Made by a program: the position numbers and the translations under genes | The notes under the pieces: model-generated | Database searches by the model: none | What the model was told of the DNA's origin: nothing | Seen by the model: only the letters and a program-made list of their open reading frames with translations | In this document: piece after piece, positions 1 through 64,000 of the stretch | How the letters are laid out: every line of letters begins with the position of its first letter | Numbering within the stretch: position 1 is the stretch's first letter | Virus record (IMG/VR): IMGVR_UViG_3300048861_000178 | Span: 251,191-315,190 of that record | Reading direction: 5' to 3' (one strand) | Source: a virus | Lineage: Duplodnaviria; Caudoviricetes | Length of the DNA stretch: 64,000 nucleotides

Positions 1-493
1 CACCTTGCGCAATCTGTCTGCTCAGGTGCCGCTCTCCAAGACCAAAGGCGTGGTCGAGCGCATTGAAGTCTTCTATCACGGGGACAAAGAGGACATGTCG
101 GAGTCGCTGCGGCAACTGACGAACATGTCGGATCGTGAGATGGCGAAGCGCCATAAGTCCGCTGGACGAAAGGGCTTCACGGGAAGTACCGACGAGGGCT
201 TCCGGGTCGATGGAGAACCACTGGCGTTGGATACAGTGGCGATTCAGATCTACATCACGGCCGATGTGAGCGCAGGGGTCGGTGACAAGGGTGTGTTTGC
301 CAACCAGATGAAGACGGTGTTCGGTAAGGTGATGGAGAACGAACTGAAGACGGAGTCGGGCACAGTCATCGACTGCGTATTCGGTTACAAGAGTGTCTAC
401 GATCGTATTGTGAATAGCCCTGCGATCATTGGCACCACCACTACCCTGCTGGACGTGATTGCCAAACGAGCAGTCGCTGCCTACAAGAGCTAA
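1..493 (+). CDS. Virion RNA polymerase beta subunit, C-terminal end of the large beta fragment (phiKZ gp178-like); 5' part lies outside the window
   Basis: GVGDKGVFANQMKTV matches the beta GDK..HGNKGV motif; IDCVFGYKSVYDRIV matches beta DIVLNPLGVPSRMN; followed by gp177/176/175-like genes. Confidence 0.8.
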   Translation, partial: TLRNLSAQVPLSKTKGVVERIEVFYHGDKEDMSESLRQLTNMSDREMAKRHKSAGRKGFTGSTDEGFRVDGEPLALDTVAIQIYITADVSAGVGDKGVFANQMKTVFGKVMENELKTESGTVIDCVFGYKSVYDRIVNSPAIIGTTTTLLDVIAKRAVAAYKS

Positions 494-585
494 CTGAGTG
501 TGGTTGCCCTCATTGCGGTGAGGGTGACCTACTCGGCCTTTTTTCACGTCCTTTCAACGTTTACGTCTACTAGACAGGAAAAGCT

Positions 586-783
586 ATGCAATTGCAAGAT
601 TCGCATCGGACCGTCGCAACACTTGGCAATGCCGCTGAGTTGGTTGCGGCTATCGTCCAGGGAGTCGTCGGTAACGACGTAGCGGACACCATCGACGGGT
701 CGCCCCTCACGCGCGGCACGATTTTCAATCTGGCTCAGCTCAAGTTCCAAGAGAGCGCGGGCAAAGTTCTGGGAGCCGAATAA
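586..783 (+). CDS. Small hypothetical protein (65 aa)
   Basis: ATG after CAGGAAAAG; fills the gap and stops 1 nt before the next start. Confidence 0.6.
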   Translation: MQLQDSHRTVATLGNAAELVAAIVQGVVGNDVADTIDGSPLTRGTIFNLAQLKFQESAGKVLGAE

Positions 784-784
784 C

Positions 785-2239
785 ATGCTGAGCATTCAAG
801 CCCTCGAGAGCGCATTGCCGCTGGCCGAACGCTTTGACCAGCGCAAGCTGCTGGTGCTGCCGCGTGCGGACACGCCGCTGGAAATGCTGGTGAACCGCAC
901 CCGCAGTCCCGAAACCGTCACGTCCTCGCACGATGGCGTAACGATCAAGGTCGACCTGCAACAACTCGCGGCTTCGGCTGCGATCAAAGATCCGGTCTTT
1001 GGAGACTCGGATCACGACAACGTGTTCGACCAGATCGCCGAAGTCTGTATCCCGGCGGTGCAGTCGCATGTGAAGTTTGCCAAGGAAGTCGTGGCTCCGG
1101 CCGTGGATGATCTGGTGACGCGTGTAACCGATATTCTGTCGCAGCACACCCCGAGCCAACTGCTCGGCATGGAAGTGCGCATCGACGAACTGCCCGCGCC
1201 GCTCACGAACACCGCGTTCGACGCGATGGTGCGTAAGTTCGAAGAAACGCCGCTGGATTCCCCGGCGCTCAATTTCAACCTGCCGGATCAAACCGGTGCG
1301 GAAATCGTCGAACTGATGAAGACCGGTTCGGCTTCGCTCGATGCTGACATCGAACAGTTTGCGGCCACGCTGGGTGACGGCTGCCTGATCGACGTGTGGG
1401 CGAAAGCCTTCCAGCAACAGCAAGCCGACATCAACGACGCGCGCGTGCATCGCTTCGTCGATCTGCTCAATTCGCCCGACTGCGGGGTGGACAACGCCCT
1501 CATCATCTTCTTGCTCGCACGCAAGCTGATCGACAACCCGCTCGACGGGATCACGATGAGCCTGCAGCAGTACGAAACGTTGATGGCGGACTTCCGCGAT
1601 CAAGCTGCGGCCTTCCTGTGCCGGGAACTGAATGCCTACGAGCAAGCCGAATCGGCAGGTGCGCTGGTGATCAGCCTCACCAGCAACGAGATCGTCGTCA
1701 ACCCGCAGCTCTACAAGCAGTACATCGAGAACGGCGGCGAGAACGAAGTGCTCTTCGGGAATCTGCTGCAGTCGAACCCGTACGTGATGCTCGAGGACAT
1801 CGAAGCGAACGCTGGGACGCTCAAGCGTGCGTGGGACAACCATGCTGCGCTGACGGCCACGGTCGAAGCGAACCGCAAGTTCGCCCGTACCAAGGAAGCG
1901 CTCTCGACGGTGTTTCGTCGTCAGCTGCGTGAGCTCGCCGAGGAAGATCTCGCGAATCTCGACGTTGGTGCGACGACGGCCAAGTTCGATGAGCTGCTCG
2001 ACGACGTGGTCGAGTCGGATCTGGAATGCCTCTACACGCTGGGCCTGAAGCTCGTGTGCCGCTCGCGTTTCTCGAAGACCGAAGCCGAGCGTATCCTCGC
2101 TGGGATCGATCGCATCAAGAAGAAGAACCCGTCGCTCGAAGTGCGTGAAGCGGCCGCTATCTCGGTGATCGAATACGTCGCCTGGTGGGTCGGCTCGCAG
2201 CTGCAAGTGGTCGACGCGGGTTTCAAGCAATCCATCTAA
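785..2239 (+). CDS. Virion head protein (phiKZ gp177-like by position)
   Basis: 484 aa, strong codon bias, between vRNAP beta and the protease block; N-terminal ALE, a candidate prohead protease site. Confidence 0.6.
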   Translation: MLSIQALESALPLAERFDQRKLLVLPRADTPLEMLVNRTRSPETVTSSHDGVTIKVDLQQLAASAAIKDPVFGDSDHDNVFDQIAEVCIPAVQSHVKFAKEVVAPAVDDLVTRVTDILSQHTPSQLLGMEVRIDELPAPLTNTAFDAMVRKFEETPLDSPALNFNLPDQTGAEIVELMKTGSASLDADIEQFAATLGDGCLIDVWAKAFQQQQADINDARVHRFVDLLNSPDCGVDNALIIFLLARKLIDNPLDGITMSLQQYETLMADFRDQAAAFLCRELNAYEQAESAGALVISLTSNEIVVNPQLYKQYIENGGENEVLFGNLLQSNPYVMLEDIEANAGTLKRAWDNHAALTATVEANRKFARTKEALSTVFRRQLRELAEEDLANLDVGATTAKFDELLDDVVESDLECLYTLGLKLVCRSRFSKTEAERILAGIDRIKKKNPSLEVREAAAISVIEYVAWWVGSQLQVVDAGFKQSI

Positions 2240-2254
2240 GCGCGGGGGTAAGTC

Positions 2255-2980
2255 ATGGACGTGAGTAAACTCATTCGCGATCCCAAACGGGTCCAGGCTT
2301 ACCTCGAAGAACTTCCAAACGGGAGCCTCGTGTGCAAGAAGCCGGTAAAGATCTATCTACCGGTGCGCTTCGCAGAACGGGGCCTCGCTCAGATCGGCAT
2401 TGAAACCTACATTGTGGGGATCTATGCGATTGTCGTAGAAGATGTGTACTATGGCGTCTCCATGGTGAATGCCATGTTGCCCATCGAACCGACGGCGACC
2501 CTGAAGATACAAATCGACGGGGATGAGTATTACGAGTTCAGCTTCGATGCGGGTAGCGTCGTGGTCACAAGCACGGATCTGGTGAAGACCGACGTGTTGG
2601 TGTACAAAATCTACGACGAGATCATCTCGAAGGGCCGGGTACCTTGGTACTTGGGCTATCTGGAGCTCGGGAAAATCTTCGACACGGCGCTGTATCATGC
2701 CGGAGCCAACATCGGGGCCAACCAGGAAGTCACGGAGCTGATCATTTCGATGATCTCGCGCTCGGAGAAGGATCGCAACCAGTATTACCGGACCACGATC
2801 GAAGACCTCTCCCAGCTCAGCGTCGTGAAGCCTGCGTTCATTCCGCTGCGCTCAGTGCAGTACGCAGCGACCAATACGACCAACAAGCTTGCAGGGTCGT
2901 ACTTTGGAGATGCTCTGGTGTCTGCTCTCGTGAATCCGGCGGATCGCGTGGAGCGCATCGAGTCTCTCTTGCGAGCATAA
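2255..2980 (+). CDS. Virion RNAP beta' C-terminal fragment (phiKZ gp176-like)
   Basis: C-terminus FIPLRSVQYAATNTTNKLAGSYFGDALVSAL..ERIESLL resembles the beta' C-terminal region; directly upstream of the protease as in phiKZ/SPN3US. Confidence 0.65.
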   Translation: MDVSKLIRDPKRVQAYLEELPNGSLVCKKPVKIYLPVRFAERGLAQIGIETYIVGIYAIVVEDVYYGVSMVNAMLPIEPTATLKIQIDGDEYYEFSFDAGSVVVTSTDLVKTDVLVYKIYDEIISKGRVPWYLGYLELGKIFDTALYHAGANIGANQEVTELIISMISRSEKDRNQYYRTTIEDLSQLSVVKPAFIPLRSVQYAATNTTNKLAGSYFGDALVSALVNPADRVERIESLLRA

Positions 2981-3000
2981 GTCAACAAGTCGAGAACACA

Positions 3001-3801
3001 ATGGGCAATCAAATTCGATTCGCGTGTACGGCACTCGCGGCATCGAACAAGAGCGGGGTGTTGAAGAAAGACGACAACGGCTACTACGAACTAGTGGTCG
3101 GGGCGTTGAACGTCTTCAACTCAATTGGTCAGTACTACGTGTACGATCAAGCCCGTGATCTGTTCGAGGGCTCGAGCACCTTCATGCGACGCGTGAAGCG
3201 CGGCGTGCTGCGCGGTGAGCTGGGTCATCCCAAGCCACTGCCTGGCATGAGTGAAGAGCAGTTTGCACAGCGCGTGATGTCGATCTATGAAGACAACGTG
3301 TGCTGCCACCACAAGGAGATCTACCTGGATTTCGATCGGGTGAAAGATGACCACGGTAACCCCGTGATCGCTATCATCTCGCGCGTCTATCCGTCGGGTC
3401 CCCATGGCGAGCAGCTGCGTCGATCGCTGGACAATCCGAACGAGAACGTCTGCTTCTCGATTCGGGCGTTCACCGATGACTTCATGGACCGTGGCACCTG
3501 CAAGCGCATTTTGCGCACCATCGTCACCTGGGACCAAGTATTGGAACCCGGACTGGCGGCCGCCGAGAAGTTCAAGGCACCGGCACTGGAAGGAGCGCAC
3601 GTGGGCGCGAGCGATCGCAACACGCTTGACTTTGACCACCTCTTTAGCCGGGGTCAGATCGAGCGCGGGATCAAGCGCAACTCGATGTACGGGGTGGCTC
3701 AGGAATCAGCCATCTTGACGGGGCAGGAACTGTTCTCAGCCATGGGTTGGGACACGACTGAAACCGAAGGGGCGAAGAAGCCCGCCTTCTTGCAGTGGTG
3801 A
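3001..3801 (+). CDS. Prohead serine protease (phiKZ gp175 / T4 gp21 family)
   Basis: RGELGHP (catalytic His) and FSIRAFT (catalytic Ser) motifs, TWD downstream; ATG 3001 preferred over the ORF-track start. Confidence 0.85.
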   Translation: MGNQIRFACTALAASNKSGVLKKDDNGYYELVVGALNVFNSIGQYYVYDQARDLFEGSSTFMRRVKRGVLRGELGHPKPLPGMSEEQFAQRVMSIYEDNVCCHHKEIYLDFDRVKDDHGNPVIAIISRVYPSGPHGEQLRRSLDNPNENVCFSIRAFTDDFMDRGTCKRILRTIVTWDQVLEPGLAAAEKFKAPALEGAHVGASDRNTLDFDHLFSRGQIERGIKRNSMYGVAQESAILTGQELFSAMGWDTTETEGAKKPAFLQW

Positions 3802-3816
3802 CACCACCGTAAGTGA

Positions 3817-3846
3817 GCCCCAGGGGAAACCCTGGGGTTTATGCCG
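3817..3846 (+). terminator. GC hairpin followed by TATGCCG
   Basis: GCCCCAGGG-GAAA-CCCTGGGGT then TTATGCCG just after the protease stop. Confidence 0.7.
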
Positions 3847-3867
3847 TTAAACCGTACAAAGACGCAT

Positions 3868-3899
3868 GATTCAAAGATTTGTTAGACCTATATTACTAA
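3868..3899 (+). promoter_or_regulatory. Early (virion RNAP) promoter, TATATTAC type
   Basis: GATTCAAAGATTTGTTAGACCTATATTACTAA; TATATTAC is the phiKZ early promoter core; near-identical copy at 42056-42087. Confidence 0.75.
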
Positions 3900-4006
3900 C
3901 ATGAGCAAAACCAGAAGCACTCAAATGCGTGGATTATTTTACGTGTGTGCCTCCTGCTATGCGATAATGAAATCGCCCTAAACCTGAGGAATTTAGTACC
4001 CCCATC

Positions 4007-4492
4007 ATGGAAGATATTTCGAAAGTCATCCTGACCTTCAAAGACCAGCAGTACTCGCTGACCAAAGTCATGGCCAAAGCTGGCTCCGGTAGCATCGCTT
4101 CTGTCGAGGTGAAAGACATCAACTTCTCCGACGCAGCGCTTGCCATGATTGACCTCTCGCAAGACTGTCCGCAGTTCCATGGCGGCACGATCAGTTTCTT
4201 CAAACTCGAAGGCAAGTTCATCGTCTTCGGCGGGCGTGATCAAGTCAGTCGCGACCTTGCCAAAGGTAAGACCCACATCTCCGGCCACATCCTTTCCAGT
4301 CCCGCGCTCAAAGCTGCGCGCATCGACACGCCGGTGGCACCAGCCCCGGCGGCAGTGGAAGCATTGGCCGACAAGTTCAACTCGGTGCCCTCCAACCGCA
4401 CTGAGGTGAGAACGCCGCGGAAGCCGTACGGGAGCCGCCCGACGATTTCTCGGCAGCCTTCCGGCGGCAACCAGTACGCTCGAAGCAAGTAG
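4007..4492 (+). CDS. Hypothetical early protein with basic disordered tail
   Basis: 161 aa ORF downstream of an early promoter. Confidence 0.7.
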   Translation: MEDISKVILTFKDQQYSLTKVMAKAGSGSIASVEVKDINFSDAALAMIDLSQDCPQFHGGTISFFKLEGKFIVFGGRDQVSRDLAKGKTHISGHILSSPALKAARIDTPVAPAPAAVEALADKFNSVPSNRTEVRTPRKPYGSRPTISRQPSGGNQYARSK

Positions 4493-4560
4493 TAGTTCTT
4501 GAGCTCAAGGACTCCAGTAGTCACTCTCTTTCTTAAATCCGATAAACAAGGAAATGCATC

Positions 4561-5046
4561 ATGACCACGACTGTTAAAGAATCCATCGTCTTCAAGCCGG
4601 AAACGCGTGAACTGGCCGACAAGATCAAGCAGCACATCAAGCTCGATCCGAAGACCGGCCTCGCCGATCCGGAAAAGCTGAAGGGCGTGTACGTCGAACT
4701 GCTGCCCGAAGGCGTGAGCGCCGACACCGTGCTGGCAATCGACAACCACAACACGCGCTTCGCCGCCGCATCGTTCCTGGCACTCGGCGAAACCGGCGTC
4801 GACTTCTTCAAGAAGCACAAGACCGTCAACGAAGTGCAAGCCACGTTCCCGACGGTCGGCAAGTCGAAGTTCGAAGGCGTCTTCGAGCGCTCGTCGCAAG
4901 TGCGCGCACCGGGCCAGGAGCCGACCACCAAGTTCGGCACCGGCTCGATGAAGCTCGACTTCTACGGCGCGTCGCAATCGCGTGGCGAATTCAAGAAGGT
5001 GCGTGATCACCTGACGGACATCGCCGCGTCGGCGCTGAGCGACTAA
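4561..5046 (+). CDS. Hypothetical protein, probably highly expressed
   Basis: AAACAAGGA RBS, very strong codon bias, hairpin downstream at about 5087-5113. Confidence 0.8.
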   Translation: MTTTVKESIVFKPETRELADKIKQHIKLDPKTGLADPEKLKGVYVELLPEGVSADTVLAIDNHNTRFAAASFLALGETGVDFFKKHKTVNEVQATFPTVGKSKFEGVFERSSQVRAPGQEPTTKFGTGSMKLDFYGASQSRGEFKKVRDHLTDIAASALSD

Positions 5047-5149
5047 GCGAGCGCCGCTTCCGTTTACGGGGGTAGTAGCTGAGAACGCTCCCAGGGGTTT
5101 CGGCCCCTGGGAGTTTGTGACATCTTTATTTTTTGTTGTTGCAGGGACC

Positions 5150-5923
5150 ATGAAAGAACAAAACCGCAAAGAAAACGTGCAGTTGATCATCACTTTGGAC
5201 CAAGCGGGTCGCCCCGTGTACAAGGATGGTGCTCCGGCGCTCTTAAACCACGCTCTGAGCCGTCTGAAGAACGTCTTGCAGGGTCAGGTGCTGCATTGTG
5301 CAGAAGAGGCGTATAGCGCCTGTAATGCGACGCAAGCGATTTCCCACCTGATTGACCACAATGGTCAGTTGAGCACCGACTTGATCAACGCCTATCGCGA
5401 AGACAACCAGCTCTATCTGGGCGAAGTGTCCAATCTCGAAACCCAGCACTGGCTGGTCGACTATCAGCACAGCGCGATCCACCGGCTGGTGCAGCGCAGT
5501 AACACGCCGAGCCTCACTGGCTTCGTGAGTCGCATCCACATCGCGCAGCTCTTTAACCAGAAGGCACCCGAAGGCGCAGTCGTCGGCGCAGTCCTCTTCG
5601 ACGAAGCGTCGCTGGACGCAAACGGTTACGTGCTCGAGCGCACGGACTGGGAATCCCTTAACTACCGTACGGGAGGTCCGACCTGTGGACGCATCCGCCA
5701 TCTCGTCTACCGACACACCAGCATCCCCAAGTCCTACCCCGCAGTTCTTTCTCTGGACAATTCAGCTTGGGCAGCACAGGCTGCTGCGCGCACGAAGCGC
5801 GACATCGAACGCCGTGTTGACGTCAATCCCGACGGCGTCGTCGACCCCACCCTCGGATTCGGCAACGTCAAGCACGACGTCATCGACCCCATCACCGGCT
5901 ACCGCCGACCCAGCTGGGGCTGA
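5150..5923 (+). CDS. Degenerate dihydrofolate-reductase-like protein with C-terminal extension
   Basis: LIITLDQAGRPVYKDG..LKNVLQGQVL..VSRIHIAQL..IRHLVYRH follows the DHFR strand order, but the canonical LPW and MGRKT motifs are absent. Confidence 0.4.
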   Translation: MKEQNRKENVQLIITLDQAGRPVYKDGAPALLNHALSRLKNVLQGQVLHCAEEAYSACNATQAISHLIDHNGQLSTDLINAYREDNQLYLGEVSNLETQHWLVDYQHSAIHRLVQRSNTPSLTGFVSRIHIAQLFNQKAPEGAVVGAVLFDEASLDANGYVLERTDWESLNYRTGGPTCGRIRHLVYRHTSIPKSYPAVLSLDNSAWAAQAAARTKRDIERRVDVNPDGVVDPTLGFGNVKHDVIDPITGYRRPSWG

Positions 5924-6287
5924 AAACCCCTCCCTGATTGGTCGGGACGTGGATCACATCAAACTGATTGACACCACGGCCAAGTCAGGGGTTCTGGCGT
6001 TTGCACCGGACTGGGAGAATGTGAAGGCGTACAAGGATGGGCGCCTGAACGAGCAGAGCTACACGGAACTCTACGAAGACAAGATGGTGGAGTCGCGGGA
6101 CCTGCATCGGGCAGTGTGGGATCGGCTCTCCGTGTATCCGTACGCGGCCTATGGGTGCTACTGTCCGGCTGGGGCATTTTGCCACCGGCACCTCTTCATC
6201 CAGCACGCGAAGAACCATCTTGAGTCCATGGGCTGGCGCGTGCGCATCATGGGTGAGATCACCAAAGATCATTTTCCGAAACCTTAA
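5685..6287 (+). CDS. DUF488-like protein
   Basis: LWTIQL..IDTTAKSG..FAPDW..YKDG..Y...Y..CYC....CHRHL pattern; GTG start with GGAGG 8 nt upstream. Confidence 0.65.
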   Translation: MDASAISSTDTPASPSPTPQFFLWTIQLGQHRLLRARSATSNAVLTSIPTASSTPPSDSATSSTTSSTPSPATADPAGAENPSLIGRDVDHIKLIDTTAKSGVLAFAPDWENVKAYKDGRLNEQSYTELYEDKMVESRDLHRAVWDRLSVYPYAAYGCYCPAGAFCHRHLFIQHAKNHLESMGWRVRIMGEITKDHFPKP

Positions 6288-6300
6288 AACGAGAATTACA

Positions 6301-7695
6301 ATGCCGTTCGTAAAAGAAGAAACGCGGGCGCTCGCCCGTATCGTCAAGATCGATGAGATCAAGCCGATCAAGAAAGCCGACCGTTTGGAAATTGCGGTTG
6401 TCGGGGGTTGGGAGTGTGTGGTCGAGAAAGACCTGTATCAGGTCGGACAGACGGCGGTGTACTTCGAGATCGATGCGGCCGTGCCGCTTGACTCGCCGGT
6501 CTGGGGGGACTTCGACAAGAAGTACCTGCTGGTGAAGAAGGACATGGAAAACGGCGAGAAGGAATACGCCGTGATCAAGACGCTCAAGCTGCGCTCGACG
6601 CTCTCGCAGGGTCTGCTCATGCAGCTGAAGAACCTACAAAGCATCCCAGCGTTGCTGAAAGCCGCCACCGCAGCCGCGCACGGCGAGGACGAAGTCAACA
6701 TCACGCAGGAGCTCGGCATTCTGAAGTACGTGAACCCGGTCGAGTACAAGCAATACCTGCGGCGTCTAGCCGAAGAATCTGGTGCAGGCGGGCGCGGTAC
6801 GAACAGCTGGTGGTGGAAGCTGCGCATGAAGTTGATCAAGGGGATTCTCGTCGACGGTCTGCAAGACTTCCCGCGCGGTCATGTGAAGTCCGATGAGGAG
6901 CGCGTACAGAACCTGGGCAAGGAATACCCGCGTCTGGTGGAAGAAGGTGATGACTGGGAAGGCTCGATCAAGCTCGACGGGGAGTCGGCCATGGCCTACC
7001 AAGATTTGGACGACGGTTCCATTGGGCTGGCGCAACGTAACTTCTCGCTGCGCACGGAAGCTGTCCCTTACACCTGGAAGGAATCGTTCCGGGTCTATCT
7101 GTCGGACTGGATGCGCTTCGTGCCACGGCGACTACGTGGTGGTGCGTGCCCGGTGCCGACCTGGAAGACCGAGTACGATCCGAAGTGTGTGCCGCTCGTG
7201 CGTTGGATGATCAACAACGACATCACCACCAATCTGAAAGCGCTGAACAAGGCACTGATGATGGATGTGTCGATTGCCAAAGGTATCGGACTGGAATTCG
7301 CTCACGGCAAGATCGTCGCTATCCAGGGTGAAATGGTCGGTCCATCGTTCAATGGTGGCGCAGAAGGTTTCCCGGTCGATCAGTTCTTTGTGTACCGTGC
7401 TTATGGCAACGGCACTTACCGGTTTACGCCAGATGAAACCAAAGCGATCGCGGCGTACCTGGGGTTGAAATATATCCCGGTCGACCCGAAGCTCGCACGC
7501 ATCAAGCTGCCCGCTGACATCAAGGCACTGCTGAAGCTCGCCGACGGCCCGTCAGCGCTGCTCGCTACAGGGTCCACCAAGCTGCGTGAAGGCCTCGTGA
7601 TGAAGAACCATGTCACGGGTCGTTCGTTCAAGGTGATCTCCAACAAGTGGCTGGAAAATCAGCCACTCGAGGAAGAAGAAATCGAAACGGCTTAA
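6301..7695 (+). CDS. ATP-dependent RNA ligase (Rnl2/DRB0094-like, N-terminal OB module)
   Basis: Nucleotidyltransferase motifs KLDGES (I), IQGEMVG (III), REGLVMK (IV), FKVISNKWL (V); N-terminal ADRLEIAVVGGWECVV. Confidence 0.88.
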   Translation: MPFVKEETRALARIVKIDEIKPIKKADRLEIAVVGGWECVVEKDLYQVGQTAVYFEIDAAVPLDSPVWGDFDKKYLLVKKDMENGEKEYAVIKTLKLRSTLSQGLLMQLKNLQSIPALLKAATAAAHGEDEVNITQELGILKYVNPVEYKQYLRRLAEESGAGGRGTNSWWWKLRMKLIKGILVDGLQDFPRGHVKSDEERVQNLGKEYPRLVEEGDDWEGSIKLDGESAMAYQDLDDGSIGLAQRNFSLRTEAVPYTWKESFRVYLSDWMRFVPRRLRGGACPVPTWKTEYDPKCVPLVRWMINNDITTNLKALNKALMMDVSIAKGIGLEFAHGKIVAIQGEMVGPSFNGGAEGFPVDQFFVYRAYGNGTYRFTPDETKAIAAYLGLKYIPVDPKLARIKLPADIKALLKLADGPSALLATGSTKLREGLVMKNHVTGRSFKVISNKWLENQPLEEEEIETA

Positions 7696-7719
7696 TACAA
7701 CGCGAACAACTGGAGGAAT

Positions 7720-7953
7720 ATGGACAAACTGAACTATGCGGTTGAGCAACGCATTCGTCTGATTGATACGGTGCTGGACCACTATGGCAGTGTTCGGCGT
7801 GGCTTGATTGAAGATTACTTCGGTATCTCGAAACCGCAGGCTTCTAACGATCTGGGCTTGTACAACCAGCTCGCTCCTGGCAACATGGAGTACAGCTTGA
7901 AGGAGAAGTGCTACAAGCGCACCGAGCAGTTCAAACGCCTCTATCCGCGTTAA
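7720..7953 (+). CDS. Stand-alone winged-HTH resembling the N-terminal DNA-binding domain of CapW/BrxR-type WYL regulators
   Basis: QRIRLID..L...GSVRR..I...FGISKPQASNDL..Y...APGNMEY....K.Y; GGAGGA RBS; only 77 aa, no WYL domain. Confidence 0.7.
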   Translation: MDKLNYAVEQRIRLIDTVLDHYGSVRRGLIEDYFGISKPQASNDLGLYNQLAPGNMEYSLKEKCYKRTEQFKRLYPR

Positions 7954-8010
7954 CGGCATAACAGCATAAAAGCCCAAGAGACCTTTGCGGGTCTCTTGGG
8001 CTCTATGCCG
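7954..8010. terminator. Bidirectional hairpin with CGGCATA / TATGCCG flanks
   Basis: AGCCCAAGAGACC-TTTGCG-GGTCTCTTGGGCT between convergent genes. Confidence 0.75.
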
Positions 8011-8036
8011 CTATCACTCTTTTTTTGGTTCGCGTC

Positions 8037-8957
8037 TTAGAACGTGACGTTCACCGAGAGGGAATCGCTACCGGTCAGACCGGCTTGAACTTGCGCAGCG
8101 CCAGCAGCGAGGTCGCTGATGCCCTGAGCGTAGTTCGAGGTGCCCCAGTTGGCCACATCAGCGGCGATCGAATCGACGAACGGTGCACGCTCGTACGGGT
8201 TCGCGCCCGTGATGTTGATGCCGTTGAGCAGCGTCTGGTTGAACGCGTCGACACCCAGGCCGAACTGCGCGATACCTGCGAACTCGACGTCGTACGCCAC
8301 GATTTCGCCGCCACTGTTCAGATCGCGCTGACCAGTGACTTCGCCCGAGGTCTTCGGGAACATGTTCGTCACGAGCCAGGACTTGTTGACCTTGGTATGG
8401 GTCGGGTCCGGTTCGATGAACGCGCAGGTCATCGTGTAACGGTCCGGTAGCATGTCGGTGACTTGGTTGCCCGCGATCGTGTTGATCGAGGCGACCTTGC
8501 TGTTCGGGTCCATCATGCAGTACTGAATCCAGCCGCGCAGGAAGCGGTTGATCGGCATGCCGTACTTTTCGTTCCAGCGGAAGTTCGGCTGCGAACGGCT
8601 TTCCTTCACGTCGGTGAATTCTTCTTGCACCTGACCGCCACCGCCGACGGGGTTGCCGTCCGTGGTGTCGACCGTGAGCGTGGAGCTCAGGCCCGTGATG
8701 GTGAGCGGGTGCAGCTCGACCAGGGCGCGCAGCGTGCCGATCCAGTAGTCCGGGTTCGGCAGGTCCGAGAAAGCGGTCGGGGCTTCGATCAACAGAGCGA
8801 TCAGGTTCCGGCGCACGTACGCCTGATTACCGACCCACTCCGTCAGATCCGGTGCGTAACCCATTTGAGCGGAATACTGCAGATCCGCCATCGGGATATT
8901 CACGCCAGCGCCGAACGCGTAACCTTGCGGCAACAGCGTTTGTGCGATACGGCTCAT
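8037..8957 (-). CDS. Tail tube protein (phiKZ gp30-like)
   Basis: 306 aa directly downstream of the sheath gene; WLVTNMFPKTSG tube-type motif; strong codon bias. Confidence 0.75.
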   Translation of the reverse strand: MSRIAQTLLPQGYAFGAGVNIPMADLQYSAQMGYAPDLTEWVGNQAYVRRNLIALLIEAPTAFSDLPNPDYWIGTLRALVELHPLTITGLSSTLTVDTTDGNPVGGGGQVQEEFTDVKESRSQPNFRWNEKYGMPINRFLRGWIQYCMMDPNSKVASINTIAGNQVTDMLPDRYTMTCAFIEPDPTHTKVNKSWLVTNMFPKTSGEVTGQRDLNSGGEIVAYDVEFAGIAQFGLGVDAFNQTLLNGINITGANPYERAPFVDSIAADVANWGTSNYAQGISDLAAGAAQVQAGLTGSDSLSVNVTF

Positions 8958-9023
8958 GTAAAACTCCTGTTCTTAAGAATGTCAGCTAGAGGGGAAGCCG
9001 TAGCTCCCCCACCCGTGGATTGC

Positions 9024-11162
9024 TTAGGTCGCGATCAGCTGCTGGGCCGTACCACCCGAGGTGGTCGACAGATCCGACGAACGGTTCGCCTGGATGATGA
9101 GCGTTTCCACCGTATCCATGTTGTCCGCGTAGATCTTCAGCATCAGCGTCCAGCTGTAGCCGCGTTGCGTGTCGTCTGCCGTGAAGTAGCAGTTCGGAAT
9201 GATCGTGAAGCGACCATCGAAGCGCTGGTTCGTCTGCTTCACCGCTTCCTTGTTCACCTGGTCAACCAACTGGCCAGGCTTCAGCTTGCTGTTGCCGCTG
9301 AACTTGCGACGGATACGGTCGCCGACCTTCTCGAGTTCCACGCAGCCCATCATGGTGAAGAAGCTGGTGAGCACCGAGGTGTCGTCGTCGTACACCGTCT
9401 TGAAGGCCGGGAAGTAGTACGAACGACGGCCGTACGATTCCACCCACACGAGACCGTTGTCCCAGTCGCTGTTGCGCACCGCCGCAGGCGTGAAGGTGAC
9501 GTTGATATCCGTCATCAGCGTGACTTGATTCAGCGGATCGCTGTCGAACGAGTACACCGACTTCCACACGCCGTCGCCCGAACCCATGTACTTCGCCGCT
9601 TTCGCTGCGAATTCGATGGTGAGCGGCAAACGCTTGCCGTACAGGCTGTTGATCAGCGTGCCGGAGCGACCGATGATCATGCCGCGCATCGTGGCCGTGC
9701 CGAAGTAGTCCGACTCCGGGTACATCTGCAAACGCGTGCGCAGTGCGATCGCGAGCGCCGATTCCTGAGCCGCCGTCATCACCTGGCCGCTGCCGTCGTA
9801 GACGGAGAGCACCACCGCGGTATCCTTACGGACCGAGATGAACTGGCACAGGTCGTACTTCGTTTCGAGCGGGAAGCCCGTGTCGTACAGGATCGATTCC
9901 GGATACGTCGCCGTATCTTGCAGGTACGCATTCGGATCAGCGTAACCGGCGACAGCTGCGGAGACCAGCGTGGCGAACGACGCATCGGTCATCGTGCCGT
10001 CCGAACCACCCGACGCGTAGATCGTCGAGTTCTGCGTGAAGCGCACGGCGTTAGCCGCTTGCGTGACGACCTGGAACGAATGATACGGCACGTTCTGGCT
10101 CGACACGCCCGAGACGAAGTTGAACAGATACTGCTCGCCTGCTGCGCCCGTGAAGTCGCTGAAGGCACCTGCCACCGGGAACTCGGCCGCGTAGAACATC
10201 GCCAGCACCGTGGCGACGTTGTCGTCGTACACTTTCAGCTTGCCGAACGGACCCCACACCGGCGGCGTACCGTCGGTCGGTTGCAGATTCTGGTAAGCCT
10301 GGATCAGGCGATCGCCGACGTACATTTTCTGCGTCGTCGACTTGTCGATCACGCCCGGCTTGAAGCCGAGATCGTAGTACTGTGAGCCATCGCGGCCTGC
10401 CACAATGGCAGCCGTACCGTTGGCGCTCGGCTTGTTAGCGAACGCGAAGCGGAACGGATACATCAGGTCGTCCGTGATGTACGCGTCGTTGATCGGCGTG
10501 CTCGACACCGAGGTCGGTGCCCACATACGGAAGCCGTGCCAGTTGCCTTCGGCACCGATGTGCGGCACTTCCAAATCGAGGATCGGGTAGCGCTGCGATT
10601 GAGCGGACGCGCCGTCGGTCATGTCGCCCGGAATGATCGTGCCCGCGCCGAAGGTGGTCGTGCCGTCTTCTTCCGGGGTGATGTAGGCCGTGACCCACTT
10701 CACTTGATAGCCTGCGATCGTGGCGCCTTCGCCGGTCACTTGAACCGGGTTGCCGCCTGCGTCGAGCTTGATCGAACCGTCCACGTTACGGACATAGTCC
10801 GGCACGTTGGTCGGCAACACATCGAGGTACACACGCAGGTTCGCGCGCGGCGCTGCGTCCGTCGGAATGACCCGCTCGATCATCATCTGGTTGCCCGCTG
10901 CATTGAGCGTATTGGCCAGCACGGTTTGGTGGTTCGCGTACGACTTCAGATAGTCGAACGTGTCGGCACCGTACATCTGGGTCATGCCGTCACCGCCGAC
11001 CAGCATCGGTTGGCTCGGGCCAGGGCCAGTCTGCGCAAACAGATAGACCTTCGCCAGGTGGGTCGGCAGGTTCTCCGGAATCGGAACCAGTGCTCGGGTG
11101 CTGTTATCCTGCACGCCGAGGAAGTTCGTCATCGGAGCGGCGTTGATAATTGCATTCGCCAT
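9024..11162 (-). CDS. Tail sheath protein (phiKZ gp29-like)
   Basis: 712 aa; LYDTGFPLETK and FPAFKTVYDDDTSVL motifs; sheath-tube order. Confidence 0.85.
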   Translation of the reverse strand: MANAIINAAPMTNFLGVQDNSTRALVPIPENLPTHLAKVYLFAQTGPGPSQPMLVGGDGMTQMYGADTFDYLKSYANHQTVLANTLNAAGNQMMIERVIPTDAAPRANLRVYLDVLPTNVPDYVRNVDGSIKLDAGGNPVQVTGEGATIAGYQVKWVTAYITPEEDGTTTFGAGTIIPGDMTDGASAQSQRYPILDLEVPHIGAEGNWHGFRMWAPTSVSSTPINDAYITDDLMYPFRFAFANKPSANGTAAIVAGRDGSQYYDLGFKPGVIDKSTTQKMYVGDRLIQAYQNLQPTDGTPPVWGPFGKLKVYDDNVATVLAMFYAAEFPVAGAFSDFTGAAGEQYLFNFVSGVSSQNVPYHSFQVVTQAANAVRFTQNSTIYASGGSDGTMTDASFATLVSAAVAGYADPNAYLQDTATYPESILYDTGFPLETKYDLCQFISVRKDTAVVLSVYDGSGQVMTAAQESALAIALRTRLQMYPESDYFGTATMRGMIIGRSGTLINSLYGKRLPLTIEFAAKAAKYMGSGDGVWKSVYSFDSDPLNQVTLMTDINVTFTPAAVRNSDWDNGLVWVESYGRRSYYFPAFKTVYDDDTSVLTSFFTMMGCVELEKVGDRIRRKFSGNSKLKPGQLVDQVNKEAVKQTNQRFDGRFTIIPNCYFTADDTQRGYSWTLMLKIYADNMDTVETLIIQANRSSDLSTTSGGTAQQLIAT

Positions 11163-11445
11163 TTCGCGATTCCTTAGTTGAATGGTATGGTTTCGAAGAC
11201 GATGCTGAACATCCTGGCGTCCTCTGGTGAGGCTGACCGTATCCCTCCAAATCAGTTGGCCAAAAACACCAGCTGCAGGAAAATGTCAGTCATAAGTATT
11301 TAAAATTTAATTCGCCGGGGCTGCTACAGACGGGGACTTTCGAGCTGCAAAGCGCCCAAGTAAAAATCGCCATAGGATGGGCAGTAAGTTTTCACTATGA
11401 ATAGACACTTTGGTCCACGCGACCCCAACCACTCTGGGATGAAAC

Positions 11446-12375
11446 ATGAGTATCTTCAGAACAGCCTACGACACGAAAGCTTGCGAAGGCTTCGCGGTCA
11501 GTAAGCTCCAAGGCGAAGTCGCCAAAGCAATGACCGTGGGCTGGCTGAGCCCGGTGCCCGATACCCCCATTCGTCAAGTCGATGGTAGCGACACATTGAC
11601 CTCGACCATCCCGAGCTTTTTGCATCCGCTGGTGATCGAACGTGACCTGGGTGCACCGACGGCCGCGCTCGATCTCGTCATCGACACGCGACCCTTTGGC
11701 AAATGGAATCCGCATCAGCGTGAGTTCGTGGTGCGCAATCCGATCGAATACGATCTGCTCGTGTTCCGCGCCAAGCTGAACTCCATCTGGTTGTCGCACC
11801 CGGCGGAAGTGCTGCGCGATGTGTCGCCCTTTGCCATGCAGGTGTTCTGTGCCTGGGTGAGCGAGAACGTCTCGCGTCGCTTTGCACTCGATCCGCTCGA
11901 ACAGATGAAGCTGGCAGTCTACACGGGCTTCTTCTATCAGTCGCTCTTTACCGACATGAAGGAGCTCACCGAGCGCGATAAGCTGCGCATGGTGCAATCG
12001 ATTGCCAAGAACACGCACGCGAAGAACACCGACGTGCTCGACGTGCTCGATCAGTTCACCGCACCGCTCACGGGCATCAAAGAGTTCTGCGATCGCGCCG
12101 AAGAAGTGACGGGTTCGATTCGCCTGCAAGACTTTAACGTCGGGGTGCTCTACCAGATTCTGGGTCGTACCTGGTTCGGACCAAACGCGCCGGAACTCGT
12201 CGCGGTGGCCCTCGAACATCCGCCGACCTGGCTCTCCGTCATGATGGCCGCGACCAGCGAACGCACGTTCAAGAACTCGCAGATCGCCAAGATTGCTGAG
12301 CGCTCGAGCATGTCGGTGAACCAGCAGTTCGCACGCCAGATCGTGAACCTCGTGAACGTGGCGATGGGCAAGTAA
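11446..12375 (+). CDS. Virion structural protein (phiKZ gp28-like by position)
   Basis: 309 aa, divergent from the sheath gene; AxEHPPTW motif. Confidence 0.6.
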   Translation: MSIFRTAYDTKACEGFAVSKLQGEVAKAMTVGWLSPVPDTPIRQVDGSDTLTSTIPSFLHPLVIERDLGAPTAALDLVIDTRPFGKWNPHQREFVVRNPIEYDLLVFRAKLNSIWLSHPAEVLRDVSPFAMQVFCAWVSENVSRRFALDPLEQMKLAVYTGFFYQSLFTDMKELTERDKLRMVQSIAKNTHAKNTDVLDVLDQFTAPLTGIKEFCDRAEEVTGSIRLQDFNVGVLYQILGRTWFGPNAPELVAVALEHPPTWLSVMMAATSERTFKNSQIAKIAERSSMSVNQQFARQIVNLVNVAMGK

Positions 12376-12392
12376 CTTCTCCAAGGCAGGCT

Positions 12393-14966
12393 ATGGCTTA
12401 CGATTACCTCGAAGCATACGCGCTGTCAAACGTGTGGTGTGCTCCCTACCAGGATAATCAGGCGATCCTTGAATTGGCTCGTCTGACCCCGGTGGGGGGT
12501 GCGTTCAATTATTTCAAGGTTCAGAACAATACGGTCTGGTTCCCGGTCAAGAAGACGCGCTTTCATGTCTACTCGATCGGTCAAGTCAACCCGATGCTGC
12601 TGGGGATCTACCCCAAGTGGACCTGGAATACGTTTGCTGCCGCGTGCAACAAAGAGAACCTGATGGTGGACCTGTATGCGAACAGTGGCCTGCAAATGCC
12701 GCGTACGCAAAGCTGGTACATGATCACGGAGAATCACAACCTGATCGTCGCGGTGCAAGTGCAGCCGAAGATCAACATCAACCTCGACACCGAGCCGCTC
12801 TTCTTGCGGGTCTATAGCAACGCGTATTACAAGTCGCAGGCCGCCACGGATGCGAGCGCCAAGGTCTATGTCGAGGGCCGCACGCCATTGAACACCGACG
12901 CGATCCTGACGTTGCAAAACGATCTGGCCGCGTACAGCGCCAAGCAAGGGGTGGTGTATGCGTACGTGAATGGCTACAAGGTCAGTCAGATCGATCTGTT
13001 CACGGTCAACGTCGGCGATGTGGTCGAATTCGTTTATGACGCCTCGATCTACAAGGTGGTGGATTTCAAGGTCAGTGACCTGCAGTCATTCACCAGTACG
13101 CTCGACACCAAGCAGAAGTGGCTGCTGCACTATGCGGGTAACGTCAACGAGATCGACTACGAAGACGACATCGATGTCTTCGTCTGTCAGCCGCAACCCT
13201 CCAATCGCTGGAAGGGCGTGTACTACCATCGCAATGCAGGCGACAGTCTGCGCATGGTCACGCACAAAGACTATGCGATCGTTCCGGCCTATGTGAATGC
13301 CTTCTGTTCGGACCAAGGTTGGGACCCGATGCAGTGCTACGTACGGCTGCACATTCGTAACGGCGGCTGGAATCGCTCGCTGGTGTTCGAGCATAATCGC
13401 ATCCATGAGCTCTACAAGCTGCCGGATAACCTGGTGCGTGGTGCGATGCTGGGAATCAACTCGAATGTTGAGAACTGGAAGGCAGCGAATCTGGAGTCGT
13501 CGACCTATACGCAGATCATGGGTTCGCTGATGCCAGTGCTCTCCAAAGCCGAGGTCGAGGATGCGCTGGGCTACAACGCGATCAGTAAGCTACTGGGCGA
13601 TACCCCGCAGCAAGTGCGGGTCGAATCCAGCCAGAACGTGGTGGATGTGCCGTACGGCTTGCAGGTGAAGTCCACTGGCTACGAGTACGACAGCAATGGC
13701 ACGCTGCTTGGCTGGACCTCGCACCAGGCAGGCTCGATCTACGCGTGTGGTTTTTCGAATGCGACGCTGGTGGAGCTCATTTCGGGTACCGGCAATAACC
13801 AGCTCGATGAGACCTACGGGATCACCTCGCAAACACTCGATTCGGCGACCGATTACCGGATGTACACCTGTCCGATCGTGGGCGGTGTGCCGAACAATGT
13901 CTGGACCGATGTGACGGGTTCGGGTGCGTACGCGGTGGATGCGAATGGCAAGCTTACCTGGTTGGTAGACCCGACCAAGTTCTACACGCTGGTGCGCGGT
14001 GATCGTTTCTTCTTGGCGTATTCGCTGGATCTGACGACCACTGACGGCTTGCTGGAATTTACGCTCTCGCACCGCATGCATCGCAATAACCAGACGACCA
14101 ACTGGACCATGCAGATCCCGATGGGGGAGCTGGACCTGTGGTTAAATGGCAAAGCACTGGTGGAGAACATTGACTACTACGTCAATTTCCCGCAGATCGT
14201 GATCGTCAACAAAGCGTTTCGACTGGCGAGCAACACCACCCAACACGTGGACATTCGCTTCACGGGCTTTTGCAATGCGGACCGCTCACGCACGCCGCAA
14301 GATGACAAGGGTTTTATCCAGTACGGGCTTCTGTCGGATAACAACCGCTTTGACATCCGTGACGATAAGGTGTTGCGCATCCAGGTGAATGGGGCCACGC
14401 TCGATCGTTCAGCCCTGCTGTTCCAGGAAGGCAACGCTGGGGTCTCAGCCCCCAACGCCCTGAATGGTACGCCGTACTTGGTGCGCGACATCGTGGTGCC
14501 GCTACGTGGGTTGACCACGACCGATACGTATTCGTTGCGAGCCATCGCCATGGAAACGGATCAGGTGGTGAGCGACTACATGTCGCAGTACTATCCGATG
14601 CCACAGCCCGATGGGCCGGATCAGATCGAACAGAAGTGGGCCGTCTACAGCCCCTTTGCCTGCAAGCTGCTGTACGACATGAACAATGGCTTGCTGGATG
14701 ATCCGCGTCTGTACCTGCAGTACAACGACGACGTGGTGCGCGAGCTGTGTGCGCCGTACGAATATCTGCTCACGATGGACCCGACACAACCGGCCAATAC
14801 ACCGGATCTGCGCTTTGTCGAAATCCATCCGCATGACTTGATGACGGTGATTGGTACCTCGATCTACCACTACAAGTTCTTGCTGCGTGCAGTCAACCTG
14901 TATCTGAATGGGTTGGTGAATCTGGCCAACTTTGTCAACATCCAAAACTACACAGGTGGAAGTTAA
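12393..14966 (+). CDS. Virion structural protein, probably baseplate/tail (phiKZ gp27-like)
   Basis: 857 aa, beta-rich, N-terminal NVWCAPYQD; synteny. Confidence 0.65.
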   Translation: MAYDYLEAYALSNVWCAPYQDNQAILELARLTPVGGAFNYFKVQNNTVWFPVKKTRFHVYSIGQVNPMLLGIYPKWTWNTFAAACNKENLMVDLYANSGLQMPRTQSWYMITENHNLIVAVQVQPKININLDTEPLFLRVYSNAYYKSQAATDASAKVYVEGRTPLNTDAILTLQNDLAAYSAKQGVVYAYVNGYKVSQIDLFTVNVGDVVEFVYDASIYKVVDFKVSDLQSFTSTLDTKQKWLLHYAGNVNEIDYEDDIDVFVCQPQPSNRWKGVYYHRNAGDSLRMVTHKDYAIVPAYVNAFCSDQGWDPMQCYVRLHIRNGGWNRSLVFEHNRIHELYKLPDNLVRGAMLGINSNVENWKAANLESSTYTQIMGSLMPVLSKAEVEDALGYNAISKLLGDTPQQVRVESSQNVVDVPYGLQVKSTGYEYDSNGTLLGWTSHQAGSIYACGFSNATLVELISGTGNNQLDETYGITSQTLDSATDYRMYTCPIVGGVPNNVWTDVTGSGAYAVDANGKLTWLVDPTKFYTLVRGDRFFLAYSLDLTTTDGLLEFTLSHRMHRNNQTTNWTMQIPMGELDLWLNGKALVENIDYYVNFPQIVIVNKAFRLASNTTQHVDIRFTGFCNADRSRTPQDDKGFIQYGLLSDNNRFDIRDDKVLRIQVNGATLDRSALLFQEGNAGVSAPNALNGTPYLVRDIVVPLRGLTTTDTYSLRAIAMETDQVVSDYMSQYYPMPQPDGPDQIEQKWAVYSPFACKLLYDMNNGLLDDPRLYLQYNDDVVRELCAPYEYLLTMDPTQPANTPDLRFVEIHPHDLMTVIGTSIYHYKFLLRAVNLYLNGLVNLANFVNIQNYTGGS

Positions 14967-16732
14967 TGGACGTCTTGGGTAAATCAACCCTACTGATGCC
15001 GCTGGGGGCTACCCTTGGCGCATCCCTTGGGAATACCAGCGTCACGGGCACGGACGGGGGTGTCCCCGTCTATAACCCGGACAGCGGGTTTCGGCTCTGG
15101 GCATTGTCCCAGGTCTATCGTGGTCTGGCGGGCACCAACATGTACGTCCCCAATGTGGGCGACTACGTGGTGGATAACGCACCGGGCTCCAATGCGTGGT
15201 ATCGGGTCGCAGCGCTGGACCAAACCACGCTCATTCCAACCCTCGTTCCCCTTACCACTGCCGCGACTGGGGAATTCAGCGACGACGATCTGCTGATGGG
15301 TGTCGGTCCTGGTACGCAGTCCGATACCTACCGCTGCTATCTCGATCAGAGCGTGATGCCGTTTTCGATGGCGGTGGACGTACGGCTGGTCGTGGGTGGG
15401 AGCCAGGCGTCGTACGCGAAGATCTTCAAGGGCGCAATCCTTGGTGATGAGGGTACGGTGATTTCGGCGTTTTACGATCAGTCGGGCAATCTGCTTGGCG
15501 AGAACGTACCGCTGGAAGTCGTGCAAACGTCACAGCAAGGCGTGGTCACCACGGCGCTGAAGGTCGTCAAGCAGTGCTACACCAAAGTGGCGTTGCTCGA
15601 TGGTGAGATTGTCACGGTAGTGATCTACGCGGCGGATGGCACGGTGCTCTCCAAGCGTCAGCTGCTGATCGAGAACACGGCGTTTATCCGCTCGACCGAT
15701 GCGAGCGAGAAGTACATCACGGGTATCTCGATGACTTCGCCGTTCATGAGCTCGAGCGATCCGAACACCTTGGTCTACCCGATCAATGTGCCGAAGGATG
15801 GTCTGAACCTGATGGGTCAGGTCCATTACTCGGATGGCACCGTGGCGTCGATGCCGGTCGATGGGACCAAGTTCCAGCTCTTCGGGCTGGATGCGTACGT
15901 GGCGACTATCGTCGGTCAGAAGTTCAAGCTGGTGCTCAAGTACAACCTGTCGCAAGACGAGTTGGTGTACGGGGCCACCGCGAACGTCGATGGCTCGGGT
16001 GGGGCAGCCTTCATCCAGGAAACGTACAACGCTACGACCGAGAATGTCGATGGTGCGTACACGCTCAAGCTCTTCTGCGTGCCGCGCTTTATTGACTCGG
16101 TCAATGGCTGGTATCTGGACTGGTACCTCTTTAACCTCGATCGCAATCTCGCGCAACTGGTCACGCCGTATGTGGCATTTGCCCCCAACAGTCCGGCCTT
16201 CTTGCCGCATGGTTACGGGGTGAATCAGCAGTTGCAGGTACAGCTGAAGCTCTCCGATGTCAATCCAGCCTACAAGAACGTACAGTTCACGCAGACCATC
16301 GGTCTCGTGCTCTATCGTGACGGCACGGATAAGACGGGCACCAACTGGACCATCGCGTACGATCCGGGTCAAACGCCTGCGTATGGCTTGAACACCCATG
16401 CGTCGACGACCTTCGTGAACCAGAACCTGATGCAGGTGTACATCAATCAGGGTCTCACGGACTTCGATGCGTTCCTCGATCAGGTGTACTACCCGGCCAA
16501 GCCGCTCACCGATCCGAACGTCGAGACGCAGGCGCCGGAGCCGAACATGTTCTCGCTCCTGCTCCCGAACCAAGCACCGGTGGAATTCCCAATCAGTCAG
16601 TGGGCGTCTCAACTGGCAATTGGTCAGGCGATTCCGGCAGGCAGCACGCTGGTGGTGAAGTTCTTCTTCCGCACTGCGGAGAACGATCTCGAGCTGGCGC
16701 TCTGCCCGATGGCGGTCTGGCAAACCAACTAA
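14966..16732 (+). CDS. Virion structural protein (phiKZ gp26-like)
   Basis: 588 aa, TAATG-coupled to the previous gene, convergent with terminase. Confidence 0.65.
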   Translation: MDVLGKSTLLMPLGATLGASLGNTSVTGTDGGVPVYNPDSGFRLWALSQVYRGLAGTNMYVPNVGDYVVDNAPGSNAWYRVAALDQTTLIPTLVPLTTAATGEFSDDDLLMGVGPGTQSDTYRCYLDQSVMPFSMAVDVRLVVGGSQASYAKIFKGAILGDEGTVISAFYDQSGNLLGENVPLEVVQTSQQGVVTTALKVVKQCYTKVALLDGEIVTVVIYAADGTVLSKRQLLIENTAFIRSTDASEKYITGISMTSPFMSSSDPNTLVYPINVPKDGLNLMGQVHYSDGTVASMPVDGTKFQLFGLDAYVATIVGQKFKLVLKYNLSQDELVYGATANVDGSGGAAFIQETYNATTENVDGAYTLKLFCVPRFIDSVNGWYLDWYLFNLDRNLAQLVTPYVAFAPNSPAFLPHGYGVNQQLQVQLKLSDVNPAYKNVQFTQTIGLVLYRDGTDKTGTNWTIAYDPGQTPAYGLNTHASTTFVNQNLMQVYINQGLTDFDAFLDQVYYPAKPLTDPNVETQAPEPNMFSLLLPNQAPVEFPISQWASQLAIGQAIPAGSTLVVKFFFRTAENDLELALCPMAVWQTN

Positions 16733-16749
16733 CGCTGCGGTATCCTAAG

Positions 16750-16788
16750 CGTCATAAGGCCCAGGGGTTTCCCCTGGGCTCTATGCCG
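16750..16788. terminator. Bidirectional hairpin with CGTCATA / TATGCCG flanks
   Basis: GGCCCAGGGG-TTT-CCCCTGGGCT between convergent genes. Confidence 0.7.
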
Positions 16789-16804
16789 TTAAGCCATCAA
16801 GAAC

Positions 16805-19072
16805 TTACCAGCGACTGCCTGCAGCGGTCGAGTACACCCCGTAGTTTGCGGGTGAACCAAACATGTCCACATGCGAGATTGGCAAGTCACTCGTTACCAG
16901 CATCCCGGTATTGTGGCCGAGGTACTGATTCTGTTGCGACTGCTGATACAGGTTGGAGTTCCGCACCTTATTGCGCTTGGTTTCCCGAGCGCTGCGGATG
17001 AGCTCATCCACCGAATAGATTTCATCCTGTTCGAGGATGATCTTCTTATCCAGCATACGCAGCTCCTGCTCCAGACGTGCCGCCACAAAGTCGTCGTGCT
17101 CACCCGTGAGCGAGTTGTAGATCTCTTCGATACGACTGCGCACGGTCTGCTGCTCCATGCGCCGGAAGAAGTCTTCTTGCGACTCGGTCTGCCTGGTCTT
17201 GACTGCACACATGACCTGGCGGGGATCGATGCCGTAGTGTTGCAGATTCTTGCCATGCATGAGGAACCAGTGGCAGAGCAACCAGCCGATAACCAAGTCA
17301 TCGTGTTCGCCGTCTTCGTGGTCGATCCGGCCGTTCTTGTACACCAGGCCCAGGATCTGACCCGCCAGCATCTTGTCATGCACCTTCATGCCGCTGCGCT
17401 GTGCAGCCGCCTGCAGCACCTGACCATACAAGGCATTACGACTGTTGGCACCGGAGCCCGAGGTAGCAAAGCCAAACGTGGTCTTGTAGCGCACGTAGAT
17501 GTCGGTCGGACGACGACCAATCGGTACCTTGATTTCCTTGTAGCGATCCGGATACTCGTCGTAATCTTGCACCACCTTGTTAAAGACACGTTTGAACGGA
17601 TCTTCGCCATAGTTGGGCAACATCAGGAGCAGGTAATCCAGCAACATCGCGCCAGTGGAACGCCGCTCAATGACAGCGGTGATGTTCGAGTACTTGACAA
17701 GCGTATCGCACACCCACTTCGAGAAGGTAATCAGGTTAGTCTCGTTATACGAGCCCGCTGCCACCACCTCTAGTGTCTCCACGTCCATCAAGACGAGCGA
17801 GATGTCATCGCCCCCGCCTGCTTCAGACGTATCCATGCCGAGCACGAACTTGCCTGTCGCCATGCGCGTCGCGATCTCTTCTTCCGGGATGTACCAGCGC
17901 GTGATGTAGCCGTCCGGATCACTGATCGAGGTGTAGAGCTCATCCAGTCGCGACGACGCAATCATCTCGGCAGTGGCCGTTGAGAGCGGCGAGCTTTCCG
18001 TACCCGAAGTCCACAGGTTAAAGTAATCTCGGTTCGCGTCATCGCCCGTTTGCAGCGATTCTTCAATCTTCTGCTTGAGCCACTCGTCGCTCTTACCCAA
18101 CTGACGGTGACTGAAGGTGCCGTTGATGCGGAACAAGCCCGCGCGCGAATTGCGGCGTACCATGCGATCGAGTTCGGCCCAGTTCTGGCAGTCGAAGAAC
18201 TTCTCGGTCCACGAGGCAGAGTCTTCCAGCAGCTTGTAAATAAAGCGGCCGTCCTTGTCGTCCTTCTTCCCGGCGGTGGTCGTCAGGATGGTCCCATACG
18301 GGGCGCCTGCGGCCTTGGCACGCTCCACTGCAGCACCCGTAGCAGCCAGCGCAGCAGGCAGCGCAATCGCGATGTTCGGCTGGAACGGCGGCTCGTCGAT
18401 GTGGAAGATCGCTGTTGTCAGACCGCGGCCCATGTTGTACGCACGCTTCGGGCTCGATTGCGGCACGTGCGTGTTGTACGAGTTCTTCAGTGCCTTGACG
18501 GTGATTTCTTCACCGTTTTGCGCATCTTCCTTAGTCCGCTGTGACAGATACGGCGGCAACTCCGACATGATTTCCTTGATCCGCTCAATGTTCTTGCGGC
18601 GCAAGTTATCGTCCTTCGTCAACAGGTTGATGCTGGTACCCGTACAGACCACGTTCATCAGGTAGCTCATCAACGTATCCGTTGAGAAGGACTTACCCGT
18701 CTGACGTGGCTGAATCAGCGTAAAGAAGATGTGGTTAAAGAAAGACCAGTAAAGTGCAATGTTGGCCCGGTTCGCTTCCAGCGGCACCGCATCGGAGCCG
18801 GAGTTACCCGGTGCACGTGCGATTTCCCGGAAGAAGTACCAGGGGTTGATCTTGCACTCTACAGCGATCATGTACATCTGCTCAGGCGTGAGGTCTTTGC
18901 TGAAGGGGTCTACCCCTTGCAGTTTCGGATTCACGAGCGCGAGCAAGAAGGCGTGGTTCTTGATACCCATCGAGCGATACACTGCGGCCAGACGAATCCA
19001 ACTTTTGTTGGTGGTCTTGGTGTCAATGATCGCGGTCGGATAACGGTACCAATCCTGCTCAAACAAAATCAT
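16805..19072 (-). CDS. terL: Terminase large subunit (phiKZ gp25-like)
   Basis: Walker A PRQTGKS, Walker B IFHIDE, motif III TTAG, nuclease LGMDTS and HDDLV. Confidence 0.92.
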   Translation of the reverse strand: MILFEQDWYRYPTAIIDTKTTNKSWIRLAAVYRSMGIKNHAFLLALVNPKLQGVDPFSKDLTPEQMYMIAVECKINPWYFFREIARAPGNSGSDAVPLEANRANIALYWSFFNHIFFTLIQPRQTGKSFSTDTLMSYLMNVVCTGTSINLLTKDDNLRRKNIERIKEIMSELPPYLSQRTKEDAQNGEEITVKALKNSYNTHVPQSSPKRAYNMGRGLTTAIFHIDEPPFQPNIAIALPAALAATGAAVERAKAAGAPYGTILTTTAGKKDDKDGRFIYKLLEDSASWTEKFFDCQNWAELDRMVRRNSRAGLFRINGTFSHRQLGKSDEWLKQKIEESLQTGDDANRDYFNLWTSGTESSPLSTATAEMIASSRLDELYTSISDPDGYITRWYIPEEEIATRMATGKFVLGMDTSEAGGGDDISLVLMDVETLEVVAAGSYNETNLITFSKWVCDTLVKYSNITAVIERRSTGAMLLDYLLLMLPNYGEDPFKRVFNKVVQDYDEYPDRYKEIKVPIGRRPTDIYVRYKTTFGFATSGSGANSRNALYGQVLQAAAQRSGMKVHDKMLAGQILGLVYKNGRIDHEDGEHDDLVIGWLLCHWFLMHGKNLQHYGIDPRQVMCAVKTRQTESQEDFFRRMEQQTVRSRIEEIYNSLTGEHDDFVAARLEQELRMLDKKIILEQDEIYSVDELIRSARETKRNKVRNSNLYQQSQQNQYLGHNTGMLVTSDLPISHVDMFGSPANYGVYSTAAGSRW

Positions 19073-19193
19073 GGTTGTTTCCTAGCGTGTTAGTTTATCG
19101 GCCAGTTTGAGGTCATAGTCTCACCGGGGATGACCCGTAGAAACCAGCTTAAACTGGATAATACGTTTCATAACAAGATAAGGAAGAAAACTA

Positions 19194-19222
19194 CGGCATA
19201 GGGGGAGGCCGTAGCCTCCCCC
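19194..19222 (-). terminator. Hairpin followed by TATGCCG (minus strand)
   Basis: CGGCATA then GGGGGAGGC-CGTA-GCCTCCCCC on the plus strand. Confidence 0.65.
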
Positions 19223-19229
19223 ATACGCG

Positions 19230-19640
19230 CTAGATGAAGTTGCTCTGCTTGAGCGCTCTTAATTTGTCCGTGATCAAATCCACGTACGCATCAATGGCGT
19301 AGAGCTTTTGCACTTCGTCTTCTACATAACCGGGACACAGGGCGGGCAACGTAACGGTTAAGTCACAGGCCCGTCGAATCAGTTCCGGTGCATCACTGGT
19401 CGTCGTTGAAAACAACTGGTAGGCCAGGTGTTTCTTCTTCGGCCACTGCCAGAGCGAGTAGCCCGTTTCGAACTGCAAGCGCTGACAGTAGATGGTGATG
19501 TCGTAACCCGAATGATGAATCACCCGAAGCGTATTGCGGCGATTCGTTTGGATCACGACGTCTTGCTGGAATGACCTGTTACCCTTTACGTGCTCCAGCC
19601 ACAGGAACCCTCGGGTAGCTAACCTCTTCAAAAGCGACAT
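19230..19640 (-). CDS. Hypothetical protein
   Basis: ATG 19640, co-oriented just downstream of the 413 aa gene. Confidence 0.6.
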   Translation of the reverse strand: MSLLKRLATRGFLWLEHVKGNRSFQQDVVIQTNRRNTLRVIHHSGYDITIYCQRLQFETGYSLWQWPKKKHLAYQLFSTTTSDAPELIRRACDLTVTLPALCPGYVEDEVQKLYAIDAYVDLITDKLRALKQSNFI

Positions 19641-19667
19641 GGTAGAACCTGGTCGTGCGACCAAGCC

Positions 19668-20909
19668 TTATGCAGCGGCGCTCTGGGAGTAATACCGCAT
19701 CGAATACGCGCGTGCGATCAAGTACAGCAGTATCCCGGTGCGTACCGCCGCAATCACACTGGAGTTCTTATTGTTGGTCGCGAGCTTCACGATCTTTTCT
19801 GCTTTCTCCCGCAGCGAGAACAGAGCAGGGTCCGTGGACCGCGAACTCATGTACACACCGCGCAAGCGTGTGAGTAGGCTGGCCAAGTCCGTAGAATTCC
19901 TCACCAAGTTCCGATTCTCCGCGAGGTAGTCAAAACTGTGGATCAGGGTTTCGTTGAGCAGCTCTTCGATCATACTCGCGCCGGACTGGCGGTAATTGTC
20001 CGACATCCATTCGAGCGATTCGCGAAAAAGACGCGGCGGCATCGTCTTCATCTGCTTCTCAATCACGGTGAGCAGCTCTTCGCGAATGAAGGAGTTCCGG
20101 TCGGTGATGATCGAATTGATATACCTGGTGTAAGCCAGGAGGTTTTTCGACTTGTCCTTCAAGATCTCGACCCCGTCGTGTTCTACGAGAGAACTCGTCG
20201 AGCTGATCTTGATACCCTGCCGATGCACTTGCAAGAAGACGTCGTAAATGTTTTTCAACATGTCACGAATCCGGCCTTGCGTGTCATTGAGCAAATAGAT
20301 GACGGCGCTATCGGGGTCCATCAGTTCGATGGCTTTGCGGTGAAGACCGGTCGGGCTGATCACTTCTTCAGCGCGGGCATTGAGCACTGCGGCCCAAGAG
20401 CCGTACTGTTTGATAGCGTACTTAAACGTGAGAGCTGCGTAGGTAGCCTCTGCAGTTGCACGATCCGCCGGGTACTTAAAGTGCCGGTACAGACGGGATG
20501 TGAGAAACTTGTATTGCATCACCAGCACGACATCCAACATCGCCTGGTGGCGCTGAGCATCGCTCAGTTTTTTGCTGTGCAGGAGCGCGTGCAGCAGCCA
20601 CGCACACGAGAGGTTCATCGTATCCGAGGACACGTTAAAATTCTCGTTCACGGTGGGCAAAGCGAGAAGGCGAGCTTCTAGCGCATCTTCATCGGCCTGA
20701 ACGATCTCTGTAAACCAGTGGTCCCGATCAGCGTCGGTAAAACGCACCACTTGCACACCAGTCAGGTTCCCGCCAAAGAACTCGATGTGGTCCTGGTTTT
20801 TGTGGGCGAAACCGACAGTATACAAATGGATGCGTTTGGCCAGTTGCGCGTCCAAAGCAAGGTGGGCACACTCACTTTCAAACACGCCCTTGATAGAAAC
20901 GTCTACCAT
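19668..20909 (-). CDS. Conserved jumbo-phage virion protein (phiKZ gp32-like by position)
   Basis: 413 aa, GAGGA RBS, FFGGNLTGV motif. Confidence 0.6.
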   Translation of the reverse strand: MVDVSIKGVFESECAHLALDAQLAKRIHLYTVGFAHKNQDHIEFFGGNLTGVQVVRFTDADRDHWFTEIVQADEDALEARLLALPTVNENFNVSSDTMNLSCAWLLHALLHSKKLSDAQRHQAMLDVVLVMQYKFLTSRLYRHFKYPADRATAEATYAALTFKYAIKQYGSWAAVLNARAEEVISPTGLHRKAIELMDPDSAVIYLLNDTQGRIRDMLKNIYDVFLQVHRQGIKISSTSSLVEHDGVEILKDKSKNLLAYTRYINSIITDRNSFIREELLTVIEKQMKTMPPRLFRESLEWMSDNYRQSGASMIEELLNETLIHSFDYLAENRNLVRNSTDLASLLTRLRGVYMSSRSTDPALFSLREKAEKIVKLATNNKNSSVIAAVRTGILLYLIARAYSMRYYSQSAAA

Positions 20910-20955
20910 TTAGCATCCTCTCAGATAGGGCAACGATACACAGAATTAGGATCAA

Positions 20956-20984
20956 CGGCATAAAGGCGGGGCCGAAGCCCCGCC
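20956..20984 (-). terminator. Hairpin followed by TATGCCG (minus strand)
   Basis: CGGCATAAA then GGCGGGGC-CGAA-GCCCCGCC on the plus strand. Confidence 0.65.
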
Positions 20985-21012
20985 GTTTACACCATCCGTT
21001 CCAGGGATGAGA

Positions 21013-22089
21013 TTACTTACGTGCGCGCACGCGTTGGCGCGGTACCAACGTGACGAGACGAACACGGAAGCTTTCAAGCGCGGCGTCGCCGTTGGCTACA
21101 GGGACCGTCGGGTCTTCGCCGTTAGCCTGGTTCTGCGGCACTTCGCCTTCCTTCTTGGGGGCAGGGACCTTATCGTCACCCGCGCCGATCGCAGCTTGCG
21201 CTTCGGGGCTCAACGCACCCGGATCGTTCGGCAAGGCCGAGACCGGTTGCACGACTGGCTGACCCGTGTCGGTATTGCCTTCTTCCAACGCGGGCGCCAC
21301 GCCCGTGTCTTCACCGGCCGGAACTTCAGCGGCAGCCGCGGCTTCTTCAGCAGCGATCTTCGCGATCTCGACCACGCGCGAGGTGATCGACGGATCTTGC
21401 GGGCACGGATTGGTGGCCGGGTCGCCTGCAACGCCTTCACCGCCCTGTTGGGCCGTCACGTCGCCAGCTGTGCCCACGCCGTCCGCACCATCGTTGCCGC
21501 CGTTGCCGAGGTCGGTTTCCGGATTCACGACGCCTTCGACGAATTCTTCGAACGAACGATAGAACTTGCCACCCAGACGCTTGGTCAGGGCTTCCATCGC
21601 TTCAGACAGATATTCGACTTCTTCCTGGGGTGCGCCACCCAGACCGTTGACCGAAGGCAACGTGCCATCGACCACCACCACGAATTCCTTCGGACGGCTT
21701 TCGCTGTCTTCGTTCATCAGTGCGTCGGCCACGTCGACCACGTCAGCGTCGGTGATGTCGGCCTTGGCCACACCGTAGACTTGCAGGTCAGCGCCTTGCG
21801 CACCGGGTGCGCCGATTTCGCCGTTGACTTCGCTCACCGGCTGCACCGACTGCTGTTGGTTGTTGCTGATGGATTCGACGATCTTTTGCATGACCGTCAC
21901 GTCTTGTGCTTGCGACTCGGTCGCCACTACGCCCTCACCTTGGCTCGGCTCTTTGGCATAGGCCACGTCGAGTGCCTTGGTGAAGATCTCGGACAGCGGA
22001 CCACTCATCACGATGGTCGGCTCGTTAGGACGCGAGGTCATCTCGACCGTCTCGCCTTCCAGCGCCATTCGGAACATGCTCTTGCTCAT
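21013..22089 (-). CDS. Acidic, partly disordered head protein with several AxE protease sites
   Basis: ATG 22089 after AAGGA; ALE three times plus ATE and AME motifs. Confidence 0.6.
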   Translation of the reverse strand: MSKSMFRMALEGETVEMTSRPNEPTIVMSGPLSEIFTKALDVAYAKEPSQGEGVVATESQAQDVTVMQKIVESISNNQQQSVQPVSEVNGEIGAPGAQGADLQVYGVAKADITDADVVDVADALMNEDSESRPKEFVVVVDGTLPSVNGLGGAPQEEVEYLSEAMEALTKRLGGKFYRSFEEFVEGVVNPETDLGNGGNDGADGVGTAGDVTAQQGGEGVAGDPATNPCPQDPSITSRVVEIAKIAAEEAAAAAEVPAGEDTGVAPALEEGNTDTGQPVVQPVSALPNDPGALSPEAQAAIGAGDDKVPAPKKEGEVPQNQANGEDPTVPVANGDAALESFRVRLVTLVPRQRVRARK

Positions 22090-22707
22090 GGGTTCTTTCC
22101 TTAGGGAGTAGGAACGGAATTGGAGATTCACAGTATTGCTATCTACAGGATAAAAGATCCTGCTGCGCGCGGTGCATAACAAGATAGGGGAACACGATAA
22201 AAAGCCGCCGCCCGCCGCGCCCCTAAGAATGGTTTGCAACGCTGGGCGGGTTTTCGACCATGCGGTGTCATTCATTAACAATACCATCCAATACCTATCC
22301 AAACATCTCTGTCGCTGCGCTCGTGCTTTTCTTCCTTTCCCCTCAGGGCTCGCTCGAGCCCTCACTCTCTAGGTTGACAAACCCCGGTCTAAACTTTTTA
22401 AAAAGGGGGAGGGGGACTAAGCCCCTCCCCCGATATGTTAATATCGGGTTTAGAAGCTAAGTACTTGATTTATAAGGATAAAGTAAAAAAATACTGTGTA
22501 GGAACTTAGATATGTGTCAAGGAGCGGAGGCGACGCGGAGCGAAGCGGAGGAAGAGAATTAAGCGTAGAGAGGGGCGGAGCCCCTCTCTTTATTATTCCC
22601 TAGAAAGGAATACTCCCTGGAGTCATACTCTGTAAGAATAGAATATTTTATTACAAAGCGATCTTTCTAGCCGGGCAGAGAGCCTGGCGTTTATGCCGTC
22701 GATTCGT

Positions 22708-22745
22708 GGATGCTAGAAATATTCAAACCTATATTCTCCCGTCGA
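22708..22745 (+). promoter_or_regulatory. Early promoter (TATATTCT variant)
   Basis: GGATGCTAGAAATATTCAAACCTATATTCT aligns with the other copies. Confidence 0.6.
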
Positions 22746-22797
22746 GCACAAGCCAGTAGAGACTTGAAGCCAAGACCCTTAACCTCACACAGAGACC

Positions 22798-23067
22798 ATG
22801 ACACATCGCTTTACTAACATCCTCGCTAACTTCAAGGCGATTCACGAGAGCATCGAGCAAGAAGAGCAACGCACCCAACCCCGAGACGGGATGGACTGGG
22901 TGATCCGGGAAGGCACACGCACTAATTGCCGAAGCAACATGTACGCTACTGCACATGGCGTGGGTGGGCCCTGCAACTGTGGGTTTAGTGATCCCCATGC
23001 GTTAGCTCTGGTAGATTCTTTGGGCTGGGATGCAGCCTACCGTGTGTACCTGGAAAACCGCCAGTAA
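22798..23067 (+). CDS. Hypothetical early protein
   Basis: 89 aa between promoter and hairpin; C..H..CNC possible metal site. Confidence 0.65.
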   Translation: MTHRFTNILANFKAIHESIEQEEQRTQPRDGMDWVIREGTRTNCRSNMYATAHGVGGPCNCGFSDPHALALVDSLGWDAAYRVYLENRQ

Positions 23068-23118
23068 GTGGCATACTAGAGGCTTGGGTTACCCCAGGCC
23101 TTTATGCCGGAGTGACGT

Positions 23119-23156
23119 GGATTGAAAAAGATTTCAACCATATATTCTCCGGCTGA
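23119..23156 (+). promoter_or_regulatory. Early promoter (TATATTCT variant)
   Basis: GGATTGAAAAAGATTTCAACCATATATTCT. Confidence 0.6.
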
Positions 23157-23224
23157 GTTAGAGCAAGTAACAAGTTCTAACCACTTCCGTAGTTCAACCT
23201 TCTTCTCAAGCAATCGGAGAAACC

Positions 23225-23488
23225 ATGTCGCAAAACAAGCCCTATCGCTTCGGTAATCTGGCTCACGTCTTTCGCAAGTCTGAAGCGAAGGACTACACGC
23301 CGAAGCGCAGGCAACTCCTGGACATCTACGACATCGAAGAAATGTCAGTGTTCGAGGAGGTTCAGGAAGTCTCGCTGCGCCATGAGCTGAATCTGCCTGC
23401 GCAGTTCGGCCTCGCAGAAGAGACGTCCTTTGGCTACACCGAAGCCTGGTCGAGTGACGCCCTCGATGCCCTCTTCGCAGGTGAGTAA
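23225..23488 (+). CDS. Hypothetical early protein, acidic C-terminus
   Basis: GGAG RBS, 87 aa. Confidence 0.7.
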   Translation: MSQNKPYRFGNLAHVFRKSEAKDYTPKRRQLLDIYDIEEMSVFEEVQEVSLRHELNLPAQFGLAEETSFGYTEAWSSDALDALFAGE

Positions 23489-23566
23489 CCGGTAGTACCC
23501 GCGGGGGAGAGAAGACGCTCCCCCGTGTTTGAAAACCCCCCTACATTTAAACAAGGAAGCAAAGCC

Positions 23567-23989
23567 ATGTTCACGATCAATCTCAATATCGCCTCGTCCA
23601 ACACCATTCGCGCGATGGTGCGCTACTCGATCGAAGAAGATACGCTGCTCGGTCATGAAAGCCGTACCTGGACGCAGGAAGAAAACATCGTGCTTAAGCC
23701 GGGTACCATTCTCGGTAAAACGGAAGTCACGCCGTCGATCCACGGCCAGAAGATCACCACGATGGTGGTTGAAGGTCTGGATGGCCTGGGCCTGAATCTG
23801 ACGACTGATACGTCAGAACGTGCGTCCATCTTCGGCACCCACAGCACGACCGTGGTGCGCATCCAGTCGAGCATCGAATCCATGCTGGGTACGCCGCGTG
23901 TGTCGCGCCCGCTGCCGGGCCGCCAGGTGGATGAAGTGCGTATCTCCGTGCGTGCTACGGCGCGCCCGCGTGCGCGCTTCGGCTTCTAA
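23567..23989 (+). CDS. Hypothetical early protein
   Basis: AAACAAGGA RBS before ATG 23567. Confidence 0.7.
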   Translation: MFTINLNIASSNTIRAMVRYSIEEDTLLGHESRTWTQEENIVLKPGTILGKTEVTPSIHGQKITTMVVEGLDGLGLNLTTDTSERASIFGTHSTTVVRIQSSIESMLGTPRVSRPLPGRQVDEVRISVRATARPRARFGF

Positions 23990-24094
23990 GGCAAGTAACA
24001 CAACGACATAGCGGCTAGGGGGCAACCCCTAGCCAGTGTGCCGTTAAATAATCTCAGTTTTTACATCCCTCTTTTCATCTCTTGGAGTACGACC

Positions 24095-24277
24095 ATGATC
24101 GATCACGCTAACAAAGAATACCTCGTTAATAGCCAGAAGCTGGTGAACCAAGTGAAGACCGGTGCGTTTATCGTCCTGTGCCTCATGACCTTCGGTGGCG
24201 TGCTTGCCACGACCTGCGAAATGGGCCACACGATGCAAATGGAACGCATCGCTGAGATCCAGTCCCACAGTCACTAA
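24095..24277 (+). CDS. Small single-pass membrane protein
   Basis: GGAG RBS; hydrophobic GAFIVLCLMTFGGVLA. Confidence 0.6.
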   Translation: MIDHANKEYLVNSQKLVNQVKTGAFIVLCLMTFGGVLATTCEMGHTMQMERIAEIQSHSH

Positions 24278-24288
24278 GGAGTTTCTCG

Positions 24289-24615
24289 ATGTACGGTACG
24301 TCTATCGTGAGCCACTTGCTCACCTTGCGCTATCAAGACGCGCAGCATTCGCCCGTTGCCGCCACGATCAATGAGCTGAAGAAATCGCTGCATCGTTACG
24401 TGTTGCCCGAAGGCCCTCACAGCAAACGTAAGCTCATCGCGTTGCCGAACCAGACGTTCCTGTCGGAGCTCTTTGGTTTCACTTTGCCGCAAGCAGGTGC
24501 AACGCAACACCCGGTGTTGGGCAACCTCGAGTGGCAAGACCGCTGGTTGATCTTTGACCAGTTCAATATCACGATCGGCGCCGCAAGCGTTAATCTGCTC
24601 GACGTACCGCAGTAA
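24289..24615 (+). CDS. Hypothetical protein
   Basis: AAGGAG RBS, 108 aa. Confidence 0.7.
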   Translation: MYGTSIVSHLLTLRYQDAQHSPVAATINELKKSLHRYVLPEGPHSKRKLIALPNQTFLSELFGFTLPQAGATQHPVLGNLEWQDRWLIFDQFNITIGAASVNLLDVPQ

Positions 24616-24650
24616 GTCGTTCACCCCTACCGAAACTAAGGAGAGCCAAA

Positions 24651-25184
24651 ATGGCCCAGCAACAATTGGAAACGCCCGTCGAGTTCTACCTGAGAGAAAG
24701 CAAGCACTTTCTCGAGAACGAACAGATCGACCAGCGTATCAAATCGAAGTTCAAGATGTTCGTCGGTGCGGATCACGACCTCACCAAGACCGTCTATGCA
24801 GAACAAGTTCGCACGGCCTTGCGCGCCATCGCCGAGGTGATCACTGTCTCGGCCCAAGCAGGCATCAAGCCCGCCATGATGCGCCGCATGAAAGCTTATA
24901 CGGTGGTGGTCGATAACTTGCGTGGCTTCATGCAAGATGTCGCCATGCTGAAGCTGGGCGCCGATGTGAACTACGCATTCGCCTTGGAGCGCGGTTTCGA
25001 AGAGTTGCTTGCCCATGAATGCAAGGCACTGCATGACGAAGGTAAGGTGGGTTGCAAGATCCGCTTTGTGCGTCCTCGCGATCTTCGCTACGACGGCCAG
25101 TATTCGCTCTATGAACGCATCACGGTGCGCTTTGATGGCCAGTTCGAAGTCTCGTTTATCGACGGGGCGCGTTATGGCGCGTAA
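24651..25184 (+). CDS. Hypothetical protein
   Basis: AAGGAG RBS, 177 aa. Confidence 0.75.
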   Translation: MAQQQLETPVEFYLRESKHFLENEQIDQRIKSKFKMFVGADHDLTKTVYAEQVRTALRAIAEVITVSAQAGIKPAMMRRMKAYTVVVDNLRGFMQDVAMLKLGADVNYAFALERGFEELLAHECKALHDEGKVGCKIRFVRPRDLRYDGQYSLYERITVRFDGQFEVSFIDGARYGA

Positions 25185-25371
25185 TAAAGAGCTGCTGGTT
25201 AAAGAGATCAAGAACGATCTCGCCCAAGCCCTGCATGTCTTGGAATCTGCCGATGTGAAGGAATTGACGTTCGGCGAAATCAAGACGGCGGCGGCCTCTG
25301 CTACGCAAGCCGCTACTGCACTGCATCGTCTGGCTGGTATGCTGGACGTCGAAGCGGATTTCCCGCGCTAA
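25174..25371 (+). CDS. Small helical hypothetical protein
   Basis: ATG overlaps the end of the previous gene; followed by a terminator. Confidence 0.6.
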   Translation: MARNKELLVKEIKNDLAQALHVLESADVKELTFGEIKTAAASATQAATALHRLAGMLDVEADFPR

Positions 25372-25409
25372 TTGAAAACTCCCTTGCCCCTCGCCTGAGG
25401 GGTGAGTTC

Positions 25410-25440
25410 AAGAGGGGCTTCGGCTCCTCTTTTTTTTTTT
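25410..25440 (+). terminator. Canonical intrinsic terminator
   Basis: AAGAGGGGC-TTCG-GCTCCTCTT plus long T run. Confidence 0.85.
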
Positions 25441-25745
25441 GTCTGTTTGGAGGCCACTTGGCTAAAAAGAATGAAGTCGGCGTGGTCTATTTGCCCCACG
25501 GTCACATCGGGGCGTTCTTCAATAAGAACTGTCTCTTTAATCTGCATGCACTCAATCCCGAGATGATGAGGCATGAAGAAATAGACCCAGAACCTGCTAA
25601 GTGGCCAGGTTATATCGCACCGGAACCCACCCCATCGAAACAAAAATGACGTGATGCTTTTTTGGTATGTCGGGATACCTAAATTACATGAGAGGGGGAC
25701 AAGAGACCCTTCTTATTTTCCCAACCTACCCGCGTGAGAACTAGC

Positions 25746-26018
25746 ATGCCTAACGCGCGCTTTACCGAAGCCGAGCTTCAGGCTATCCTGAATAAGCTCA
25801 AGATTTCCTTGCACGGTGCGATCCGGGAATGCAAGGCGTTGACCTCCAACATCGGGCAACTCGTGCGCCTCGCTCAGATCGAGCAAACGCTCAAGCAGCC
25901 CGAGGCAGTGGGTGGCGACACTGTCCACCAACTCAACACGTACCAGACGATGCTCAACGAGGTGAAAGCCTTTATCAAGGCGATCGAAGAAGGTAGTGCT
26001 ACTGCACTTGCTGCATAA
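25746..26018 (+). CDS. Hypothetical helical protein
   Basis: 90 aa from ATG 25746. Confidence 0.6.
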   Translation: MPNARFTEAELQAILNKLKISLHGAIRECKALTSNIGQLVRLAQIEQTLKQPEAVGGDTVHQLNTYQTMLNEVKAFIKAIEEGSATALAA

Positions 26019-26026
26019 GGCCGACG

Positions 26027-26293
26027 ATGTACTCTATCCCCTTAACCCGCGAGAATCAACCGCCTGCTTTTTGGACGGAAGAACGTCAGCGGTGCAGTGA
26101 CATGTACGTGGCGACAAAACGAGAACGTAAGCGCGTTGAACGCGAGCACACGCAAATGTTGCTCGACATGAATTCCGCTTACGCCCTGGCTTCGGCTTAC
26201 TTTCGCTCGGGGGTTGTGCTGCGAAGGATTAATCTCTTCTCGCTTGCGATTGACCAGTTCGATCGCGCGTACCAGTTGTTAGTCCTCTTTTAA
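26027..26293 (+). CDS. Hypothetical protein
   Basis: 88 aa, TAAGG RBS, closely follows the previous gene. Confidence 0.55.
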   Translation: MYSIPLTRENQPPAFWTEERQRCSDMYVATKRERKRVEREHTQMLLDMNSAYALASAYFRSGVVLRRINLFSLAIDQFDRAYQLLVLF

Positions 26294-26350
26294 TAAACAC
26301 CAGGGTGACGTCAGGTTCGCCCAAGTACCACACAGACCACTGAACTTCTC

Positions 26351-26950
26351 ATGAACCACAAAGCTCTTTCCTTCTTCTTCGCCAACTACGACTTCAAGAA
26401 CTTCGAAGCGACCAACGCAGATGAAGGGTTTATCGAAAACCACATCAATTCGCTCTATAGCGCCGATGAGCAACCTGTCATGCGGCTCGTGCGTCGCACC
26501 GTGCGTGAGCTCTCCTCGCACCCGGCACTGGCCACGGACTTCGTGTTCGACGCAGGCTCTCACCAGGGCATGTACCGGCGCCTGGAAGGCTATCGCGTGA
26601 ATGTCGACGATCAGCTCGTGATGAAGGTCACGATCGAGATGGGTGAAGACGCGGGCACCTACGTGAATGCCAAGGCCATCTATCCGCGACTGGAAAAAGC
26701 CGCCAAGAAGGAATTCGGCAAGCGCTGGCAGAAAGCCGCTGGGATCGACTTCGACTACGCCTCGGCCTTTAGCCAGATGCGCAATCTGGTCAGCCAGCTC
26801 TCCAACAGCTGCGTGTTCAAGGTCGATGAAAACGGCGTGGGCTTCACGCTCACCATCATGCCGCTCACCAAGGGCCTCGTGGACTTCGCTAAGGGCCAGG
26901 AAGCCGCTGCGGGAACCTTCGTGAAGCTCCAGTTGCGCAACGCCGCATAA
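26351..26950 (+). CDS. Hypothetical protein
   Basis: 199 aa with strong codon bias. Confidence 0.75.
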   Translation: MNHKALSFFFANYDFKNFEATNADEGFIENHINSLYSADEQPVMRLVRRTVRELSSHPALATDFVFDAGSHQGMYRRLEGYRVNVDDQLVMKVTIEMGEDAGTYVNAKAIYPRLEKAAKKEFGKRWQKAAGIDFDYASAFSQMRNLVSQLSNSCVFKVDENGVGFTLTIMPLTKGLVDFAKGQEAAAGTFVKLQLRNAA

Positions 26951-27000
26951 GCCGCTACAGCGGCATACGGGCAGCCCCAGGGCTGCCCACTATGACCGTG

Positions 27001-27804
27001 TTACCGGTAGCCGCCAATCAAACTGCGCACAAAGCGGTTGAACGTCTCATTGTCGTTCATGTACGCCACCTTCTGCCAGGTGGTAGCCAGGAACTCCTGA
27101 TATTGTTCTTCGGCGTCCTTGTACTCCTCGACGATTTCCTTGAACTTACCGATTTCCTGACCACCGCGGATCTTGCCGATGTCCATCTCGATGACTTGGT
27201 CATTGTAGATGTAGGCTTTCACCGCGAGCTCCACCAGCCGACAGAAAGGCCGATAGCTGCGCATCTGGATATGCGACATGTTCTCGTCGTTAGCCAGAAT
27301 ACAACGCAGATACACGTCCGGTGGCAGCACGATGGTATCGCGCACCATGATGGTGTTTTCCCCGATCAACTGCACGCGATGGGTGGAGGTCACGGGCAAC
27401 GCACCGTAAGCATCCATCACGGCCTGACCGGCTTGCAGCATCGTGGTGTTCTGCGCGCCTGCGGCAATCCCGTAGCTCGAGACTTTCGTCGGGTCAGCGA
27501 ACGTGATGTTCAGCACTGACAGAATCGAGCGACCCTGCGTCTTGGTCTTGGGGATGCGATACACCGACGTGTAGTCGTTCATGCGTTCGTACGGAATATC
27601 ATCCAGATACACAAACGCTTCAGTGCCGCCCACCAGGTTACAGTCCACCAGCACACGGGGGCGCACCACTTGTTCCAAAATACACTCGTCGATCGAGCGC
27701 GGGGCAGTACGCCAACGGGCCGTGCGCTCGACAAACACCTCTTCCAATACACGCCGTGGAATCCTGAACTTCAGATCATCCACAGCTCGGGTGATAGGAT
27801 TCAC
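27001..27804 (-). CDS. Jumbo-phage protein of unknown function
   Basis: 267 aa, GTG start after GGAGG; convergent hairpin at 26960-26998. Confidence 0.7.
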   Translation of the reverse strand: MNPITRAVDDLKFRIPRRVLEEVFVERTARWRTAPRSIDECILEQVVRPRVLVDCNLVGGTEAFVYLDDIPYERMNDYTSVYRIPKTKTQGRSILSVLNITFADPTKVSSYGIAAGAQNTTMLQAGQAVMDAYGALPVTSTHRVQLIGENTIMVRDTIVLPPDVYLRCILANDENMSHIQMRSYRPFCRLVELAVKAYIYNDQVIEMDIGKIRGGQEIGKFKEIVEEYKDAEEQYQEFLATTWQKVAYMNDNETFNRFVRSLIGGYR

Positions 27805-27854
27805 TCTTGGCCTCCGCTAAAAAAGAATCTACATAGGATCGCGTGTTAAAAGTC

Positions 27855-27892
27855 GATTGAAAACAATTTCAGACCTATATTACGTCCTTGAG
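27855..27892 (+). promoter_or_regulatory. Early promoter, TATATTAC type
   Basis: GATTGAAAACAATTTCAGACCTATATTAC. Confidence 0.7.
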
Positions 27893-27949
27893 TTGAAGCA
27901 AGAAGCTTCGACAACCCATTCTATCTCGTCTATTCTCAGGAGCATTACC

Positions 27950-28360
27950 ATGAACAACGTTGCTAACATCAAGGCTTATGCAGCTAATCTGGCTGCTCTT
28001 GTGTACATGAACAAGCACTATGCAATGGATGAAGTGTCCAGCAATGGCGCTACCATCCTGTACCGTGTGAGCCAAAACGCGATGGGTGACTTTATCGTCG
28101 AAGGCTTCCGTGCTTCGATGGCCGATGGCGCTCACAAGAGCTTCAAGGCTGAACTGGAAGCAGGTGTGCTGTGGGCCGGTTCCAAGCGCAAGGTGATGGA
28201 GTACCTGAACGCTAAGGACCGTAACTCGACCGAACTCGTGCCGCTGGAAATGCACTTCCACGAATCGAAGTTCGAAGAGTTCTTCATCGCTGAAGACAAG
28301 CCGATGTCGACTACCATCATCACCGAAGCGGTTATCAACGGTCACCTGGCCGCAGTTTAA
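27950..28360 (+). CDS. Hypothetical early protein
   Basis: AGGAG RBS before ATG 27950; the promoter lies inside the longer ORF-track version. Confidence 0.75.
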   Translation: MNNVANIKAYAANLAALVYMNKHYAMDEVSSNGATILYRVSQNAMGDFIVEGFRASMADGAHKSFKAELEAGVLWAGSKRKVMEYLNAKDRNSTELVPLEMHFHESKFEEFFIAEDKPMSTTIITEAVINGHLAAV

Positions 28361-28443
28361 GGTGCCTGCTTAGTCAGGCATTTTTTACGAGCACATCCCC
28401 TACTATGTAGGAGTGCTTCAATTTGAAAAACTAGGAAAGAAAC

Positions 28444-29448
28444 ATGTCCGAAATCATCGAGAAAGTCAAAGGTCGTATCAGCATCTACGCCGCAGGCGGA
28501 GCTGGCACGAACATTGCGACGCGCTTTGAGAAGTACCGCGGCAAGAGTCAGGCGGGCATGGCGATCGTCGATCCGGTTTACATCGACACCTCCAAGTCCA
28601 ACATACTCAGCGCCGACATCGCAGCCGATGCGGTGTACCACTTCCAGGGCCTCGATGGCGCTGGACAAGTGCGTCGCGAACATGCAGCCGTCGTGAAGGA
28701 ACGTGCCAAGGAAATCCTGCACACGTACAAGCCGGGCAACCTCGCGCTGGTGATGCATTCGGCCTCGGGTGGTTCGGGTTCGGTGATCGGTCCGATCCTC
28801 ACGCAAGAGCTGCTCGCGCGGGACGTGCCGGTGGTCGTGGTCATGGTGGGTGATGCGTCGACGCGTCTGTACGCGGAGAACACGCTCAACACGATCAAGT
28901 CCTACGAAGCCATCGCCAAGGCCGCGGGTGCGCCGATCGTCATCGCGTATTTGCAGAACACGCAAGACACGCCGCGCGCTGCGGTGGACGCTGAAATCGA
29001 AACCGTCGTGGTCGGCCTCGCCGCACTCTTTAGCCGCGAGAACACCGAGCTCGACACGCGTGACCTCTACAACTGGTTGCGCTTCGACAAGGTCACCACC
29101 TTCAAGCAGCCGATGCTCGCCGGTTTGCACATCGTCAAGAACGGCGAATCGCACGCTCACGTGGGCAATGTCATCAGCGTCGCGACGCTGGCGAAAGCGG
29201 GCGCCGATGCAACGCTGCCGTTCATGCCGGAAGTGCGCTTTCTGGGTCTGTTCCCGGCCGACATGCCCGAGAACATCGCCAAGGAATCGCCGGTGCATTA
29301 CATCACGGGCGACCGGGTGATCCACGAAGCCGTGGACAACGTGCAACGGGTGCTCACGCATCTGAGCGAGGAACAGCAATCGCGCGTCGCGCACAAGTCC
29401 ATTTTGGGCGCAGGCGACCGCGCGGATGAAACGGGGCTGATCCTCTAA
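28444..29448 (+). CDS. phuZ: PhuZ phage tubulin
   Basis: GGAGTNI, IDTS, GLDGAG and tubulin signature SASGGSGS; LDTRD T7 loop; acidic-hydrophobic C-tail DETGLIL. Confidence 0.93.
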   Translation: MSEIIEKVKGRISIYAAGGAGTNIATRFEKYRGKSQAGMAIVDPVYIDTSKSNILSADIAADAVYHFQGLDGAGQVRREHAAVVKERAKEILHTYKPGNLALVMHSASGGSGSVIGPILTQELLARDVPVVVVMVGDASTRLYAENTLNTIKSYEAIAKAAGAPIVIAYLQNTQDTPRAAVDAEIETVVVGLAALFSRENTELDTRDLYNWLRFDKVTTFKQPMLAGLHIVKNGESHAHVGNVISVATLAKAGADATLPFMPEVRFLGLFPADMPENIAKESPVHYITGDRVIHEAVDNVQRVLTHLSEEQQSRVAHKSILGAGDRADETGLIL

Positions 29449-29488
29449 CACAACGCAGCAAACACGATAAGGAAAGCAATAAGAACCG

Positions 29489-29713
29489 ATGTTTAGCCAT
29501 GTGAGAAACCTGGCTCGATGGTGGCTGCGGGAGATGAAGTGGCTCTACCATGATTTTTCATGGTTCCCTTCTCTCCAGGCGGCCGCCAATCGCAAAGTTC
29601 ATCGGTCCTCACCCCGGCTGGCGCAAGCTCGGGTGAATAGACATCATGCGCGACGTCCCCAGCTGGGGAAGGCAACGCGGGTTAAGGGTGCCCGTAGTAC
29701 CTTCAGCCATTGA
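29489..29713 (+). CDS. Possible small basic protein
   Basis: 74 aa ORF after phuZ, weak RBS, atypical codon use. Confidence 0.3.
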   Translation: MFSHVRNLARWWLREMKWLYHDFSWFPSLQAAANRKVHRSSPRLAQARVNRHHARRPQLGKATRVKGARSTFSH

Positions 29714-30126
29714 GGCGATGCGCTTGGCCCGTTGATTCGGACCGATGATTTGGCCATGCGCAGACTCTTAGTCCCATACCAGCCGAACCGCGCATCAGGC
29801 GCAGGGGGTGCATCAGGGATTAAGAGATCTTTTACATTCCGTGAGCAATGGCCTGCCACCACCGGTGAGCAGGAGGCAATAAGTGCGACAGTTTTCAAGG
29901 GAGTACCTGAAGCTTCTGTTCCAAGGTCCATGGACTGTTGGAAAGATCGCATTAGGACCTAACTCTTGGCTCGCATCTTGAGATGTCCAGACCGCCTCAG
30001 TTCCGACCGCAACAATCCCACAGTCTGTTTTACGGGTCGCTGTTTGGGTGAGCACCGGACGAGGCGAGTCCCTTTTATGCCTTCCAGTAGGAGGGTGCAA
30101 AAGGGACTGATTATTTTTTTATGCCG
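29711..30126 (+). ncRNA. Candidate structured non-coding RNA A
   Basis: No credible ORF; nested helices found by eye (29711-17/29993-99, 29765-75/29816-26, 29852-56/29869-73, 30067-76/30099-108); ends in T run plus TATGCCG. Confidence 0.45.
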
Positions 30127-30185
30127 CAGTTACACAAATAGTCAAAACAAACGTAGCCGCTGGATACTGTGTATAAGGAGCCGCC

Positions 30186-30593
30186 ATGAACCTCTTAACC
30201 GTCGAACCTAGGGCGCTATTGATCCAGGAGATCCATGACTTCCTGAGCGTCTTAAAGGGCGCTACGAGGGCTGTTGCGAGTCAGCTGGTCTTCTCCGGAT
30301 TAAGCGAAGAGCGCTTGATCGAATGGATCGTGAAAGAACAGATAGAGCAAGTGTATCATTTGTTCTCTGTGAACCACGATCCGCGGGATTGGCGCTTTGC
30401 TCGACTGCATGACCAGATCCGCTCACAGTTGGATCTGGATTACTACACGGGCCAGTACATTAAGGTGCCGCAGTTGTACGGGGATAACTGCTTCATCGAT
30501 TTAGAAATCCGCGGGATTGATCTGTACTTGTGGTACTACATCCACAATCGTCCCGCCAATACGAACTACGACTACCAAAGAAAATGGAACTGA
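30186..30593 (+). CDS. Paralog-array protein 1
   Basis: AAGGAG RBS; N-terminal LLIQEIHDFL, C-terminal DLEIRGIDLYL. Confidence 0.75.
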   Translation: MNLLTVEPRALLIQEIHDFLSVLKGATRAVASQLVFSGLSEERLIEWIVKEQIEQVYHLFSVNHDPRDWRFARLHDQIRSQLDLDYYTGQYIKVPQLYGDNCFIDLEIRGIDLYLWYYIHNRPANTNYDYQRKWN

Positions 30594-31393
30594 AAATCAC
30601 TGGAACGCTGGTGCTGGATCTGGGAGACTGGGTCGATGCGGTGGAAGCTGCCGCAGGTCCCTACATGTTGCCCAATCCGCAAGGGTTGTACCTGCCGACT
30701 CAGTGTGAGCCGGTGATGATCGCAGGGCAGCCGTATTTCTACGCAGGCGAAGCGGTCAAGAGCGTCGCGGTGCCGATTCCGATCACCTCGTTCGAATTGC
30801 CGTTGCGCGATGAGGTGTTCGATGCGGAAGCCAATCTCGTGGTGCCTAAAGTCCACTTGCCGTATCTGAAGCCGCAATCACGCTATTCGCTGCGTGCCCG
30901 GAACCTCCTCGTCGAGCTGATTGACCACATGGTGATCAACCATGCAAAGTGGTCCAGTCAGGGTCGAATTCGTCGTGGCCACAAGAAGCTGAATTTTGAT
31001 GCAGTGATCCGGCCGTTTTTGCTCGAGCAGTTTCAGCGCTCAGGCATCACGATCGATTCGGTGTTCCAGTATCCGAAAGATCCCACTGATCCCAAATTCA
31101 CCTGGGGTGAGACTGGCAACATCGTCGCGCTTGAACACGAACCGACTGATGATCTGGGGCGGTCGCGGATCACGGAACAGGACAAGCAACTTTTTTACGC
31201 CGCTCAGGAGATCTGTGAGAGCATCACGCTGCAGCTTAGCGACATGCTACATCAGTTGACAGACTTCTTGGGACAAGATCGCTGGATCATGCACTTCATG
31301 AAAGTGGATAACACGACGGTGCGGGTGGAAAAGACCATCGACTATCGGATCTACTCGTGGATGATGGAGCACGGGCGCGATTTTGAAGATTAA
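30584..31393 (+). CDS. Paralog-array protein 2 (long form, 269 aa)
   Basis: ATG overlaps the previous gene end; N-terminal LVLDLGDW, C-terminal MHFMKVDNTTVRV. Confidence 0.75.
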   Translation: MELKITGTLVLDLGDWVDAVEAAAGPYMLPNPQGLYLPTQCEPVMIAGQPYFYAGEAVKSVAVPIPITSFELPLRDEVFDAEANLVVPKVHLPYLKPQSRYSLRARNLLVELIDHMVINHAKWSSQGRIRRGHKKLNFDAVIRPFLLEQFQRSGITIDSVFQYPKDPTDPKFTWGETGNIVALEHEPTDDLGRSRITEQDKQLFYAAQEICESITLQLSDMLHQLTDFLGQDRWIMHFMKVDNTTVRVEKTIDYRIYSWMMEHGRDFED

Positions 31394-31418
31394 CAGAGCG
31401 CGTGTCGGGGATGAGTAG

Positions 31419-31862
31419 ATGAGAAGCAGTACGGTGATTTCGCTGCTGGATGTGGGCATGTTCGTGCAACGCGAGCTGGCTCTGTATCAAGCACGCAAGC
31501 GTAACCCACGCAATCCGGAAGCAGCACTTGATCCGAACTGGAGAAGCTACGACAGTGGCCCGCTCCTGGAAGCGTTGCTCAAGGACGTGTTTGATAACAC
31601 CTGTGAAGAGCATCCTTCTGAGTACCTGGTCACAGCGAAAGCCCTGTTGCAGAATTCGGGCATGAACCATAACGCTGCGCACCAGTTGTGTAACCGTGCG
31701 TTTGACATGATTGTCGATTACATCGGCGCTGTGTTGCCGCACTTGAAGTTAAGCGATACATCCACAGAGGCGTACGCTGATCTCACGGGCACATGGGACG
31801 TGGTGGTCACAGAGTTTCGTGCCCGCCCAGTCGATCCCGTGTACGAGCCCGTGAGACTGTAG
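31419..31862 (+). CDS. Paralog-array protein 3
   Basis: 147 aa; C-terminal YADLTGTWDVVV. Confidence 0.7.
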   Translation: MRSSTVISLLDVGMFVQRELALYQARKRNPRNPEAALDPNWRSYDSGPLLEALLKDVFDNTCEEHPSEYLVTAKALLQNSGMNHNAAHQLCNRAFDMIVDYIGAVLPHLKLSDTSTEAYADLTGTWDVVVTEFRARPVDPVYEPVRL

Positions 31863-31900
31863 GTAACAGGTCATTACAATCGAAACAAGGAATAGCAACC

Positions 31901-32386
31901 ATGTCCGTTTTCATATTGCCCACGTGTGATCTGATCACGGAATCCATGGTGTACGATGAGTTGTTCAAACTCTTTCTGAGAGGCGGGGTGCATTCCGTCG
32001 TGAAGAATGCAGTGTTGGGCACGTCGTTTCAAGAAACCTCGCCGTACACTGAGTACCAGCGCTCGCTGCAACATCACCACAGTGAGCTGGTGGATTTCGT
32101 GTTGAAGAAGTTTGACAGTTACGTTAACCGGCGCCATGAACAGTTCGATGAGCGCACGGGCCGTATTAAACATACGACCGTGGACTTAAGCGAATACATG
32201 AGCCGGGTGGGTGAGCTCGAGATGATCACGCAGTCCATTGAAGAGCAAGTGCTGCTCATCATGCAAGATCTCTTTAGCAGCCGACCTTACCACATCGACG
32301 ACCAAAGTCCGCGCTGGATCGGTCGAGATCTGGTGGTGGGCATTGAGGTCCTCACCAACAATTGGGGAAAACGCCGTGTATACTGA
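31901..32386 (+). CDS. Paralog-array protein 4
   Basis: AAACAAGGA RBS; FILPTCDL ... PYHI..RWIGRDLVV. Confidence 0.75.
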   Translation: MSVFILPTCDLITESMVYDELFKLFLRGGVHSVVKNAVLGTSFQETSPYTEYQRSLQHHHSELVDFVLKKFDSYVNRRHEQFDERTGRIKHTTVDLSEYMSRVGELEMITQSIEEQVLLIMQDLFSSRPYHIDDQSPRWIGRDLVVGIEVLTNNWGKRRVY

Positions 32387-32831
32387 AAACCTATTGATCG
32401 ACTTCACGCAAGAGATCCATGGGTTTCTGCGCGTGGCGACCCAGCCTTTTCGTCCGCCCTTTGATTTGAACGAAGTGCTGGCGAGCGTGTTCTCGGCAAT
32501 TAGCGTGTATGATTGTGCAGAGTCTGAGCTCACGGAAGTGGCGATCGTACTGGCGTACGACTGTGGCTACCAGGAGTTCCGCATCGAGGAAGCCGATATT
32601 CCCCGCGGTCCTCATCGCGACATGTTTGAAGCGGTGATGAAGATGGGGCTCGCCATGCGAGATCGGTTGCGCTTTGAATACAACGCTTATCTGCCGCCTG
32701 ACGGCTATTTTCCCTATCATTTTGCGGAGGTCCACAGTGACCATCTTGTCCGGTTTGCCAAGGCCGATTTTGAGGAGTTCGGTCCACAGCCAGCCCCCTT
32801 CGACCTTTTTGGTTCTGGATACCGACTCTGA
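32376..32831 (+). CDS. Paralog-array protein 5
   Basis: GTG overlapping the previous gene end; LLIDFTQEIHGFL ... GYFPYHFAEVHSDHLV. Confidence 0.7.
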   Translation: MYTENLLIDFTQEIHGFLRVATQPFRPPFDLNEVLASVFSAISVYDCAESELTEVAIVLAYDCGYQEFRIEEADIPRGPHRDMFEAVMKMGLAMRDRLRFEYNAYLPPDGYFPYHFAEVHSDHLVRFAKADFEEFGPQPAPFDLFGSGYRL

Positions 32832-33219
32832 CATGGCGGCGCTGCTGTGGAAGGCGCGCGAGTTGGATTCGTTGATTGCTACCGCCACGAGCCCCATCAT
32901 GGTGGTGGACAAGTTTCCCCACACTGTAATGGACATGGTTGCGCAGATCGTAATGGAGTCGATCCATTACGAGAAGCAGGCGCTGCATGAGCTGAACTTT
33001 GCCTGTGTGGATCTGTTTCACGAGCAACTCGGCACCGGTAGCGAATCGTCCTACACGCGCTTAGCTGGTCTCATCAACGCGTTTGGTGAGTCGGTGCTTC
33101 ACAAGCTGCGGGCGATGCGCGCCTACCAGAACGGCTACCTGTATTATCAGTTCCACGACTGGCTCGGCCGTGATATGGTGCTGCGACACCTGCATACCGA
33201 CCATATCCCTAACCTGTGA
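32674..33219 (+). CDS. Paralog-array protein 6 (true start uncertain, possibly 32809 or 32833)
   Basis: FLVLDTDSDM ... AYQNGYLYYQFHDWLGRDMVL. Confidence 0.65.
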   Translation: MNTTLICRLTAIFPIILRRSTVTILSGLPRPILRSSVHSQPPSTFLVLDTDSDMAALLWKARELDSLIATATSPIMVVDKFPHTVMDMVAQIVMESIHYEKQALHELNFACVDLFHEQLGTGSESSYTRLAGLINAFGESVLHKLRAMRAYQNGYLYYQFHDWLGRDMVLRHLHTDHIPNL

Positions 33220-33226
33220 ATTGACC

Positions 33227-33628
33227 ATGGCAAACGAGCATTACAGCAGACTCATGATCTTTGAGACCGCGGATCTCTGGGCGCAGTTTCTGTTTGAAGT
33301 GCAAGGTTTGCCTATTCACTTCAACGATAAGCGCGAAATCCTCACGCAGATCTTCGAAGTGTTTCTGGACTATTCAGCAAACGGTCCCGCCCGACTTGAG
33401 GCGTTGCCCATTACCAATCGTATAGTAGACCCGGTTTATGAAAACACGGCGTCTAGCGAGTATCAGCGATTGCGGGCAGCGGTTCAAAATCTGGCACAGA
33501 GTGTGTACGCGCGTCTCGAGGGATTGCGTGGGCTACGTACAGGAGCGGCCGGTAGCGGCTACGGCTTCCCGTACTACGTCCACCAGTTTCTCGGTGACGA
33601 CGTGATTTTGGATCACCTGCCCTTCTGA
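33227..33628 (+). CDS. Paralog-array protein 7
   Basis: LMIFETADLW ... GFPYYVHQFLGDDVIL. Confidence 0.75.
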   Translation: MANEHYSRLMIFETADLWAQFLFEVQGLPIHFNDKREILTQIFEVFLDYSANGPARLEALPITNRIVDPVYENTASSEYQRLRAAVQNLAQSVYARLEGLRGLRTGAAGSGYGFPYYVHQFLGDDVILDHLPF

Positions 33629-33662
33629 TCTTTTTTTTTTGTTCATTTGGGCACGGGAAACC

Positions 33663-34064
33663 ATGGCTTACAATTTTGCTATCGGGCAGACGTACTCGTT
33701 TAACGTCTATCCGCCTCTGCTGGGCAGCGACTGGCAGAACGTCAAGGTCACCTCGGTGATGTCGTACGAAGACGCGATGAAGGACGAGGACGTCACGTCC
33801 TTGCACGTGCAGTTCTACCCGTTCTTCGGCCCGCAAACCAACACACCGAACGATCCGGCTGCGTACCTGTACATCAAGGTCAAGACGCAAAACGGCAACA
33901 CGCAGATGTTGGGCGTGGCATGGATCGACGACTCGTCAGTCACGCTCGTCACCGCGCAGACCATCACGGCGACCATTGCCCAGGTGACCCCGCAGGACAT
34001 TCCGAAGGTTCAGGCTATTTTGGCTGCCAACGGTTACAACTTCGTTACGGTGGCGATCCAATAA
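33663..34064 (+). CDS. Conserved small protein upstream of DNA polymerase (phiKZ gp49-like by position)
   Basis: 133 aa, IGQTYSFNVYP..LG..W pattern, strong codon bias. Confidence 0.6.
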   Translation: MAYNFAIGQTYSFNVYPPLLGSDWQNVKVTSVMSYEDAMKDEDVTSLHVQFYPFFGPQTNTPNDPAAYLYIKVKTQNGNTQMLGVAWIDDSSVTLVTAQTITATIAQVTPQDIPKVQAILAANGYNFVTVAIQ

Positions 34065-34104
34065 GCCAGGGTTTACCCTAGTTAATTTATATCGCCCATC
34101 CGTA

Positions 34105-34575
34105 ATGTTCTGAAGAGAAAGGCCCGGCAAGCCTGTACCCTCATCGACATCAGGCCTCCTCCTGACTGGTGCCGGTAAGGACTCTCGCGCGAGCCCTCCC
34201 GCGGGCTACCGCGCCGTATGCCTAGACGCGGGGCTGGCTTATTCACGCTGCTGGGGTTTCCTCCTTGTTTCCCCTGGCACCAGCGTTTCCTCGTACATCG
34301 ATCCTACTCCTATCGCTGCTCTGCGCCTCCGCAAGCGCTCTTTGGCGAATATAGGAGTCTCCTGTGGAAGTTGGTCGATCGCGTGGATTAAGAGTAAGCT
34401 GGCCCCTGTCTACCTCGATTTTGGTTGAAGTGGTAGTGGTAGTAGAGTCTCTGTGGCTCCGAATCGCTCGGGCATGTTCAGTGACTGGTTTTCCTTTTCG
34501 GTACTTGTAACGACCTGTATTTAGGCGAGGTGGCGGCCCGAAACCGCTCCTCGCCCTTTTTTCCTTTTTATGCCG
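34105..34575 (+). ncRNA. Candidate structured non-coding RNA B with anti-Shine-Dalgarno loops
   Basis: ~570-nt ORF-free gap with four hairpins capped by CCUCC-type loops and a plus-strand terminator; the 5' end is a guess. Confidence 0.55.
34523..34575 (+). terminator. Intrinsic terminator with T runs and TATGCCG
   Basis: GGCGAGG.GGCGG-loop-CCGCT.CCTCGCC then TTTTTTCCTTTTTATGCCG. Confidence 0.75.
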
Positions 34576-34631
34576 TCGATTCGTTTTTATTGGGCTCCTT
34601 GATCATGTAGGTCGACAAGGAGTAAAACAAA

Positions 34632-36761
34632 GTGTCAGAAGCGAACAACCCATTTGTACTGGCGCCTTCCCAGTACAAGCGCGATCTAAACGTACTGGGC
34701 TATTATGTCCAGGATTGCGCGACCTATTTGCATCAAATGACGGGGGCACCGATCGAGGACTGCACCACCTTTGTGAAAACAGAGATGCGTCCTGGCGGAC
34801 AGTTCGAATTCAAGGACCCGAAGATCGTCTACCTGGAGCGCCAGGAAAACGGGGATCGTGTCCAGATGGAAGGCACGCTGCAAGCCTACCTGAATGATTC
34901 GATCCGTAACAAAGAACTCATTGCCCCGACGCTTACCACGTATTTGCACCCCGATGTGAAGCAGTCACCGCTCGTCGACTACATCGAGGGCAACGTGAAG
35001 GCACGGGGGGTGGCGAAGAAGGCCAAGTTCAAGGCGGAAATGGAAGGTGACATCGTCCTGATGCAGATCAAGGACAATGAGCAGACCAATAAGAAGCTGG
35101 CGAATAACTCGATCTCGGGTGCGCACGTCAGTCCTTCGACGCCGCTGTACAACAAGACCGCCCACTCGACGCTCACCTCGAACTGTCGTTCGACCTCGGG
35201 CTTTGGTAATGCGAATAACGAGAAGTTTCTCTCGGGCAATCGTCATTACTGGTCGATCGAGATCTGCATGCAGAATATCATCTCGATTATCAACCACACG
35301 GACTATGCAGCGCAAGCTGCGGCGATGCGCAAGTTTGGCATTCGTCATCCGTCGGTCGATGAGACGATGGAATGCATCATGTACTCGACCAACTTCTATG
35401 TGCGCGACAAGTTCAAGATGAAGAAGGTGTATGACCTGGTGAAGACGCTCTCGCCTGAGCAGCGTTCTGCCTTTGTCTACACCGGGGACTTGTACCACCT
35501 GATGCGCTTCAATGACGAGGTGGTGCGTACCTTCATCACCAAGTTGTCGATGATGGTGGAAGTGCCGCATCCGGAGCCCGATAGCATCTTGAAGACGGTG
35601 CAAGAAGAGCACGTGCACCTGGCAGCGCAAATCTGTGAGCGCTACACCAAAGGCTTGCAGATGCATGAAATCGTGGGTGAGGCTCGTGGTATTCTCGCCT
35701 CAACGGCCAAGAACATCGGCGACGTGGGCGAAGAGTATCGGGATCTGATCGCGGCTTTCTGGGTGACGACCAATGTCCCGGCCTCGCTTGCGTTCTTCCC
35801 GGATTCGATTCGTCGTTCGGCGATTACGTCGGATACGGACTCGACCATCTTTACCGTGCAAGACTGGGTGCTCTGGCATCAGGGCTGGCTCGGTTTTGAT
35901 GAGAAGTGTAATGCGGTCGCGGCCTCGATGGTGTACCTGGCGGCACAGACCATCATTCACGTGTTGGCGCGCATGAGTGCGAACTTTGGGATTGTGGAGA
36001 AGTACATTCACAAAGTCGCCATGAAGAACGAATTCAAGTTCGACGTGTTTGTCGCCACCCAGGTGGCCAAGCACTACTTCGCCTTGATTGGCTGCCAGGA
36101 AGGCAACCTCTTCAAGGAGTACAAGAAGGAAATCAAGGGCGTGCACTTGAAGGCGTCGAATGCGCCACGCTTTGTGATTAAAGAAGCCGAGAAGATGATG
36201 CTCTTTATCATGAACTCGGTGCTAAAGGGCGAGAAGATCAAGATTCACGATATCCTGAAAACGATTGCTGACATCGAGCGCCAGATCTTTACGGCGATTG
36301 GCGAAGGCGGTTATCAGTTCTTCCGGATGGGTCAGATCAAAACGCCCGATTCGTACGCGAAGTCGGCGGAAGAATCGCCGTATCAGCAGTACGTGATGTG
36401 GAACGAGGTATTTGGTCCCAAGTACGGTATCGCCCCCCCTGTACCGTACACGTGTGTCAAGATTGCCACCGAGCTGGACACACCGACCAAGACCCGTGAG
36501 TGGTTGGAATCGCTTGAGGATCGTGAACTGGCAGGTCGTATGGAAGCGTACATGAAGCGAATGGGTAAGCGCTATGTGGGCTCCGTGCAATTGCCGGAAC
36601 AGAATCTCCAGACCAAGGGGATTCCGACTGAGATCCTCCAGGTGGCCGGGGTGCGTAAGATCGTTGCGGATGCTACGCGCGTGTTTTACATTATCCTCGA
36701 AACGTTGGGCATTTATTTGTCCAATGACAAGCTCACGCGGCTGGTGAGCGACTCGCACTAA
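34632..36761 (+). CDS. Family-B DNA polymerase, polymerase-domain subunit (phiKZ gp50-like)
   Basis: Motif B KKLANNSISG, motif C SDTDS, KHY and KGVHLK; no exonuclease domain, consistent with the split polymerase of this phage group. Confidence 0.88.
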   Translation: MSEANNPFVLAPSQYKRDLNVLGYYVQDCATYLHQMTGAPIEDCTTFVKTEMRPGGQFEFKDPKIVYLERQENGDRVQMEGTLQAYLNDSIRNKELIAPTLTTYLHPDVKQSPLVDYIEGNVKARGVAKKAKFKAEMEGDIVLMQIKDNEQTNKKLANNSISGAHVSPSTPLYNKTAHSTLTSNCRSTSGFGNANNEKFLSGNRHYWSIEICMQNIISIINHTDYAAQAAAMRKFGIRHPSVDETMECIMYSTNFYVRDKFKMKKVYDLVKTLSPEQRSAFVYTGDLYHLMRFNDEVVRTFITKLSMMVEVPHPEPDSILKTVQEEHVHLAAQICERYTKGLQMHEIVGEARGILASTAKNIGDVGEEYRDLIAAFWVTTNVPASLAFFPDSIRRSAITSDTDSTIFTVQDWVLWHQGWLGFDEKCNAVAASMVYLAAQTIIHVLARMSANFGIVEKYIHKVAMKNEFKFDVFVATQVAKHYFALIGCQEGNLFKEYKKEIKGVHLKASNAPRFVIKEAEKMMLFIMNSVLKGEKIKIHDILKTIADIERQIFTAIGEGGYQFFRMGQIKTPDSYAKSAEESPYQQYVMWNEVFGPKYGIAPPVPYTCVKIATELDTPTKTREWLESLEDRELAGRMEAYMKRMGKRYVGSVQLPEQNLQTKGIPTEILQVAGVRKIVADATRVFYIILETLGIYLSNDKLTRLVSDSH

Positions 36762-36996
36762 GTTGTAGGCTGGACATTCACGTCAGCTTAGTGTAGTCAC
36801 CCCTTACCCTTATTGAGCTGAACGGGCGAGCGCTCCTCTCACTGTGAATTGGAGAGGGGCGCAAAAGATCACTGACCGCGTCCTGTACCGGGCGAGGTTG
36901 GTGATCGACCCCATATGCCGTTAAATAGTGCATCGTTATGAGTGGGGTTTCGGGCCACTCTAGAAAAGGAAACAATACGCTACTTTTGGGGTTATA

Positions 36997-37278
36997 ATGT
37001 CCGCAACACAGTTGGAGACCAGTCACATCGCCATCATGGTGAAAATGGTCGAGGAAGGTCCTTTGCATAAAGACGAGGTCGAGGACAAACTCGCCGTAAA
37101 CACCCTGGTACGCGACGGGTACCTGTCCAAAATCGTTTACGCAGGCGATGATGGATTTATCGCCGCCACCTACTCAGGACAGCAGTTGTATTGCAAGAAG
37201 ATTGTGGGCGTGGACGTTTTGCGTTTGGCAGTTCAAGAGCGCAAGAGGCGCGGGGTCATTACTCGGTGTACGAAGTAG
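36997..37278 (+). CDS. Hypothetical protein, possible winged helix
   Basis: 93 aa; LVRDGYL....ATYSGQQL pattern. Confidence 0.55.
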   Translation: MSATQLETSHIAIMVKMVEEGPLHKDEVEDKLAVNTLVRDGYLSKIVYAGDDGFIAATYSGQQLYCKKIVGVDVLRLAVQERKRRGVITRCTK

Positions 37279-37287
37279 ACGTTTCGG

Positions 37288-37327
37288 CGTCATAGCGCCC
37301 GAGGGTTTCCCCTCGGGCCTTATGCCG
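37288..37327. terminator. Bidirectional hairpin with CGTCATA / TATGCCG flanks
   Basis: GCCCGAGGG-TTTC-CCCTCGGGC between convergent genes. Confidence 0.7.
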
Positions 37328-38464
37328 TTATTGCGGCGTTGCCATCGCGGTGCCCCCGCGTTGACGAATCTTCTCTACCAGCTCGTCGATTTCCGTATTG
37401 ACGTCGTATAACACGTCGCCCGTGAGCACACTCGAGAAGTAAGCGCCGGAGCGATACTGGCGCACCGCCTGCATCAGGATATTCAACTGTTGCTGGTTGC
37501 GGATATTTGCCCCGCCCTGGTTACCACCTTCAGTGAGATCCACCATCACATCCAGCGCCGGAAAACGTGACAGGGCCAAGGCCCACTCCACTTGCCGGGT
37601 AGGGGCCATCTCCGGAATCGCCAGCGCCTCATCCAGATTGTCTTTGCTCACGCACGGAATGCTGCGCAACACCCCGGTAAAGTCCTGTCCCACGGCTTGC
37701 AGATTCGTGAGGACGGTGGTGTGCACTGCGTTGAGCTTCTGGCTAAAGTCCGTGATGTAGAAGGAATGGGGTTTGCCTTCACCCATCGGTGCGCCATGCA
37801 GCAGATTCCAGATCCGGTTCAGGATCACGTAGTCCAGATGCGTGTAAAGCATATTGGGCAGTACGTGCATGTGGACAAACTGTTGGATGGTGCGACCTGG
37901 CTCCCCAGTGCGAGCCGTATAGGCGTCTTCCTGCAAGCGAAACGCCCGGTACTGCACCGCCAGCATCGGGATATTGATCGCAATCACGGCGATGCCTTCT
38001 TCCGAACCCGTCTTCTTCCCATCGGGGAGATTGAGCATCAGATCACTACGCGGATGCCGCAGTACCCGGATCGCTTGTACGTGCTCCCAGTTGCGAGTGG
38101 CGTCGACAGGATCGAACTCCGCATTTTCCGCAATCAAGACTTCGGTGCAACCTGGCCCATAGAACACCCCGGAAAACACATGGCCCTTGGAAATCGACGA
38201 AGTCATTTTTAACGCCATGCCAAGATTCAATGACAGTGCGTCCACGATTGCGTAATACCGATCGAGGCTCAGGGCCTTAGGTGTGCTGATGGACTGCAGC
38301 AAACGAATCAGAAAGTGTTCCGATTCGACGGCCATGGAATGCGTGTGGTAGAACTCCACGACCTTTTTGAGGTTGTGTTTGAGTCCCTCTTTGGCGTAAT
38401 GCCAATTTGCTGCATACATGGTGGGCAGATTCACACCGGGCAACAAATTAAAAAGGCCGTGCAT
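37328..38464 (-). CDS. Conserved jumbo-phage protein (phiKZ gp52-like by position)
   Basis: 378 aa on the opposite strand between DNA polymerase and chimallin. Confidence 0.6.
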   Translation of the reverse strand: MHGLFNLLPGVNLPTMYAANWHYAKEGLKHNLKKVVEFYHTHSMAVESEHFLIRLLQSISTPKALSLDRYYAIVDALSLNLGMALKMTSSISKGHVFSGVFYGPGCTEVLIAENAEFDPVDATRNWEHVQAIRVLRHPRSDLMLNLPDGKKTGSEEGIAVIAINIPMLAVQYRAFRLQEDAYTARTGEPGRTIQQFVHMHVLPNMLYTHLDYVILNRIWNLLHGAPMGEGKPHSFYITDFSQKLNAVHTTVLTNLQAVGQDFTGVLRSIPCVSKDNLDEALAIPEMAPTRQVEWALALSRFPALDVMVDLTEGGNQGGANIRNQQQLNILMQAVRQYRSGAYFSSVLTGDVLYDVNTEIDELVEKIRQRGGTAMATPQ

Positions 38465-38683
38465 AGAAACGTCCTATATTAGTCAGATAAGCATACGATG
38501 AGGCCAGCCGATGTTCGGGGTAAACGTTGTTAAACGCACGACGATCAAGAATCCCGTGCGCATTCGTAATACCAATGCAAGCGGAAATTCGCAGCGTGTG
38601 AGCGGATACCGTCGGGGTGCATTGGATCGCCAGATTGCTGCTCAAGCCGCCTTGCGGCGTTGGGTATTTGAAGGAATCGTGGA

Positions 38684-38938
38684 ATGACTGCCGTCGTCGA
38701 TGATGAGGACCTGCATGCGATTCGTCATGCGGTCACAGGCCAGCAGAAGATTCTCCTGGTGAACGTGGGACCCAGCGCGACCGTCACCAAAGCCATCGTC
38801 GAAGTCCTCGCTAACAGTTCCTATATCTGTGTTGAAACCGAAGGCGTGCCGAAGAGTAACATCTTCGAGACTCAATACAGTCGTCAGCGCGAGTGGTGGA
38901 ACACCCCCAAGAAAGAACGTCGGAGAAAACGCAAATGA
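38684..38938 (+). CDS. Small protein with WW and basic tail
   Basis: AAGGA RBS; ends EWWNTPKKERRRKRK. Confidence 0.65.
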   Translation: MTAVVDDEDLHAIRHAVTGQQKILLVNVGPSATVTKAIVEVLANSSYICVETEGVPKSNIFETQYSRQREWWNTPKKERRRKRK

Positions 38939-39291
38939 ATTTCGATCAAACACGGGAAACCGTGGAGCCGGATAACCTTCTCGCCAGTGTTGGGATTATC
39001 CGTGGCTGGACTAGCTTTATCCGCCAGCATCCGGAAGTCTTCGACGAGAAGGACACCGCGGCTGAACCGTACATGTCACGCGCCTGTGCGCTCCTGATTG
39101 ACAGGTTCCAAGGCACGCCGGATGCCAATACCAGCATCTACACGTGTGACGTGGCTGATACGGCGCTGGTCGACAAGATCAAGACCTACTTCCCGTTTGT
39201 CATGTCGCGCGGTTCGGCCCGTGACCGAGGCGTGCCCAAAGCGCTCGAAAACATCCTCCTCGCCTTACCCAACATTCTGACCACGACATGA
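38935..39291 (+). CDS. Hypothetical protein
   Basis: ATGA overlap with the previous gene. Confidence 0.7.
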   Translation: MNFDQTRETVEPDNLLASVGIIRGWTSFIRQHPEVFDEKDTAAEPYMSRACALLIDRFQGTPDANTSIYTCDVADTALVDKIKTYFPFVMSRGSARDRGVPKALENILLALPNILTTT

Positions 39292-39467
39292 TCTCCTTTC
39301 ATTCCTACTGGTTGCCGATCTGGATCACGGTGTTCTGTGTGGGGCTACCCGGCCTGGTACTCGCCACACCTGAGCGTGTGCCGTTTCAAAGCATTGCTGC
39401 CGCAGGCTTTCTTCTGATCGGCTGCCTGATCTCCGCCGTCGCCTGGTTGTTGTGGTACGCCTTCTAG
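39288..39467 (+). CDS. Small two-TM membrane protein (59 aa, absent from the ORF track)
   Basis: ATGA overlap; MISFHSYWLPIWITVFCVGLPGLVLATPERVPFQSIAAAGFLLIGCLISAVAWLLWYAF. Confidence 0.65.
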   Translation: MISFHSYWLPIWITVFCVGLPGLVLATPERVPFQSIAAAGFLLIGCLISAVAWLLWYAF

Positions 39468-39475
39468 GAGTCGAG

Positions 39476-39724
39476 ATGTTTGATTCGCGCGATTACAAGA
39501 AACCTGTCACCTCGCCACCTTACACGACACCTGTGCAGTCACGCAGGCCTGCGCAACGGGTGTTCGATCAGATCTGTCCGCCCGCACCCAGCCCGTACTC
39601 GGAAGAAGAACTGAGCTACATGGCAGCGCCCCTCACGCCTGCGGAAGAGCGTCAAGAGCGGCGGGAGCGACAAGCCAAGCGAACCAAGAACCAACGCAGT
39701 CGTCAGTGGTGGAATCACCGGTGA
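39476..39724 (+). CDS. Small Pro-rich/basic protein ending QWWNHR
   Basis: AGGAG RBS before ATG 39476. Confidence 0.65.
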   Translation: [82 protein letters not shown]

Positions 39725-39730
39725 ACTAGC

Positions 39731-39955
39731 ATGGCCAAGCGTCAAAATAAACCATGGGCGCCGACATGGCGACAAGAACAAGAGCGGGGTGCACGTGCTA
39801 TCCAGCATCAGTTTAGCCGGATAGTACATAGTGCCCAACGGGGTGGTGAAGCTTGGACAGTCGAGGAAGCAGCCAACCGCCTAGCGGAAGTGCGGGCGGC
39901 GCTCGAAGAAGCCGAAGCAACACTAGAACGATACCAAGAACGAGAAGCAGCATGA
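39731..39955 (+). CDS. Small coiled-coil protein
   Basis: 74 aa, tightly packed in the operon. Confidence 0.65.
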   Translation: MAKRQNKPWAPTWRQEQERGARAIQHQFSRIVHSAQRGGEAWTVEEAANRLAEVRAALEEAEATLERYQEREAA

Positions 39956-40236
39956 GCGACGAGATCCAACTTCAACCCACCCCTGCCGAGATTGCTAAAG
40001 CCGCGATTGTCAAGCGGCTGGAAGCCCAGCGCGATAAGCTGGACGCAGCGATTATCAGCGGCTTCAATCGTAAGCATCCGGACAGTAAAGAACGCCACTG
40101 GCCGGAAGACTTCCCGCACGAAAACGGCATGTACGAATGCATCTGTCTGCACTGCCACCATCACTTCCTGGGCTACAAGCGCCGGATGTGTTGTAAAGTC
40201 TGTGCGAGTGCCAACGAGGAGAAGCAAAATGACTAA
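39952..40236 (+). CDS. Small zinc-ribbon protein
   Basis: ATGA overlap; CLHC-x-CKVC after WPEDFPHENGMY. Confidence 0.7.
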   Translation: MSDEIQLQPTPAEIAKAAIVKRLEAQRDKLDAAIISGFNRKHPDSKERHWPEDFPHENGMYECICLHCHHHFLGYKRRMCCKVCASANEEKQND

Positions 40237-40498
40237 CCTCCATGGTTGGGCCTTGGTTCGCCTGGCGTACACCCTCGTCTACTTCGTGCTCGCTGCCGGT
40301 ACGATGTGGTGGTTCAAGGCTCAGCTAGAACCGGTGGTGACACGTACGTTCTTCGTCGTCGATGGCGAACGCTGGGCTGCTAAGCAGACCGTGTATCGCT
40401 ACGTCACCAATCCGAGACTGTACTTCTGGGAGTACGTAGCGATCGGGCTCTTCTTGGTGCTGGCCATTCCCCTGCTTCTTCTGTGGTACATCACGTAA
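40229..40498 (+). CDS. Small two-TM membrane protein
   Basis: GAGGAG RBS; two hydrophobic segments. Confidence 0.7.
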   Translation: MTNLHGWALVRLAYTLVYFVLAAGTMWWFKAQLEPVVTRTFFVVDGERWAAKQTVYRYVTNPRLYFWEYVAIGLFLVLAIPLLLLWYIT

Positions 40499-40499
40499 C

Positions 40500-40808
40500 A
40501 TGGCTAAATTCGAACGCACTAAGCCCCACATCAGCGTGGGCACCATCGCTCACTACCGTACAGGCAACGCGCGCAGCCACGCACGCATGTTGATGCAACT
40601 GGCCGCGCTGAATGCCGTGGTTGCTGCGCAAGACACCAGTAGCGTGACGCTGTATGGTAACGAGAGCACGGGACCGAAGACGTACACCAACATGAACCAG
40701 GGTCCGATGCAGGATTATCGGACCCGCGATGAGCGGCGCGGCAAGAAGAAACGCAAGCACGGACCGAAGTCGGGCTCACGCTACAAGAAAGGGAGGTGGT
40801 GGGAATGA
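40500..40808 (+). CDS. Small protein starting with an EF-Tu N-terminal-like peptide
   Basis: [18 protein letters not shown] versus EF-Tu [20 protein letters not shown]; basic tail ending RWWE. Confidence 0.7.
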   Translation: [102 protein letters not shown]

Positions 40809-41281
40809 ACCGGGATGAAGAATGTACACGGATCATCGATCAGCTGCGGGAAGCGACCAAGGCTTATCTGGAGCCGATTGACCAGAGCGTCGAACCCCTC
40901 ACCGTAGCGCTACCGGATGGCACCCCAGTCATGGAGATCACATCCCAGCATAAAGGTGCTTTCCGGGAGTTGCCGATTCTTTACGTGGAGCACGCCTTAC
41001 ACGCACCCCACGTCATTGAGGCGATTCGTGCTGCCAAGCTGCCCCTGATTGTCATTGCTTCCCCCGAAGAATTGCGCGGTGAGCTTAAGAGTCGCGGCAT
41101 GAGTGAGCGTGAGATCCTGGAAAAACTTACTGGGATGGTGCATCCCATGAGAAGTGACGTCGAGCCATTGGGCTTGGCAGAAGTTGTACACGCTATGCCC
41201 GCATTCAAGGTGAATAACCCTGGGAAAAGCTCCCAGCGGCCCGCCTTGCCCAAGAACAGAAAACGCGATCGGTGGAACTGA
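40805..41281 (+). CDS. Hypothetical protein with basic tail ending RWN
   Basis: ATGA overlap, GGAGG RBS. Confidence 0.7.
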   Translation: MNRDEECTRIIDQLREATKAYLEPIDQSVEPLTVALPDGTPVMEITSQHKGAFRELPILYVEHALHAPHVIEAIRAAKLPLIVIASPEELRGELKSRGMSEREILEKLTGMVHPMRSDVEPLGLAEVVHAMPAFKVNNPGKSSQRPALPKNRKRDRWN

Positions 41282-41916
41282 TGATGGATGTTAAGGTAGA
41301 GAGCGCGGCTGCGTTGCCCGTCTCGGAAGAAGAAGCTGCGCGACTGGCTGAGATCCAAGATGGTCTCATGGTCGAGCAAGCCATGCGGGAACAAGCCGAA
41401 GCCGAACCGCGTAAAAGCGTTCCGGTGCTCGACGACGTGATGAACGCCGACGAACTGGAACAGATCACGCTCGAAGGCTTGGCTGCCAATCCGGAACAAA
41501 CCCCGGAACAGGTCGAGCAGGCGATGCAGATGGCGCAACAGCAAGAAGCCTATCTGAACTACTTGAAGCAGCAACGCTTCTGGCAATTCATGACACACCG
41601 TCCGCAACCGGCGAGCGCACGCACCTGTGAATGGGGGCTTGTCAAGTACCTGCTCATCTGTCACGAGAAGCGCGAGTTCGATCATCAGCCGGAAATCGCC
41701 GCACTCTTCGACGGCCAGTGGTACCACGGCATCCTCACCGGCAACATCGCGGTGTATCGTCAAGACGACGGCGAAGTGAAGGTGGCTCTGAAGCGACCGT
41801 ACATTGGTGTTACCACCAACGTCCAGTACACGGACGCGGAGCTCGCCGCGCAGAAGCTCCAGCAGCACAAAGCGATGCCGCGCAAGCAGCGTCGCCAGGC
41901 AGAATTGGCGAAGTAA
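41281..41916 (+). CDS. Hypothetical protein, acidic N-half
   Basis: TGATG overlap, 211 aa. Confidence 0.75.
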   Translation: MMDVKVESAAALPVSEEEAARLAEIQDGLMVEQAMREQAEAEPRKSVPVLDDVMNADELEQITLEGLAANPEQTPEQVEQAMQMAQQQEAYLNYLKQQRFWQFMTHRPQPASARTCEWGLVKYLLICHEKREFDHQPEIAALFDGQWYHGILTGNIAVYRQDDGEVKVALKRPYIGVTTNVQYTDAELAAQKLQQHKAMPRKQRRQAELAK

Positions 41917-42055
41917 ATTCTTACTGCGATAATGCCTATGGTATAGAGACAGCTTTGCCGCTGTCTTTACTCCTAGCCAGTCTTACCCACTGGCTAGGGG
42001 ACCCCCTATGAGCGAGGTTTGATCTTGCTCCAGCAGAGCTGAGTAATTTGTGCAC

Positions 42056-42087
42056 GATTCAAAGATTTATTAGACACATATTACTAA
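42056..42087 (+). promoter_or_regulatory. Early promoter of chimallin
   Basis: GATTCAAAGATTTATTAGACACATATTACTAA, 29/32 identical to 3868-3899. Confidence 0.75.
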
Positions 42088-42169
42088 ACTGTGCTGGATT
42101 AGAGAATCGCTCTTTTCTAGCATACACTCGAGTGTATTAAACGATAATTCTGAAACAAGGAATAGCACT

Positions 42170-44080
42170 ATGGCAATCGAACAACCGGGCCAAGAAGGCC
42201 AAGCCGCAGCTCCGGCAGAAACGCAAATGGCAGCGGGTTTCACCCGTGCCAAGGACAACCAGAACTCTCAACCGCGAGGCACCATGAACCAGCAACAACA
42301 ATCCGCACCGGCGGGCTTCAGCTTCCGCTCGCTCGGCCGTCTGGGCAACGCACCGATGGGCCGCAACCCGGCTGCTGAAGTGCTCGTCAAGCTCGAGAAG
42401 GCGCTGACCGAAACGTACAAGTCGGCGAACCCGGCTTTCGAGATCAAGCTGCTCCCGCTCGACATGAACAACAACCCGGCGATCGCGCGCTCGGCGCTCA
42501 TCGTAGCCCTGTTCGACAAGAACGACCTGGACCTGGGCGTCGCGTACCACACGCTGATCCTCGCGGGCTCGGGCGAACCGTTCCCGCCGAAGTACGACCA
42601 GATCAACGGTCAGAACGTCGAAATCCAGCGTGTCGACGGCGACGTGTGGGACGACAAGTTCCGCGAAGTCGTGGCCGATGCCGTGGCCCGTACGTTCAAC
42701 GGCGCGCGTCTGATCGACGCTGAAGCCGAAGTCGTGCCGCGTTCGTTCGACGTCGCAGACGAACAGCTCGTGTACCAACTCGCCGCGAACGCCCTGTTTG
42801 CCGCGAACCACGAACTGAACCGCATGCGTCCGGACTTCCGCGACCTGAACCTGGCTGGCGCAGCACGCGACTCGAACCTGACCGCGCGCGTCGCGTTCAA
42901 CCACGACCAACTGGTCGACCCGGTCGGCGAGCCGATCCGTACCGATGTGATGATCGACCTGATCGCCACGGCCATCACGACCGGCCAGGGCGCCAACGCA
43001 GACGCACGCGCGACGAAAGTCTCGCAAGTCGGCGGCTTCCTCGACCTCGTGTGGGACCCGGTCGCACCGACCGCGAACCCGTACGCGCAGTGGGGCCAAG
43101 CGCAGCAACAGCAGTTCAACCCGCTGTACATCACGCACTTCGTGATGACGCATCTGGAAACGCTCGAGCTGATGACCGTTCCGGCACAGCTGTTCGCGCT
43201 GGTTCAGGCGCTCACGCTGCGCGACGGCAACGCATGGGCACGTGGTTTCGCACCGCGTCCTTACGCGCAAGGCATCGACATGCACGACATCGGTGCAATC
43301 GGTATCGAAGCGAATCCGGAAGGCAACGCGAACGGCATCGGCGCGCGCATCGACACGAAGTCGGACGCGTTCACGGCACAAGGCACGCTGCACAAGCTGC
43401 TGCAAGCTTTCGTGCGTCCGGGCCTGCTGCTCTCGATCGACGTGCCGGAATGCGGTCCGTCGACCTGGTCGAACTCGGTGTTCGCGGCTGCAGCTGAAGG
43501 CAGCCCGAAGGCCAACGAGTTCATCATCGAAGCAGCGCAGACGCTGACGAACGGCAACTTCCTGAAGCACTACACGAACGGCACGGGCCGCGTTGCGTTC
43601 GACAACAACAACCGCATTCACCTGGGTTGGTACGTCGACCAGCAAGGTCGCAAGCGCGACATCCGCGACATCGACTACCTCGCGGTAGCGAACCTGATCG
43701 GCGAGAAGGACCCGACGGTCATCAAGGACTGGAGCGACACGTTCGTCAATCTGCAAATCTCGCCCGCGCAGCGTCTCGCGCGTCGCAAGAACATCATCCA
43801 GGGTCTGGTCGGCGATGCAACCTTCACGGGTTTCGCACGTCGTGCAACGCTGGACGGTGCGTTCATGGAAGCGCTGGCCAAGGGCTGCGTGGATGCGGGT
43901 CTCGTCCTGCGTGCACAATACCCGTTCGGCGACGTCGCGGGTCAAGAGCGTGCAACGGCGCAGTTCGCCAACGGCCTGCTCATGGCTCCGGGTGCAACCG
44001 GTCTGTTCGCGGCTGGCTTCGGCGGTCAGTCGAACCAAGGCGCTGGCTGGGGCCGCACGGGCTTCAGCTCGCGCTGGTAA
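42170..44080 (+). CDS. chmA: Chimallin, nuclear shell protein (phiKZ gp54-like)
   Basis: 636 aa, extreme codon bias, early promoter and strong terminator, immediately upstream of nvRNAP beta'; RDIRDIDYLAVAN segment; flexible termini. Confidence 0.88.
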   Translation: MAIEQPGQEGQAAAPAETQMAAGFTRAKDNQNSQPRGTMNQQQQSAPAGFSFRSLGRLGNAPMGRNPAAEVLVKLEKALTETYKSANPAFEIKLLPLDMNNNPAIARSALIVALFDKNDLDLGVAYHTLILAGSGEPFPPKYDQINGQNVEIQRVDGDVWDDKFREVVADAVARTFNGARLIDAEAEVVPRSFDVADEQLVYQLAANALFAANHELNRMRPDFRDLNLAGAARDSNLTARVAFNHDQLVDPVGEPIRTDVMIDLIATAITTGQGANADARATKVSQVGGFLDLVWDPVAPTANPYAQWGQAQQQQFNPLYITHFVMTHLETLELMTVPAQLFALVQALTLRDGNAWARGFAPRPYAQGIDMHDIGAIGIEANPEGNANGIGARIDTKSDAFTAQGTLHKLLQAFVRPGLLLSIDVPECGPSTWSNSVFAAAAEGSPKANEFIIEAAQTLTNGNFLKHYTNGTGRVAFDNNNRIHLGWYVDQQGRKRDIRDIDYLAVANLIGEKDPTVIKDWSDTFVNLQISPAQRLARRKNIIQGLVGDATFTGFARRATLDGAFMEALAKGCVDAGLVLRAQYPFGDVAGQERATAQFANGLLMAPGATGLFAAGFGGQSNQGAGWGRTGFSSRW

Positions 44081-44128
44081 GCAGCTGAACACGTAGCGCG
44101 GGAGTAGCCATTTCCGCGCAAGCGGTCG

Positions 44129-44158
44129 AAAGAGGGGCCTTCGGGTCCCTCTTTTTTT
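44129..44158 (+). terminator. Canonical intrinsic terminator after chmA
   Basis: AAGAGGGGCC-TTCG-GGTCCCTCTT plus T run. Confidence 0.85.
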
Positions 44159-44244
44159 CTTTTTACAGGGGTGAGGTATCTATTGGAGTATCATCTAGCT
44201 AGTGGTATTCCGTACCCGAGTAAACAGGAAACAAGGAGAAACGA

Positions 44245-45714
44245 GTGGGCGTAAGACTCAGTTTGATCAATTTCAACGAGCTGTTTTACCAGCACTCGAC
44301 GCGTGAGCCGAAGATCATCAACGAGATTGCGGAATCATCGGAGAAGGATCGGCAAGAGTTTAACCGACTGATCTATACCACCTATTCGGGCGATTTGCTG
44401 AGCAATCTGCCGTCGTGCGAATGTGGGGAGATCGTTGGTGGCTACAACGTCGGTGTGGTATGCGGCACCTGTGGCACTGAAGTGCGCTCGCATGTGGAGC
44501 GCGACCTCGAACCGATCGTGTGGATCAGAAGGCCGAAAGGCGTCGATGGCCTGATCAACCCGATCGTGTGGATGATGTTGAAGAAGCGATTCACCCGTAG
44601 TGGTTACGAGATCATTCGCTGGATTTGTGACACGAACTACGCGCCGCCGGTGCGTAAACCTCAGGTCGTGTATCGGCTGGAGGAGTTGAACTGCCCGCGT
44701 GGGCTGAACAACTTCGTGAACAAGTTCGACGAGATCATGGCGTTGCTCATGGATCTCAAGGAGTATCGCAAGAGTGAGGAGCATCTGGAGCTCATGACGG
44801 CGATACGCAATCAACGGGACTGCGTGTTTAGCGATCACCTGCCCTTGCCGAACCGGGCGCTTCTCGTGATTGAGGAGAGCAACGTCGGCACCTATGTGGA
44901 CCCCATCATCACCGGCGCGGTGGATGCGATTCGCATGATGGCAGGCATCGATTCCTCCCTGACCTCTCACACCGTACGTGTGAAAGAGAATCGGACCGTG
45001 AAGACGATCTCGCAATTGGCAGAGTTTTACGAGGGTCTGTATAAGACCACGCTTGCCAAGAAGCAGGGGATTTTTCGTAAGCACGTGTTCGGCTCTCGGT
45101 CCCATTTCTCGTTCCGTGCGGTGATTTCGTCGTTGACGGATGCGCATGATTACGAGGAAATCCACATTCCGTGGGGGATCGGTCTGTCGGTGTTCCGTAT
45201 CCACTTGATGAATAAGTTGCTACGGCGCGGCTATACACCGAACGAAGGAATCGCGTTCCTGAACAAGCACGCGTCGATTTACAACGAGGACCTGGATCAG
45301 TTGTTCCAGGAGCTGATTGCAGAGTGCCCGTACAAAGGCATTCCGTGTATCATGCAGCGCAATCCCTCGTTGGAACGCGGCTCGGCGCAGCTCGTGTATG
45401 TGACGCAAGTGAAGTCTGTGGTGGAGATCCCGACCGTCTCGATCAGTATTCTGGACGTGAAGGGCTTGAACGCGGACTTCGATGGTGACCAGCTGAACTT
45501 CACGCCGTGTCTGGATAACTACACGACGGAAGAACTGCGAGCACTTGCGCCGCATAAGAGCACGTTTGGTCTCGACCAGCCGAAGAAGGTGTCGAGCAAC
45601 CTCGCGCAGCCCAAGCCGGTGATTGCCACCACGGCGAACTTCTTGCATGACACGGACGAATCGGTGGATCAAGCCAAGTGGAACAAGATGATGATGTTGG
45701 CTGAAGCCGCTTAA
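44245..45714 (+). CDS. Non-virion RNAP beta' N-terminal catalytic subunit (phiKZ gp55-56.1-like), uninterrupted
   Basis: Zn finger CECG..CGTC, RKHVFGSR, RNPSL and catalytic NADFDGD. Confidence 0.92.
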   Translation: MGVRLSLINFNELFYQHSTREPKIINEIAESSEKDRQEFNRLIYTTYSGDLLSNLPSCECGEIVGGYNVGVVCGTCGTEVRSHVERDLEPIVWIRRPKGVDGLINPIVWMMLKKRFTRSGYEIIRWICDTNYAPPVRKPQVVYRLEELNCPRGLNNFVNKFDEIMALLMDLKEYRKSEEHLELMTAIRNQRDCVFSDHLPLPNRALLVIEESNVGTYVDPIITGAVDAIRMMAGIDSSLTSHTVRVKENRTVKTISQLAEFYEGLYKTTLAKKQGIFRKHVFGSRSHFSFRAVISSLTDAHDYEEIHIPWGIGLSVFRIHLMNKLLRRGYTPNEGIAFLNKHASIYNEDLDQLFQELIAECPYKGIPCIMQRNPSLERGSAQLVYVTQVKSVVEIPTVSISILDVKGLNADFDGDQLNFTPCLDNYTTEELRALAPHKSTFGLDQPKKVSSNLAQPKPVIATTANFLHDTDESVDQAKWNKMMMLAEAA

Positions 45715-45727
45715 CGAGGAGGACATC

Positions 45728-46366
45728 GTGCGAGTAATTACAGGAGGTGCAGACGTCTTTGACGCTGTGATTTATCATGAGCCCCATCCGGGAACCATGA
45801 GCTATCTGCAAAATCAGTTCGACAACATGTCGAGCTCGATGGCGGGGTTTGGCCAGGGTTTCATGGAAACGGCCCGTAGTGCGTGGGAGCGCTTTGGCAA
45901 TAGCGAAGCATTCCGGCGTGCGAAGGCGGCGGTGCGCATGGTGTCTCACATGTGGCAGCGCGACGAGATTCGTAGCATCTGGGAGATGGGCGCCTTTCAG
46001 CAGGCACCCCTTTCGATGCAGCGTTTCTTGGTGGCTAATCCGGTCGTGCGGGAGATGTATAACGACCAACGGATTGACGGCTATTCGGAAACCTATGTGG
46101 ACATGCATCCGGGCAAGATCGGATGGCAGCACTATGATTACCAGATGGCCGCGCATGGCTTCGTCCAGACGCCTGTGGTAAAAGATAAGGACGGTCACGA
46201 AGAGGGGGACTTCCATGTGGAATTCTTCTTCGACGAACCGGTCGAAGGCGATCGTTATTTGCATCTGCTCGAACAGCACGACATTTTCAAGTGCTGGGAT
46301 GCCATGAACGCTTTGATCGCAGACGGTGGAGAAGATCCCACCTCGCCGTACGCCAGCAAGCTGTAG
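45728..46366 (+). CDS. Conserved nucleus-block protein (possibly phiKZ gp59/Imp3-like)
   Basis: 212 aa after beta'; GAGGAGG RBS; assignment by position only. Confidence 0.45.
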   Translation: MRVITGGADVFDAVIYHEPHPGTMSYLQNQFDNMSSSMAGFGQGFMETARSAWERFGNSEAFRRAKAAVRMVSHMWQRDEIRSIWEMGAFQQAPLSMQRFLVANPVVREMYNDQRIDGYSETYVDMHPGKIGWQHYDYQMAAHGFVQTPVVKDKDGHEEGDFHVEFFFDEPVEGDRYLHLLEQHDIFKCWDAMNALIADGGEDPTSPYASKL

Positions 46367-46477
46367 TGCTTTTCCTCTCGACTGCCTGACGGTGGTCGAG
46401 GGGGTTTTTATCCCCTAGGCTCTTTTTTTCTTTCAGTGGGTGGATTCTATGTCCATTACCAACTTTCAGAATCTGCC

Positions 46478-46918
46478 ATGGGTGCTGCCGTTCCGAGTAT
46501 TAGCATGAAGGGCTGGGTCGTGTCCGTGCCCGAGAAGGTCGACCTGATGTTGTCGCACTTTTTCGAATCCGACAAGATTCAGACGTATCTCTATCCAGGT
46601 CACGTTGCCAACTTGCAGAACCTCCTTCAGCAGTATGGCAACAACATTCCCCAGCTGTGCTTGCAATTGCGCCAGATACTGGAGCCGTATTTCGCGGGTT
46701 ACTTTGACGCTACCGTCGTGGAAGTGAACGCTAACAATGATCCCACTGTGAATCCGACCAATGCCATCACCTTGACGGTGCAGGCGACCATTCGCGATAA
46801 CGGTCAGGAGTATTCACTGGGCTCGCTCGTGCAGGTGAACGACTCGAGCTTTAAACGCGTCATGGGTTTGATCAATTATGGTGTGCTACCCACTGACTCA
46901 GGAGGCATCCCATCATGA
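46478..46918 (+). CDS. Conserved hypothetical protein
   Basis: 146 aa from ATG 46478, ATGA-coupled to the next gene. Confidence 0.65.
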   Translation: MGAAVPSISMKGWVVSVPEKVDLMLSHFFESDKIQTYLYPGHVANLQNLLQQYGNNIPQLCLQLRQILEPYFAGYFDATVVEVNANNDPTVNPTNAITLTVQATIRDNGQEYSLGSLVQVNDSSFKRVMGLINYGVLPTDSGGIPS

Positions 46919-47577
46919 CTCAACCCACGCAACCCGATCAGAACCCTGCCAAACGTCGTCTGGACTGGATGACGCGTAACATCGACATGACGGGTACTGG
47001 CCGCTCAACGGAGGAAATCAATGCCATTCGTCAATCGCTGGATGAACAAGAAACTGCAACTCGTGCACGCATGCCGGAGCGCATTTTCGTCGGTCTCTGG
47101 CTGGCTGTCTTCCATAAAGGCCAGAATGAGTTCTACCCGCAAGTAAATCTGGACATGTGGGCGAACTACGCGGGTAACGAATACCGCGAGGTCGACATCA
47201 TTAACGCCAAGGGCGAAGTGATTTTCTCGGTGCCGCCCTTGTTTGATCGCAGCGGGATCAAAACGATCCAGGGCAAAGATCGTACCCGCATGCCGGGCGG
47301 TAACATCCTGAATATCATCCAGAACGCCGAACTGCGTGCACGGGTCTCCCCTCAGGATGGTCGCAATTATCTGAGCGCGCACCTGAAGCAGCGCGCGCTT
47401 TTCATGGCGGATTTGCCGCCCTCGGTTCGCACCAATCTCGAACGCTGGGACGCGATCTTTAAGCGTTATGGTTTGCCGGGTGTGTTGGAGACGGAAGAAG
47501 TTACCGCACAGAAAGATAGTGTGAGCAATTCCGCCGACCAACCGACGACGCAAAATGATGAATGGGAACCCCTCTAA
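46915..47577 (+). CDS. Conserved hypothetical protein
   Basis: AGGAGG RBS; EVDIINAKGEVIFSVPPL motif. Confidence 0.7.
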   Translation: MTQPTQPDQNPAKRRLDWMTRNIDMTGTGRSTEEINAIRQSLDEQETATRARMPERIFVGLWLAVFHKGQNEFYPQVNLDMWANYAGNEYREVDIINAKGEVIFSVPPLFDRSGIKTIQGKDRTRMPGGNILNIIQNAELRARVSPQDGRNYLSAHLKQRALFMADLPPSVRTNLERWDAIFKRYGLPGVLETEEVTAQKDSVSNSADQPTTQNDEWEPL

Positions 47578-48682
47578 CCTGAAGATCGCCGTTGTCAGCG
47601 ATATTCACCTTGGTCACGCGCGAAATCCCGCGGAGCGTATCATTAAGAACCTCCGCACTGCTTTTCCGGATAACGCCGAGACCGCCGAGCTGGACATCAT
47701 CGTGTTGGCTGGTGACGTGTTTGATACGTTGCTCGAACTTCCTGATGATGAAGTGACCGAAATCAAGGTGTGGGTGGCGTATATGCTGCGACTGTGCAAG
47801 AAGCACGGAATTCGCATGTACGTCCTAGAGGGCACACCGAGCCATGACTGGAAACAGTCACGGATTTTCGAGTCACTGAACGAAGTAACAGGCATTGGCG
47901 CCGATCTCAAATACGTGAGAAGTCTATCCATCGAGTACGAAGAGCGCCACGATCAGTGGTTGCTCTTCGTACCCGATGAGTGGACCAATTCCACCGAAAC
48001 CACCCTTAGCCAAGTTCATGACCTGTTACGAGCCAAAGGGCTCACCCAAGTCGATTACGCCTTCATGCACGGTCAGTTCGAGTATCAGCTCCCACCGATC
48101 GTGAAAGCTCAGAAGCACTCGAGCGAAGAGTACTTGAAGATTGTGAAGCATCTGATCTTTATCGGTCACGTGCACATTCACTCGCGCTATGAACGCATTA
48201 TCGCGCAAGGCTCGTTTGACCGTCTCACGCACGGTGAAGAAGGCCCGAAGGGGCACGTGCGGGCCTATCGACGCGGCGATGAACACGATGTGGTGTTTGT
48301 GGAGAACGTCAACGCGATGCGCTTTGTGACGGTCAAGTGCGAGGCGATGACGTTAGAAGATACGCTGGCGGAAATCGCCAAGCAAGTAGAGGGCTTGCCG
48401 GAAGAGTCATTCGTGCGGGTTCGAGGCTCGTGGGATAACCCCATCTTCTCGAACATGGATGCGCTCATTCGCAAGTGGCCGTGGTTTACCTGGGACAAAC
48501 AGCCTGTAGATGATGGGGATGTGGAAACTGCGGAAGCGGCTTTGGATGATGAGATTACGTATGTCCCGATTACGATCACCAAGGACAACGTGACGTCATT
48601 ACTCACGGACCGTCTGATTAATGCGGGTGCCACCTCCGATGTCCTGGCGATGGCTCAAGCAATCATGCCCGAAGTACTGTAA
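47555..48682 (+). CDS. SbcD/Mre11-like metallophosphoesterase nuclease
   Basis: SDIHLG, AGDVFD, GTPSHD, MHG, GHVH motifs. Confidence 0.88.
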   Translation: MMNGNPSNLKIAVVSDIHLGHARNPAERIIKNLRTAFPDNAETAELDIIVLAGDVFDTLLELPDDEVTEIKVWVAYMLRLCKKHGIRMYVLEGTPSHDWKQSRIFESLNEVTGIGADLKYVRSLSIEYEERHDQWLLFVPDEWTNSTETTLSQVHDLLRAKGLTQVDYAFMHGQFEYQLPPIVKAQKHSSEEYLKIVKHLIFIGHVHIHSRYERIIAQGSFDRLTHGEEGPKGHVRAYRRGDEHDVVFVENVNAMRFVTVKCEAMTLEDTLAEIAKQVEGLPEESFVRVRGSWDNPIFSNMDALIRKWPWFTWDKQPVDDGDVETAEAALDDEITYVPITITKDNVTSLLTDRLINAGATSDVLAMAQAIMPEVL

Positions 48683-48693
48683 AAATAAGGAGA

Positions 48694-49554
48694 ATGCGCA
48701 TGTTTGAGCAAGCGATTGCAGAACGGGAAGTTGGTCAGTATCCTCTTTCGGTTGCGACGTCGCTTGCGCTCGAAGGCGCATGCGGTATCCATCCGGATCA
48801 TGACCCAAAAGTCAAGAAAGCCCCGCTGTTAGATTACGGCGAGCTGTGGATTAACCTGCGAACGCTGTTTCGCAACTTCATGGGTGCCTTACCGAAGGAG
48901 GTGCAAGGCGGGGTCGTGCCACGTCAACTGGACGAAGGCATTCGCGATGAAATGGATCAGATCAAGCGGATCGTGCAGGAGTTTACGCACAATCATTGCA
49001 AGGTCGTGTTTTACGTGAGCAACTACGCGGGCATGAAGGAGAAGTATCCGCATGCCAAGCTACGCGGAGCTAACACGGATAAGCAGCAAGAGTATATGGA
49101 AATCAAAAACCAGACGCTCGCGCTGCTGCTGAAGTCCCTGGAGCAACAAGGCGGCGAAGACATTCGAGTGTTCAAGCTCAAGCTCTTCCCGCAGCAGCAA
49201 GCCAAGACGCTGATCTTCACGCACTTTGCGTACGATCTGTTGTCGTGGAAAGCCTTCTCCTCGTTAGACCTGTTGGAGTCCAACACGGGCAACGTCAAGA
49301 AGCGGGCGCAATGGTACACCAAGTACCAGAACGGTCGTGAACTCTCGATGATCCCGTTTCGGGAAGATTTCATCCAGGTCTTTGGGGATTCGCGCACCTT
49401 TTTCCAGATGCCGATTCGCATTCGGCGACAGGTGATCGAGCTGGCAACGAAGTACAACTGGTCGGCGGTAACGACGGATGAGAAGATCCGCCAGAACATC
49501 GGTCAGTTGGAGGATTTGGAGACGCGCAAGCTGCTCCTAGAAATCCTAGTGTAA
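48694..49554 (+). CDS. Conserved protein, possible degenerate PIN/FEN-like fold (phiKZ gp66-like by position)
   Basis: 286 aa; WINLRTLFRN, VVFY and THFAYDLL pattern; fold call is tentative. Confidence 0.45.
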   Translation: MRMFEQAIAEREVGQYPLSVATSLALEGACGIHPDHDPKVKKAPLLDYGELWINLRTLFRNFMGALPKEVQGGVVPRQLDEGIRDEMDQIKRIVQEFTHNHCKVVFYVSNYAGMKEKYPHAKLRGANTDKQQEYMEIKNQTLALLLKSLEQQGGEDIRVFKLKLFPQQQAKTLIFTHFAYDLLSWKAFSSLDLLESNTGNVKKRAQWYTKYQNGRELSMIPFREDFIQVFGDSRTFFQMPIRIRRQVIELATKYNWSAVTTDEKIRQNIGQLEDLETRKLLLEILV

Positions 49555-49609
49555 ATTTATTCACCCGACCTATGGTCTGAGTACCATAAAACCAATAGGA
49601 AAACGCATC

Positions 49610-50368
49610 ATGGCAGGCGATTTCAAAGCAGCACCGCGCAAGAAGACTCCGCTCGACAACAAGAAGCTGCAGATGTCGGCGAAGAACCAGGAAGGCAAAT
49701 TCGCGTCGCTCCAGTGGGGGCTTTTCGCGAACAACCCGCGTATCACTGTTTACACGAATGTGGACAGCGACCGCGACACGAACTACGGCAAGATCAGCGC
49801 GAACATGGATACGCCTGCTTTCTACGGCTTCCTGAACCTGCTGCGTCAAGCGATCGACTTCATCCCCGGCACCGGCGGCAAGGACGAGTTCAAGAACTCG
49901 ATCGAGAACAAGAACTTCATCTTCCCCGGCGGCAAGCGCAGCGAAAAGCCGGTGGTGCAGTCCGAACTGTTCGTCGGCAAGGACAAGGACGGCGTGGTGT
50001 GGATGGGTGTGATGGCCAAGGACCGGCCGCGCATCAAGTTCAACTTCCAGCTCTCGGATTTCCATTTGCTCAAGCACGGCACGGGCGAGTACTACTCGGC
50101 GGCCGAAGCCTCGAAGGTCGCCGCTGAAGCGTACTGGAATCTGCTCACCGAGATGCTCGCGCACATGCAAGTGTCGCACTGGGAAGAACCGATTCCGAAG
50201 GAAGGCGGCCAGGGCGGTGGCTTCAATCGTGGCGGTGGCGGCGGTGGTGGTTACAACCGTGGTGGTGGTCAAGGCGGTGGCGGCGGGTATAACCGCGGCG
50301 GTGGCGGCGGCAACGATTCGGGCTTCGCAGGTGGTAGCGACGGCGCCGGAGACGACTTGCCCTTCTAA
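49610..50368 (+). CDS. chmC: ChmC-like nucleus-associated nucleic-acid-binding protein (phiKZ gp67-like)
   Basis: Directly upstream of the gp68-like gene; beta-rich domain plus Gly/RGG disordered tail. Confidence 0.65.
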   Translation: MAGDFKAAPRKKTPLDNKKLQMSAKNQEGKFASLQWGLFANNPRITVYTNVDSDRDTNYGKISANMDTPAFYGFLNLLRQAIDFIPGTGGKDEFKNSIENKNFIFPGGKRSEKPVVQSELFVGKDKDGVVWMGVMAKDRPRIKFNFQLSDFHLLKHGTGEYYSAAEASKVAAEAYWNLLTEMLAHMQVSHWEEPIPKEGGQGGGFNRGGGGGGGYNRGGGQGGGGGYNRGGGGGNDSGFAGGSDGAGDDLPF

Positions 50369-50488
50369 GCACCCGGCAGTAGCTTAGCTTAATGGATACA
50401 CTCCCTCAGACCGCGCTTGGGTAGGCGCGGTCTGATGGGGGTGATCCAGCCTTTTCCTAACACGACAGAATACCCGAGAATCCCTCGT

Positions 50489-50527
50489 GGATTCAAACTC
50501 GTTGAAAACCTATATTACTACACTGAG
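50489..50527 (+). promoter_or_regulatory. Early promoter, TATATTAC type
   Basis: GGATTCAAACTCGTTGAAAACCTATATTAC; implies the downstream gene starts at ATG 50571. Confidence 0.7.
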
Positions 50528-50570
50528 CAGTATCCAAAGAGTCGTTACAACGTTTATTACGCAGGAGAAA

Positions 50571-52139
50571 ATGATGCGTGTAGTCACCGATCGGGAAGGC
50601 CATCTGGGAGACCAGACGGTTGCGCTCCTCCGTCACCGTGATCAGGAACTGAAGTGGAATATCAAGCTGATTGATAAGGCGTCGATCAAGCCTGATGTGG
50701 ACATCTTCCACCAGATCAATGGCTTCTGGGACAAGCAACCGATGGATGCCCAGGACAAGATCTTCGAGGTGTACAAGCGCATTCACATCACCTTCGATGA
50801 AATCTGGGAAACCGAGGATCTGGCTCGGGCGCTGTTGCCCCAGATCGCTGAGCTGTGCGCGCTGCACAAGCTCGACGATGTGCGCTCGTGGATTGATTTC
50901 CACAGCGACATTGCCATGCCGCACAACCTCAACGAGGAATACGGCGACAGTCATAGCGCCATCGGCACGCGAGATCGTACCTATCTGCGCGAAGACTATA
51001 AGCAGCTCGTGGTACTGAGTGTCGTGCTGCGACCGATGCTGCTGGTGTGGGGCGAGTATGTGTTTCGCACCGAGAAGGAACACGGGACCAACTGGAAGGA
51101 GTACAAGGCGTTCCAGTTGCTCTCGCAGTCGTACATTCTGGCTGAAGGTCAGTGCCCGCCGATGGAACGGTTGCAGAAGTACGTGGAATTGAGCTTGCCG
51201 CAAACGAAGGAATTCGATTCGGCGATTCTCGACGGGATTTCCACGGAAGACTTTTCCACCTGGGTGCTGGCGCTGGTGGTGATTCGCCGTCTGACCATTG
51301 GCGACATCAGCGGCACCGATCCGGATTTCAATCTCGTGGCGTTTATCTACCGCTACGTGGGTCAGAAGGTCAAGGGCCATGACCACAGCTTCATGGGCAT
51401 GGTCAAACCCAAGATTCCGGAAAGCCAGTCGGGCGATAGTGAAAACAATCTCTCGAAGTTGGAAGGCTACAAGGTCAAGCAGGAAATTCCCGCAGGTGAC
51501 ATCGCAATCGTCGAGCACTACATCAGCGACACCACCAAACTGGCGTTGCGTGTGTGCCCGGAGCTTAAGGAGAACCTCGGGATTTTGTTGGAATCGTTGG
51601 ATGCGGTCAAACAACTGACCAACGAACACATCTGGGACCCGCAGTTGGCGTTGATCCAGTGGACGCTGGAAGACGCGGTGAGTCCCCGTGCATTTCCGTA
51701 TCTCTCGAAGAAATCCGTGCTGGAGGCCATGGGAGTGGCACAGGCTGTACTCTGGCAACGGGGTCACTTCGAGCTGGCTGGGCTGATGACAGCAGTGGCC
51801 CAGTCGAACGCACAGGAATTGCAGCTGACTGGTGTGATTCCCCAAGCCCGGATTCCGGCGAACATGGTGGAGGAGTTGAATAAGCTCTATCCGCATGCAC
51901 GACGGCAGTCTGGCAAGCAGAAGTCACAAAAGGAAAAGAATGTCGCTGTACTGGGCATCGACCACGTGACCAAGCAACTTCGCGAACATGAGTGGCGCTT
52001 AACCGTGCCCGCGGGATGGCTCGCGAAGGTCGTCCAAAACACCAATGATCGCCGGTACGCGGTGCCTTACGATATAAAGATCAAAATGGCAAAACTGGCG
52101 ATCGAAATCGCAACGAATCAAGCAAACAGGAGCGTTTGA
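50571..52139 (+). CDS. Non-virion RNAP fifth (sigma-like) subunit (phiKZ gp68-like)
   Basis: 522 aa, AGGAG RBS, position between chmC and picA; RTYLREDY..L motif. Confidence 0.7.
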   Translation: MMRVVTDREGHLGDQTVALLRHRDQELKWNIKLIDKASIKPDVDIFHQINGFWDKQPMDAQDKIFEVYKRIHITFDEIWETEDLARALLPQIAELCALHKLDDVRSWIDFHSDIAMPHNLNEEYGDSHSAIGTRDRTYLREDYKQLVVLSVVLRPMLLVWGEYVFRTEKEHGTNWKEYKAFQLLSQSYILAEGQCPPMERLQKYVELSLPQTKEFDSAILDGISTEDFSTWVLALVVIRRLTIGDISGTDPDFNLVAFIYRYVGQKVKGHDHSFMGMVKPKIPESQSGDSENNLSKLEGYKVKQEIPAGDIAIVEHYISDTTKLALRVCPELKENLGILLESLDAVKQLTNEHIWDPQLALIQWTLEDAVSPRAFPYLSKKSVLEAMGVAQAVLWQRGHFELAGLMTAVAQSNAQELQLTGVIPQARIPANMVEELNKLYPHARRQSGKQKSQKEKNVAVLGIDHVTKQLREHEWRLTVPAGWLAKVVQNTNDRRYAVPYDIKIKMAKLAIEIATNQANRSV

Positions 52140-52141
52140 AC

Positions 52142-53665
52142 ATGCTGAACAACTTCGTAGGTAACGGGATGGGTGACAAGTTTCGTGTGCGTCAGCTTGT
52201 CATGGTCGAGACCGGTGGTCACGGCCAACAGTACCGTCGACCGTACGAAACGGTCGTGACGCCGAACGTGGAACAGCTGGTGGCGGACCGGTTGGACCCG
52301 AAGCAACCGGCCACTCCGGCGTCCCTCGCCGGGGTTGCGAATCAGTTTATCCTGCCCTCGGCAGCGTGGGAAAAGGAAGTCGTGATCCCGAACGGTTGGG
52401 GAGAGCGGCGCTTGCGCTTCATGATGCTGTTGGACCACATCGGACCGGCAGGGGTCGAAATCACGCAGGTCATCACTGGCTACTCGGAGTATTTTGATCC
52501 GACTCTGCAGGGCAACATCGACCCGCACATGTTCTTCTACGTGAATTCCACCATGGCTTTGCGCCGGGTCACCGCCCGCACCGCCATCGGCAATCGCGAC
52601 TATTACAACGTCGCGGATGCGGCGCACGTGATCGTCGACAATGCGTGGGAGAACGTGCATCAGCCGAACAAGGAATTCCGCATGCGCCCTGCGGACGTGT
52701 ATTCGACCATGACCCGTATCCATCTCGGCCAAGAGACGAATGCGGACATGAACGACACACGCACCCTGGTCACGGGTCTGCCGCAAAAGTCGTGGCGACG
52801 CAATGCCAATACGACGGCTTACGCGTCGGCGCTGTTTGAAAACTATCAGACGGCGCTGAAGCTCGATGCGTTTGGTCAGTCGCACGACCAGATTCTCTCG
52901 CAAGCGCGCGGCCATTCGGTCGAACAGTCCGTGGCGCAAGATCCGTTCATGAACGCGATCAACAAGATCCGGGGCAGTCAGAACGGCAACTCCTTCACGA
53001 TCAACGATCTGTTGCGTCTGGACCCGCACGCGATGGACGATGACATCGCGCTGCTCTCGTATCAGGGCCAAGCCTCGCCGATCAACCCGATGGGCGGGCA
53101 ACACGGGGGCTTCTTCAACAACACCTCGAGTGAAGTGGGTTGGGGTGGTTCGAACCAGTACACGCAGGTGGCAACGATTATCGCGCATTCGATCCCGGCT
53201 ATCATGGTCGAGTCCGCGATCGCCAACATCATCGTGCACTGTACGAATCGCAATGAATTCCGTGAGCCGCAGATCATCATCTCCGGCATGCGGGACTTCC
53301 CGTCGATGGCAGGCACCACGATCGACATGACGCAGTTTATCGAGAAGTTCAAGTGGCGAGTGGCCAACGAAGTGCTGAACGATGTGTCGTACAGCAACAC
53401 GCTGGATTACGCGTTTAACCTGAAGCTCGATTTGCTGGGTGAGTCGATCCTGGAGATCTCCATGAATGGCGGGCCTTTCGATACCTTCACGCTGCCGAGC
53501 TTCTGCGATGCCCTGCTCGTGCCGATCGTGACCAACAACGATCAGCGCGCGCTCGCATTGGCGACGGACTTCAATAGCCTCTTTAATGCGGTGTTGAATT
53601 CCAACGACATCGCACCGGGTGCGTCGTACCATGGCACGGCCGGGGTGCAATTCGGTCAACTGTAA
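52142..53665 (+). CDS. picA: PicA/Imp1 nuclear protein-import factor (phiKZ gp69-like)
   Basis: About 507 aa following the gp68-like gene; QYRRPY, IPNGWGERRLRF, RPADV and PSFCDAL motifs; TTG 52136 is an alternative start. Confidence 0.72.
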   Translation: MLNNFVGNGMGDKFRVRQLVMVETGGHGQQYRRPYETVVTPNVEQLVADRLDPKQPATPASLAGVANQFILPSAAWEKEVVIPNGWGERRLRFMMLLDHIGPAGVEITQVITGYSEYFDPTLQGNIDPHMFFYVNSTMALRRVTARTAIGNRDYYNVADAAHVIVDNAWENVHQPNKEFRMRPADVYSTMTRIHLGQETNADMNDTRTLVTGLPQKSWRRNANTTAYASALFENYQTALKLDAFGQSHDQILSQARGHSVEQSVAQDPFMNAINKIRGSQNGNSFTINDLLRLDPHAMDDDIALLSYQGQASPINPMGGQHGGFFNNTSSEVGWGGSNQYTQVATIIAHSIPAIMVESAIANIIVHCTNRNEFREPQIIISGMRDFPSMAGTTIDMTQFIEKFKWRVANEVLNDVSYSNTLDYAFNLKLDLLGESILEISMNGGPFDTFTLPSFCDALLVPIVTNNDQRALALATDFNSLFNAVLNSNDIAPGASYHGTAGVQFGQL

Positions 53666-53703
53666 ACAAGGAACCCCCTAGGCAACTAGGGTAGGAGAGA
53701 AGA

Positions 53704-55056
53704 ATGAGTAAAATGTTGAAGTTCTACGAAGCCGTGCTGGATGCGGCAGGGTTGACCGTGACTGCCGACGGTTGCGTCTCGATCAAAACGAGCAAGGACA
53801 GCAAGCCCCTCACCATGAAGGGCAAGCGTCTGGTACTCCCCACACGGGAACACCAGGCCAATCCGAGCCCGGACACCAAGGTGTTGTTCCATCCGTTACA
53901 GGAAAACGTGATGCGGGGCGAATCGGAAGTATTCGAGCGCTTTCGCATGGCGATCAATGGTCGCATGAACGTGGTGTTCGGCACTATCGTGCATACGCTC
54001 CTGCAACTCGGCACCAGCCAAGCCGAGCAGCATAAGCTCAGCCCCGAGCAAAGCGAATTCCTCTCCAAGGTGAAGAATGCCGACGAGAAGACGCTCGCTG
54101 CGCTGAAGAAAATCATGGATAGCCTCAGTGCGACGCAGCACCAGAAGCTCTTCGTGTCGATCTTCATCAAACGGGGCGGCACGGTCGGCGACAAGCGCTA
54201 CGCGCGCGTCGGGGTGGCACACTTCCCGTTCTACAACGAACTGAAGAAGGGTGAAAGCGAACTGCATGGCGTGAAGCTGCGCGTGAAGGATCGTGAAGCC
54301 CTGATCGGCCTGCTGGACTACATCTTGCCCGAGCAAGACATCGCCGGGGTGTACAACCGTGGCTCGAATAGCACGATTGCGCCGTCCATCGAAGCGTTGT
54401 TGCTGACGGTGAAAGCGATTGCGGCACCGCTGAACGATCTGATCTCGCGCTTCGAAGGCATCCTGCCGGAGAATCTGCTCGTGAACGCGGATTGGGTCGA
54501 CCAGCTGGAAAACCTCGACGAACTGCTGCCGGAAATTCGTTCCACGCCGATGCAAGCGGGCAACGAAGGTACGGTGCCGGGTACGGAAGCCGAGAAGCAA
54601 CAGCAAATCGCGCAGACCCAGACGGCCTTCAATGCGCCTGCAGGTTCCTCGACGCACGGCGCAGCAGGTGTCACGCTGGCAGCTCAGCGTCCGGCTACTC
54701 CGCCGCCTGCTACGCCGGGTTGGCCTGCTGCGCAACCGTCGGTTCCGGCCTCCAGCAGTGCCCCGGTGCGCACCGCGACGGGTGGTACGGACTTCGAAGC
54801 GCTGGTGCGCTCCAAGCCCGCACTGCAACAAGCGGTGGGTTACGGCAGCTCGCATGGCTGGAATCCGGGTCAGGCTTGGCAACCGCAACCGCCGCAACGC
54901 GCGTCGCTCTCCAATCCGGTCGGCCCGGTCGGCAATCCCGGCTGGGGCGGTGGTAACCAGTGGGGCGGTCAGCCGCAGCAGCAATGGGGCCAGCAAGGCG
55001 GTAGCTGGAACCAAGGTGGCGGGGGCTGGAATCAGCAACCGGCAGTGCGCCTGTAA
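53704..55056 (+). CDS. Nucleus-associated protein (phiKZ gp70-like) with Q/G/W low-complexity tail
   Basis: 450 aa between picA and nvRNAP beta; FHPLQENVMRGES motif. Confidence 0.65.
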   Translation: MSKMLKFYEAVLDAAGLTVTADGCVSIKTSKDSKPLTMKGKRLVLPTREHQANPSPDTKVLFHPLQENVMRGESEVFERFRMAINGRMNVVFGTIVHTLLQLGTSQAEQHKLSPEQSEFLSKVKNADEKTLAALKKIMDSLSATQHQKLFVSIFIKRGGTVGDKRYARVGVAHFPFYNELKKGESELHGVKLRVKDREALIGLLDYILPEQDIAGVYNRGSNSTIAPSIEALLLTVKAIAAPLNDLISRFEGILPENLLVNADWVDQLENLDELLPEIRSTPMQAGNEGTVPGTEAEKQQQIAQTQTAFNAPAGSSTHGAAGVTLAAQRPATPPPATPGWPAAQPSVPASSSAPVRTATGGTDFEALVRSKPALQQAVGYGSSHGWNPGQAWQPQPPQRASLSNPVGPVGNPGWGGGNQWGGQPQQQWGQQGGSWNQGGGGWNQQPAVRL

Positions 55057-55074
55057 GTAGGTTGCGGCCCTTAA

Positions 55075-55128
55075 CGGCATAACAGCAGAGGGCTTCGGCC
55101 CTCTGCTGCTTACCGATCTTCTTTTTTT
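55075..55128. terminator. Bidirectional terminator: T run on plus, TATGCCG on minus
   Basis: CGGCATAAC then AGCAGAGGGC-TTCG-GCCCTCTGCT between convergent genes. Confidence 0.7.
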
Positions 55129-55159
55129 ATTCCAGGAGGTTATCTATAGCGACTCTGTC

Positions 55160-55498
55160 TCACTTTACGCCCGATTTGGCATTCCAGACCGAGCGCAGTG
55201 ACTCCACAGTGTTCGGGTCCGGCAGGTAGTACGACTGCAAATCCTGCGTCATTTGATCCGGCGAGGTATAGCCCGAGAGGCGCATCACCAACCAATGGAG
55301 CTGATGAGGCACATTTTGCTGCTGCATCAGGCCATAGAAGTCATACTCGTACCGTACTGCGAGATACCCATCAATCGGCACCGCCTTGGTTGAGGCGAGT
55401 GTTTTCAACAGGGAGAAGTGGTCTTCTAAGACCCGTCGAAAACCGGGATTGTAGTAGTCCAGGTTATCCAGCCCAATCGAATACTTGTTAATATCCAT
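55160..55498 (-). CDS. Small protein, possible LysM/T4 gp53-like baseplate wedge fold
   Basis: DFYGLM..LHWLVMRLSGYTSP..YYLPD pattern; ATG 55498. Confidence 0.5.
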   Translation of the reverse strand: MDINKYSIGLDNLDYYNPGFRRVLEDHFSLLKTLASTKAVPIDGYLAVRYEYDFYGLMQQQNVPHQLHWLVMRLSGYTSPDQMTQDLQSYYLPDPNTVESLRSVWNAKSGVK

Positions 55499-55503
55499 CG
55501 TAT

Positions 55504-55542
55504 TCCACCTAAATAAAGTCAAACATATATTACTAATACGAA
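55504..55542 (+). promoter_or_regulatory. Early promoter, TATATTAC type
   Basis: TAAAGTCAAACATATATTACTAA upstream of nvRNAP beta. Confidence 0.65.
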
Positions 55543-55639
55543 GAGCCTCAGATGATTTCTGCGAATGCATTGCAAGAGTGCATTAGTGGAAGTCAGACGG
55601 GGTAATAGCGTAGGTCGTTACAACAAGGAAAGGTACGAG

Positions 55640-57865
55640 ATGAACGTTCATTCAGCACGGAAGGTCTATGAACCGCTTCCGGAACCTAATCAGCTTCTGC
55701 GGCAGCTGCTGGGTGTGTGTGGGTTGAATCCGTGGAAAGGGGCCAACTCTGCTTCGCGGGAGCAGATGTTCTCCAGCCACATCGGTCAGACGCTGGTGGT
55801 GAAGGGAGCCACGCCACGTTACTGTCAGACCGGCATGGAACGTGAGTTCGGCAAGTATACCTGGAACGTGAAAATGCCCAAGACGGGCCAGGTGTTGAAA
55901 GTGATCGACCGGTATCGGACCAGCTACGGCGCGGATTCGATCATTCAGGACCAGTGGCAAAATCCGCAGCAAGTGGTGATTTTCAAAACCACCGAAGGCG
56001 GTAGCGAAATTGGCATGATCAACATGCCGCGCTTTTGCTCACAGCATCAGTATTTCGGTTTTCCGTTTGTGAGTCGTCCGGCGCGCAGTAAGCTCGTGCA
56101 AGGCGCGGAAATCCAAGAAGGCGAGGTGTTCTTGGATTCCCCGTCTGTGACTGCGGACGGCGACTACAAGTACGGTGTGCAGTGCAACGTGGCGTACATG
56201 TCCATTCCGGGTGTGGCTGAGGACGGCATCGTGATTTCGCGCGATGTACTCGATCGCTTCAGCTTCAAGACGTATGAAACCCGTGTGGTCGAGTGGGGCA
56301 GCAAGCGCTTTCCGTTGAACCTGTACGGCGACTATAAGAAGTATAAGTCGTTTCCGGACATCGGCGAGATGGTGCGCGAAGACGGGCTGCTGATGATGCT
56401 GCGCAGCTACGATGAAAGCCTGGCAGTGGTGGAGCAGTCGGCTGCGGCGTTGCGTCGTCCGGACTTTACGTTCGACAAGGCGACCTATGTGCCCACGGGC
56501 GGCAAGGTGGTGGATATTCGCGTGCATCACGATGCGAATAACCAGAACACCAACGTGCCTGAAGGCATGGATACGCAGCCCTCGCGCTATGATCGGGCAC
56601 GGCGCGAGTTCTATCAGGAAATCATCCAGCTGTATAACTCGCAGAAGTCAAAGTATGCGGATGGCAAGCCGCGCCTGTCGCCGGAGTTTCACCGGCTGGT
56701 GGTGGAAGCGCTTAGCGTGGTCGGCAAGAACAGTGCCAGTCCGAGCGAATCCATCAAGAAGCTCTATCGTCAGGCCCCGCTCGATGATTGGCGGGTGGAA
56801 TTCGTGATCGAGTATGAAATCACCCCGACCATCGGCTTTAAGCTGACGGACTGCTTCGGCGGCAAGGGTGTGATCTGCAAGATCTGCGAACCGCATGAAA
56901 TGCCGATCGACGAGCATGGCAATCGCGCGGACATCATCGTCTCGGGTGAGTCCACCGTGAACCGCATGAACTACGGTCGTCTGTATGAGCCCTACATCAA
57001 TGCGGCCTCGCGTGACGTGATGAAGCGCATCGTGGCAAAGCTCGGGGTGGATCGTACCGACCCGGAGTACATGCTCACGAAGAAGCTTGCGCAGATGGAA
57101 ATCGAACAGCCGCAGCTGATCGACGAAGTCTGGGAGTACCTGATGGGCTACTATGCCATCGTGAGCCCGTTGCAACATAGTTGGTTCATGACGGGCTCGT
57201 ACACGCGCCCACGGGTCGAGCACTTGGCCAGTGTGATCCACATCATCAAGCACCACGACGGCACGATCGAGAATGCAGATGGCTTGCAGCTCTTCATGCC
57301 ACCGGAAAACGACCCGGCGTATATCCCGATGGTGCGGGCGATCCAGGAGCAGTATCCGCCTGTGTATGGTCCGGTCGCTTATACCGGCAACTCAGGCAAG
57401 AAGGTGGTGACCAAGAAGCCAGTGCGCATTGCATCGGTCTACATCATCATCCTGGAAAAGATCGCCGATGACTGGACCGCGGTGTCCTCGGGTAAGCTCC
57501 AGCACTTTGGGGTGCTCTCGCAGGTCACCAATGCCGACAAGTACGCAGCGCCCACGCGTACGCAGGCGATTCGAGCTTGGGGCGAGGCGGAAGTCCGGAT
57601 TGCCGTGTCGTATGCAGGTGCACGCATCACGGCCGACATCCTGGATCGCAACAACAATCCGTTTACGCACAAGCATATCCTCGAGCAAATCTTGCGGGCC
57701 GACAAACCCACGGGCATCGAGAAGGTGGTCGATCGCAGCATCGTGCCACTGGGCGGTTCCAAGCCGCTCCAACTCGTACGGCACGTCGCGCAATGCGGCG
57801 GCTGGAAGTTCGTGTACGAGCAGGCCGAACAAGGTTACACGCCGCGCCAGAAACTGGCTGCTTAA
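55640..57865 (+). CDS. Non-virion RNAP beta C-terminal subunit (phiKZ gp71-73-like), uninterrupted
   Basis: AEDGIVIS, GFKLTDCFGGKGVI, RMNYGRLYE and WGEAE motifs. Confidence 0.92.
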   Translation: MNVHSARKVYEPLPEPNQLLRQLLGVCGLNPWKGANSASREQMFSSHIGQTLVVKGATPRYCQTGMEREFGKYTWNVKMPKTGQVLKVIDRYRTSYGADSIIQDQWQNPQQVVIFKTTEGGSEIGMINMPRFCSQHQYFGFPFVSRPARSKLVQGAEIQEGEVFLDSPSVTADGDYKYGVQCNVAYMSIPGVAEDGIVISRDVLDRFSFKTYETRVVEWGSKRFPLNLYGDYKKYKSFPDIGEMVREDGLLMMLRSYDESLAVVEQSAAALRRPDFTFDKATYVPTGGKVVDIRVHHDANNQNTNVPEGMDTQPSRYDRARREFYQEIIQLYNSQKSKYADGKPRLSPEFHRLVVEALSVVGKNSASPSESIKKLYRQAPLDDWRVEFVIEYEITPTIGFKLTDCFGGKGVICKICEPHEMPIDEHGNRADIIVSGESTVNRMNYGRLYEPYINAASRDVMKRIVAKLGVDRTDPEYMLTKKLAQMEIEQPQLIDEVWEYLMGYYAIVSPLQHSWFMTGSYTRPRVEHLASVIHIIKHHDGTIENADGLQLFMPPENDPAYIPMVRAIQEQYPPVYGPVAYTGNSGKKVVTKKPVRIASVYIIILEKIADDWTAVSSGKLQHFGVLSQVTNADKYAAPTRTQAIRAWGEAEVRIAVSYAGARITADILDRNNNPFTHKHILEQILRADKPTGIEKVVDRSIVPLGGSKPLQLVRHVAQCGGWKFVYEQAEQGYTPRQKLAA

Positions 57866-57894
57866 TTAACGGATCATGAAACAAGGAGGATGCC

Positions 57895-59925
57895 ATGATT
57901 AAGATCCGGGCCAGGAAGTTGCTCGCGATGACCACCGATGAACTGTGGGAGACGCTCACGGGGCGGTTCATCCTGATCTTCGACGACAACCGGGAGTTGG
58001 AAACCAACTGGCGCAAAACGGTAATCTCGTCGTATGCGTGGGAGTTTCATCGGCAGTGGGGCAAAACCCCGCTGCTCAAGCACCACCATATCGACGCGGT
58101 GTTGGGCAAGAAGCGCTACAGTGCGAGCACACCACTCGACCTGTTGGGCAACTGCATGTGGTCGGTCTATGAGATCTATGGCGATGCGGTCGGGCGCGAT
58201 GTGTTGGCACAGCGGATTTATCAGCTGAACAACATCATCTACAACGAGATGAGCTATCGGTGCGAAGCCGATGTGGGCTCGATGGACATCTTGGACTGGA
58301 TGGAAGTGCTCGATCATCCGAAGATCATTGCGATGAAGGAAAAGGTCAAGGACGCGGTCAACAAGACCCCGGACGAAGGCGGTCGCATGATCAAGGAAGC
58401 CTACGGTGTCATCGACGATGTGCTCGGCAATGGCCAAGACCTGCCCATGAATGCGGTGTCGCTGGCACTGCGCTCCAAGCTGGTCAACGCTAACCAGGTG
58501 CAGCAGTCGATTGGGCCGCGCGGCTATCTGACCGACATCGATTCGGACCAGTTCCGCTATCCGATCATCCCTGGCTATGTCGAAGGCATTCGCAGTCTGT
58601 ACGACTCGGTGATTGAGTCGCGCTCGGCAGCGAAGGCATTGCAGTTCTCGAAGTCGCCGTTGCAGGAAGCGGAGTATTTCTCCCGTCGCTTGCAGCTGAT
58701 GTGTCAGACGGTGCGTAACTTGCACCAGAACTGCGACTGTGGCACGACCGAAACCCTGCGCTGGCAAGTGCGGGGCAAGGAAGTGAACGAGGAAGGCGAT
58801 GAAGTCTTCGGCGGTGACCTGCCCCTGCTCGTCGGCAAGTTTTATATCGACGAGAAGACGGGTGGGCTGCGGGTGATTCGCGGCGACAAGCACGACCAAG
58901 AGCATCTGATCGGCAAGAGTATTCGGCTGCGCTCGGTGATTCACTGCGCGCATCCTGATCCGTATGGGGTGTGTGCCACCTGTTTCGGTGAACTCAGCCT
59001 GTCCGTACTGGACGATCGGACCAACTTGGGTCACATGTGTTGTACCTCGATGACGCAGAAGTCCTCGCAGTCGGTGCTGTCGGTGAAGCACTTGGATAGT
59101 TCGGCCGCGGTAGAACCGGCAAGCTTGACGCCTGAGGAGAAGAAGTTCTTCAAGATCAGTGCCGATGGCATGTCGTATCTGCTCGCCGATCGACTCAAGG
59201 GCAAGACGGTGAAGCTGGTCATTCCGGCGATGTTCGCTCCGAACATTACCGACGTGTTGGCCAACCACAGCATCGATGACCTCAATATCCGGCAAGTCTC
59301 GGAGATGCGGGAAATCGCAGTGCAGGTGAAAGAAGGCAATGTGGAGTTCGATCCGGAGCGTGTCAATACCTCCAAGGATCGGCGTCTTGCGTCGCTGACC
59401 TATCCGATGCTGCGCCATATCCGCAAGGTGCGCTGGGACTTCAATGCCAATAACGACTACGTCATTGACATGACTGGTTGGGATTGGAATGAGCCCGTGA
59501 TGACGCTGCCGCTGATTCACTTCAACATGAGCGATCACTCGAAAGATATCGCCTCGATGTTGGAGTCGAGTAAGAAGCAGATGGAAGCGCGGGATAAGGA
59601 CGTGTCACCCGACGCGTTCTTGGTCGAGCTGTACAACCTCGTGAACGATAAACTCACCGTGAATCTGGCGGTGCTGGAAGTCGTGCTGTACGGGGCGATG
59701 ATCATCAGCGCAGAAGAAGATGACTATCGTCTGCCGAAGCCGTGGACGGATCGCGGCTTGGGTGTGATGGACATGACCATGGATCGACGCTCGCTCTCGG
59801 CAACGATGGCGTACGAAGGCCACTACGATGTGTTCATCTCGCCGGAAAGCTACACGAAGAAGAACCGCCCGGATCACCCGATGGACGCATTGATTTGCCC
59901 CGTCGAAGTACTCGGGATGGGTTAA
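57895..59925 (+). CDS. Non-virion RNAP beta' C-terminal subunit (phiKZ gp74-like)
   Basis: QSIGPRG, bridge helix AEYFSRRL, DCGT, LRSVIHC..GVCATCFG, trigger loop SQSVLSVKH. Confidence 0.9.
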   Translation: MIKIRARKLLAMTTDELWETLTGRFILIFDDNRELETNWRKTVISSYAWEFHRQWGKTPLLKHHHIDAVLGKKRYSASTPLDLLGNCMWSVYEIYGDAVGRDVLAQRIYQLNNIIYNEMSYRCEADVGSMDILDWMEVLDHPKIIAMKEKVKDAVNKTPDEGGRMIKEAYGVIDDVLGNGQDLPMNAVSLALRSKLVNANQVQQSIGPRGYLTDIDSDQFRYPIIPGYVEGIRSLYDSVIESRSAAKALQFSKSPLQEAEYFSRRLQLMCQTVRNLHQNCDCGTTETLRWQVRGKEVNEEGDEVFGGDLPLLVGKFYIDEKTGGLRVIRGDKHDQEHLIGKSIRLRSVIHCAHPDPYGVCATCFGELSLSVLDDRTNLGHMCCTSMTQKSSQSVLSVKHLDSSAAVEPASLTPEEKKFFKISADGMSYLLADRLKGKTVKLVIPAMFAPNITDVLANHSIDDLNIRQVSEMREIAVQVKEGNVEFDPERVNTSKDRRLASLTYPMLRHIRKVRWDFNANNDYVIDMTGWDWNEPVMTLPLIHFNMSDHSKDIASMLESSKKQMEARDKDVSPDAFLVELYNLVNDKLTVNLAVLEVVLYGAMIISAEEDDYRLPKPWTDRGLGVMDMTMDRRSLSATMAYEGHYDVFISPESYTKKNRPDHPMDALICPVEVLGMG

Positions 59926-60009
59926 GCCAGACGCTCCGCTCACTTCGGTGGGCGGGGTAGCAGTACGGCAGTCTGTGTTCGAGATTCAAAACCAACCATA
60001 GGCTTTAAC

Positions 60010-61542
60010 ATGGCTGATCTTCATGTCGAAATCTTTTCGCACCATTTCGCGTGCACGCGGATGACTACGCGCGCCCGAGAGGCGCTGAACAAGTTCGCCG
60101 GGAGGTATGTCGAATACAAACTGGAGAAGATCCCTCGTAGCAACCGTTGGCACAAGGTCGCTGACCGGGTCTACGCGGCAGCCACCAAGGATCGCGAGGA
60201 GTACCGGTTCCACATTAACTTGTTGAAGCAGTTCAGGGACCATCTGGACTTCCACTACCTTCGCAATGAGTTGGTAGAATGGACGGTTGCGCCCTTTATC
60301 CAGTTGCCCGAAGTCGACATGCCGCTCAAAGATGGAATCACCCCGCGTGATTACCAGGAAGAGGCGATCGAGTACATCAACACGCCGGGCATCGTTAACA
60401 AACTGGTGGAGTTTCAAACGGGTAAGGGCAAGTCCGTCACGGCGATGTACGCGCAGTATAAGCGGCGTCGCATTGGGCTCCTGATGATCAAGCCGATGTA
60501 CATTGAGAAGTGGCTCATCGACTTGCGCAAGACCTTCGATCTGGAAGTCAGTGACGTGATTGTGGCGCAAGGCTCAGCCGAGCTGATGGCGCTCCTGGAG
60601 TTAGCCGCGCAGGAAGTCACGCCGAGCTACTACTGGATCATCGTGAGTAACGTCACGTTTGCCAATTGGCTTAAGCTCTACGAGGAAGTCGCCGCCGAAG
60701 TGCTCGAGACCGGTTACGCCTGTCTGCCACATCAGTTCTACGAGCACCTGAAGGTCGGCACTCGGATTATCGATGAGGTGCACCAGGACTTCCATCGTAA
60801 CTTTAAGATGGATTGCTACACCCACGTGGAGAATTCAGTCTCGCTGTCGGCCACCTTGATTTCGGATGACGACTTCAAGAACCAGATGTACGAGATTGCC
60901 TATCCGGGTCACCAGCGCCATAAGGGACCCGAGTACGACAAGTACATCGCGTGGCGGGCCGTGTTCTTTAGTTTTAAGAACCCGGAGAAGATCCGTTGTT
61001 CGGACTACGGCAGCAAGCGTTATTCGCACAACGTCTTCGAGCAGTTTATTCTGAAGAACGAGCAGACGACGACCAACTACTTCCAGTTGCTGAACACGAT
61101 CATTCGGTCCACCTACATTAAGGATCGCAAGCCAGGCGATAAGCTGATTATTTTCATGGCTTCGATCAACATGTGTACGGTGTTCACCAAGTGGTTGACA
61201 CGGGAATACCCGCAGCTGGAAGTGGGCCGCTACGTGGAAGAGGACCCGTACGAGATGCTGATGAATCCGGACATCCGGGTTACCACGCTCATGTCGGCGG
61301 GCACCGCAGTGGATATTCCTGGCTTAACGCATACGCTGTTGACTACCGCGGTAAAGTCCTCCCAATCGAACGTACAGGGCCTAGGACGGCTTCGTAAGCT
61401 CCCGGATGGGCGTACCCCTGTGTTCATCACGACGAACTGTCAGGACATCGACAAACACGTCGAGTACCACAATCACCGCAAGAACCTGATGGAACCGTTG
61501 TGCGTCTCGTACCGCAGCGATAACATCGGCATTCTCGTATAA
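60010..61542 (+). CDS. Superfamily 2 helicase (phiKZ gp75-like)
   Basis: RDYQ, TGKGKS, DEVH, SAT, QGLGRLR motifs. Confidence 0.9.
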   Translation: MADLHVEIFSHHFACTRMTTRAREALNKFAGRYVEYKLEKIPRSNRWHKVADRVYAAATKDREEYRFHINLLKQFRDHLDFHYLRNELVEWTVAPFIQLPEVDMPLKDGITPRDYQEEAIEYINTPGIVNKLVEFQTGKGKSVTAMYAQYKRRRIGLLMIKPMYIEKWLIDLRKTFDLEVSDVIVAQGSAELMALLELAAQEVTPSYYWIIVSNVTFANWLKLYEEVAAEVLETGYACLPHQFYEHLKVGTRIIDEVHQDFHRNFKMDCYTHVENSVSLSATLISDDDFKNQMYEIAYPGHQRHKGPEYDKYIAWRAVFFSFKNPEKIRCSDYGSKRYSHNVFEQFILKNEQTTTNYFQLLNTIIRSTYIKDRKPGDKLIIFMASINMCTVFTKWLTREYPQLEVGRYVEEDPYEMLMNPDIRVTTLMSAGTAVDIPGLTHTLLTTAVKSSQSNVQGLGRLRKLPDGRTPVFITTNCQDIDKHVEYHNHRKNLMEPLCVSYRSDNIGILV

Positions 61543-61615
61543 CTACAGGCAATCAGGGAAGAATGGGGCCAGGAGGAAACTCCTGGTCCTATGCCCCTAA
61601 AATCAAGGAACGGCT

Positions 61616-62023
61616 ATGGCGAACCTGCTGGAACATAAGCGCATCGCGGAAGCGAACCCGAACATCTTCATCGAGTTGCTCAAGCGTAAAGCCTCGAGCA
61701 ATCCCTTGCGCAAGAAGTTGAGTATGTTCTTGGAGTCGGTGGTCATCATGGCAGGGGGTGATAACCTGGTCAAGGATGTGCGTTCAGCCAACACCCTGAT
61801 TCCGGGTCACGCGAAGGTAGCGGGCAGCGCCACCCCGGTGTTTGGCTACCTGTGGGAGAGCGTCGCGTTTCAACCCCAGACCGAAGAACAACCCGTGACG
61901 TCGGTGTGCTTTCTGACGATCAACGAGCGCGGCATGTTCAACATGCTGTACGGTAATAACCCGGAGGCGCCCGCGAGCCTGCGCTTCGAAGACTTTGAAG
62001 AAGAAACCAAGGAGAAACAATGA
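61616..62023 (+). CDS. Hypothetical protein
   Basis: AAGGA RBS, 135 aa. Confidence 0.7.
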   Translation: MANLLEHKRIAEANPNIFIELLKRKASSNPLRKKLSMFLESVVIMAGGDNLVKDVRSANTLIPGHAKVAGSATPVFGYLWESVAFQPQTEEQPVTSVCFLTINERGMFNMLYGNNPEAPASLRFEDFEEETKEKQ

Positions 62024-62550
62024 TCCCGCAACGCCTCGACCAAATCGGCCACAACATCGGCCTGCTGCTCAATGGCTTCTTTGACTACACCTACAACGAG
62101 CACAAGGGTCCGATCCAGGTCCTGCATCAGATCGAGCGTGTACGCAGCAACAGCGCCTTTGAGTGCGATGACTTCTACCGCATGGTGGTCGAGTCGGATT
62201 TCCGGCAACGGGGTGGTTCGTTCAACCCGTTCGATCGCGCCCTCGAGATCGTGGAGGCCAATACCCGTGTCTGGAAGGGCACGGTGACGGGTCGTCAAAT
62301 CGAACTGGCGACCGTGCGTCGCTGGAATAAGGACGCGTTCACCTTGGGCGATCTGGTCTGGCTCGCCTACCTGTGCAACGAGCTGGGTCAGGACAACGGG
62401 ATCTTCCAAATGGAGCGCATTCTCGCCCATCAGCTCGAAGCCGATGACGGCGTGTTCTATCACGTCTCGGAGTTCACGCAAGGTAACGAATACCGCACGC
62501 TTCGCGAAACCTACGAAGAAGTGGCGCACCTTCTGAATGCTGTATCCTAA
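62020..62550 (+). CDS. Hypothetical protein
   Basis: AAGGAG RBS, ATGA overlap, 176 aa. Confidence 0.7.
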   Translation: MIPQRLDQIGHNIGLLLNGFFDYTYNEHKGPIQVLHQIERVRSNSAFECDDFYRMVVESDFRQRGGSFNPFDRALEIVEANTRVWKGTVTGRQIELATVRRWNKDAFTLGDLVWLAYLCNELGQDNGIFQMERILAHQLEADDGVFYHVSEFTQGNEYRTLRETYEEVAHLLNAVS

Positions 62551-62581
62551 CCCCCACCCCAGAGTAAAACAGGAGATTACA

Positions 62582-64000
62582 ATGTTTGGTAAAGAATCGC
62601 AGTATGGCACCTACGCATTGCGTGCTTTCGTGTTGCACACCGTCAACGGCGTGAAGCCGCAACAACGTCCTCAGCTCGTTTGCAATGCGACACCGGAGTC
62701 CATCGACCGTGTGAAGAAGTTCATGGATGAGCGCGATGGCACGCGTATCACCGCGCGCTCAGTCGCTCGTGAACTGGGTGGGTTGCTCAGCTACAGTAGC
62801 GAAATGTTGCCTGCCCGCCCGATCGCGGGTGGCTGGGAAGTCCAGCGACTTTCCTTCGTGTTGGCCGTCGACCGTGTCTCGCCCATCGGCGTGACGACCA
62901 CCTACAACATCGCAGGCTACACCAATCGCATGCCGGTGCAGCTCGCCGATCGGATTGATTGGACGGACGTGATCTTCTACGTGAATTCGTGTCTGATGGA
63001 ACATGCGTCAGTCACGAAGACTGTGGAGGGCGAGCGCGTGCATCGTGCTCTGAACCGGGCTGAACATCTGTTCTTTGATGCCGAGTTCGCTCCACCGGGC
63101 GACATGACGAAGCGCGCGACACGCGTGAGTCCGGCAGATGTGGCTGCCAACTTCTCTGCCTTCGACTTTGCTGACACGGAGGATGTGGTCGATACGCGCA
63201 CGATGATCACTAGCTCGCCACGCCTTGCGTATCGTCGTCACGTCGTGCCAGCGCGTTTTCTGGCCGAATTGATGCAGTGCTGCTTTAAGGTACGCGCCCA
63301 GGGCGAGGACATGGTGCCCGACGAAATGCTCAAAGACGATCTCGTCTTCAACACCATGCGCGCTCATCTGGAACCCGCCGCGCTGTTAGCCAATCCGTTC
63401 TTCCGCACGCTCGCGCAGGTGCAAGGCTCGCCTTTCGCGGGTCGCTTCACCATGGAAGATCTGCAACGGGTGCTGCCTGCGGTGGTGGAAAAGGCAGTCG
63501 TGGCCTTCGAAGACTACACGGGTCCTGAAGAGGATAGTCCGGTCAGCGAGCGGCCGAATCAGGCCCTTGTCTATCTAGGTCAAACCATCCCGGCGCTGTT
63601 TCACTCGATGGGGTTCACCATAGCACAGTTCCAGGTTGACATCCCGTACCACGATCAAGAAGATCCGACCAACTTCACGTTCGTCAATACGCGCGGCTTT
63701 GCAGGCACCATGGATACGGAAAAACGCATCCAGCACGTGCAAGGCATTATGGAGCGTGAAATCTTCCCGGAGCTGCGCCGCATGGGCTTGGAAGGTGGTA
63801 GCCTCTTCTTTAACGTGGAAGTGTTCGGCAACACCTCGATCCAGTACAACCTGCTTTTCGGGTCGAGCTATCAGGGTAAGCGGCACTTTGCTTCATATGC
63901 CGATGCGCTCACCTCGCCGCTGGTAGCGGAATCGCGCCCGAGCAGTCTGGCGCTTTCCGCTGATCTGTACGCGGTGCTCAATGCCGCGGTGGACGCCACC
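62582..64000 (+). CDS. Second PicA/Imp1-like paralog, open at the window end (at least 473 aa, absent from the ORF track)
   Basis: Hand translation from ATG 62582 (AGGAG RBS) has no stop; collinear motif matches to 52142-53665 over the whole length. Confidence 0.75.
   Translation, partial: MFGKESQYGTYALRAFVLHTVNGVKPQQRPQLVCNATPESIDRVKKFMDERDGTRITARSVARELGGLLSYSSEMLPARPIAGGWEVQRLSFVLAVDRVSPIGVTTTYNIAGYTNRMPVQLADRIDWTDVIFYVNSCLMEHASVTKTVEGERVHRALNRAEHLFFDAEFAPPGDMTKRATRVSPADVAANFSAFDFADTEDVVDTRTMITSSPRLAYRRHVVPARFLAELMQCCFKVRAQGEDMVPDEMLKDDLVFNTMRAHLEPAALLANPFFRTLAQVQGSPFAGRFTMEDLQRVLPAVVEKAVVAFEDYTGPEEDSPVSERPNQALVYLGQTIPALFHSMGFTIAQFQVDIPYHDQEDPTNFTFVNTRGFAGTMDTEKRIQHVQGIMEREIFPELRRMGLEGGSLFFNVEVFGNTSIQYNLLFGSSYQGKRHFASYADALTSPLVAESRPSSLALSADLYAVLNAAVDAT

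Follow-up and report, generated by a model that had tools for sequence, protein, structure and literature searches.

A conserved structured RNA with pyrimidine-rich loops, predicted upstream of the DNA polymerase gene of phiKZ-like jumbo phages

Introduction

Large structured phage regulatory RNAs with a known function are, to our knowledge, almost nonexistent. Bacteriophage T4 uses proteins to shut off one class of its own mRNAs at the level of translation, with RegA binding ribosome-binding site (RBS) regions and RegB cutting GGAG, and the gp43 translational operator of T4 and RB69 is a single short hairpin in the polymerase mRNA leader. In the jumbo phages phiKZ and 201phi2-1, the ncRNA candidates described so far are short, derived from 5′ UTRs or intergenic, and located at loci other than the one considered here (PMC11512511; bioRxiv 10.1101/2023.10.13.562163).

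Here, we describe a window of 64,000 nucleotides, the whole stretch of DNA that was analyzed, which comes from a 315-kb IMG/VR virus record. The genes of the window phage include those for a nuclear shell protein (phrog_4795) and for split RNA polymerase subunits, and we therefore regard it as a phiKZ-like, nucleus-forming jumbo phage. Among named phages, Burkholderia phage FLC9 is the closest, with 73% nucleotide identity across the locus, followed by the Ralstonia phages RP12, RP31, FLC4-3B, and FLC1-1B. The stretch from 34099 to approximately 34568, which directly precedes the leader of a T4-like DNA polymerase gene, is predicted from its sequence to be transcribed as a plus-strand, non-coding, multi-helix RNA of approximately 470 bases.

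Like the phiKZ and 201phi2-1 candidates, this RNA belongs to a Chimalliviridae-type jumbo phage, is bounded by a terminator, and is conserved in position among related phages. Unlike it, those candidates are shorter than 250 nt (one lies upstream of the tail gene gp182), and none was reported upstream of a DNA polymerase gene or with anti-Shine-Dalgarno loops. With RNAIII (RF00503) and the C-rich-loop sRNAs of the RsaE/RoxS type, the phage RNA shares many hairpins and C/U-rich apical loops complementary to Shine-Dalgarno sequences; both features of this class were found, in that loops 1, 3, and 4 are single-stranded, C/U-rich, and conserved among relatives, and are accompanied by RBS complementarity. 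RNAIII is also a regulatory RNA of approximately 500 nt, and RBS occlusion would, by analogy, be the action proposed here. In contrast to RNAIII, the phage RNA comes from a phage of a Gram-negative host, carries U-rich CCUCC/UCCU loops instead of UCCC, contains no embedded hld-like ORF, and has no sequence or structure homology to RF00503 (cmscan negative). CsrB, RsmY, and RsmZ are likewise multi-hairpin RNAs with a short repeated loop motif, but their GGA binds CsrA, whereas GGA in the phage RNA falls on the non-functional strand and the plus-strand loops read CCUCC. With terminator-bounded bacterial-type sRNA genes, the phage RNA shares a GC-rich hairpin that runs into a U tract on the RNA strand.

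Two phage systems offer further parallels. The gp43 operator is also an RNA element that stands before a T4-like DNA polymerase gene and touches its Shine-Dalgarno region, but the 470-nt RNA described here has its terminator 65 nt ahead of the start codon, with a TATG motif in between. The proposed action would resemble that of RegA and RegB as a phage-encoded shut-off of translation at the RBS, differing in that the effector would be an RNA and not a protein.

Results

Organization of the locus

The gap between the flanking genes spans 567 nt (34065-34631), from an upstream gene of 141 aa (phrog_3235) to the DNA polymerase gene (phrog_2927), which has a GTG start at 34632 and the Shine-Dalgarno sequence AAGGAG. 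The neighboring genes are all on the plus strand. An earlier note on this DNA had described an ORF-free gap of ~570 nt that ends in a plus-strand terminator, and our measurements, including a z-score of -4.3 for the terminator hairpin, bear this out. The ORFs that can be read within the gap are not shared between the window phage and FLC9, and the gap is therefore non-coding; the small ORFs were considered as genes and rejected because they are not conserved. The scan returned no tRNA or tmRNA. The public runs listed as containing this stretch are soil, rhizosphere, and plant DNA metagenomes only, with no RNA run among them. The parts of the locus are as follows.

34080-34098, plus strand: conserved spacer AGTTAATTTATATCG after the stop of the upstream gene, with AGTTAWWTTTAT(AT)CG kept in 7 relatives
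34099-34134, plus strand: 5′ block UCCGUAAUGUUCUGAAGAGAA and hairpin AGGC[CCGGCAA]GCCU, the best conserved primary sequence of the family
34150-34165, plus strand: hairpin 1, TCAGG[CCTCCT]CCTGA, which displays the invariant motif CCUCCUCC (34155-34162)
34187-34214, plus strand: hairpin 2, with an invariant outer stem (GCGCG/CGCGC) and a covarying inner stem (GCCC/GGGC)
34223-34412, plus strand: central domain, closed by a 20-bp long-range helix (34223-34227/34408-34412 and 34230-34244/34392-34406)
34246-34285, plus strand: hairpin 3, with the 14-nt loop UUUCCUCCUUGUUU (34257-34270) kept and a covarying stem
34306-34358, plus strand: hairpin 4 domain, with the apex GCGC[CUCCGCAA]GCGC (34323-34338) drawn from covariation; fold z = -3.3
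34361-34386, plus strand: hairpin 5 (CCUGUG/CGCGUGG; 3 of 6 pairs compensatory), followed by the conserved GAUUAAGA
34413-34503, plus strand: variable region, 31% identical to FLC9, with a clade-specific hairpin whose loop is UUUUCCUUUU (34489-34498)
34504-34520, plus strand: arm 1, CUUGUAACGACCUGUAU, single-stranded, invariant in 7 sequences, directly 5′ of the terminator; candidate second seed
34524-34568, plus strand: intrinsic terminator, a hairpin (34524-34555) followed by CUUUUUUCCUUUUU; -21.9 kcal/mol, z = -4.3
34569-34575, plus strand: TATGCCG, a motif with 15 sites in the window, mostly right after a GC-rich hairpin
34605-34622, plus strand: arm 2, AUGUAGGUCGACAAG, and the AAGGAG Shine-Dalgarno sequence of the polymerase gene, invariant in 7 sequences

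The 5′ block region contains two small hairpins and is invariant in seven sequences except for one compensatory pair (A-U to G-C at 34120/34134); it can also be recognized in L018, L020, L026, L041, L021, and L038. The stem of hairpin 1 reads UCAGG/CCUGA in the window phage, GCGG/CCGC in the FLC9 clade, and CCGC/GCGG in L017; taken alone, this hairpin is thermodynamically weak in the window phage (z = -0.3) and forms a clear 4-7-bp hairpin in FLC9 and L017. The core of hairpin 2, AGCCC[TCCCGC]GGGCT, occupies 34192-34207, and its inner stem changes from CG to UA at two pairs. The central domain holds hairpin 3, a three-pair hairpin, the hairpin 4 domain, and hairpin 5. Within it, hairpin 3 reads GGGG[TTTCCTCCTTGTTT]CCCC at 34253-34274 and is closed by CGCTG (34246-34250) and CAGCG (34281-34285), and the base helix of hairpin 4 (ACTCCTAT at 34306-34313 with ATAGGAGT at 34351-34358) shows four compensatory pairs. 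A direct read recovered all four hairpins of the earlier note, including the anti-Shine-Dalgarno hexamer CCTCCT, exactly where it had placed them. The apex that it had drawn for hairpin 4, TGCG[CCTC]CGCA, is present as a sequence at 34322-34333, but covariation (GCGC/GCGC, ACGU/ACGU, GCGG/CCGC) replaces it with the apex listed above.

Ahead of the RNA, the search for a promoter found neither a sigma-70-like site nor the early-type motif ACCTATATTAC; the conserved AGTTAATTTATATCG and TAATG are present. The early-promoter-like ACCTATATTAC occurs elsewhere in the window and is not matched by the spacer. In distant relatives, TATG-type motifs stand where the spacer sits, and the spacer may be a promoter or a processing site of the RNA. 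A further TATGCC at 34217, inside the RNA, was dropped as a candidate since relatives lack it.

Covariation and strand

Gaps equivalent to that of the window phage are present in FLC9 and in six more viral contigs with polymerases 85-99% identical, and this set was the source of a 7-sequence alignment. Over 77 curated base pairs in 13 helices, 96.7% of the cells are standard-paired, and 22 of the 77 pairs change on both sides in a compensatory manner. None of 500 column shuffles matched the observed pairing and compensatory counts, and sliding the partners by 1-3 columns as a control gave approximately 45% pairing with 3-7 pairs changed on both sides. In the 20-bp long-range helix, every cell is paired across the seven sequences, with three compensatory pairs and many G-U transitions; four compensatory pairs are seen in the terminator hairpin, which is followed by a U6CCU5 tract and whose loop is inverted in L014. 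Covariation was among the checks that the earlier note had named, and its outcome favors a structured RNA. Another, folding of the single plus-strand sequence, came out unevenly, since the whole region reaches a z-score of only -1.6 while the hairpin 4 domain and the terminator fold much better than that.

The minus strand has a fold z-score of -2.0, and its loops read AGGAGG and AAACAAGGAGGAAA. Both points would suit a minus-strand transcript, whose GGA/GGAGG loops would act as a CsrA/RsmA sponge or would be the RBSs of tiny minus-strand ORFs, a fallback already raised in the earlier note. However, G-U cells outnumber A-C cells by 110 to 17 in the curated pairs, and standard pairing of the same structure amounts to 93% in the plus-strand reading and 82% in the minus-strand reading. 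Additionally, the RNAalifold energy is poorer on the minus strand (-180 versus -198 kcal/mol), the terminator is predicted to function in the plus orientation only, the neighboring genes run in that direction too, the minus-strand ORFs are not conserved, and no Rfam CsrB, RsmY, or RsmZ model matched. Because of the G-U excess, the worse alifold energy, and the plus-only terminator, we consider the minus-strand sponge extremely improbable.

The strand-asymmetric G-U pattern and the U-tract terminator, which indicate RNA, also bear on a DNA-level element, namely a replication origin or packaging site whose hairpins would form in single-stranded DNA. The locus adjoins the DNA polymerase gene, and published relatives start their genome numbering in this neighborhood; both points would suit such an element. 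Nevertheless, the cumulative GC skew has no turning point at the locus, no iteron-type repeats were noticed in the alignments or sequence reads, and no AT-rich stretch of the kind that unwinds at origins was seen in the sequence. We regard a DNA-level role as very improbable.

Identity to FLC9 is 55% over the RNA, compared with 69% and 79% over the flanking genes. The loops and the 5′ block are the conserved parts, together with the polymerase leader, which is 82% identical. A whole that is less conserved than its flanking genes yet keeps such parts is what would be expected of an RNA. Overall, covariation, strand asymmetry, and the terminator fold agree with the plus-strand structured non-coding RNA with an intrinsic terminator that had been proposed, and the locus very probably encodes a conserved plus-strand structured RNA of a family absent from Rfam.

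Relatives and novelty

A related polymerase is encoded by 43 viral contigs. Nearly all of those whose polymerase is 47-59% identical have a gap of 240-850 nt before the gene, and those at approximately 34% identity have no gap. Related RNAs near the polymerase gene are predicted in FLC9, in the Ralstonia phages RP12, RP31, and FLC4-3B, and in approximately 20 uncultured lineages, with covarying stems around a fixed U-rich UCCU/CCUCC loop as the common pattern. The distant gaps keep the 5′ block (TAAT..TGA..AAGGGC-loop GGCA-GCCC), at least one long hairpin with a U-rich loop centered on UCCU or CUCC, and a terminal hairpin followed by a T-run/TATGCCG. L017 retains a 15-bp long-range helix and has three further double compensatory changes; its helices were read by eye and with RNAfold, as the MAFFT alignment with L017 misplaced the 3′ half. 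In the Ralstonia clade, the RNA lies 1-2 genes farther from the polymerase gene, with 21 compensatory pairs and the loop GUUUYCUUCCUUUA invariant on a covarying stem. Taken together, the sequences indicate that the shell-encoding jumbo phages of a whole clade carry relatives of the RNA close to their DNA polymerase gene.

Automated homology searches reached less far. The covariance model R1, built on the 5′ part from close relatives only, reached L018/L019 weakly (E = 0.36), and the nhmmer profile gave weak matches in L017 only. A cmscan of the whole window with the 4227 covariance models of Rfam 15 returned nothing at the gathering score, and matches with E up to 10 were noise (SNORD67, PVT1). 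None of the Rfam 15 models for GOLLD, ROOL, HEARO, OLE, 6S, tmRNA, RNase P, introns, and ribozymes matched. In the published literature that we searched, no description of the RNA was found, and the paper on RP12 and RP31 leaves the region unmentioned. This is in line with the earlier note, which knew of no such RNA in nucleus-forming phages.

Loop conservation and accessibility

In the full-length RNA, loops 3 and 4 have unpaired probabilities of 0.92 and 0.93, and the loop 1 motif averages 0.72, compared with an overall mean of 0.36; that of arm 1 is 0.68. Hairpins 1 and 3 vary in their stems but keep the motifs CCUCCUCC and UUUCCUCCUUGUUU, respectively, the sole substitution in these motifs being one C-to-U in loop 3 of FLC9. 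Loop 2 (UCCCGC) is not conserved and is replaced by GAAA, AUUA, or GCAA in relatives. Thus, of the C/U-rich loops singled out before our analysis, loops 1 and 3 withstood the conservation check and loop 2 did not. CCTCC occurs five times in the 472-nt RNA, compared with 0.19 copies expected from the genome plus strand (Poisson p = 1.6e-6). Its density is 26-fold above that of the genome plus strand (124 copies per 315 kb), and the RNA forms the densest plus-strand CCTCC cluster of the 315-kb genome, with no other interval of the scan equaling five.

The loops recur beyond the close relatives. In the minimum-free-energy folds of 23 lineages, 26 of 189 hairpin loops on the gap plus strand are pyrimidine-rich, and 17 of the 23 lineages have at least one; the minus strand gives 7 of 209, and controls from polymerase coding sequence give 7 of 182. 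These observations show that selection preserves both the pyrimidine-rich loop sequence and the pairing of the stems.

Complementarity to ribosome-binding sites

Loop 3 is the reverse complement of AAACAAGGAGGAAA, and together with its stem it is the reverse complement of GGGGAAACAAGGAGGAAACCCC. Exact plus-strand sub-matches to GGGGAAACAAGGAGGAAACCCC are found at 57878 (13 nt), 44227 (12 nt), 42152 and 31882 (10 nt each), and 4544 and 23549 (9 nt each). In the window, exact loop 3 complements of 9-13 nt occur at seven RBSs, each 5-10 nt before a start codon, and four of these RBSs precede the shell protein and RNA polymerase subunit genes. The matches of 13, 12, and 10 nt that the earlier note had reported before RNA polymerase genes, the chmA shell gene, and the gene at 31901 all proved exact.

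Loop 3 exactly complements the extended RBS motif of the phage, AAACAAGGAG(GA). The core AACAAGGA has 40 plus-strand copies in the genome compared with approximately 5 expected, approximately 31 of them at ORF starts, and the genes concerned include those for the shell and the RNA polymerase subunits; in FLC9, AACAAGGA occurs 49 times on the coding strand compared with 4 for the reversed control. Because this core is enriched at ORF starts, and in FLC9 as well, we take aAACAAGGAg to be the commonest extended RBS of the phage. The single G of loop 3 opposes the unusual C of this motif. A duplex energy of -12 kcal/mol or lower with loop 3 is reached by 7.5% of RBS windows and by 1.2% of random windows, and the best loop 3-RBS energies are -20.1 and -18.7 kcal/mol. 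In L017, the loop is UUUCCUUGUUUU, and the AAACAAGG RBS class is shared (5/78 genes); five other lineages have none (0/317). An RBS with a 13-14-nt perfect loop complement precedes ORF013 of RP31, as is also seen at individual RBSs of the window phage. Two further ideas were rejected. The polymerase RBS was considered as a special loop target, and its z was not significant in any of 19 lineages tested; the AACAAGGA genes were considered as an early-promoter class, but the genome contains only 9 early-like motifs, whereas the RBS class is distributed all over it.

The matrix of loop-versus-RBS duplex energies across phages showed no own-phage preference and no diagonal. Loop energies correlate with the energies of the 16S tail (r = 0.70), and loop 3 presumably shares CCUCCUU with the 3′ tail of 16S rRNA. 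The loop-RBS complementarity is real but mostly generic anti-Shine-Dalgarno complementarity. In other words, the idea that the loops are aimed at the phage's own RBSs stands as far as the exact complements go, but not as a specificity for the phage's own sites. Furthermore, the share of C before AAGG tracks G+C content across lineages, and RP31, FLC4-3B, and G003, with loops that read CCUUU and lack CCUUG, show an enrichment of AACAAGGA too. For these reasons, and because of the missing own-phage preference, the link between a CCUUG loop and a CAAGG RBS across lineages is suggestive only, being confounded by G+C content and shared ancestry.

The missing own-phage preference would also suit a protein-binding or decoy RNA, in which the U-rich UCCU/CCUCC loops, copying the 16S CCUCCUU core, would bind a protein and serve as a sponge or scaffold. 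The partner could be ribosomal protein S1, Hfq, or a cold-shock protein; a phage RNA-binding protein such as ChmC would also qualify, as would a factor or toxin with specificity for the anti-Shine-Dalgarno tail. Where the G+C content of a lineage is low, its loops consist mainly of U around a bare UCCU core, as in UUUUUUUCCUUUUAA (L025) and CUUUUUCUUUCCUUUUUCA (L027), and such loops suit binders of single-stranded pyrimidines as well as they suit pairing. The invariant 5′ block with its GGCA-loop hairpin resembles a protein site, and the terminator, a hairpin with a U tail, has the form of an Hfq-type module. On the other hand, the sequence names no protein partner, a pyrimidine binder does not explain why, in two lineages, the single G of loop 3 finds its match in the C of the RBS motif, and the 13-14-nt perfect RBS complements of the window phage and of RP31 ORF013 favor pairing. 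A decoy of this kind is a live alternative, though a doubtful one in our view.

Pairing with the polymerase leader

Arm 1 pairs with arm 2 (34605-34619) over 15 bp with a 2-nt bulge, and the arm 2 segment extends into the polymerase Shine-Dalgarno sequence. Folding of 34500-34625 gives this helix as the minimum-free-energy structure (-39.5 kcal/mol, z = -2.1), and RNAalifold predicts the same; it is without covariation because both arms are invariant. L017 has a different yet complementary pair, CUCUAUUUGU with ACAAACGGAG, at the equivalent places. TATGCCG sits between the two arms. The phiKZ late promoter is TATG, with the start site at G (PMC4666361), and by analogy TATGCCG at 34569 is likely the start of the polymerase mRNA. 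The arms may serve in either of two ways: the free RNA would regulate the polymerase mRNA in trans, or read-through transcripts would mask the polymerase RBS in cis.

The cis arrangement can be extended to the whole element, which would then belong to the upstream operon as a long 3′ UTR, or would be a leader from which transcription continues into the polymerase gene. In such read-through transcripts, the pairing of the arms and the anti-Shine-Dalgarno loops would mask the polymerase RBS, and polymerase would be made only from the TATG-started mRNA. The predicted arm helix, the invariance of the arms and the conservation of the leader, the substitute pair in L017, and the lack of a recognizable promoter ahead of the RNA are all in keeping with this. 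However, the terminator U tract is unusually long, unlike the ordinary hairpin-TATGCCG punctuation of the phage, which argues for efficient release of the RNA. Moreover, the Ralstonia clade has 1-2 genes between the RNA and the polymerase gene, where equivalent arms were not found, and 400 nt of conserved structure would be superfluous. We think it unlikely that the element as a whole acts in cis, but this reading too is a live alternative.

Discussion

Overall, after weighing these readings, we consider an RNAIII-like anti-RBS mechanism to be the best single explanation of the locus, with a rough probability of 0.45. In this mechanism, the RNA would be released as a discrete transcript, and its exposed loops CCUCCUCC, UUUCCUCCUUGUUU, and CUCCGCAA would pair with the purine-rich RBSs of mRNAs and exclude 30S subunits. 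The strongest pairing would be with the phage's own extended class AAACAAGGAG(GA), which comprises the shell gene, three RNA polymerase subunit genes, and approximately 25-30 others, and AAACAAGGAGGA RBSs would be the expected responders to loops 1 and 3. The outcome would be that translation of the AAACAAGGAG(GA)-class genes is damped or timed. A second single-stranded seed, at 34504-34520, would pair with the leader and the Shine-Dalgarno edge of the adjacent polymerase mRNA. Anti-RBS action on many mRNAs would need a very abundant RNA, and the model leaves the most conserved primary sequence, the 5′ block, unexplained.

A more ambitious version of the anti-RBS mechanism would make the RNA a large, clade-wide, RNAIII-like master regulator, whose loops are tuned to the AAACAAGGAG(GA) class and whose additional polymerase-leader seed helps to time phage translation. 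We consider this version unlikely on the present comparisons. Either version is directly testable because the family has cultured members, namely FLC9 on Burkholderia glumae and RP12, RP31, and FLC4-3B on Ralstonia.

The RNA lies within the core replication block, is kept by phages that share only approximately 50% identity in their polymerases, and represents the strongest anti-Shine-Dalgarno cluster of its genome. It bears on an open question in jumbo phage biology, namely how the translation of mRNAs exported from the phage nucleus is timed. If the proposed mechanism is true, the RNA would do for these phages what the RegA/RegB shut-off does for T4, and it would found a new Rfam family.

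Ribosome-binding sites

Across the plus strand of the whole 315-kb phage genome, the extended RBS motif AACAAGGA is approximately 8-fold over-represented and sits nearly exclusively in front of start codons. Base pairing to the usual 16S tail does not account for the AAAC part of this motif. The coding strand of the same genome is depleted in CCTCC (124 copies in 315 kb). In the related Ralstonia phage RP31 (contig L050, 4604-4631), the RBS TTAAAGGAAAGAAA was observed upstream of ORF013, and RP31's own pyrimidine loop is a perfect complement of it over 14 nt.

Intergenic hairpin-TATGCCG units and promoter-like motifs

In the window, a GC-rich hairpin followed immediately by (T)TATGCCG recurs between genes, and TATGCCG itself occurs at 15 sites in these 64 kb. 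A second motif, GATTSAAA-N-ACCTATATTAC, resembles an early promoter; all 9 of its genomic copies lie on the plus strand, 6 of them inside the window, and some are preceded by TATGCCG at a distance of approximately 45 nt.

Recurring intergenic motifs (window coordinates)
3840, 8004, 16782, 22692, 23103, 37321: GC-rich hairpin with (T)TATGCCG, examples
55081, 26967, 20962, 19200, 7960, minus strand: GC-rich hairpin with (T)TATGCCG, examples
3889, 22730, 23141, 27876, 38475, 50511, 55526, plus strand: GATTSAAA-N-ACCTATATTAC

Downstream of the tubulin-like gene lies another helix-rich stretch without genes (29710-30126), in which no obvious pyrimidine-rich loops were found; at its end, a long hairpin is followed by a T7 run and by TATGCCG at 30120. 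In the low-GC relative L018 (3720-3925), the long-range helix that closes the central domain of the RNA seems to double as a terminator, because T10-GCCG follows its 3′ strand.

The TATGCCG that follows hairpins in the window is reminiscent of the phiKZ late promoter TATG. The hairpin-(T)TATGCCG unit looks like terminator and promoter punctuation in one.

Follow-up and report, generated by a model that had tools for sequence, protein, structure and literature searches.

Why would a small protein of a large phage begin with a copy of the N-terminus of EF-Tu, and is that copy doing anything? No bacterial protein is more abundant than EF-Tu, and conflicts between phages and their hosts converge on it: Lit, type IV Thoeris, Avs7, Doc, and Qbeta replicase all target or exploit it. 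The N-terminal arm of EF-Tu varies hardly at all among bacteria, yet we know of no well-defined partner for it. The window, by which we mean the whole stretch of 64,000 bases that was analyzed, spans positions 251191 to 315190 of a phage genome of 315,190 bases that is 98% complete. A preliminary description of this DNA had pointed to one short open reading frame whose product starts with an EF-Tu-like peptide; we refer to that product as P0002. The gene and the parts of its product are as follows.

40500-40808, plus strand: coding sequence of P0002, 102 residues; its family is unannotated and has Burkholderia phage FLC9 gp386 among its members.
40506-40553, plus strand: copy of the EF-Tu arm and strand β1 (codons 3 to 18), the best-conserved block of the P0002 family.
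40554-40625, plus strand: relic of a degenerate P-loop (Gly-rich, Lys and Thr lost) and of helix α1 (codons 19 to 42), delimited by the TIGR00485 alignment, the divergent relatives P0020 and P0022, and AlphaFold2.
40716-40805, plus strand: Arg/Lys-rich C-terminal tail (codons 73 to 102), the second conserved module of the family.

Intact homologs on more than 20 contigs, the annotation of FLC9 gp386, and an in-frame pN/pS below 1 indicate that the reading frame is real. The protein starts with Met-Ala, and the EF-Tu-like block follows as residues 3 to 18. As the preliminary description had stated, 13 of its 16 residues are identical to the EF-Tu 16-mer, and the three differences (Val to Ile, Asn to Ser, and Gly to Ala) are all conservative. 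The short helix and K/R-rich tail reported for the remainder were likewise recovered. An AlphaFold2 model from a 20-sequence alignment is mostly disordered and of low confidence (mean pLDDT, 58), with low-confidence helices at residues 24 to 42 and, in the basic region, at residues 76 to 90; 14 of the final 30 residues are Lys or Arg, and the pI of the protein is 10.7. The disorder in the model would leave the N-terminal segment exposed. An ESM Atlas search returned only rows with a TM score below 0.5 and no usable feature match. On its composition, the tail may bind RNA, and we take it to resemble the arginine-rich motifs of the lambda N type. The tail also contains a KKKRK run (window positions 40734-40748, residues 79 to 83) with the residues of a classical eukaryotic nuclear localization signal; the phage does build a nucleus-like compartment, but the match is probably a coincidence.

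Sequence and profile searches identified EF-Tu as the source of the block. When P0002 was queried with phmmer against all PDB sequences, the top 47 matches were all EF-Tu chains (best E value, 2e-4), and a profile of the P0002 family matched EF-Tu alone in the PDB (best E value, 2.8e-8). Residues 2 to 39 of P0002 aligned with positions 4 to 41 of the NCBIfam EF-Tu model TIGR00485 (E value, 2.2e-4). These matches indicate that the resemblance is specific and beyond chance, and it is collinear with EF-Tu from the N-terminus, as in an EF-Tu-derived N-terminal fragment. The TIGR00485 score was 20 bits against a cutoff of 522 and covered positions 4 to 41 only, and Pfam, PF00009 included, gave no match to P0002 at E values up to 10. 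Residues 17 to 27 are without the Lys and Thr of the G1 P-loop (GxxxxGK[ST]), in agreement with the earlier observation that the similarity fades at this point, and the rest of the G domain (G2 RGITI, G3 DxxG, and G4 NKxD) is missing, as are domains II and III. Because the P-loop Lys and Thr and everything downstream are gone, P0002 cannot be a GTPase. A search of the whole phage genome for a PF00009/GTP_EFTU domain found none. In PHROGs, P0002 matched only phrog_27465 (E value, 0.004); the match was confined to positions 5 to 26 of that 59-position profile, which correspond to the EF-Tu copy, and did not extend over its full length. A complex prediction for the P0002 family with Burkholderia thailandensis EF-Tu, a single run free of controls, scored 0.00 and speaks neither for nor against an interaction.

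About 25 homologs of P0002 were collected, down to roughly 50% identity. A word-indexed search yielded 15 metagenomic homologs with 50 to 85% identity, tblastn yielded Burkholderia phage FLC9 gp386 with 54% identity, six loci came from IMG/VR, and three more distant ones were added by an exhaustive profile search. Against 50,697 phage records, tblastn with P0002 found nothing beyond FLC9 and EF-Tu-like starts. Every homolog that has the N-terminal part keeps the EF-Tu block, and the preliminary claim came through this comparison intact. The family consensus over the block is identical to the EF-Tu 16-mer, as is FLC9 gp386 itself (16 of 16 residues), and K3, F4, R6, K8, P9, H10, V13, G14, and T15 are invariant. 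Two residues may be gained or lost ahead of the block: several members have two additional starting residues, as in EF-Tu, giving a MAKGK-type form that is also found in 12 of 83 metagenomic tuf genes. Those tuf genes came from a scan of metagenome contigs that was dominated by genuine tuf and served as a tuf reference set only; the tracking of host-specific EF-Tu residues is weak, as it draws on them and not on the host's own tuf.

The divergent members of the family preserve more of EF-Tu. P0020 aligns with positions 1 to 37 of TIGR00485 (E value, 5.5e-10) and P0022 with positions 1 to 41 (E value, 1.8e-7); both retain more of the P-loop and helix α1, and P0020 still fits the Walker-A pattern with Arg replacing Lys. 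Since these members align with EF-Tu up to position 41, the original capture extended through α1. The alignments show an ancestral capture of EF-Tu residues ~1 to 41 (arm, β1, P-loop, and α1), with the P-loop lost later in the P0002 lineage. In all family members a Gly-rich loop followed by a helix persists, and the loop is their most variable stretch.

The basic tail has a history of its own. The metagenomic relative P0026 carries the basic C-terminal module fused to a Cys-rich domain homologous to the product of ORF 39853-40236 of the window, and it is without the EF-Tu block. Because the tail occurs there on a different N-terminal part, it is a module that can be separated, and the modules of these proteins do shuffle. 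Separately, a frame at positions 1 to 81 of a 6140-base IMG/VR contig (L025) tracks a tuf 5' end as far as the Gly before the P-loop, continues with eight unrelated residues, and then stops, at the end of the contig. This frame may result from a chimeric assembly, mark an integration junction, or belong to a further gene for an EF-Tu N-fragment.

The preliminary description had left it to be settled whether the 16-mer is conserved as amino acids or as nucleotides. In a codon alignment of 13 family genes, the three parts of the gene gave the following values.

16-codon EF-Tu block: pS 0.665, pN 0.063, pN/pS 0.095.
Middle of the gene: pS 0.72, pN 0.36, pN/pS 0.49.
Basic tail: pS 0.69, pN 0.14, pN/pS 0.21.

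Synonymous divergence in the block is thus near saturation and close to that in the rest of the gene, and each invariant block residue is encoded by two to four different codons. When the block was compared with 83 tuf 5' ends, the best nucleotide identity was 35 to 45 of 48 positions, no better than the common amino acids predict. Because synonymous sites are saturated while replacements are rare, these comparisons show purifying selection on the amino acids of the arm and strand and not on the nucleotides. A decaying recent tuf fragment, the weak point against which the preliminary claim had been set, is ruled out by the saturated synonymous sites together with the invariant residues. An initiation element taken from the tuf 5' end and acting at the nucleotide level is ruled out by the free synonymous sites. 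Of the interpretations offered earlier, a mimic, decoy, or modulator therefore gains from the peptide-level selection, and reuse of a tuf 5' end for initiation does not survive it.

We also examined the setting of the gene, for which these features are relevant.

34632-36761, plus strand: divergent family B DNA polymerase (PF20286; E value, 6e-244), the upstream border of a conserved block.
40229-40498, plus strand: upstream protein of 89 residues with two strongly hydrophobic helices; no family match in Pfam, PHROGs, or NCBIfam.
40496-40502, plus strand: TAA of the upstream gene, one spacer base, and the ATG of P0002, read from the sequence.
40791-40808, plus strand: Shine-Dalgarno sequence GGGAGG (40791-40796) and ATGA stop/start overlap for the next gene, read from the sequence.
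40805-41281, plus strand: downstream protein of 158 residues, translationally coupled and with a basic tail of its own; no family match.
42170-44080, plus strand: chimallin, the shell protein of the phage nucleus (PF25677; E value, 1e-54).

No Shine-Dalgarno sequence precedes the ATG of P0002, which lies one base after a stop codon, so translation of P0002 is probably coupled to that of the upstream gene; several homologs have clear GGAG-type sites before the start. Compared with shuffled sequence, the start region has less structure (z, +1.84), and no RNA structure was found there. At the other end, the bases of 40791-40808 also encode the terminal Gly-Arg-Trp-Trp-Glu of P0002. Since the last codons overlap the Shine-Dalgarno sequence and start of the next gene, the terminal Trp-Trp-Glu would be partly constrained as nucleotides. 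This 3' junction is nearly identical in 11 of 13 relatives; FLC9 and the locus L106 have a variant form with a GTG start.

Small plus-strand genes stand close together at 38684-41916, and the P0002 gene is one of them. Searches of these small neighbors against Pfam, PHROGs, and NCBIfam named none of them except for a match of the Cys-rich ORF 39853-40236 (CxxC pairs), two positions upstream of P0002, to phrog_8931, whose function is listed as unknown in PHROGs. The ORF at 40229-40498, which on its hydrophobic helices is a predicted small membrane protein, overlaps the end of the Cys-rich ORF by eight bases, and its position is conserved in relatives. The AlphaFold2 model of the downstream protein (40805-41281) had a pLDDT of 55. 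That protein and those encoded at 38684-38938 and 39452-39724 have Arg/Lys-rich ends, with 8 to 11 Lys plus Arg in the final 30 residues, and two of the three have a Trp-Trp pair near the end. They may have a tail module in common with P0002, or the Trp codons may stem from the GGTGG-type ribosome-binding sites of the next genes.

A gene for an RNA-polymerase subunit follows chimallin, and the order DNA polymerase, small genes, chimallin is kept in relatives, including 326-kb genomes. From the presence of chimallin and its conserved order, we conclude that this is a nucleus-forming jumbo phage. The sequencing runs in which parts of this region occur come from metagenomes of soil, the rhizosphere, and plants. 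From the position of its gene, we infer that P0002 would be expressed early; a promoter and terminator scan of 38300-42300 gave hits at chance level.

EF-Tu N-terminal fragments are not confined to the P0002 family. When phage records were searched for EF-Tu-like starts, the same EF-Tu span was found on otherwise unrelated small phage proteins.

Vibrio phages henriette (VPDG_00052) and 2.058: 59 amino acids.
Vibrio phage 1.244.A (NVP1244A_125), Ackermannviridae: 133 amino acids.
Vibrio phage 150E35-1 (VP150E351_P0089; locus L003, positions 1492-2211): 239 amino acids, RGITI-type motif kept.
Aggregatibacter phage Aaphi23 ORF27 (phrog_27465): 59 amino acids, in the nin region.
Pseudomonas phage Dolphis gp88: 92 amino acids.
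Erwinia Machinavirus jumbo phages (phrog_12626): 109 amino acids, copy internal and basic tail absent.

Outside the EF-Tu copy these proteins have nothing in common, and their genomic contexts differ. The element common to all is the end of β1 with the first P-loop residues. Like P0002, the other phage proteins are small and carry the copy at or near the N-terminus, most of them with an Arg/Lys-rich tail; a basic tail with 10 to 14 Lys plus Arg in the final 30 residues is present in six of the eight lineages counted, the P0002 family included. Most keep more of the P-loop, whereas the P0002 family keeps the arm and strand and has lost the P-loop. In the Dolphis and Erwinia phages, the copy either lacks its first arm residues or is located internally. 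Both phrog_27465 and phrog_12626 are filed in PHROGs as being of unknown function, and a literature search on phage EF-Tu fragments or mimics, the peptide string included, returned nothing on phages and only work on plant EFR. Phage EF-Tu N-fragments are a genuine, recurrent feature, and we found no publication that describes such proteins. Since the peptide is under selection and comparable copies are borne by unrelated phage proteins, a function for the copy is very probable.

Two of these proteins showed further features. The 150E35-1 protein has a near-intact P-loop, an ERGITISN sequence ~100 residues later, and a basic tail at its end. The ERGITISN sequence matches the EF-Tu effector loop that is cut by Lit and by the type IV Thoeris caspase, and it is conceivable that this protein is a protease decoy. 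In Erwinia phage pEa_SNUABM_8 (locus L007, positions 582-1458), the EF-Tu-like gene directly follows a GNAT acetyltransferase gene and lies near a macro-domain gene; the N-terminus of EF-Tu is acetylated in E. coli.

What might the copy be for? The reading that we favor, tentatively and at somewhat less than even confidence, is that P0002 is an RNA-tethered mimic or competitor fragment of the EF-Tu N-terminus. A piece of a host tuf 5' end (residues ~1 to 41) has been captured and turned into a small and largely disordered protein, now domesticated in nucleus-forming jumbo phages that infect bacteria of soil and the rhizosphere. Its Arg/Lys-rich tail would tether it to RNA, be it the ribosome, tRNA, or phage RNA, and its N-terminal segment would occupy the normal binder of the EF-Tu arm and first strand. 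This binder may lie on EF-Tu itself, as a docking surface, or it may be a conserved factor of the host that recognizes the segment when EF-Tu is nascent, unfolded, or cleaved by a defense system. Early in infection, translation would then be modulated, or an EF-Tu-linked host response would be blunted.

Mimicry is the most economical reading, and it gains support from the selection on the peptide and from its recurrence in unrelated phages. Structures of trypsin-cut EF-Tu (PDB 5I4R and 2HCJ) are consistent with it, as the N-terminal fragment is present in them as separate chains of 45 and 37 residues that are still bound by the remainder of EF-Tu. It is moreover well established that essential bacterial proteins can be inhibited by dominant-negative fragments (PMC9245647). 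The conserved position of the P0002 gene, beside chimallin and an RNA-polymerase subunit, also fits. Against mimicry, β1 is buried in folded EF-Tu, so that a reader must see unfolded or nascent EF-Tu or the fragment must displace the in-cis strand, both of which are demanding. EF-Tu is also so abundant that its stoichiometric titration is unlikely, and the Erwinia version has an internal copy and no basic tail. A purely structural role, finally, would give equally strong conservation of a short strand.

A structural role of this kind is the most serious alternative, and we consider it unlikely. A strand-Gly-rich loop-helix unit could have been exapted without mimicry, as a phosphate- or nucleic acid-binding or oligomerization element; with the tail it would make a small RNA- or DNA-binding protein, and the identity to EF-Tu would be historical. 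Short β-(P-loop)-α polypeptides are reported to bind nucleic acids, the Gly-rich loop and helix are present in all members, with P0020 Walker-A-like with Arg, and basic tails recur, similar ones being found on the neighboring small genes. However, the loop is the least conserved part of the P0002 family, and the stretch of arm ahead of the strand, a flexible element of EF-Tu, is invariant in it. Moreover, phages always use the strand and P-loop of EF-Tu and never those of another P-loop NTPase, and the long forms match a bacterial N-terminal variant.

A second alternative, which we regard as quite unlikely, is that P0002 acts as a decoy or pseudosubstrate for proteases that inactivate EF-Tu (Lit and the type IV Thoeris caspase-like protease) or antagonizes the response to the N-terminal cleavage fragment of EF-Tu. 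Type IV Thoeris cuts EF-Tu after R45 and R59 (bioRxiv 10.1101/2024.10.24.620036), and Lit cuts in the same loop (PMC13581612). Both cuts fall just C-terminal of the copied segment (bioRxiv 10.1101/2024.10.24.620036), and the copied span, model positions 1 to 41, is exactly the piece N-terminal of them. The tail of P0002 is rich in Arg, the residue that the caspase-like protease requires, and the Vibrio 150E35-1 analog keeps an RGITI-type motif matching the cleavage loop. Yet that loop (Arg45, Arg59, and the Gly-Ile of RGITI) is absent from P0002 and from the family consensus, and a role as decoy substrate is therefore unsupported for P0002. The caspase-like protease is also described as promiscuous and free of specific EF-Tu recognition (bioRxiv 10.1101/2024.10.24.620036). 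As the preliminary description had it, Lit and Doc act at other sites of EF-Tu than the copied one. Lit, for its part, acts only when the T4 Gol peptide is bound to domains II and III of EF-Tu.

Very unlikely, in our estimate, is a leader function, in which the start of the most abundant protein of the cell is reused for initiation, early elongation, N-terminal processing, or stability. Such a leader would account for the position of the copy at the very N-terminus in P0002 and in several other phages, and it suits a gene with an unstructured start region and no Shine-Dalgarno sequence of its own. With synonymous sites free, however, any effect would have to act through the peptide, and conservation runs to residue 18, and elsewhere through the P-loop and helix, far past known N-terminal effects. 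The loss or addition of two residues before the block and the Dolphis and Erwinia copies, which are internal or without the first arm residues, are likewise difficult to reconcile with a leader. Both the exapted unit and the leader fit fewer observations than mimicry does, because the flexible arm is invariant, the EF-Tu version is used exclusively, and internal or arm-less copies occur elsewhere. The last possibility, of a tuf fragment (recent or decaying), an element acting at the nucleotide level, or an ORF that arose by chance, has the resemblance itself in its favor and nothing more, and this practically negligible reading is refuted by the codon analysis (saturated synonymous divergence with invariant residues) and the tuf nucleotide comparison, as well as contradicted by intact homologs and conserved synteny in diverged genomes.

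Returning to mimicry of the EF-Tu N-terminus, a wider generalization is possible rather than likely: many phage lineages may repeatedly have taken the first 20 to 40 residues of EF-Tu and fused them to RNA-binding tails, forming a so far undescribed class of host-fragment effectors that would act on translation or EF-Tu-linked immunity via the arm and first strand. If this is true, the common partner of such effectors would reveal what the EF-Tu arm does in bacteria. A segment that is kept by unrelated phages and selected as a peptide points to a conserved cellular reader that has yet to be named, and it could yield a new mechanism of host takeover or counter-defense or a new peptide handle on EF-Tu. 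Cultured relatives make the question accessible, among them FLC9 in Burkholderia glumae and the Vibrio, Pseudomonas, and Aggregatibacter phages.

Several known systems offer points of comparison. The elf18 peptide of the plant EFR system comprises the same region of EF-Tu as the P0002 block, and to this extent the link drawn in the preliminary description holds; the short forms of the P0002 family differ from elf18 in that two residues are missing before the KF pair. We reject EFR as a selective explanation: this plant receptor is extracellular, and we see no way for it to exert selection on a phage protein that is intracellular. With bacterial EF-Tu, the P0002 family consensus shares the full 16 residues of arm and strand, but P0002 has only 102 residues, is without GK[ST], G2 to G5, and domains II and III, and continues in an unrelated linker and basic tail. 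The closest natural counterpart in extent is the proteolytic N-fragment of EF-Tu (5I4R, 2HCJ, and the products of Thoeris cleavage at R45 and R59 and of Lit), which covers the same span as the copy; P0002, in contrast, is encoded as such, has a degenerate P-loop, and carries ~60 extra residues. The engineered dominant-negative fragments of E. coli (PMC9245647) embody the same principle, a fragment of a host protein that competes for the native contacts of its parent, but they are artificial, and EF-Tu is not shown among them. Finally, PhiKZ gp014 and Churi gp335 are early jumbo-phage proteins that bind host ribosomes (PMC10914614 and PMC11849849). By sequence, P0002 has no homology of the gp014 type in tblastn against the 50,697 phage records. 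In common with P0002, gp014 and gp335 are small and come from phages that form a nucleus; their target is the translation apparatus of the host.

Follow-up and report, generated by a model that had tools for sequence, protein, structure and literature searches.

The locus described here raises the question of whether a phage genome can carry two genes of the PicA/Imp1 family and, if so, what the second one does. PicA/Imp1 (phiKZ gp69) is an essential shell-associated factor that licenses cargo import via distinct surface patches and binds its partner Imp6 (PMC11087766; 10.1101/2024.03.27.586873). We analyzed a window of 64,000 nucleotides, the final 64 kb of a 315,190-bp IMG/VR record with a completeness rating of 98%, in which a sequence-only reading had placed a divergent gene of this family about 9 kb downstream of the canonical one. 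We refer to the frame at 52142-53665 as copy A and to that at 62582-64000 and onward on the plus strand as copy B; the gap between them, from 53665 to 62582, is 8.9 kb, in line with that estimate. The following features of the window are used throughout.

49610-50368, plus strand: Imp6/ChmC (phiKZ gp67) homolog, 34% identical to KTN4_089 (E 9e-26); PHROG 3284
50487-52139, plus strand: nvRNAP gp68-like subunit, adjoining copy A on its 5′ side; PHROG 3209 (E 1e-107), position of KTN4_090
52142-53665, plus strand: copy A, canonical PicA/Imp1 of 507 aa and, by synteny, the phiKZ gp69 ortholog; PHROG 3141 (E 4e-84), 72% identical to FLC9 gp373
53704-55056, plus strand: gp70-like gene, adjoining copy A on its 3′ side; PHROG 3520 (E 2e-73), position of KTN4_092
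55565-57865 and 57895-59925, plus strand: two non-virion RNA polymerase beta-type subunits; PHROG 3295 (E 3e-227) and PHROG 3015 (E 3e-184)
60010-61542, plus strand: helicase-like gene between copies A and B; PHROG 16 (E 1e-31), with a weak DEAD match below the Pfam cut-off
61400-64000, no strand: divergence island, in which sliding nucleotide identity with sister phage L005 drops from ~97% to 80-85% across orf176 and copy B and is ~97% again beyond
61616-62550, plus strand: orf135 and orf176 (135 and 176 aa, ends overlapping by 4 nt), adjoining copy B on its 5′ side; no PHROG or Pfam match
62571-62575, plus strand: Shine-Dalgarno-like AGGAG, 6 nt 5′ of the copy B ATG, read from the sequence
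62582-64000, plus strand: copy B, second PicA/Imp1-family gene, 473 codons in the window; identified by its ORF, PHROG 3141, BLASTP, an AF2 model and dN/dS

The gene order in the window runs from the Imp6/gp67 homolog through the gp68-like gene, copy A and the gp70-like gene to the two nvRNAP beta-type genes. In the phiKZ-like phage KTN4, the counterpart of copy A (KTN4_091) lies between nvRNAP gp68 and gp70, which is the gp69 position. Judged by this synteny and by its neighbors, copy A is the true ortholog of phiKZ gp69, as the sequence-only reading had taken it to be, and its PHROG 3141 match agrees. Used as a query, copy A matched 152 records of cultured chimalliviruses, at a single place in every one.

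As read directly from the sequence, the frame of copy B is open from its ATG at 62582 up to the end of the window. The final 305 nt of the record match its initial 305 nt at 98% identity, forming a circular overlap, and the remainder of copy B is found at the record start (G000:C1:306-353, the same as L002:306-353), where 15 further codons encoding the residues THNDEESDPFVIGEKP are followed by a stop. Because the frame carries on across the terminal overlap to this stop, the gene is whole, at about 488 aa; copy B is thus an intact ORF preceded by AGGAG rather than a truncated one. The copy B frame is also unbroken in at least nine independent assemblies, and in one of its relatives, a complete 313-kb genome with terminal repeats (G001), the copy B ortholog is internal to the record. 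A profile count across the 315-kb genome found exactly two PHROG 3141-type copies, A and B. The two record ends (63696-64000 versus L002:1-305) mismatch at 7 of 305 bases, with two residue changes in copy B (S to A and Q to R), which suggests either two strains in the sample or microdiversity at the copy B locus. Among sequencing runs, the stretch is present in one soil metagenome, which is probably its source, rhizosphere runs contain less than one tenth of its words, and no RNA dataset containing it is listed.

Copy B is recognizable as a paralog of copy A by both alignment and profile. BLASTP aligned the two collinearly in one stretch over 420 columns, at 23% identity (94 bits, E 6e-25); this alignment extends from about residue 80 to the C-terminus and includes all the motif pairs from which the sequence-only reading had argued for collinearity. 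In the PHROG search, both copies matched PHROG 3141 alone and along nearly its entire length, copy B with an E value of 7e-25 and with residues 13-467 lying on profile positions 6-484 of 510, and phmmer with copy B as the query found 332 family representatives. A Pfam search assigned no family to A, B, orf135, orf176, Imp6 or a 125-aa gene that follows copy B in sister phages. An AF2 model of copy B, built with 12 orthologs as input, was confident (pLDDT 82.5, pTM 0.84). Foldseek aligned this model with 15 full-length BFVD viral models (TM 0.72-0.85, E 1e-21 to 1e-32), nearly all from cultured chimalliviruses (RSF1, Yaphecito, Eowyn, MadMel, Miami and Aeromonas D3); the TM scores against canonical PicA models were 0.78-0.85, and nothing else of note matched in BFVD. 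Searches of the PDB with the sequence and with Foldseek found no relative. Copy B retains every one of the 19 family-wide columns that reach at least 80% conservation in both groups, including the residues GW..R..F, G.T, F..N, RP.D, D.R and D.L..P. Copy B is therefore predicted to retain the whole PicA fold and the invariant core of the family. It resembles PicA/Imp1 (phiKZ gp69, PhiPA3 gp63, 201phi2-1 gp125; PHROG 3141) in family, predicted fold and approximate length, and its phage is likewise a chimallivirus with ChmA-type neighbors (Imp6 and nvRNAP).

Copy B differs from canonical PicA/Imp1 in where it lies. Whereas copy A is flanked by Imp6, gp68 and gp70, copy B lies outside the gp68/gp70 locus, behind the helicase-like gene and two orphan ORFs, among small orphan genes and a common terminator. 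Metagenomic orthologs of copy B are 85, 80, 69, 65 and 44% identical to it, and three more distant proteins (P0011, P0012 and P0014; 26-28% identical) occupy exactly the same genomic slot. In L005, L010, L011, L012 and G001/G002, this slot follows the helicase-like gene and small ORFs, and beyond it come a 67-aa gene on the minus strand and a pair of macrodomain genes. The locus also includes the canonical copy, upstream, in L011 and L012, whereas the short L010 does not reach that far.

The closest cultured phage, Burkholderia phage FLC9, whose gp373 is the 72% identical counterpart of copy A, carries no copy B. An HMM scan of FLC9 gave a single PHROG 3141 match even at E≤0.1, and at the copy B slot the hairpin terminator that trails copy B in L011 and in the present record comes immediately after the stop of gp365. 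By this comparison, FLC9 lacks copy B through a clean deletion or indel that kept the common terminator. Since a tree of the gp70-like protein places FLC9 as sister to the copy B-carrying L011 phage (89/100), loss in FLC9 is the simplest reading. Unlike canonical PicA/Imp1, copy B is thus neither single-copy nor core: its clean absence marks it as an accessory gene that is not needed for import as such. FLC9 gp365 (208 aa), which sits at the slot, was considered as a remnant of copy B and rejected, being unrelated both to copy B and to the 125-aa gene.

The neighbors of copy B show several features of their own. The two small genes on its 5′ side are conserved in L005, L011, L012 and FLC9, and orf176 falls within the divergence island; neither orf135 nor orf176, when considered as a second Imp6, proved to be an Imp6 paralog. 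On the 3′ side, sister phages carry the 125-aa gene (L005:11458-11835), which overlaps the end of copy B and has no family match. In the separate assemblies G001 (L022) and G002, it is fused in frame to copy B as a 627-aa open frame, and in the present record (L002:350-418) an internal in-frame deletion has reduced it to a 22-codon remnant, VTEVETKASAYLHELFYRGVSD. A hairpin with a T-run, identified by eye as a terminator, separates copy B (or FLC9 gp365) from the 67-aa gene that converges on it (L002:421-480, L009:26258-26320 and L011:11520-11585); its stem sequences vary among phages while their pairing is conserved (GCGCGCTCCC/GGGAGCGCGC, GCGAGGACC/GGTCCTCGC and CCCAGGTC/GACCTGGG). Promoter and terminator scans found nothing that exceeded chance. 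Two tandem macrodomain genes of 161 and 150 aa (L002:730-1657, minus strand; Pfam Macro E 3e-5 and 1.5e-11) converge on copy B. One macrodomain protein of phiKZ, gp104, has been studied as a cargo of PicA (PMC11087766). Given that FLC9 has the macrodomain pair without copy B, the adjacency of these genes to copy B may be coincidence.

Pairwise dN/dS values for copy B of 0.18, 0.16 and 0.28 (against L005, L017 and L008, respectively), with a maximum of 0.61 in 40-codon windows, indicate that the gene is under purifying selection. Constraint is tight over the first 80 and the last 160 residues, and variability is highest at residues 100-280. The region of phiKZ Imp1 in which cargo-specific escape mutations lie (I226-E310) aligns to copy B residues 202-279 and so overlaps this variable stretch. 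Paired identities indicate that copy B diverges several-fold faster than the canonical copy: A versus B identity is 98.9 versus 80% with sister phage L005 (A over the 360 residues present in L005), 97.6 versus 84.7% with G001, 64 versus 26% with L011 and 73 versus 28% with L012. In another lineage, canonical and second copies of two other IMG/VR genomes (G003 against G004) are 58 versus 31% identical. The dS against L005 is 0.62-0.77 inside the divergence island (0.77 for orf176) versus 0.09-0.21 in the flanking core genes, which points to recombinational import of a diverged allele and not only to faster substitution. These nucleotide comparisons indicate that whole copy B alleles are exchanged by recombination.

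Several positions set canonical copies apart from second copies. Conserved in the canonical group and absent from second copies are the residues equivalent to T24, G25, P72, P128, W334, T341 and L347 of copy A. T341 of copy A corresponds to phiKZ T367, and import is delayed in a phiKZ Imp1 T367P mutant. The canonical copies, as observed in 34 sequences and not as a published criterion, also end in a low-complexity C-terminal tail of 20-50 aa that is rich in G, S, N and Q and has a hydrophobic terminus. Most second copies have no such tail and stop right after the final helix. The tail of copy B is short (15 aa), acidic and contains DPFVI, and close orthologs end in DPFVI, DSFTI or DPFAI. Should the canonical tail serve to anchor the protein at the shell or on its partners, copy B may sit outside the same machine.

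Copy B is not the only second copy among chimalliviruses. Two other IMG/VR genomes, both rated 100% complete (G003, 285 kb; G004, 324 kb), carry a canonical copy and a second one, separated by 144 and 162 kb, respectively, and these second copies are 23-26% identical to copy B. On a 277-kb JGI contig, the canonical copy, located via the Imp6 protein of the contig, has 512 aa and lies at the Imp6 locus, and a second copy (P0021) lies 31 kb away. Among seven near-complete IMG/VR records found via Imp6, two have two copies and five have one. IMG/VR scans with the single proteins P0021, P0015 and P0014 and with the A4 alignment found no contig. Like copy B, the second copies of uncultured chimalliviruses (the P0011-P0036 group and those of G003, G004 and the JGI contig) are additional to a canonical copy, fast-evolving and mostly without the canonical tail; those of G003, G004 and the JGI contig differ from it in occupying other slots, at distances of 31 to 162 kb from the canonical gene. 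In a further lineage, second PicA-like copies (L013:3100-3965 and L014:1821-2772) are located 6-8 kb 3′ of a DHFR and BubE pair, in long runs of small orphan genes. In a 218-kb record (IMGVR_UViG_3300002038_000006; G020:C1:75186-76554), the canonical PicA is split over two adjacent frames that cover profile positions 3-161 and 171-493, which could reflect a frameshift, an intron or an assembly error.

No second copy was found in cultured phage records, where four queries each matched one place per record (152/152, 12/12, 129/129 and 92/92). In the founding papers, PicA/Imp1 is a core gene, conserved and essential, and no paralog of it comes up (PMC11087766; 10.1101/2024.03.27.586873); among the papers searched, those that join Imp1 or PicA with the word 'paralog' apply it to other gene families. 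The single-copy status given to PicA/Imp1 in the sequence-only reading agrees with how the family is treated and with cultured records; across phages more widely, second copies proved to be fairly common in uncultured genomes, and we found no paper that describes them.

Trees were used to ask how many duplications gave rise to these copies. In a FastTree tree of 156 family members, copy B fell into a cluster with 24 further proteins that excluded A, FLC9 and phiKZ; three of the 24, when looked up, lay amid small genes, away from any nvRNAP block. In mixture-model trees, a branch with SH-aLRT values of 91 (61 rows) and 97 (34 rows) had every second copy on the same side; these were quick IQ-TREE runs with long branches, and the slots of the copies differ between lineages. 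An AU test did not reject joining the A and B clades of this lineage with each other (p 0.37). One ancient duplication and several lineage-specific ones are both compatible with these results. We consider it possible, but would not bet on it, that the second copies form one ancient importer paralog lineage that is widespread among uncultured Chimalliviridae and that every cultured model phage has lost, which would give a separate, rapidly diversifying nuclear entry route for accessory cargo such as anti-defence proteins.

The sequence-only reading, right in its core claim of a divergent family member beside the canonical one, had offered three functions for it: an importer with different cargo specificity, part of a heteromeric gate, or a decoy or anti-competitor. 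Of the explanations considered for copy B, the one we favor, with a probability of roughly one half, is that it is a functional accessory PicA/Imp1 paralog, which we infer to serve at the nuclear shell as an additional selector of cargo. The retained fold, purifying selection, dispensability and variable middle fit best with a second selector that takes different cargo. Core cargo would be left to essential copy A, with its Imp6 and nvRNAP neighbors, and the surfaces of copy B would be free to track variable accessory cargo, for example anti-defence proteins, so that copy B could change its specificity without risk to essential import. Counted against a selector role are the missing canonical-only positions in second copies, the counterpart of phiKZ T367 among them, the differing tail, and the loss in FLC9. 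A complex prediction for copy B with residues 1-200 of the Imp6 homolog (49610-50368), run without controls, scored 0.00 and gave no answer, which weighs neither for nor against binding. Among known systems, phiKZ Imp2, Imp4 and Imp5 are likewise lineage-restricted accessory contributors to import specificity; the analogy is functional only, and they are described as small adaptor-like proteins, not as Imp1 paralogs (10.1101/2024.03.27.586873).

That copy B is a decaying duplicate or an artefact of a contig end can be set aside with near certainty: it does overrun a record whose ends disagree at 7 of 305 bases, but the unbroken frame in the independent assemblies, its internal position in the complete terminal-repeat genome, the dN/dS range of 0.16-0.28 and the confident model (pLDDT 82.5) refute this explanation. 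More can be said for copy B as a decoy or anti-competitor that disrupts the import of co-infecting chimalliviruses, or bars their proteins or those of the host, instead of importing cargo of its own. An island of 2.6 kb that diverges fast and swaps alleles, in genomes that are 97% identical elsewhere, resembles conflict-driven loci, copy B is dispensable in FLC9, second copies are without the canonical tail and several canonical-only positions, and a heterologous Imp1, that of PhiPA3, has an effect on phiKZ and selects for dominant mutations in imp1 (10.1101/2024.03.27.586873). We nevertheless think a decoy unlikely, as no 40-codon window of copy B has a dN/dS above 1, the complete fold and core would be superfluous in a protein that simply blocks, and the raised dS points to recombination, not adaptive point substitution, as the source of the island.

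A new, non-import function that reuses the PicA fold, such as another shell-associated role, strikes us as distinctly unlikely. The mere 23% identity to copy A, the lost canonical-only positions and the unlike tail would all suit it, and because the fold has no known biochemical activity or PDB relative, it does not fix the function of copy B. Against this, copy B keeps all family-wide conserved positions and the full architecture, and its most variable part coincides with the region of cargo-specific Imp1 mutations. Paralogs frequently hetero-oligomerise, and in this lineage genes A and B lie on the same strand, less than 10 kb apart, in the nvRNAP block, so a heteromeric partner or regulator that is complexed with copy A at the shell and tunes or gates import was also weighed. 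We hold this to be improbable: the two copies lie 31 to 162 kb apart in three other lineages, an obligate partner would be expected to match the rate of A when copy B is several times faster, FLC9 works without copy B, and the behavior of phiKZ Imp1 is that of a single Imp1 with two Imp6 rather than of an oligomer (10.1101/2024.03.27.586873).

No specificity factor other than PicA/Imp1 is known for the entry of proteins into the phage nucleus, and a duplicated, dispensable and hypervariable copy of it is a natural experiment on how import specificity is encoded and evolves. A comparison of A and B cargo, or swaps of B alleles between 97% identical phages, would map specificity determinants and leave the essential gene untouched. 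The carrier of copy B is an uncultured soil jumbo phage, and related uncultured phages retain the gene; cultured model phages under-represent the import machinery of soil chimalliviruses. If second copies do form a separate importer lineage, nuclear import in chimalliviruses would be modular, in a manner comparable to the importin paralogs of eukaryotes.
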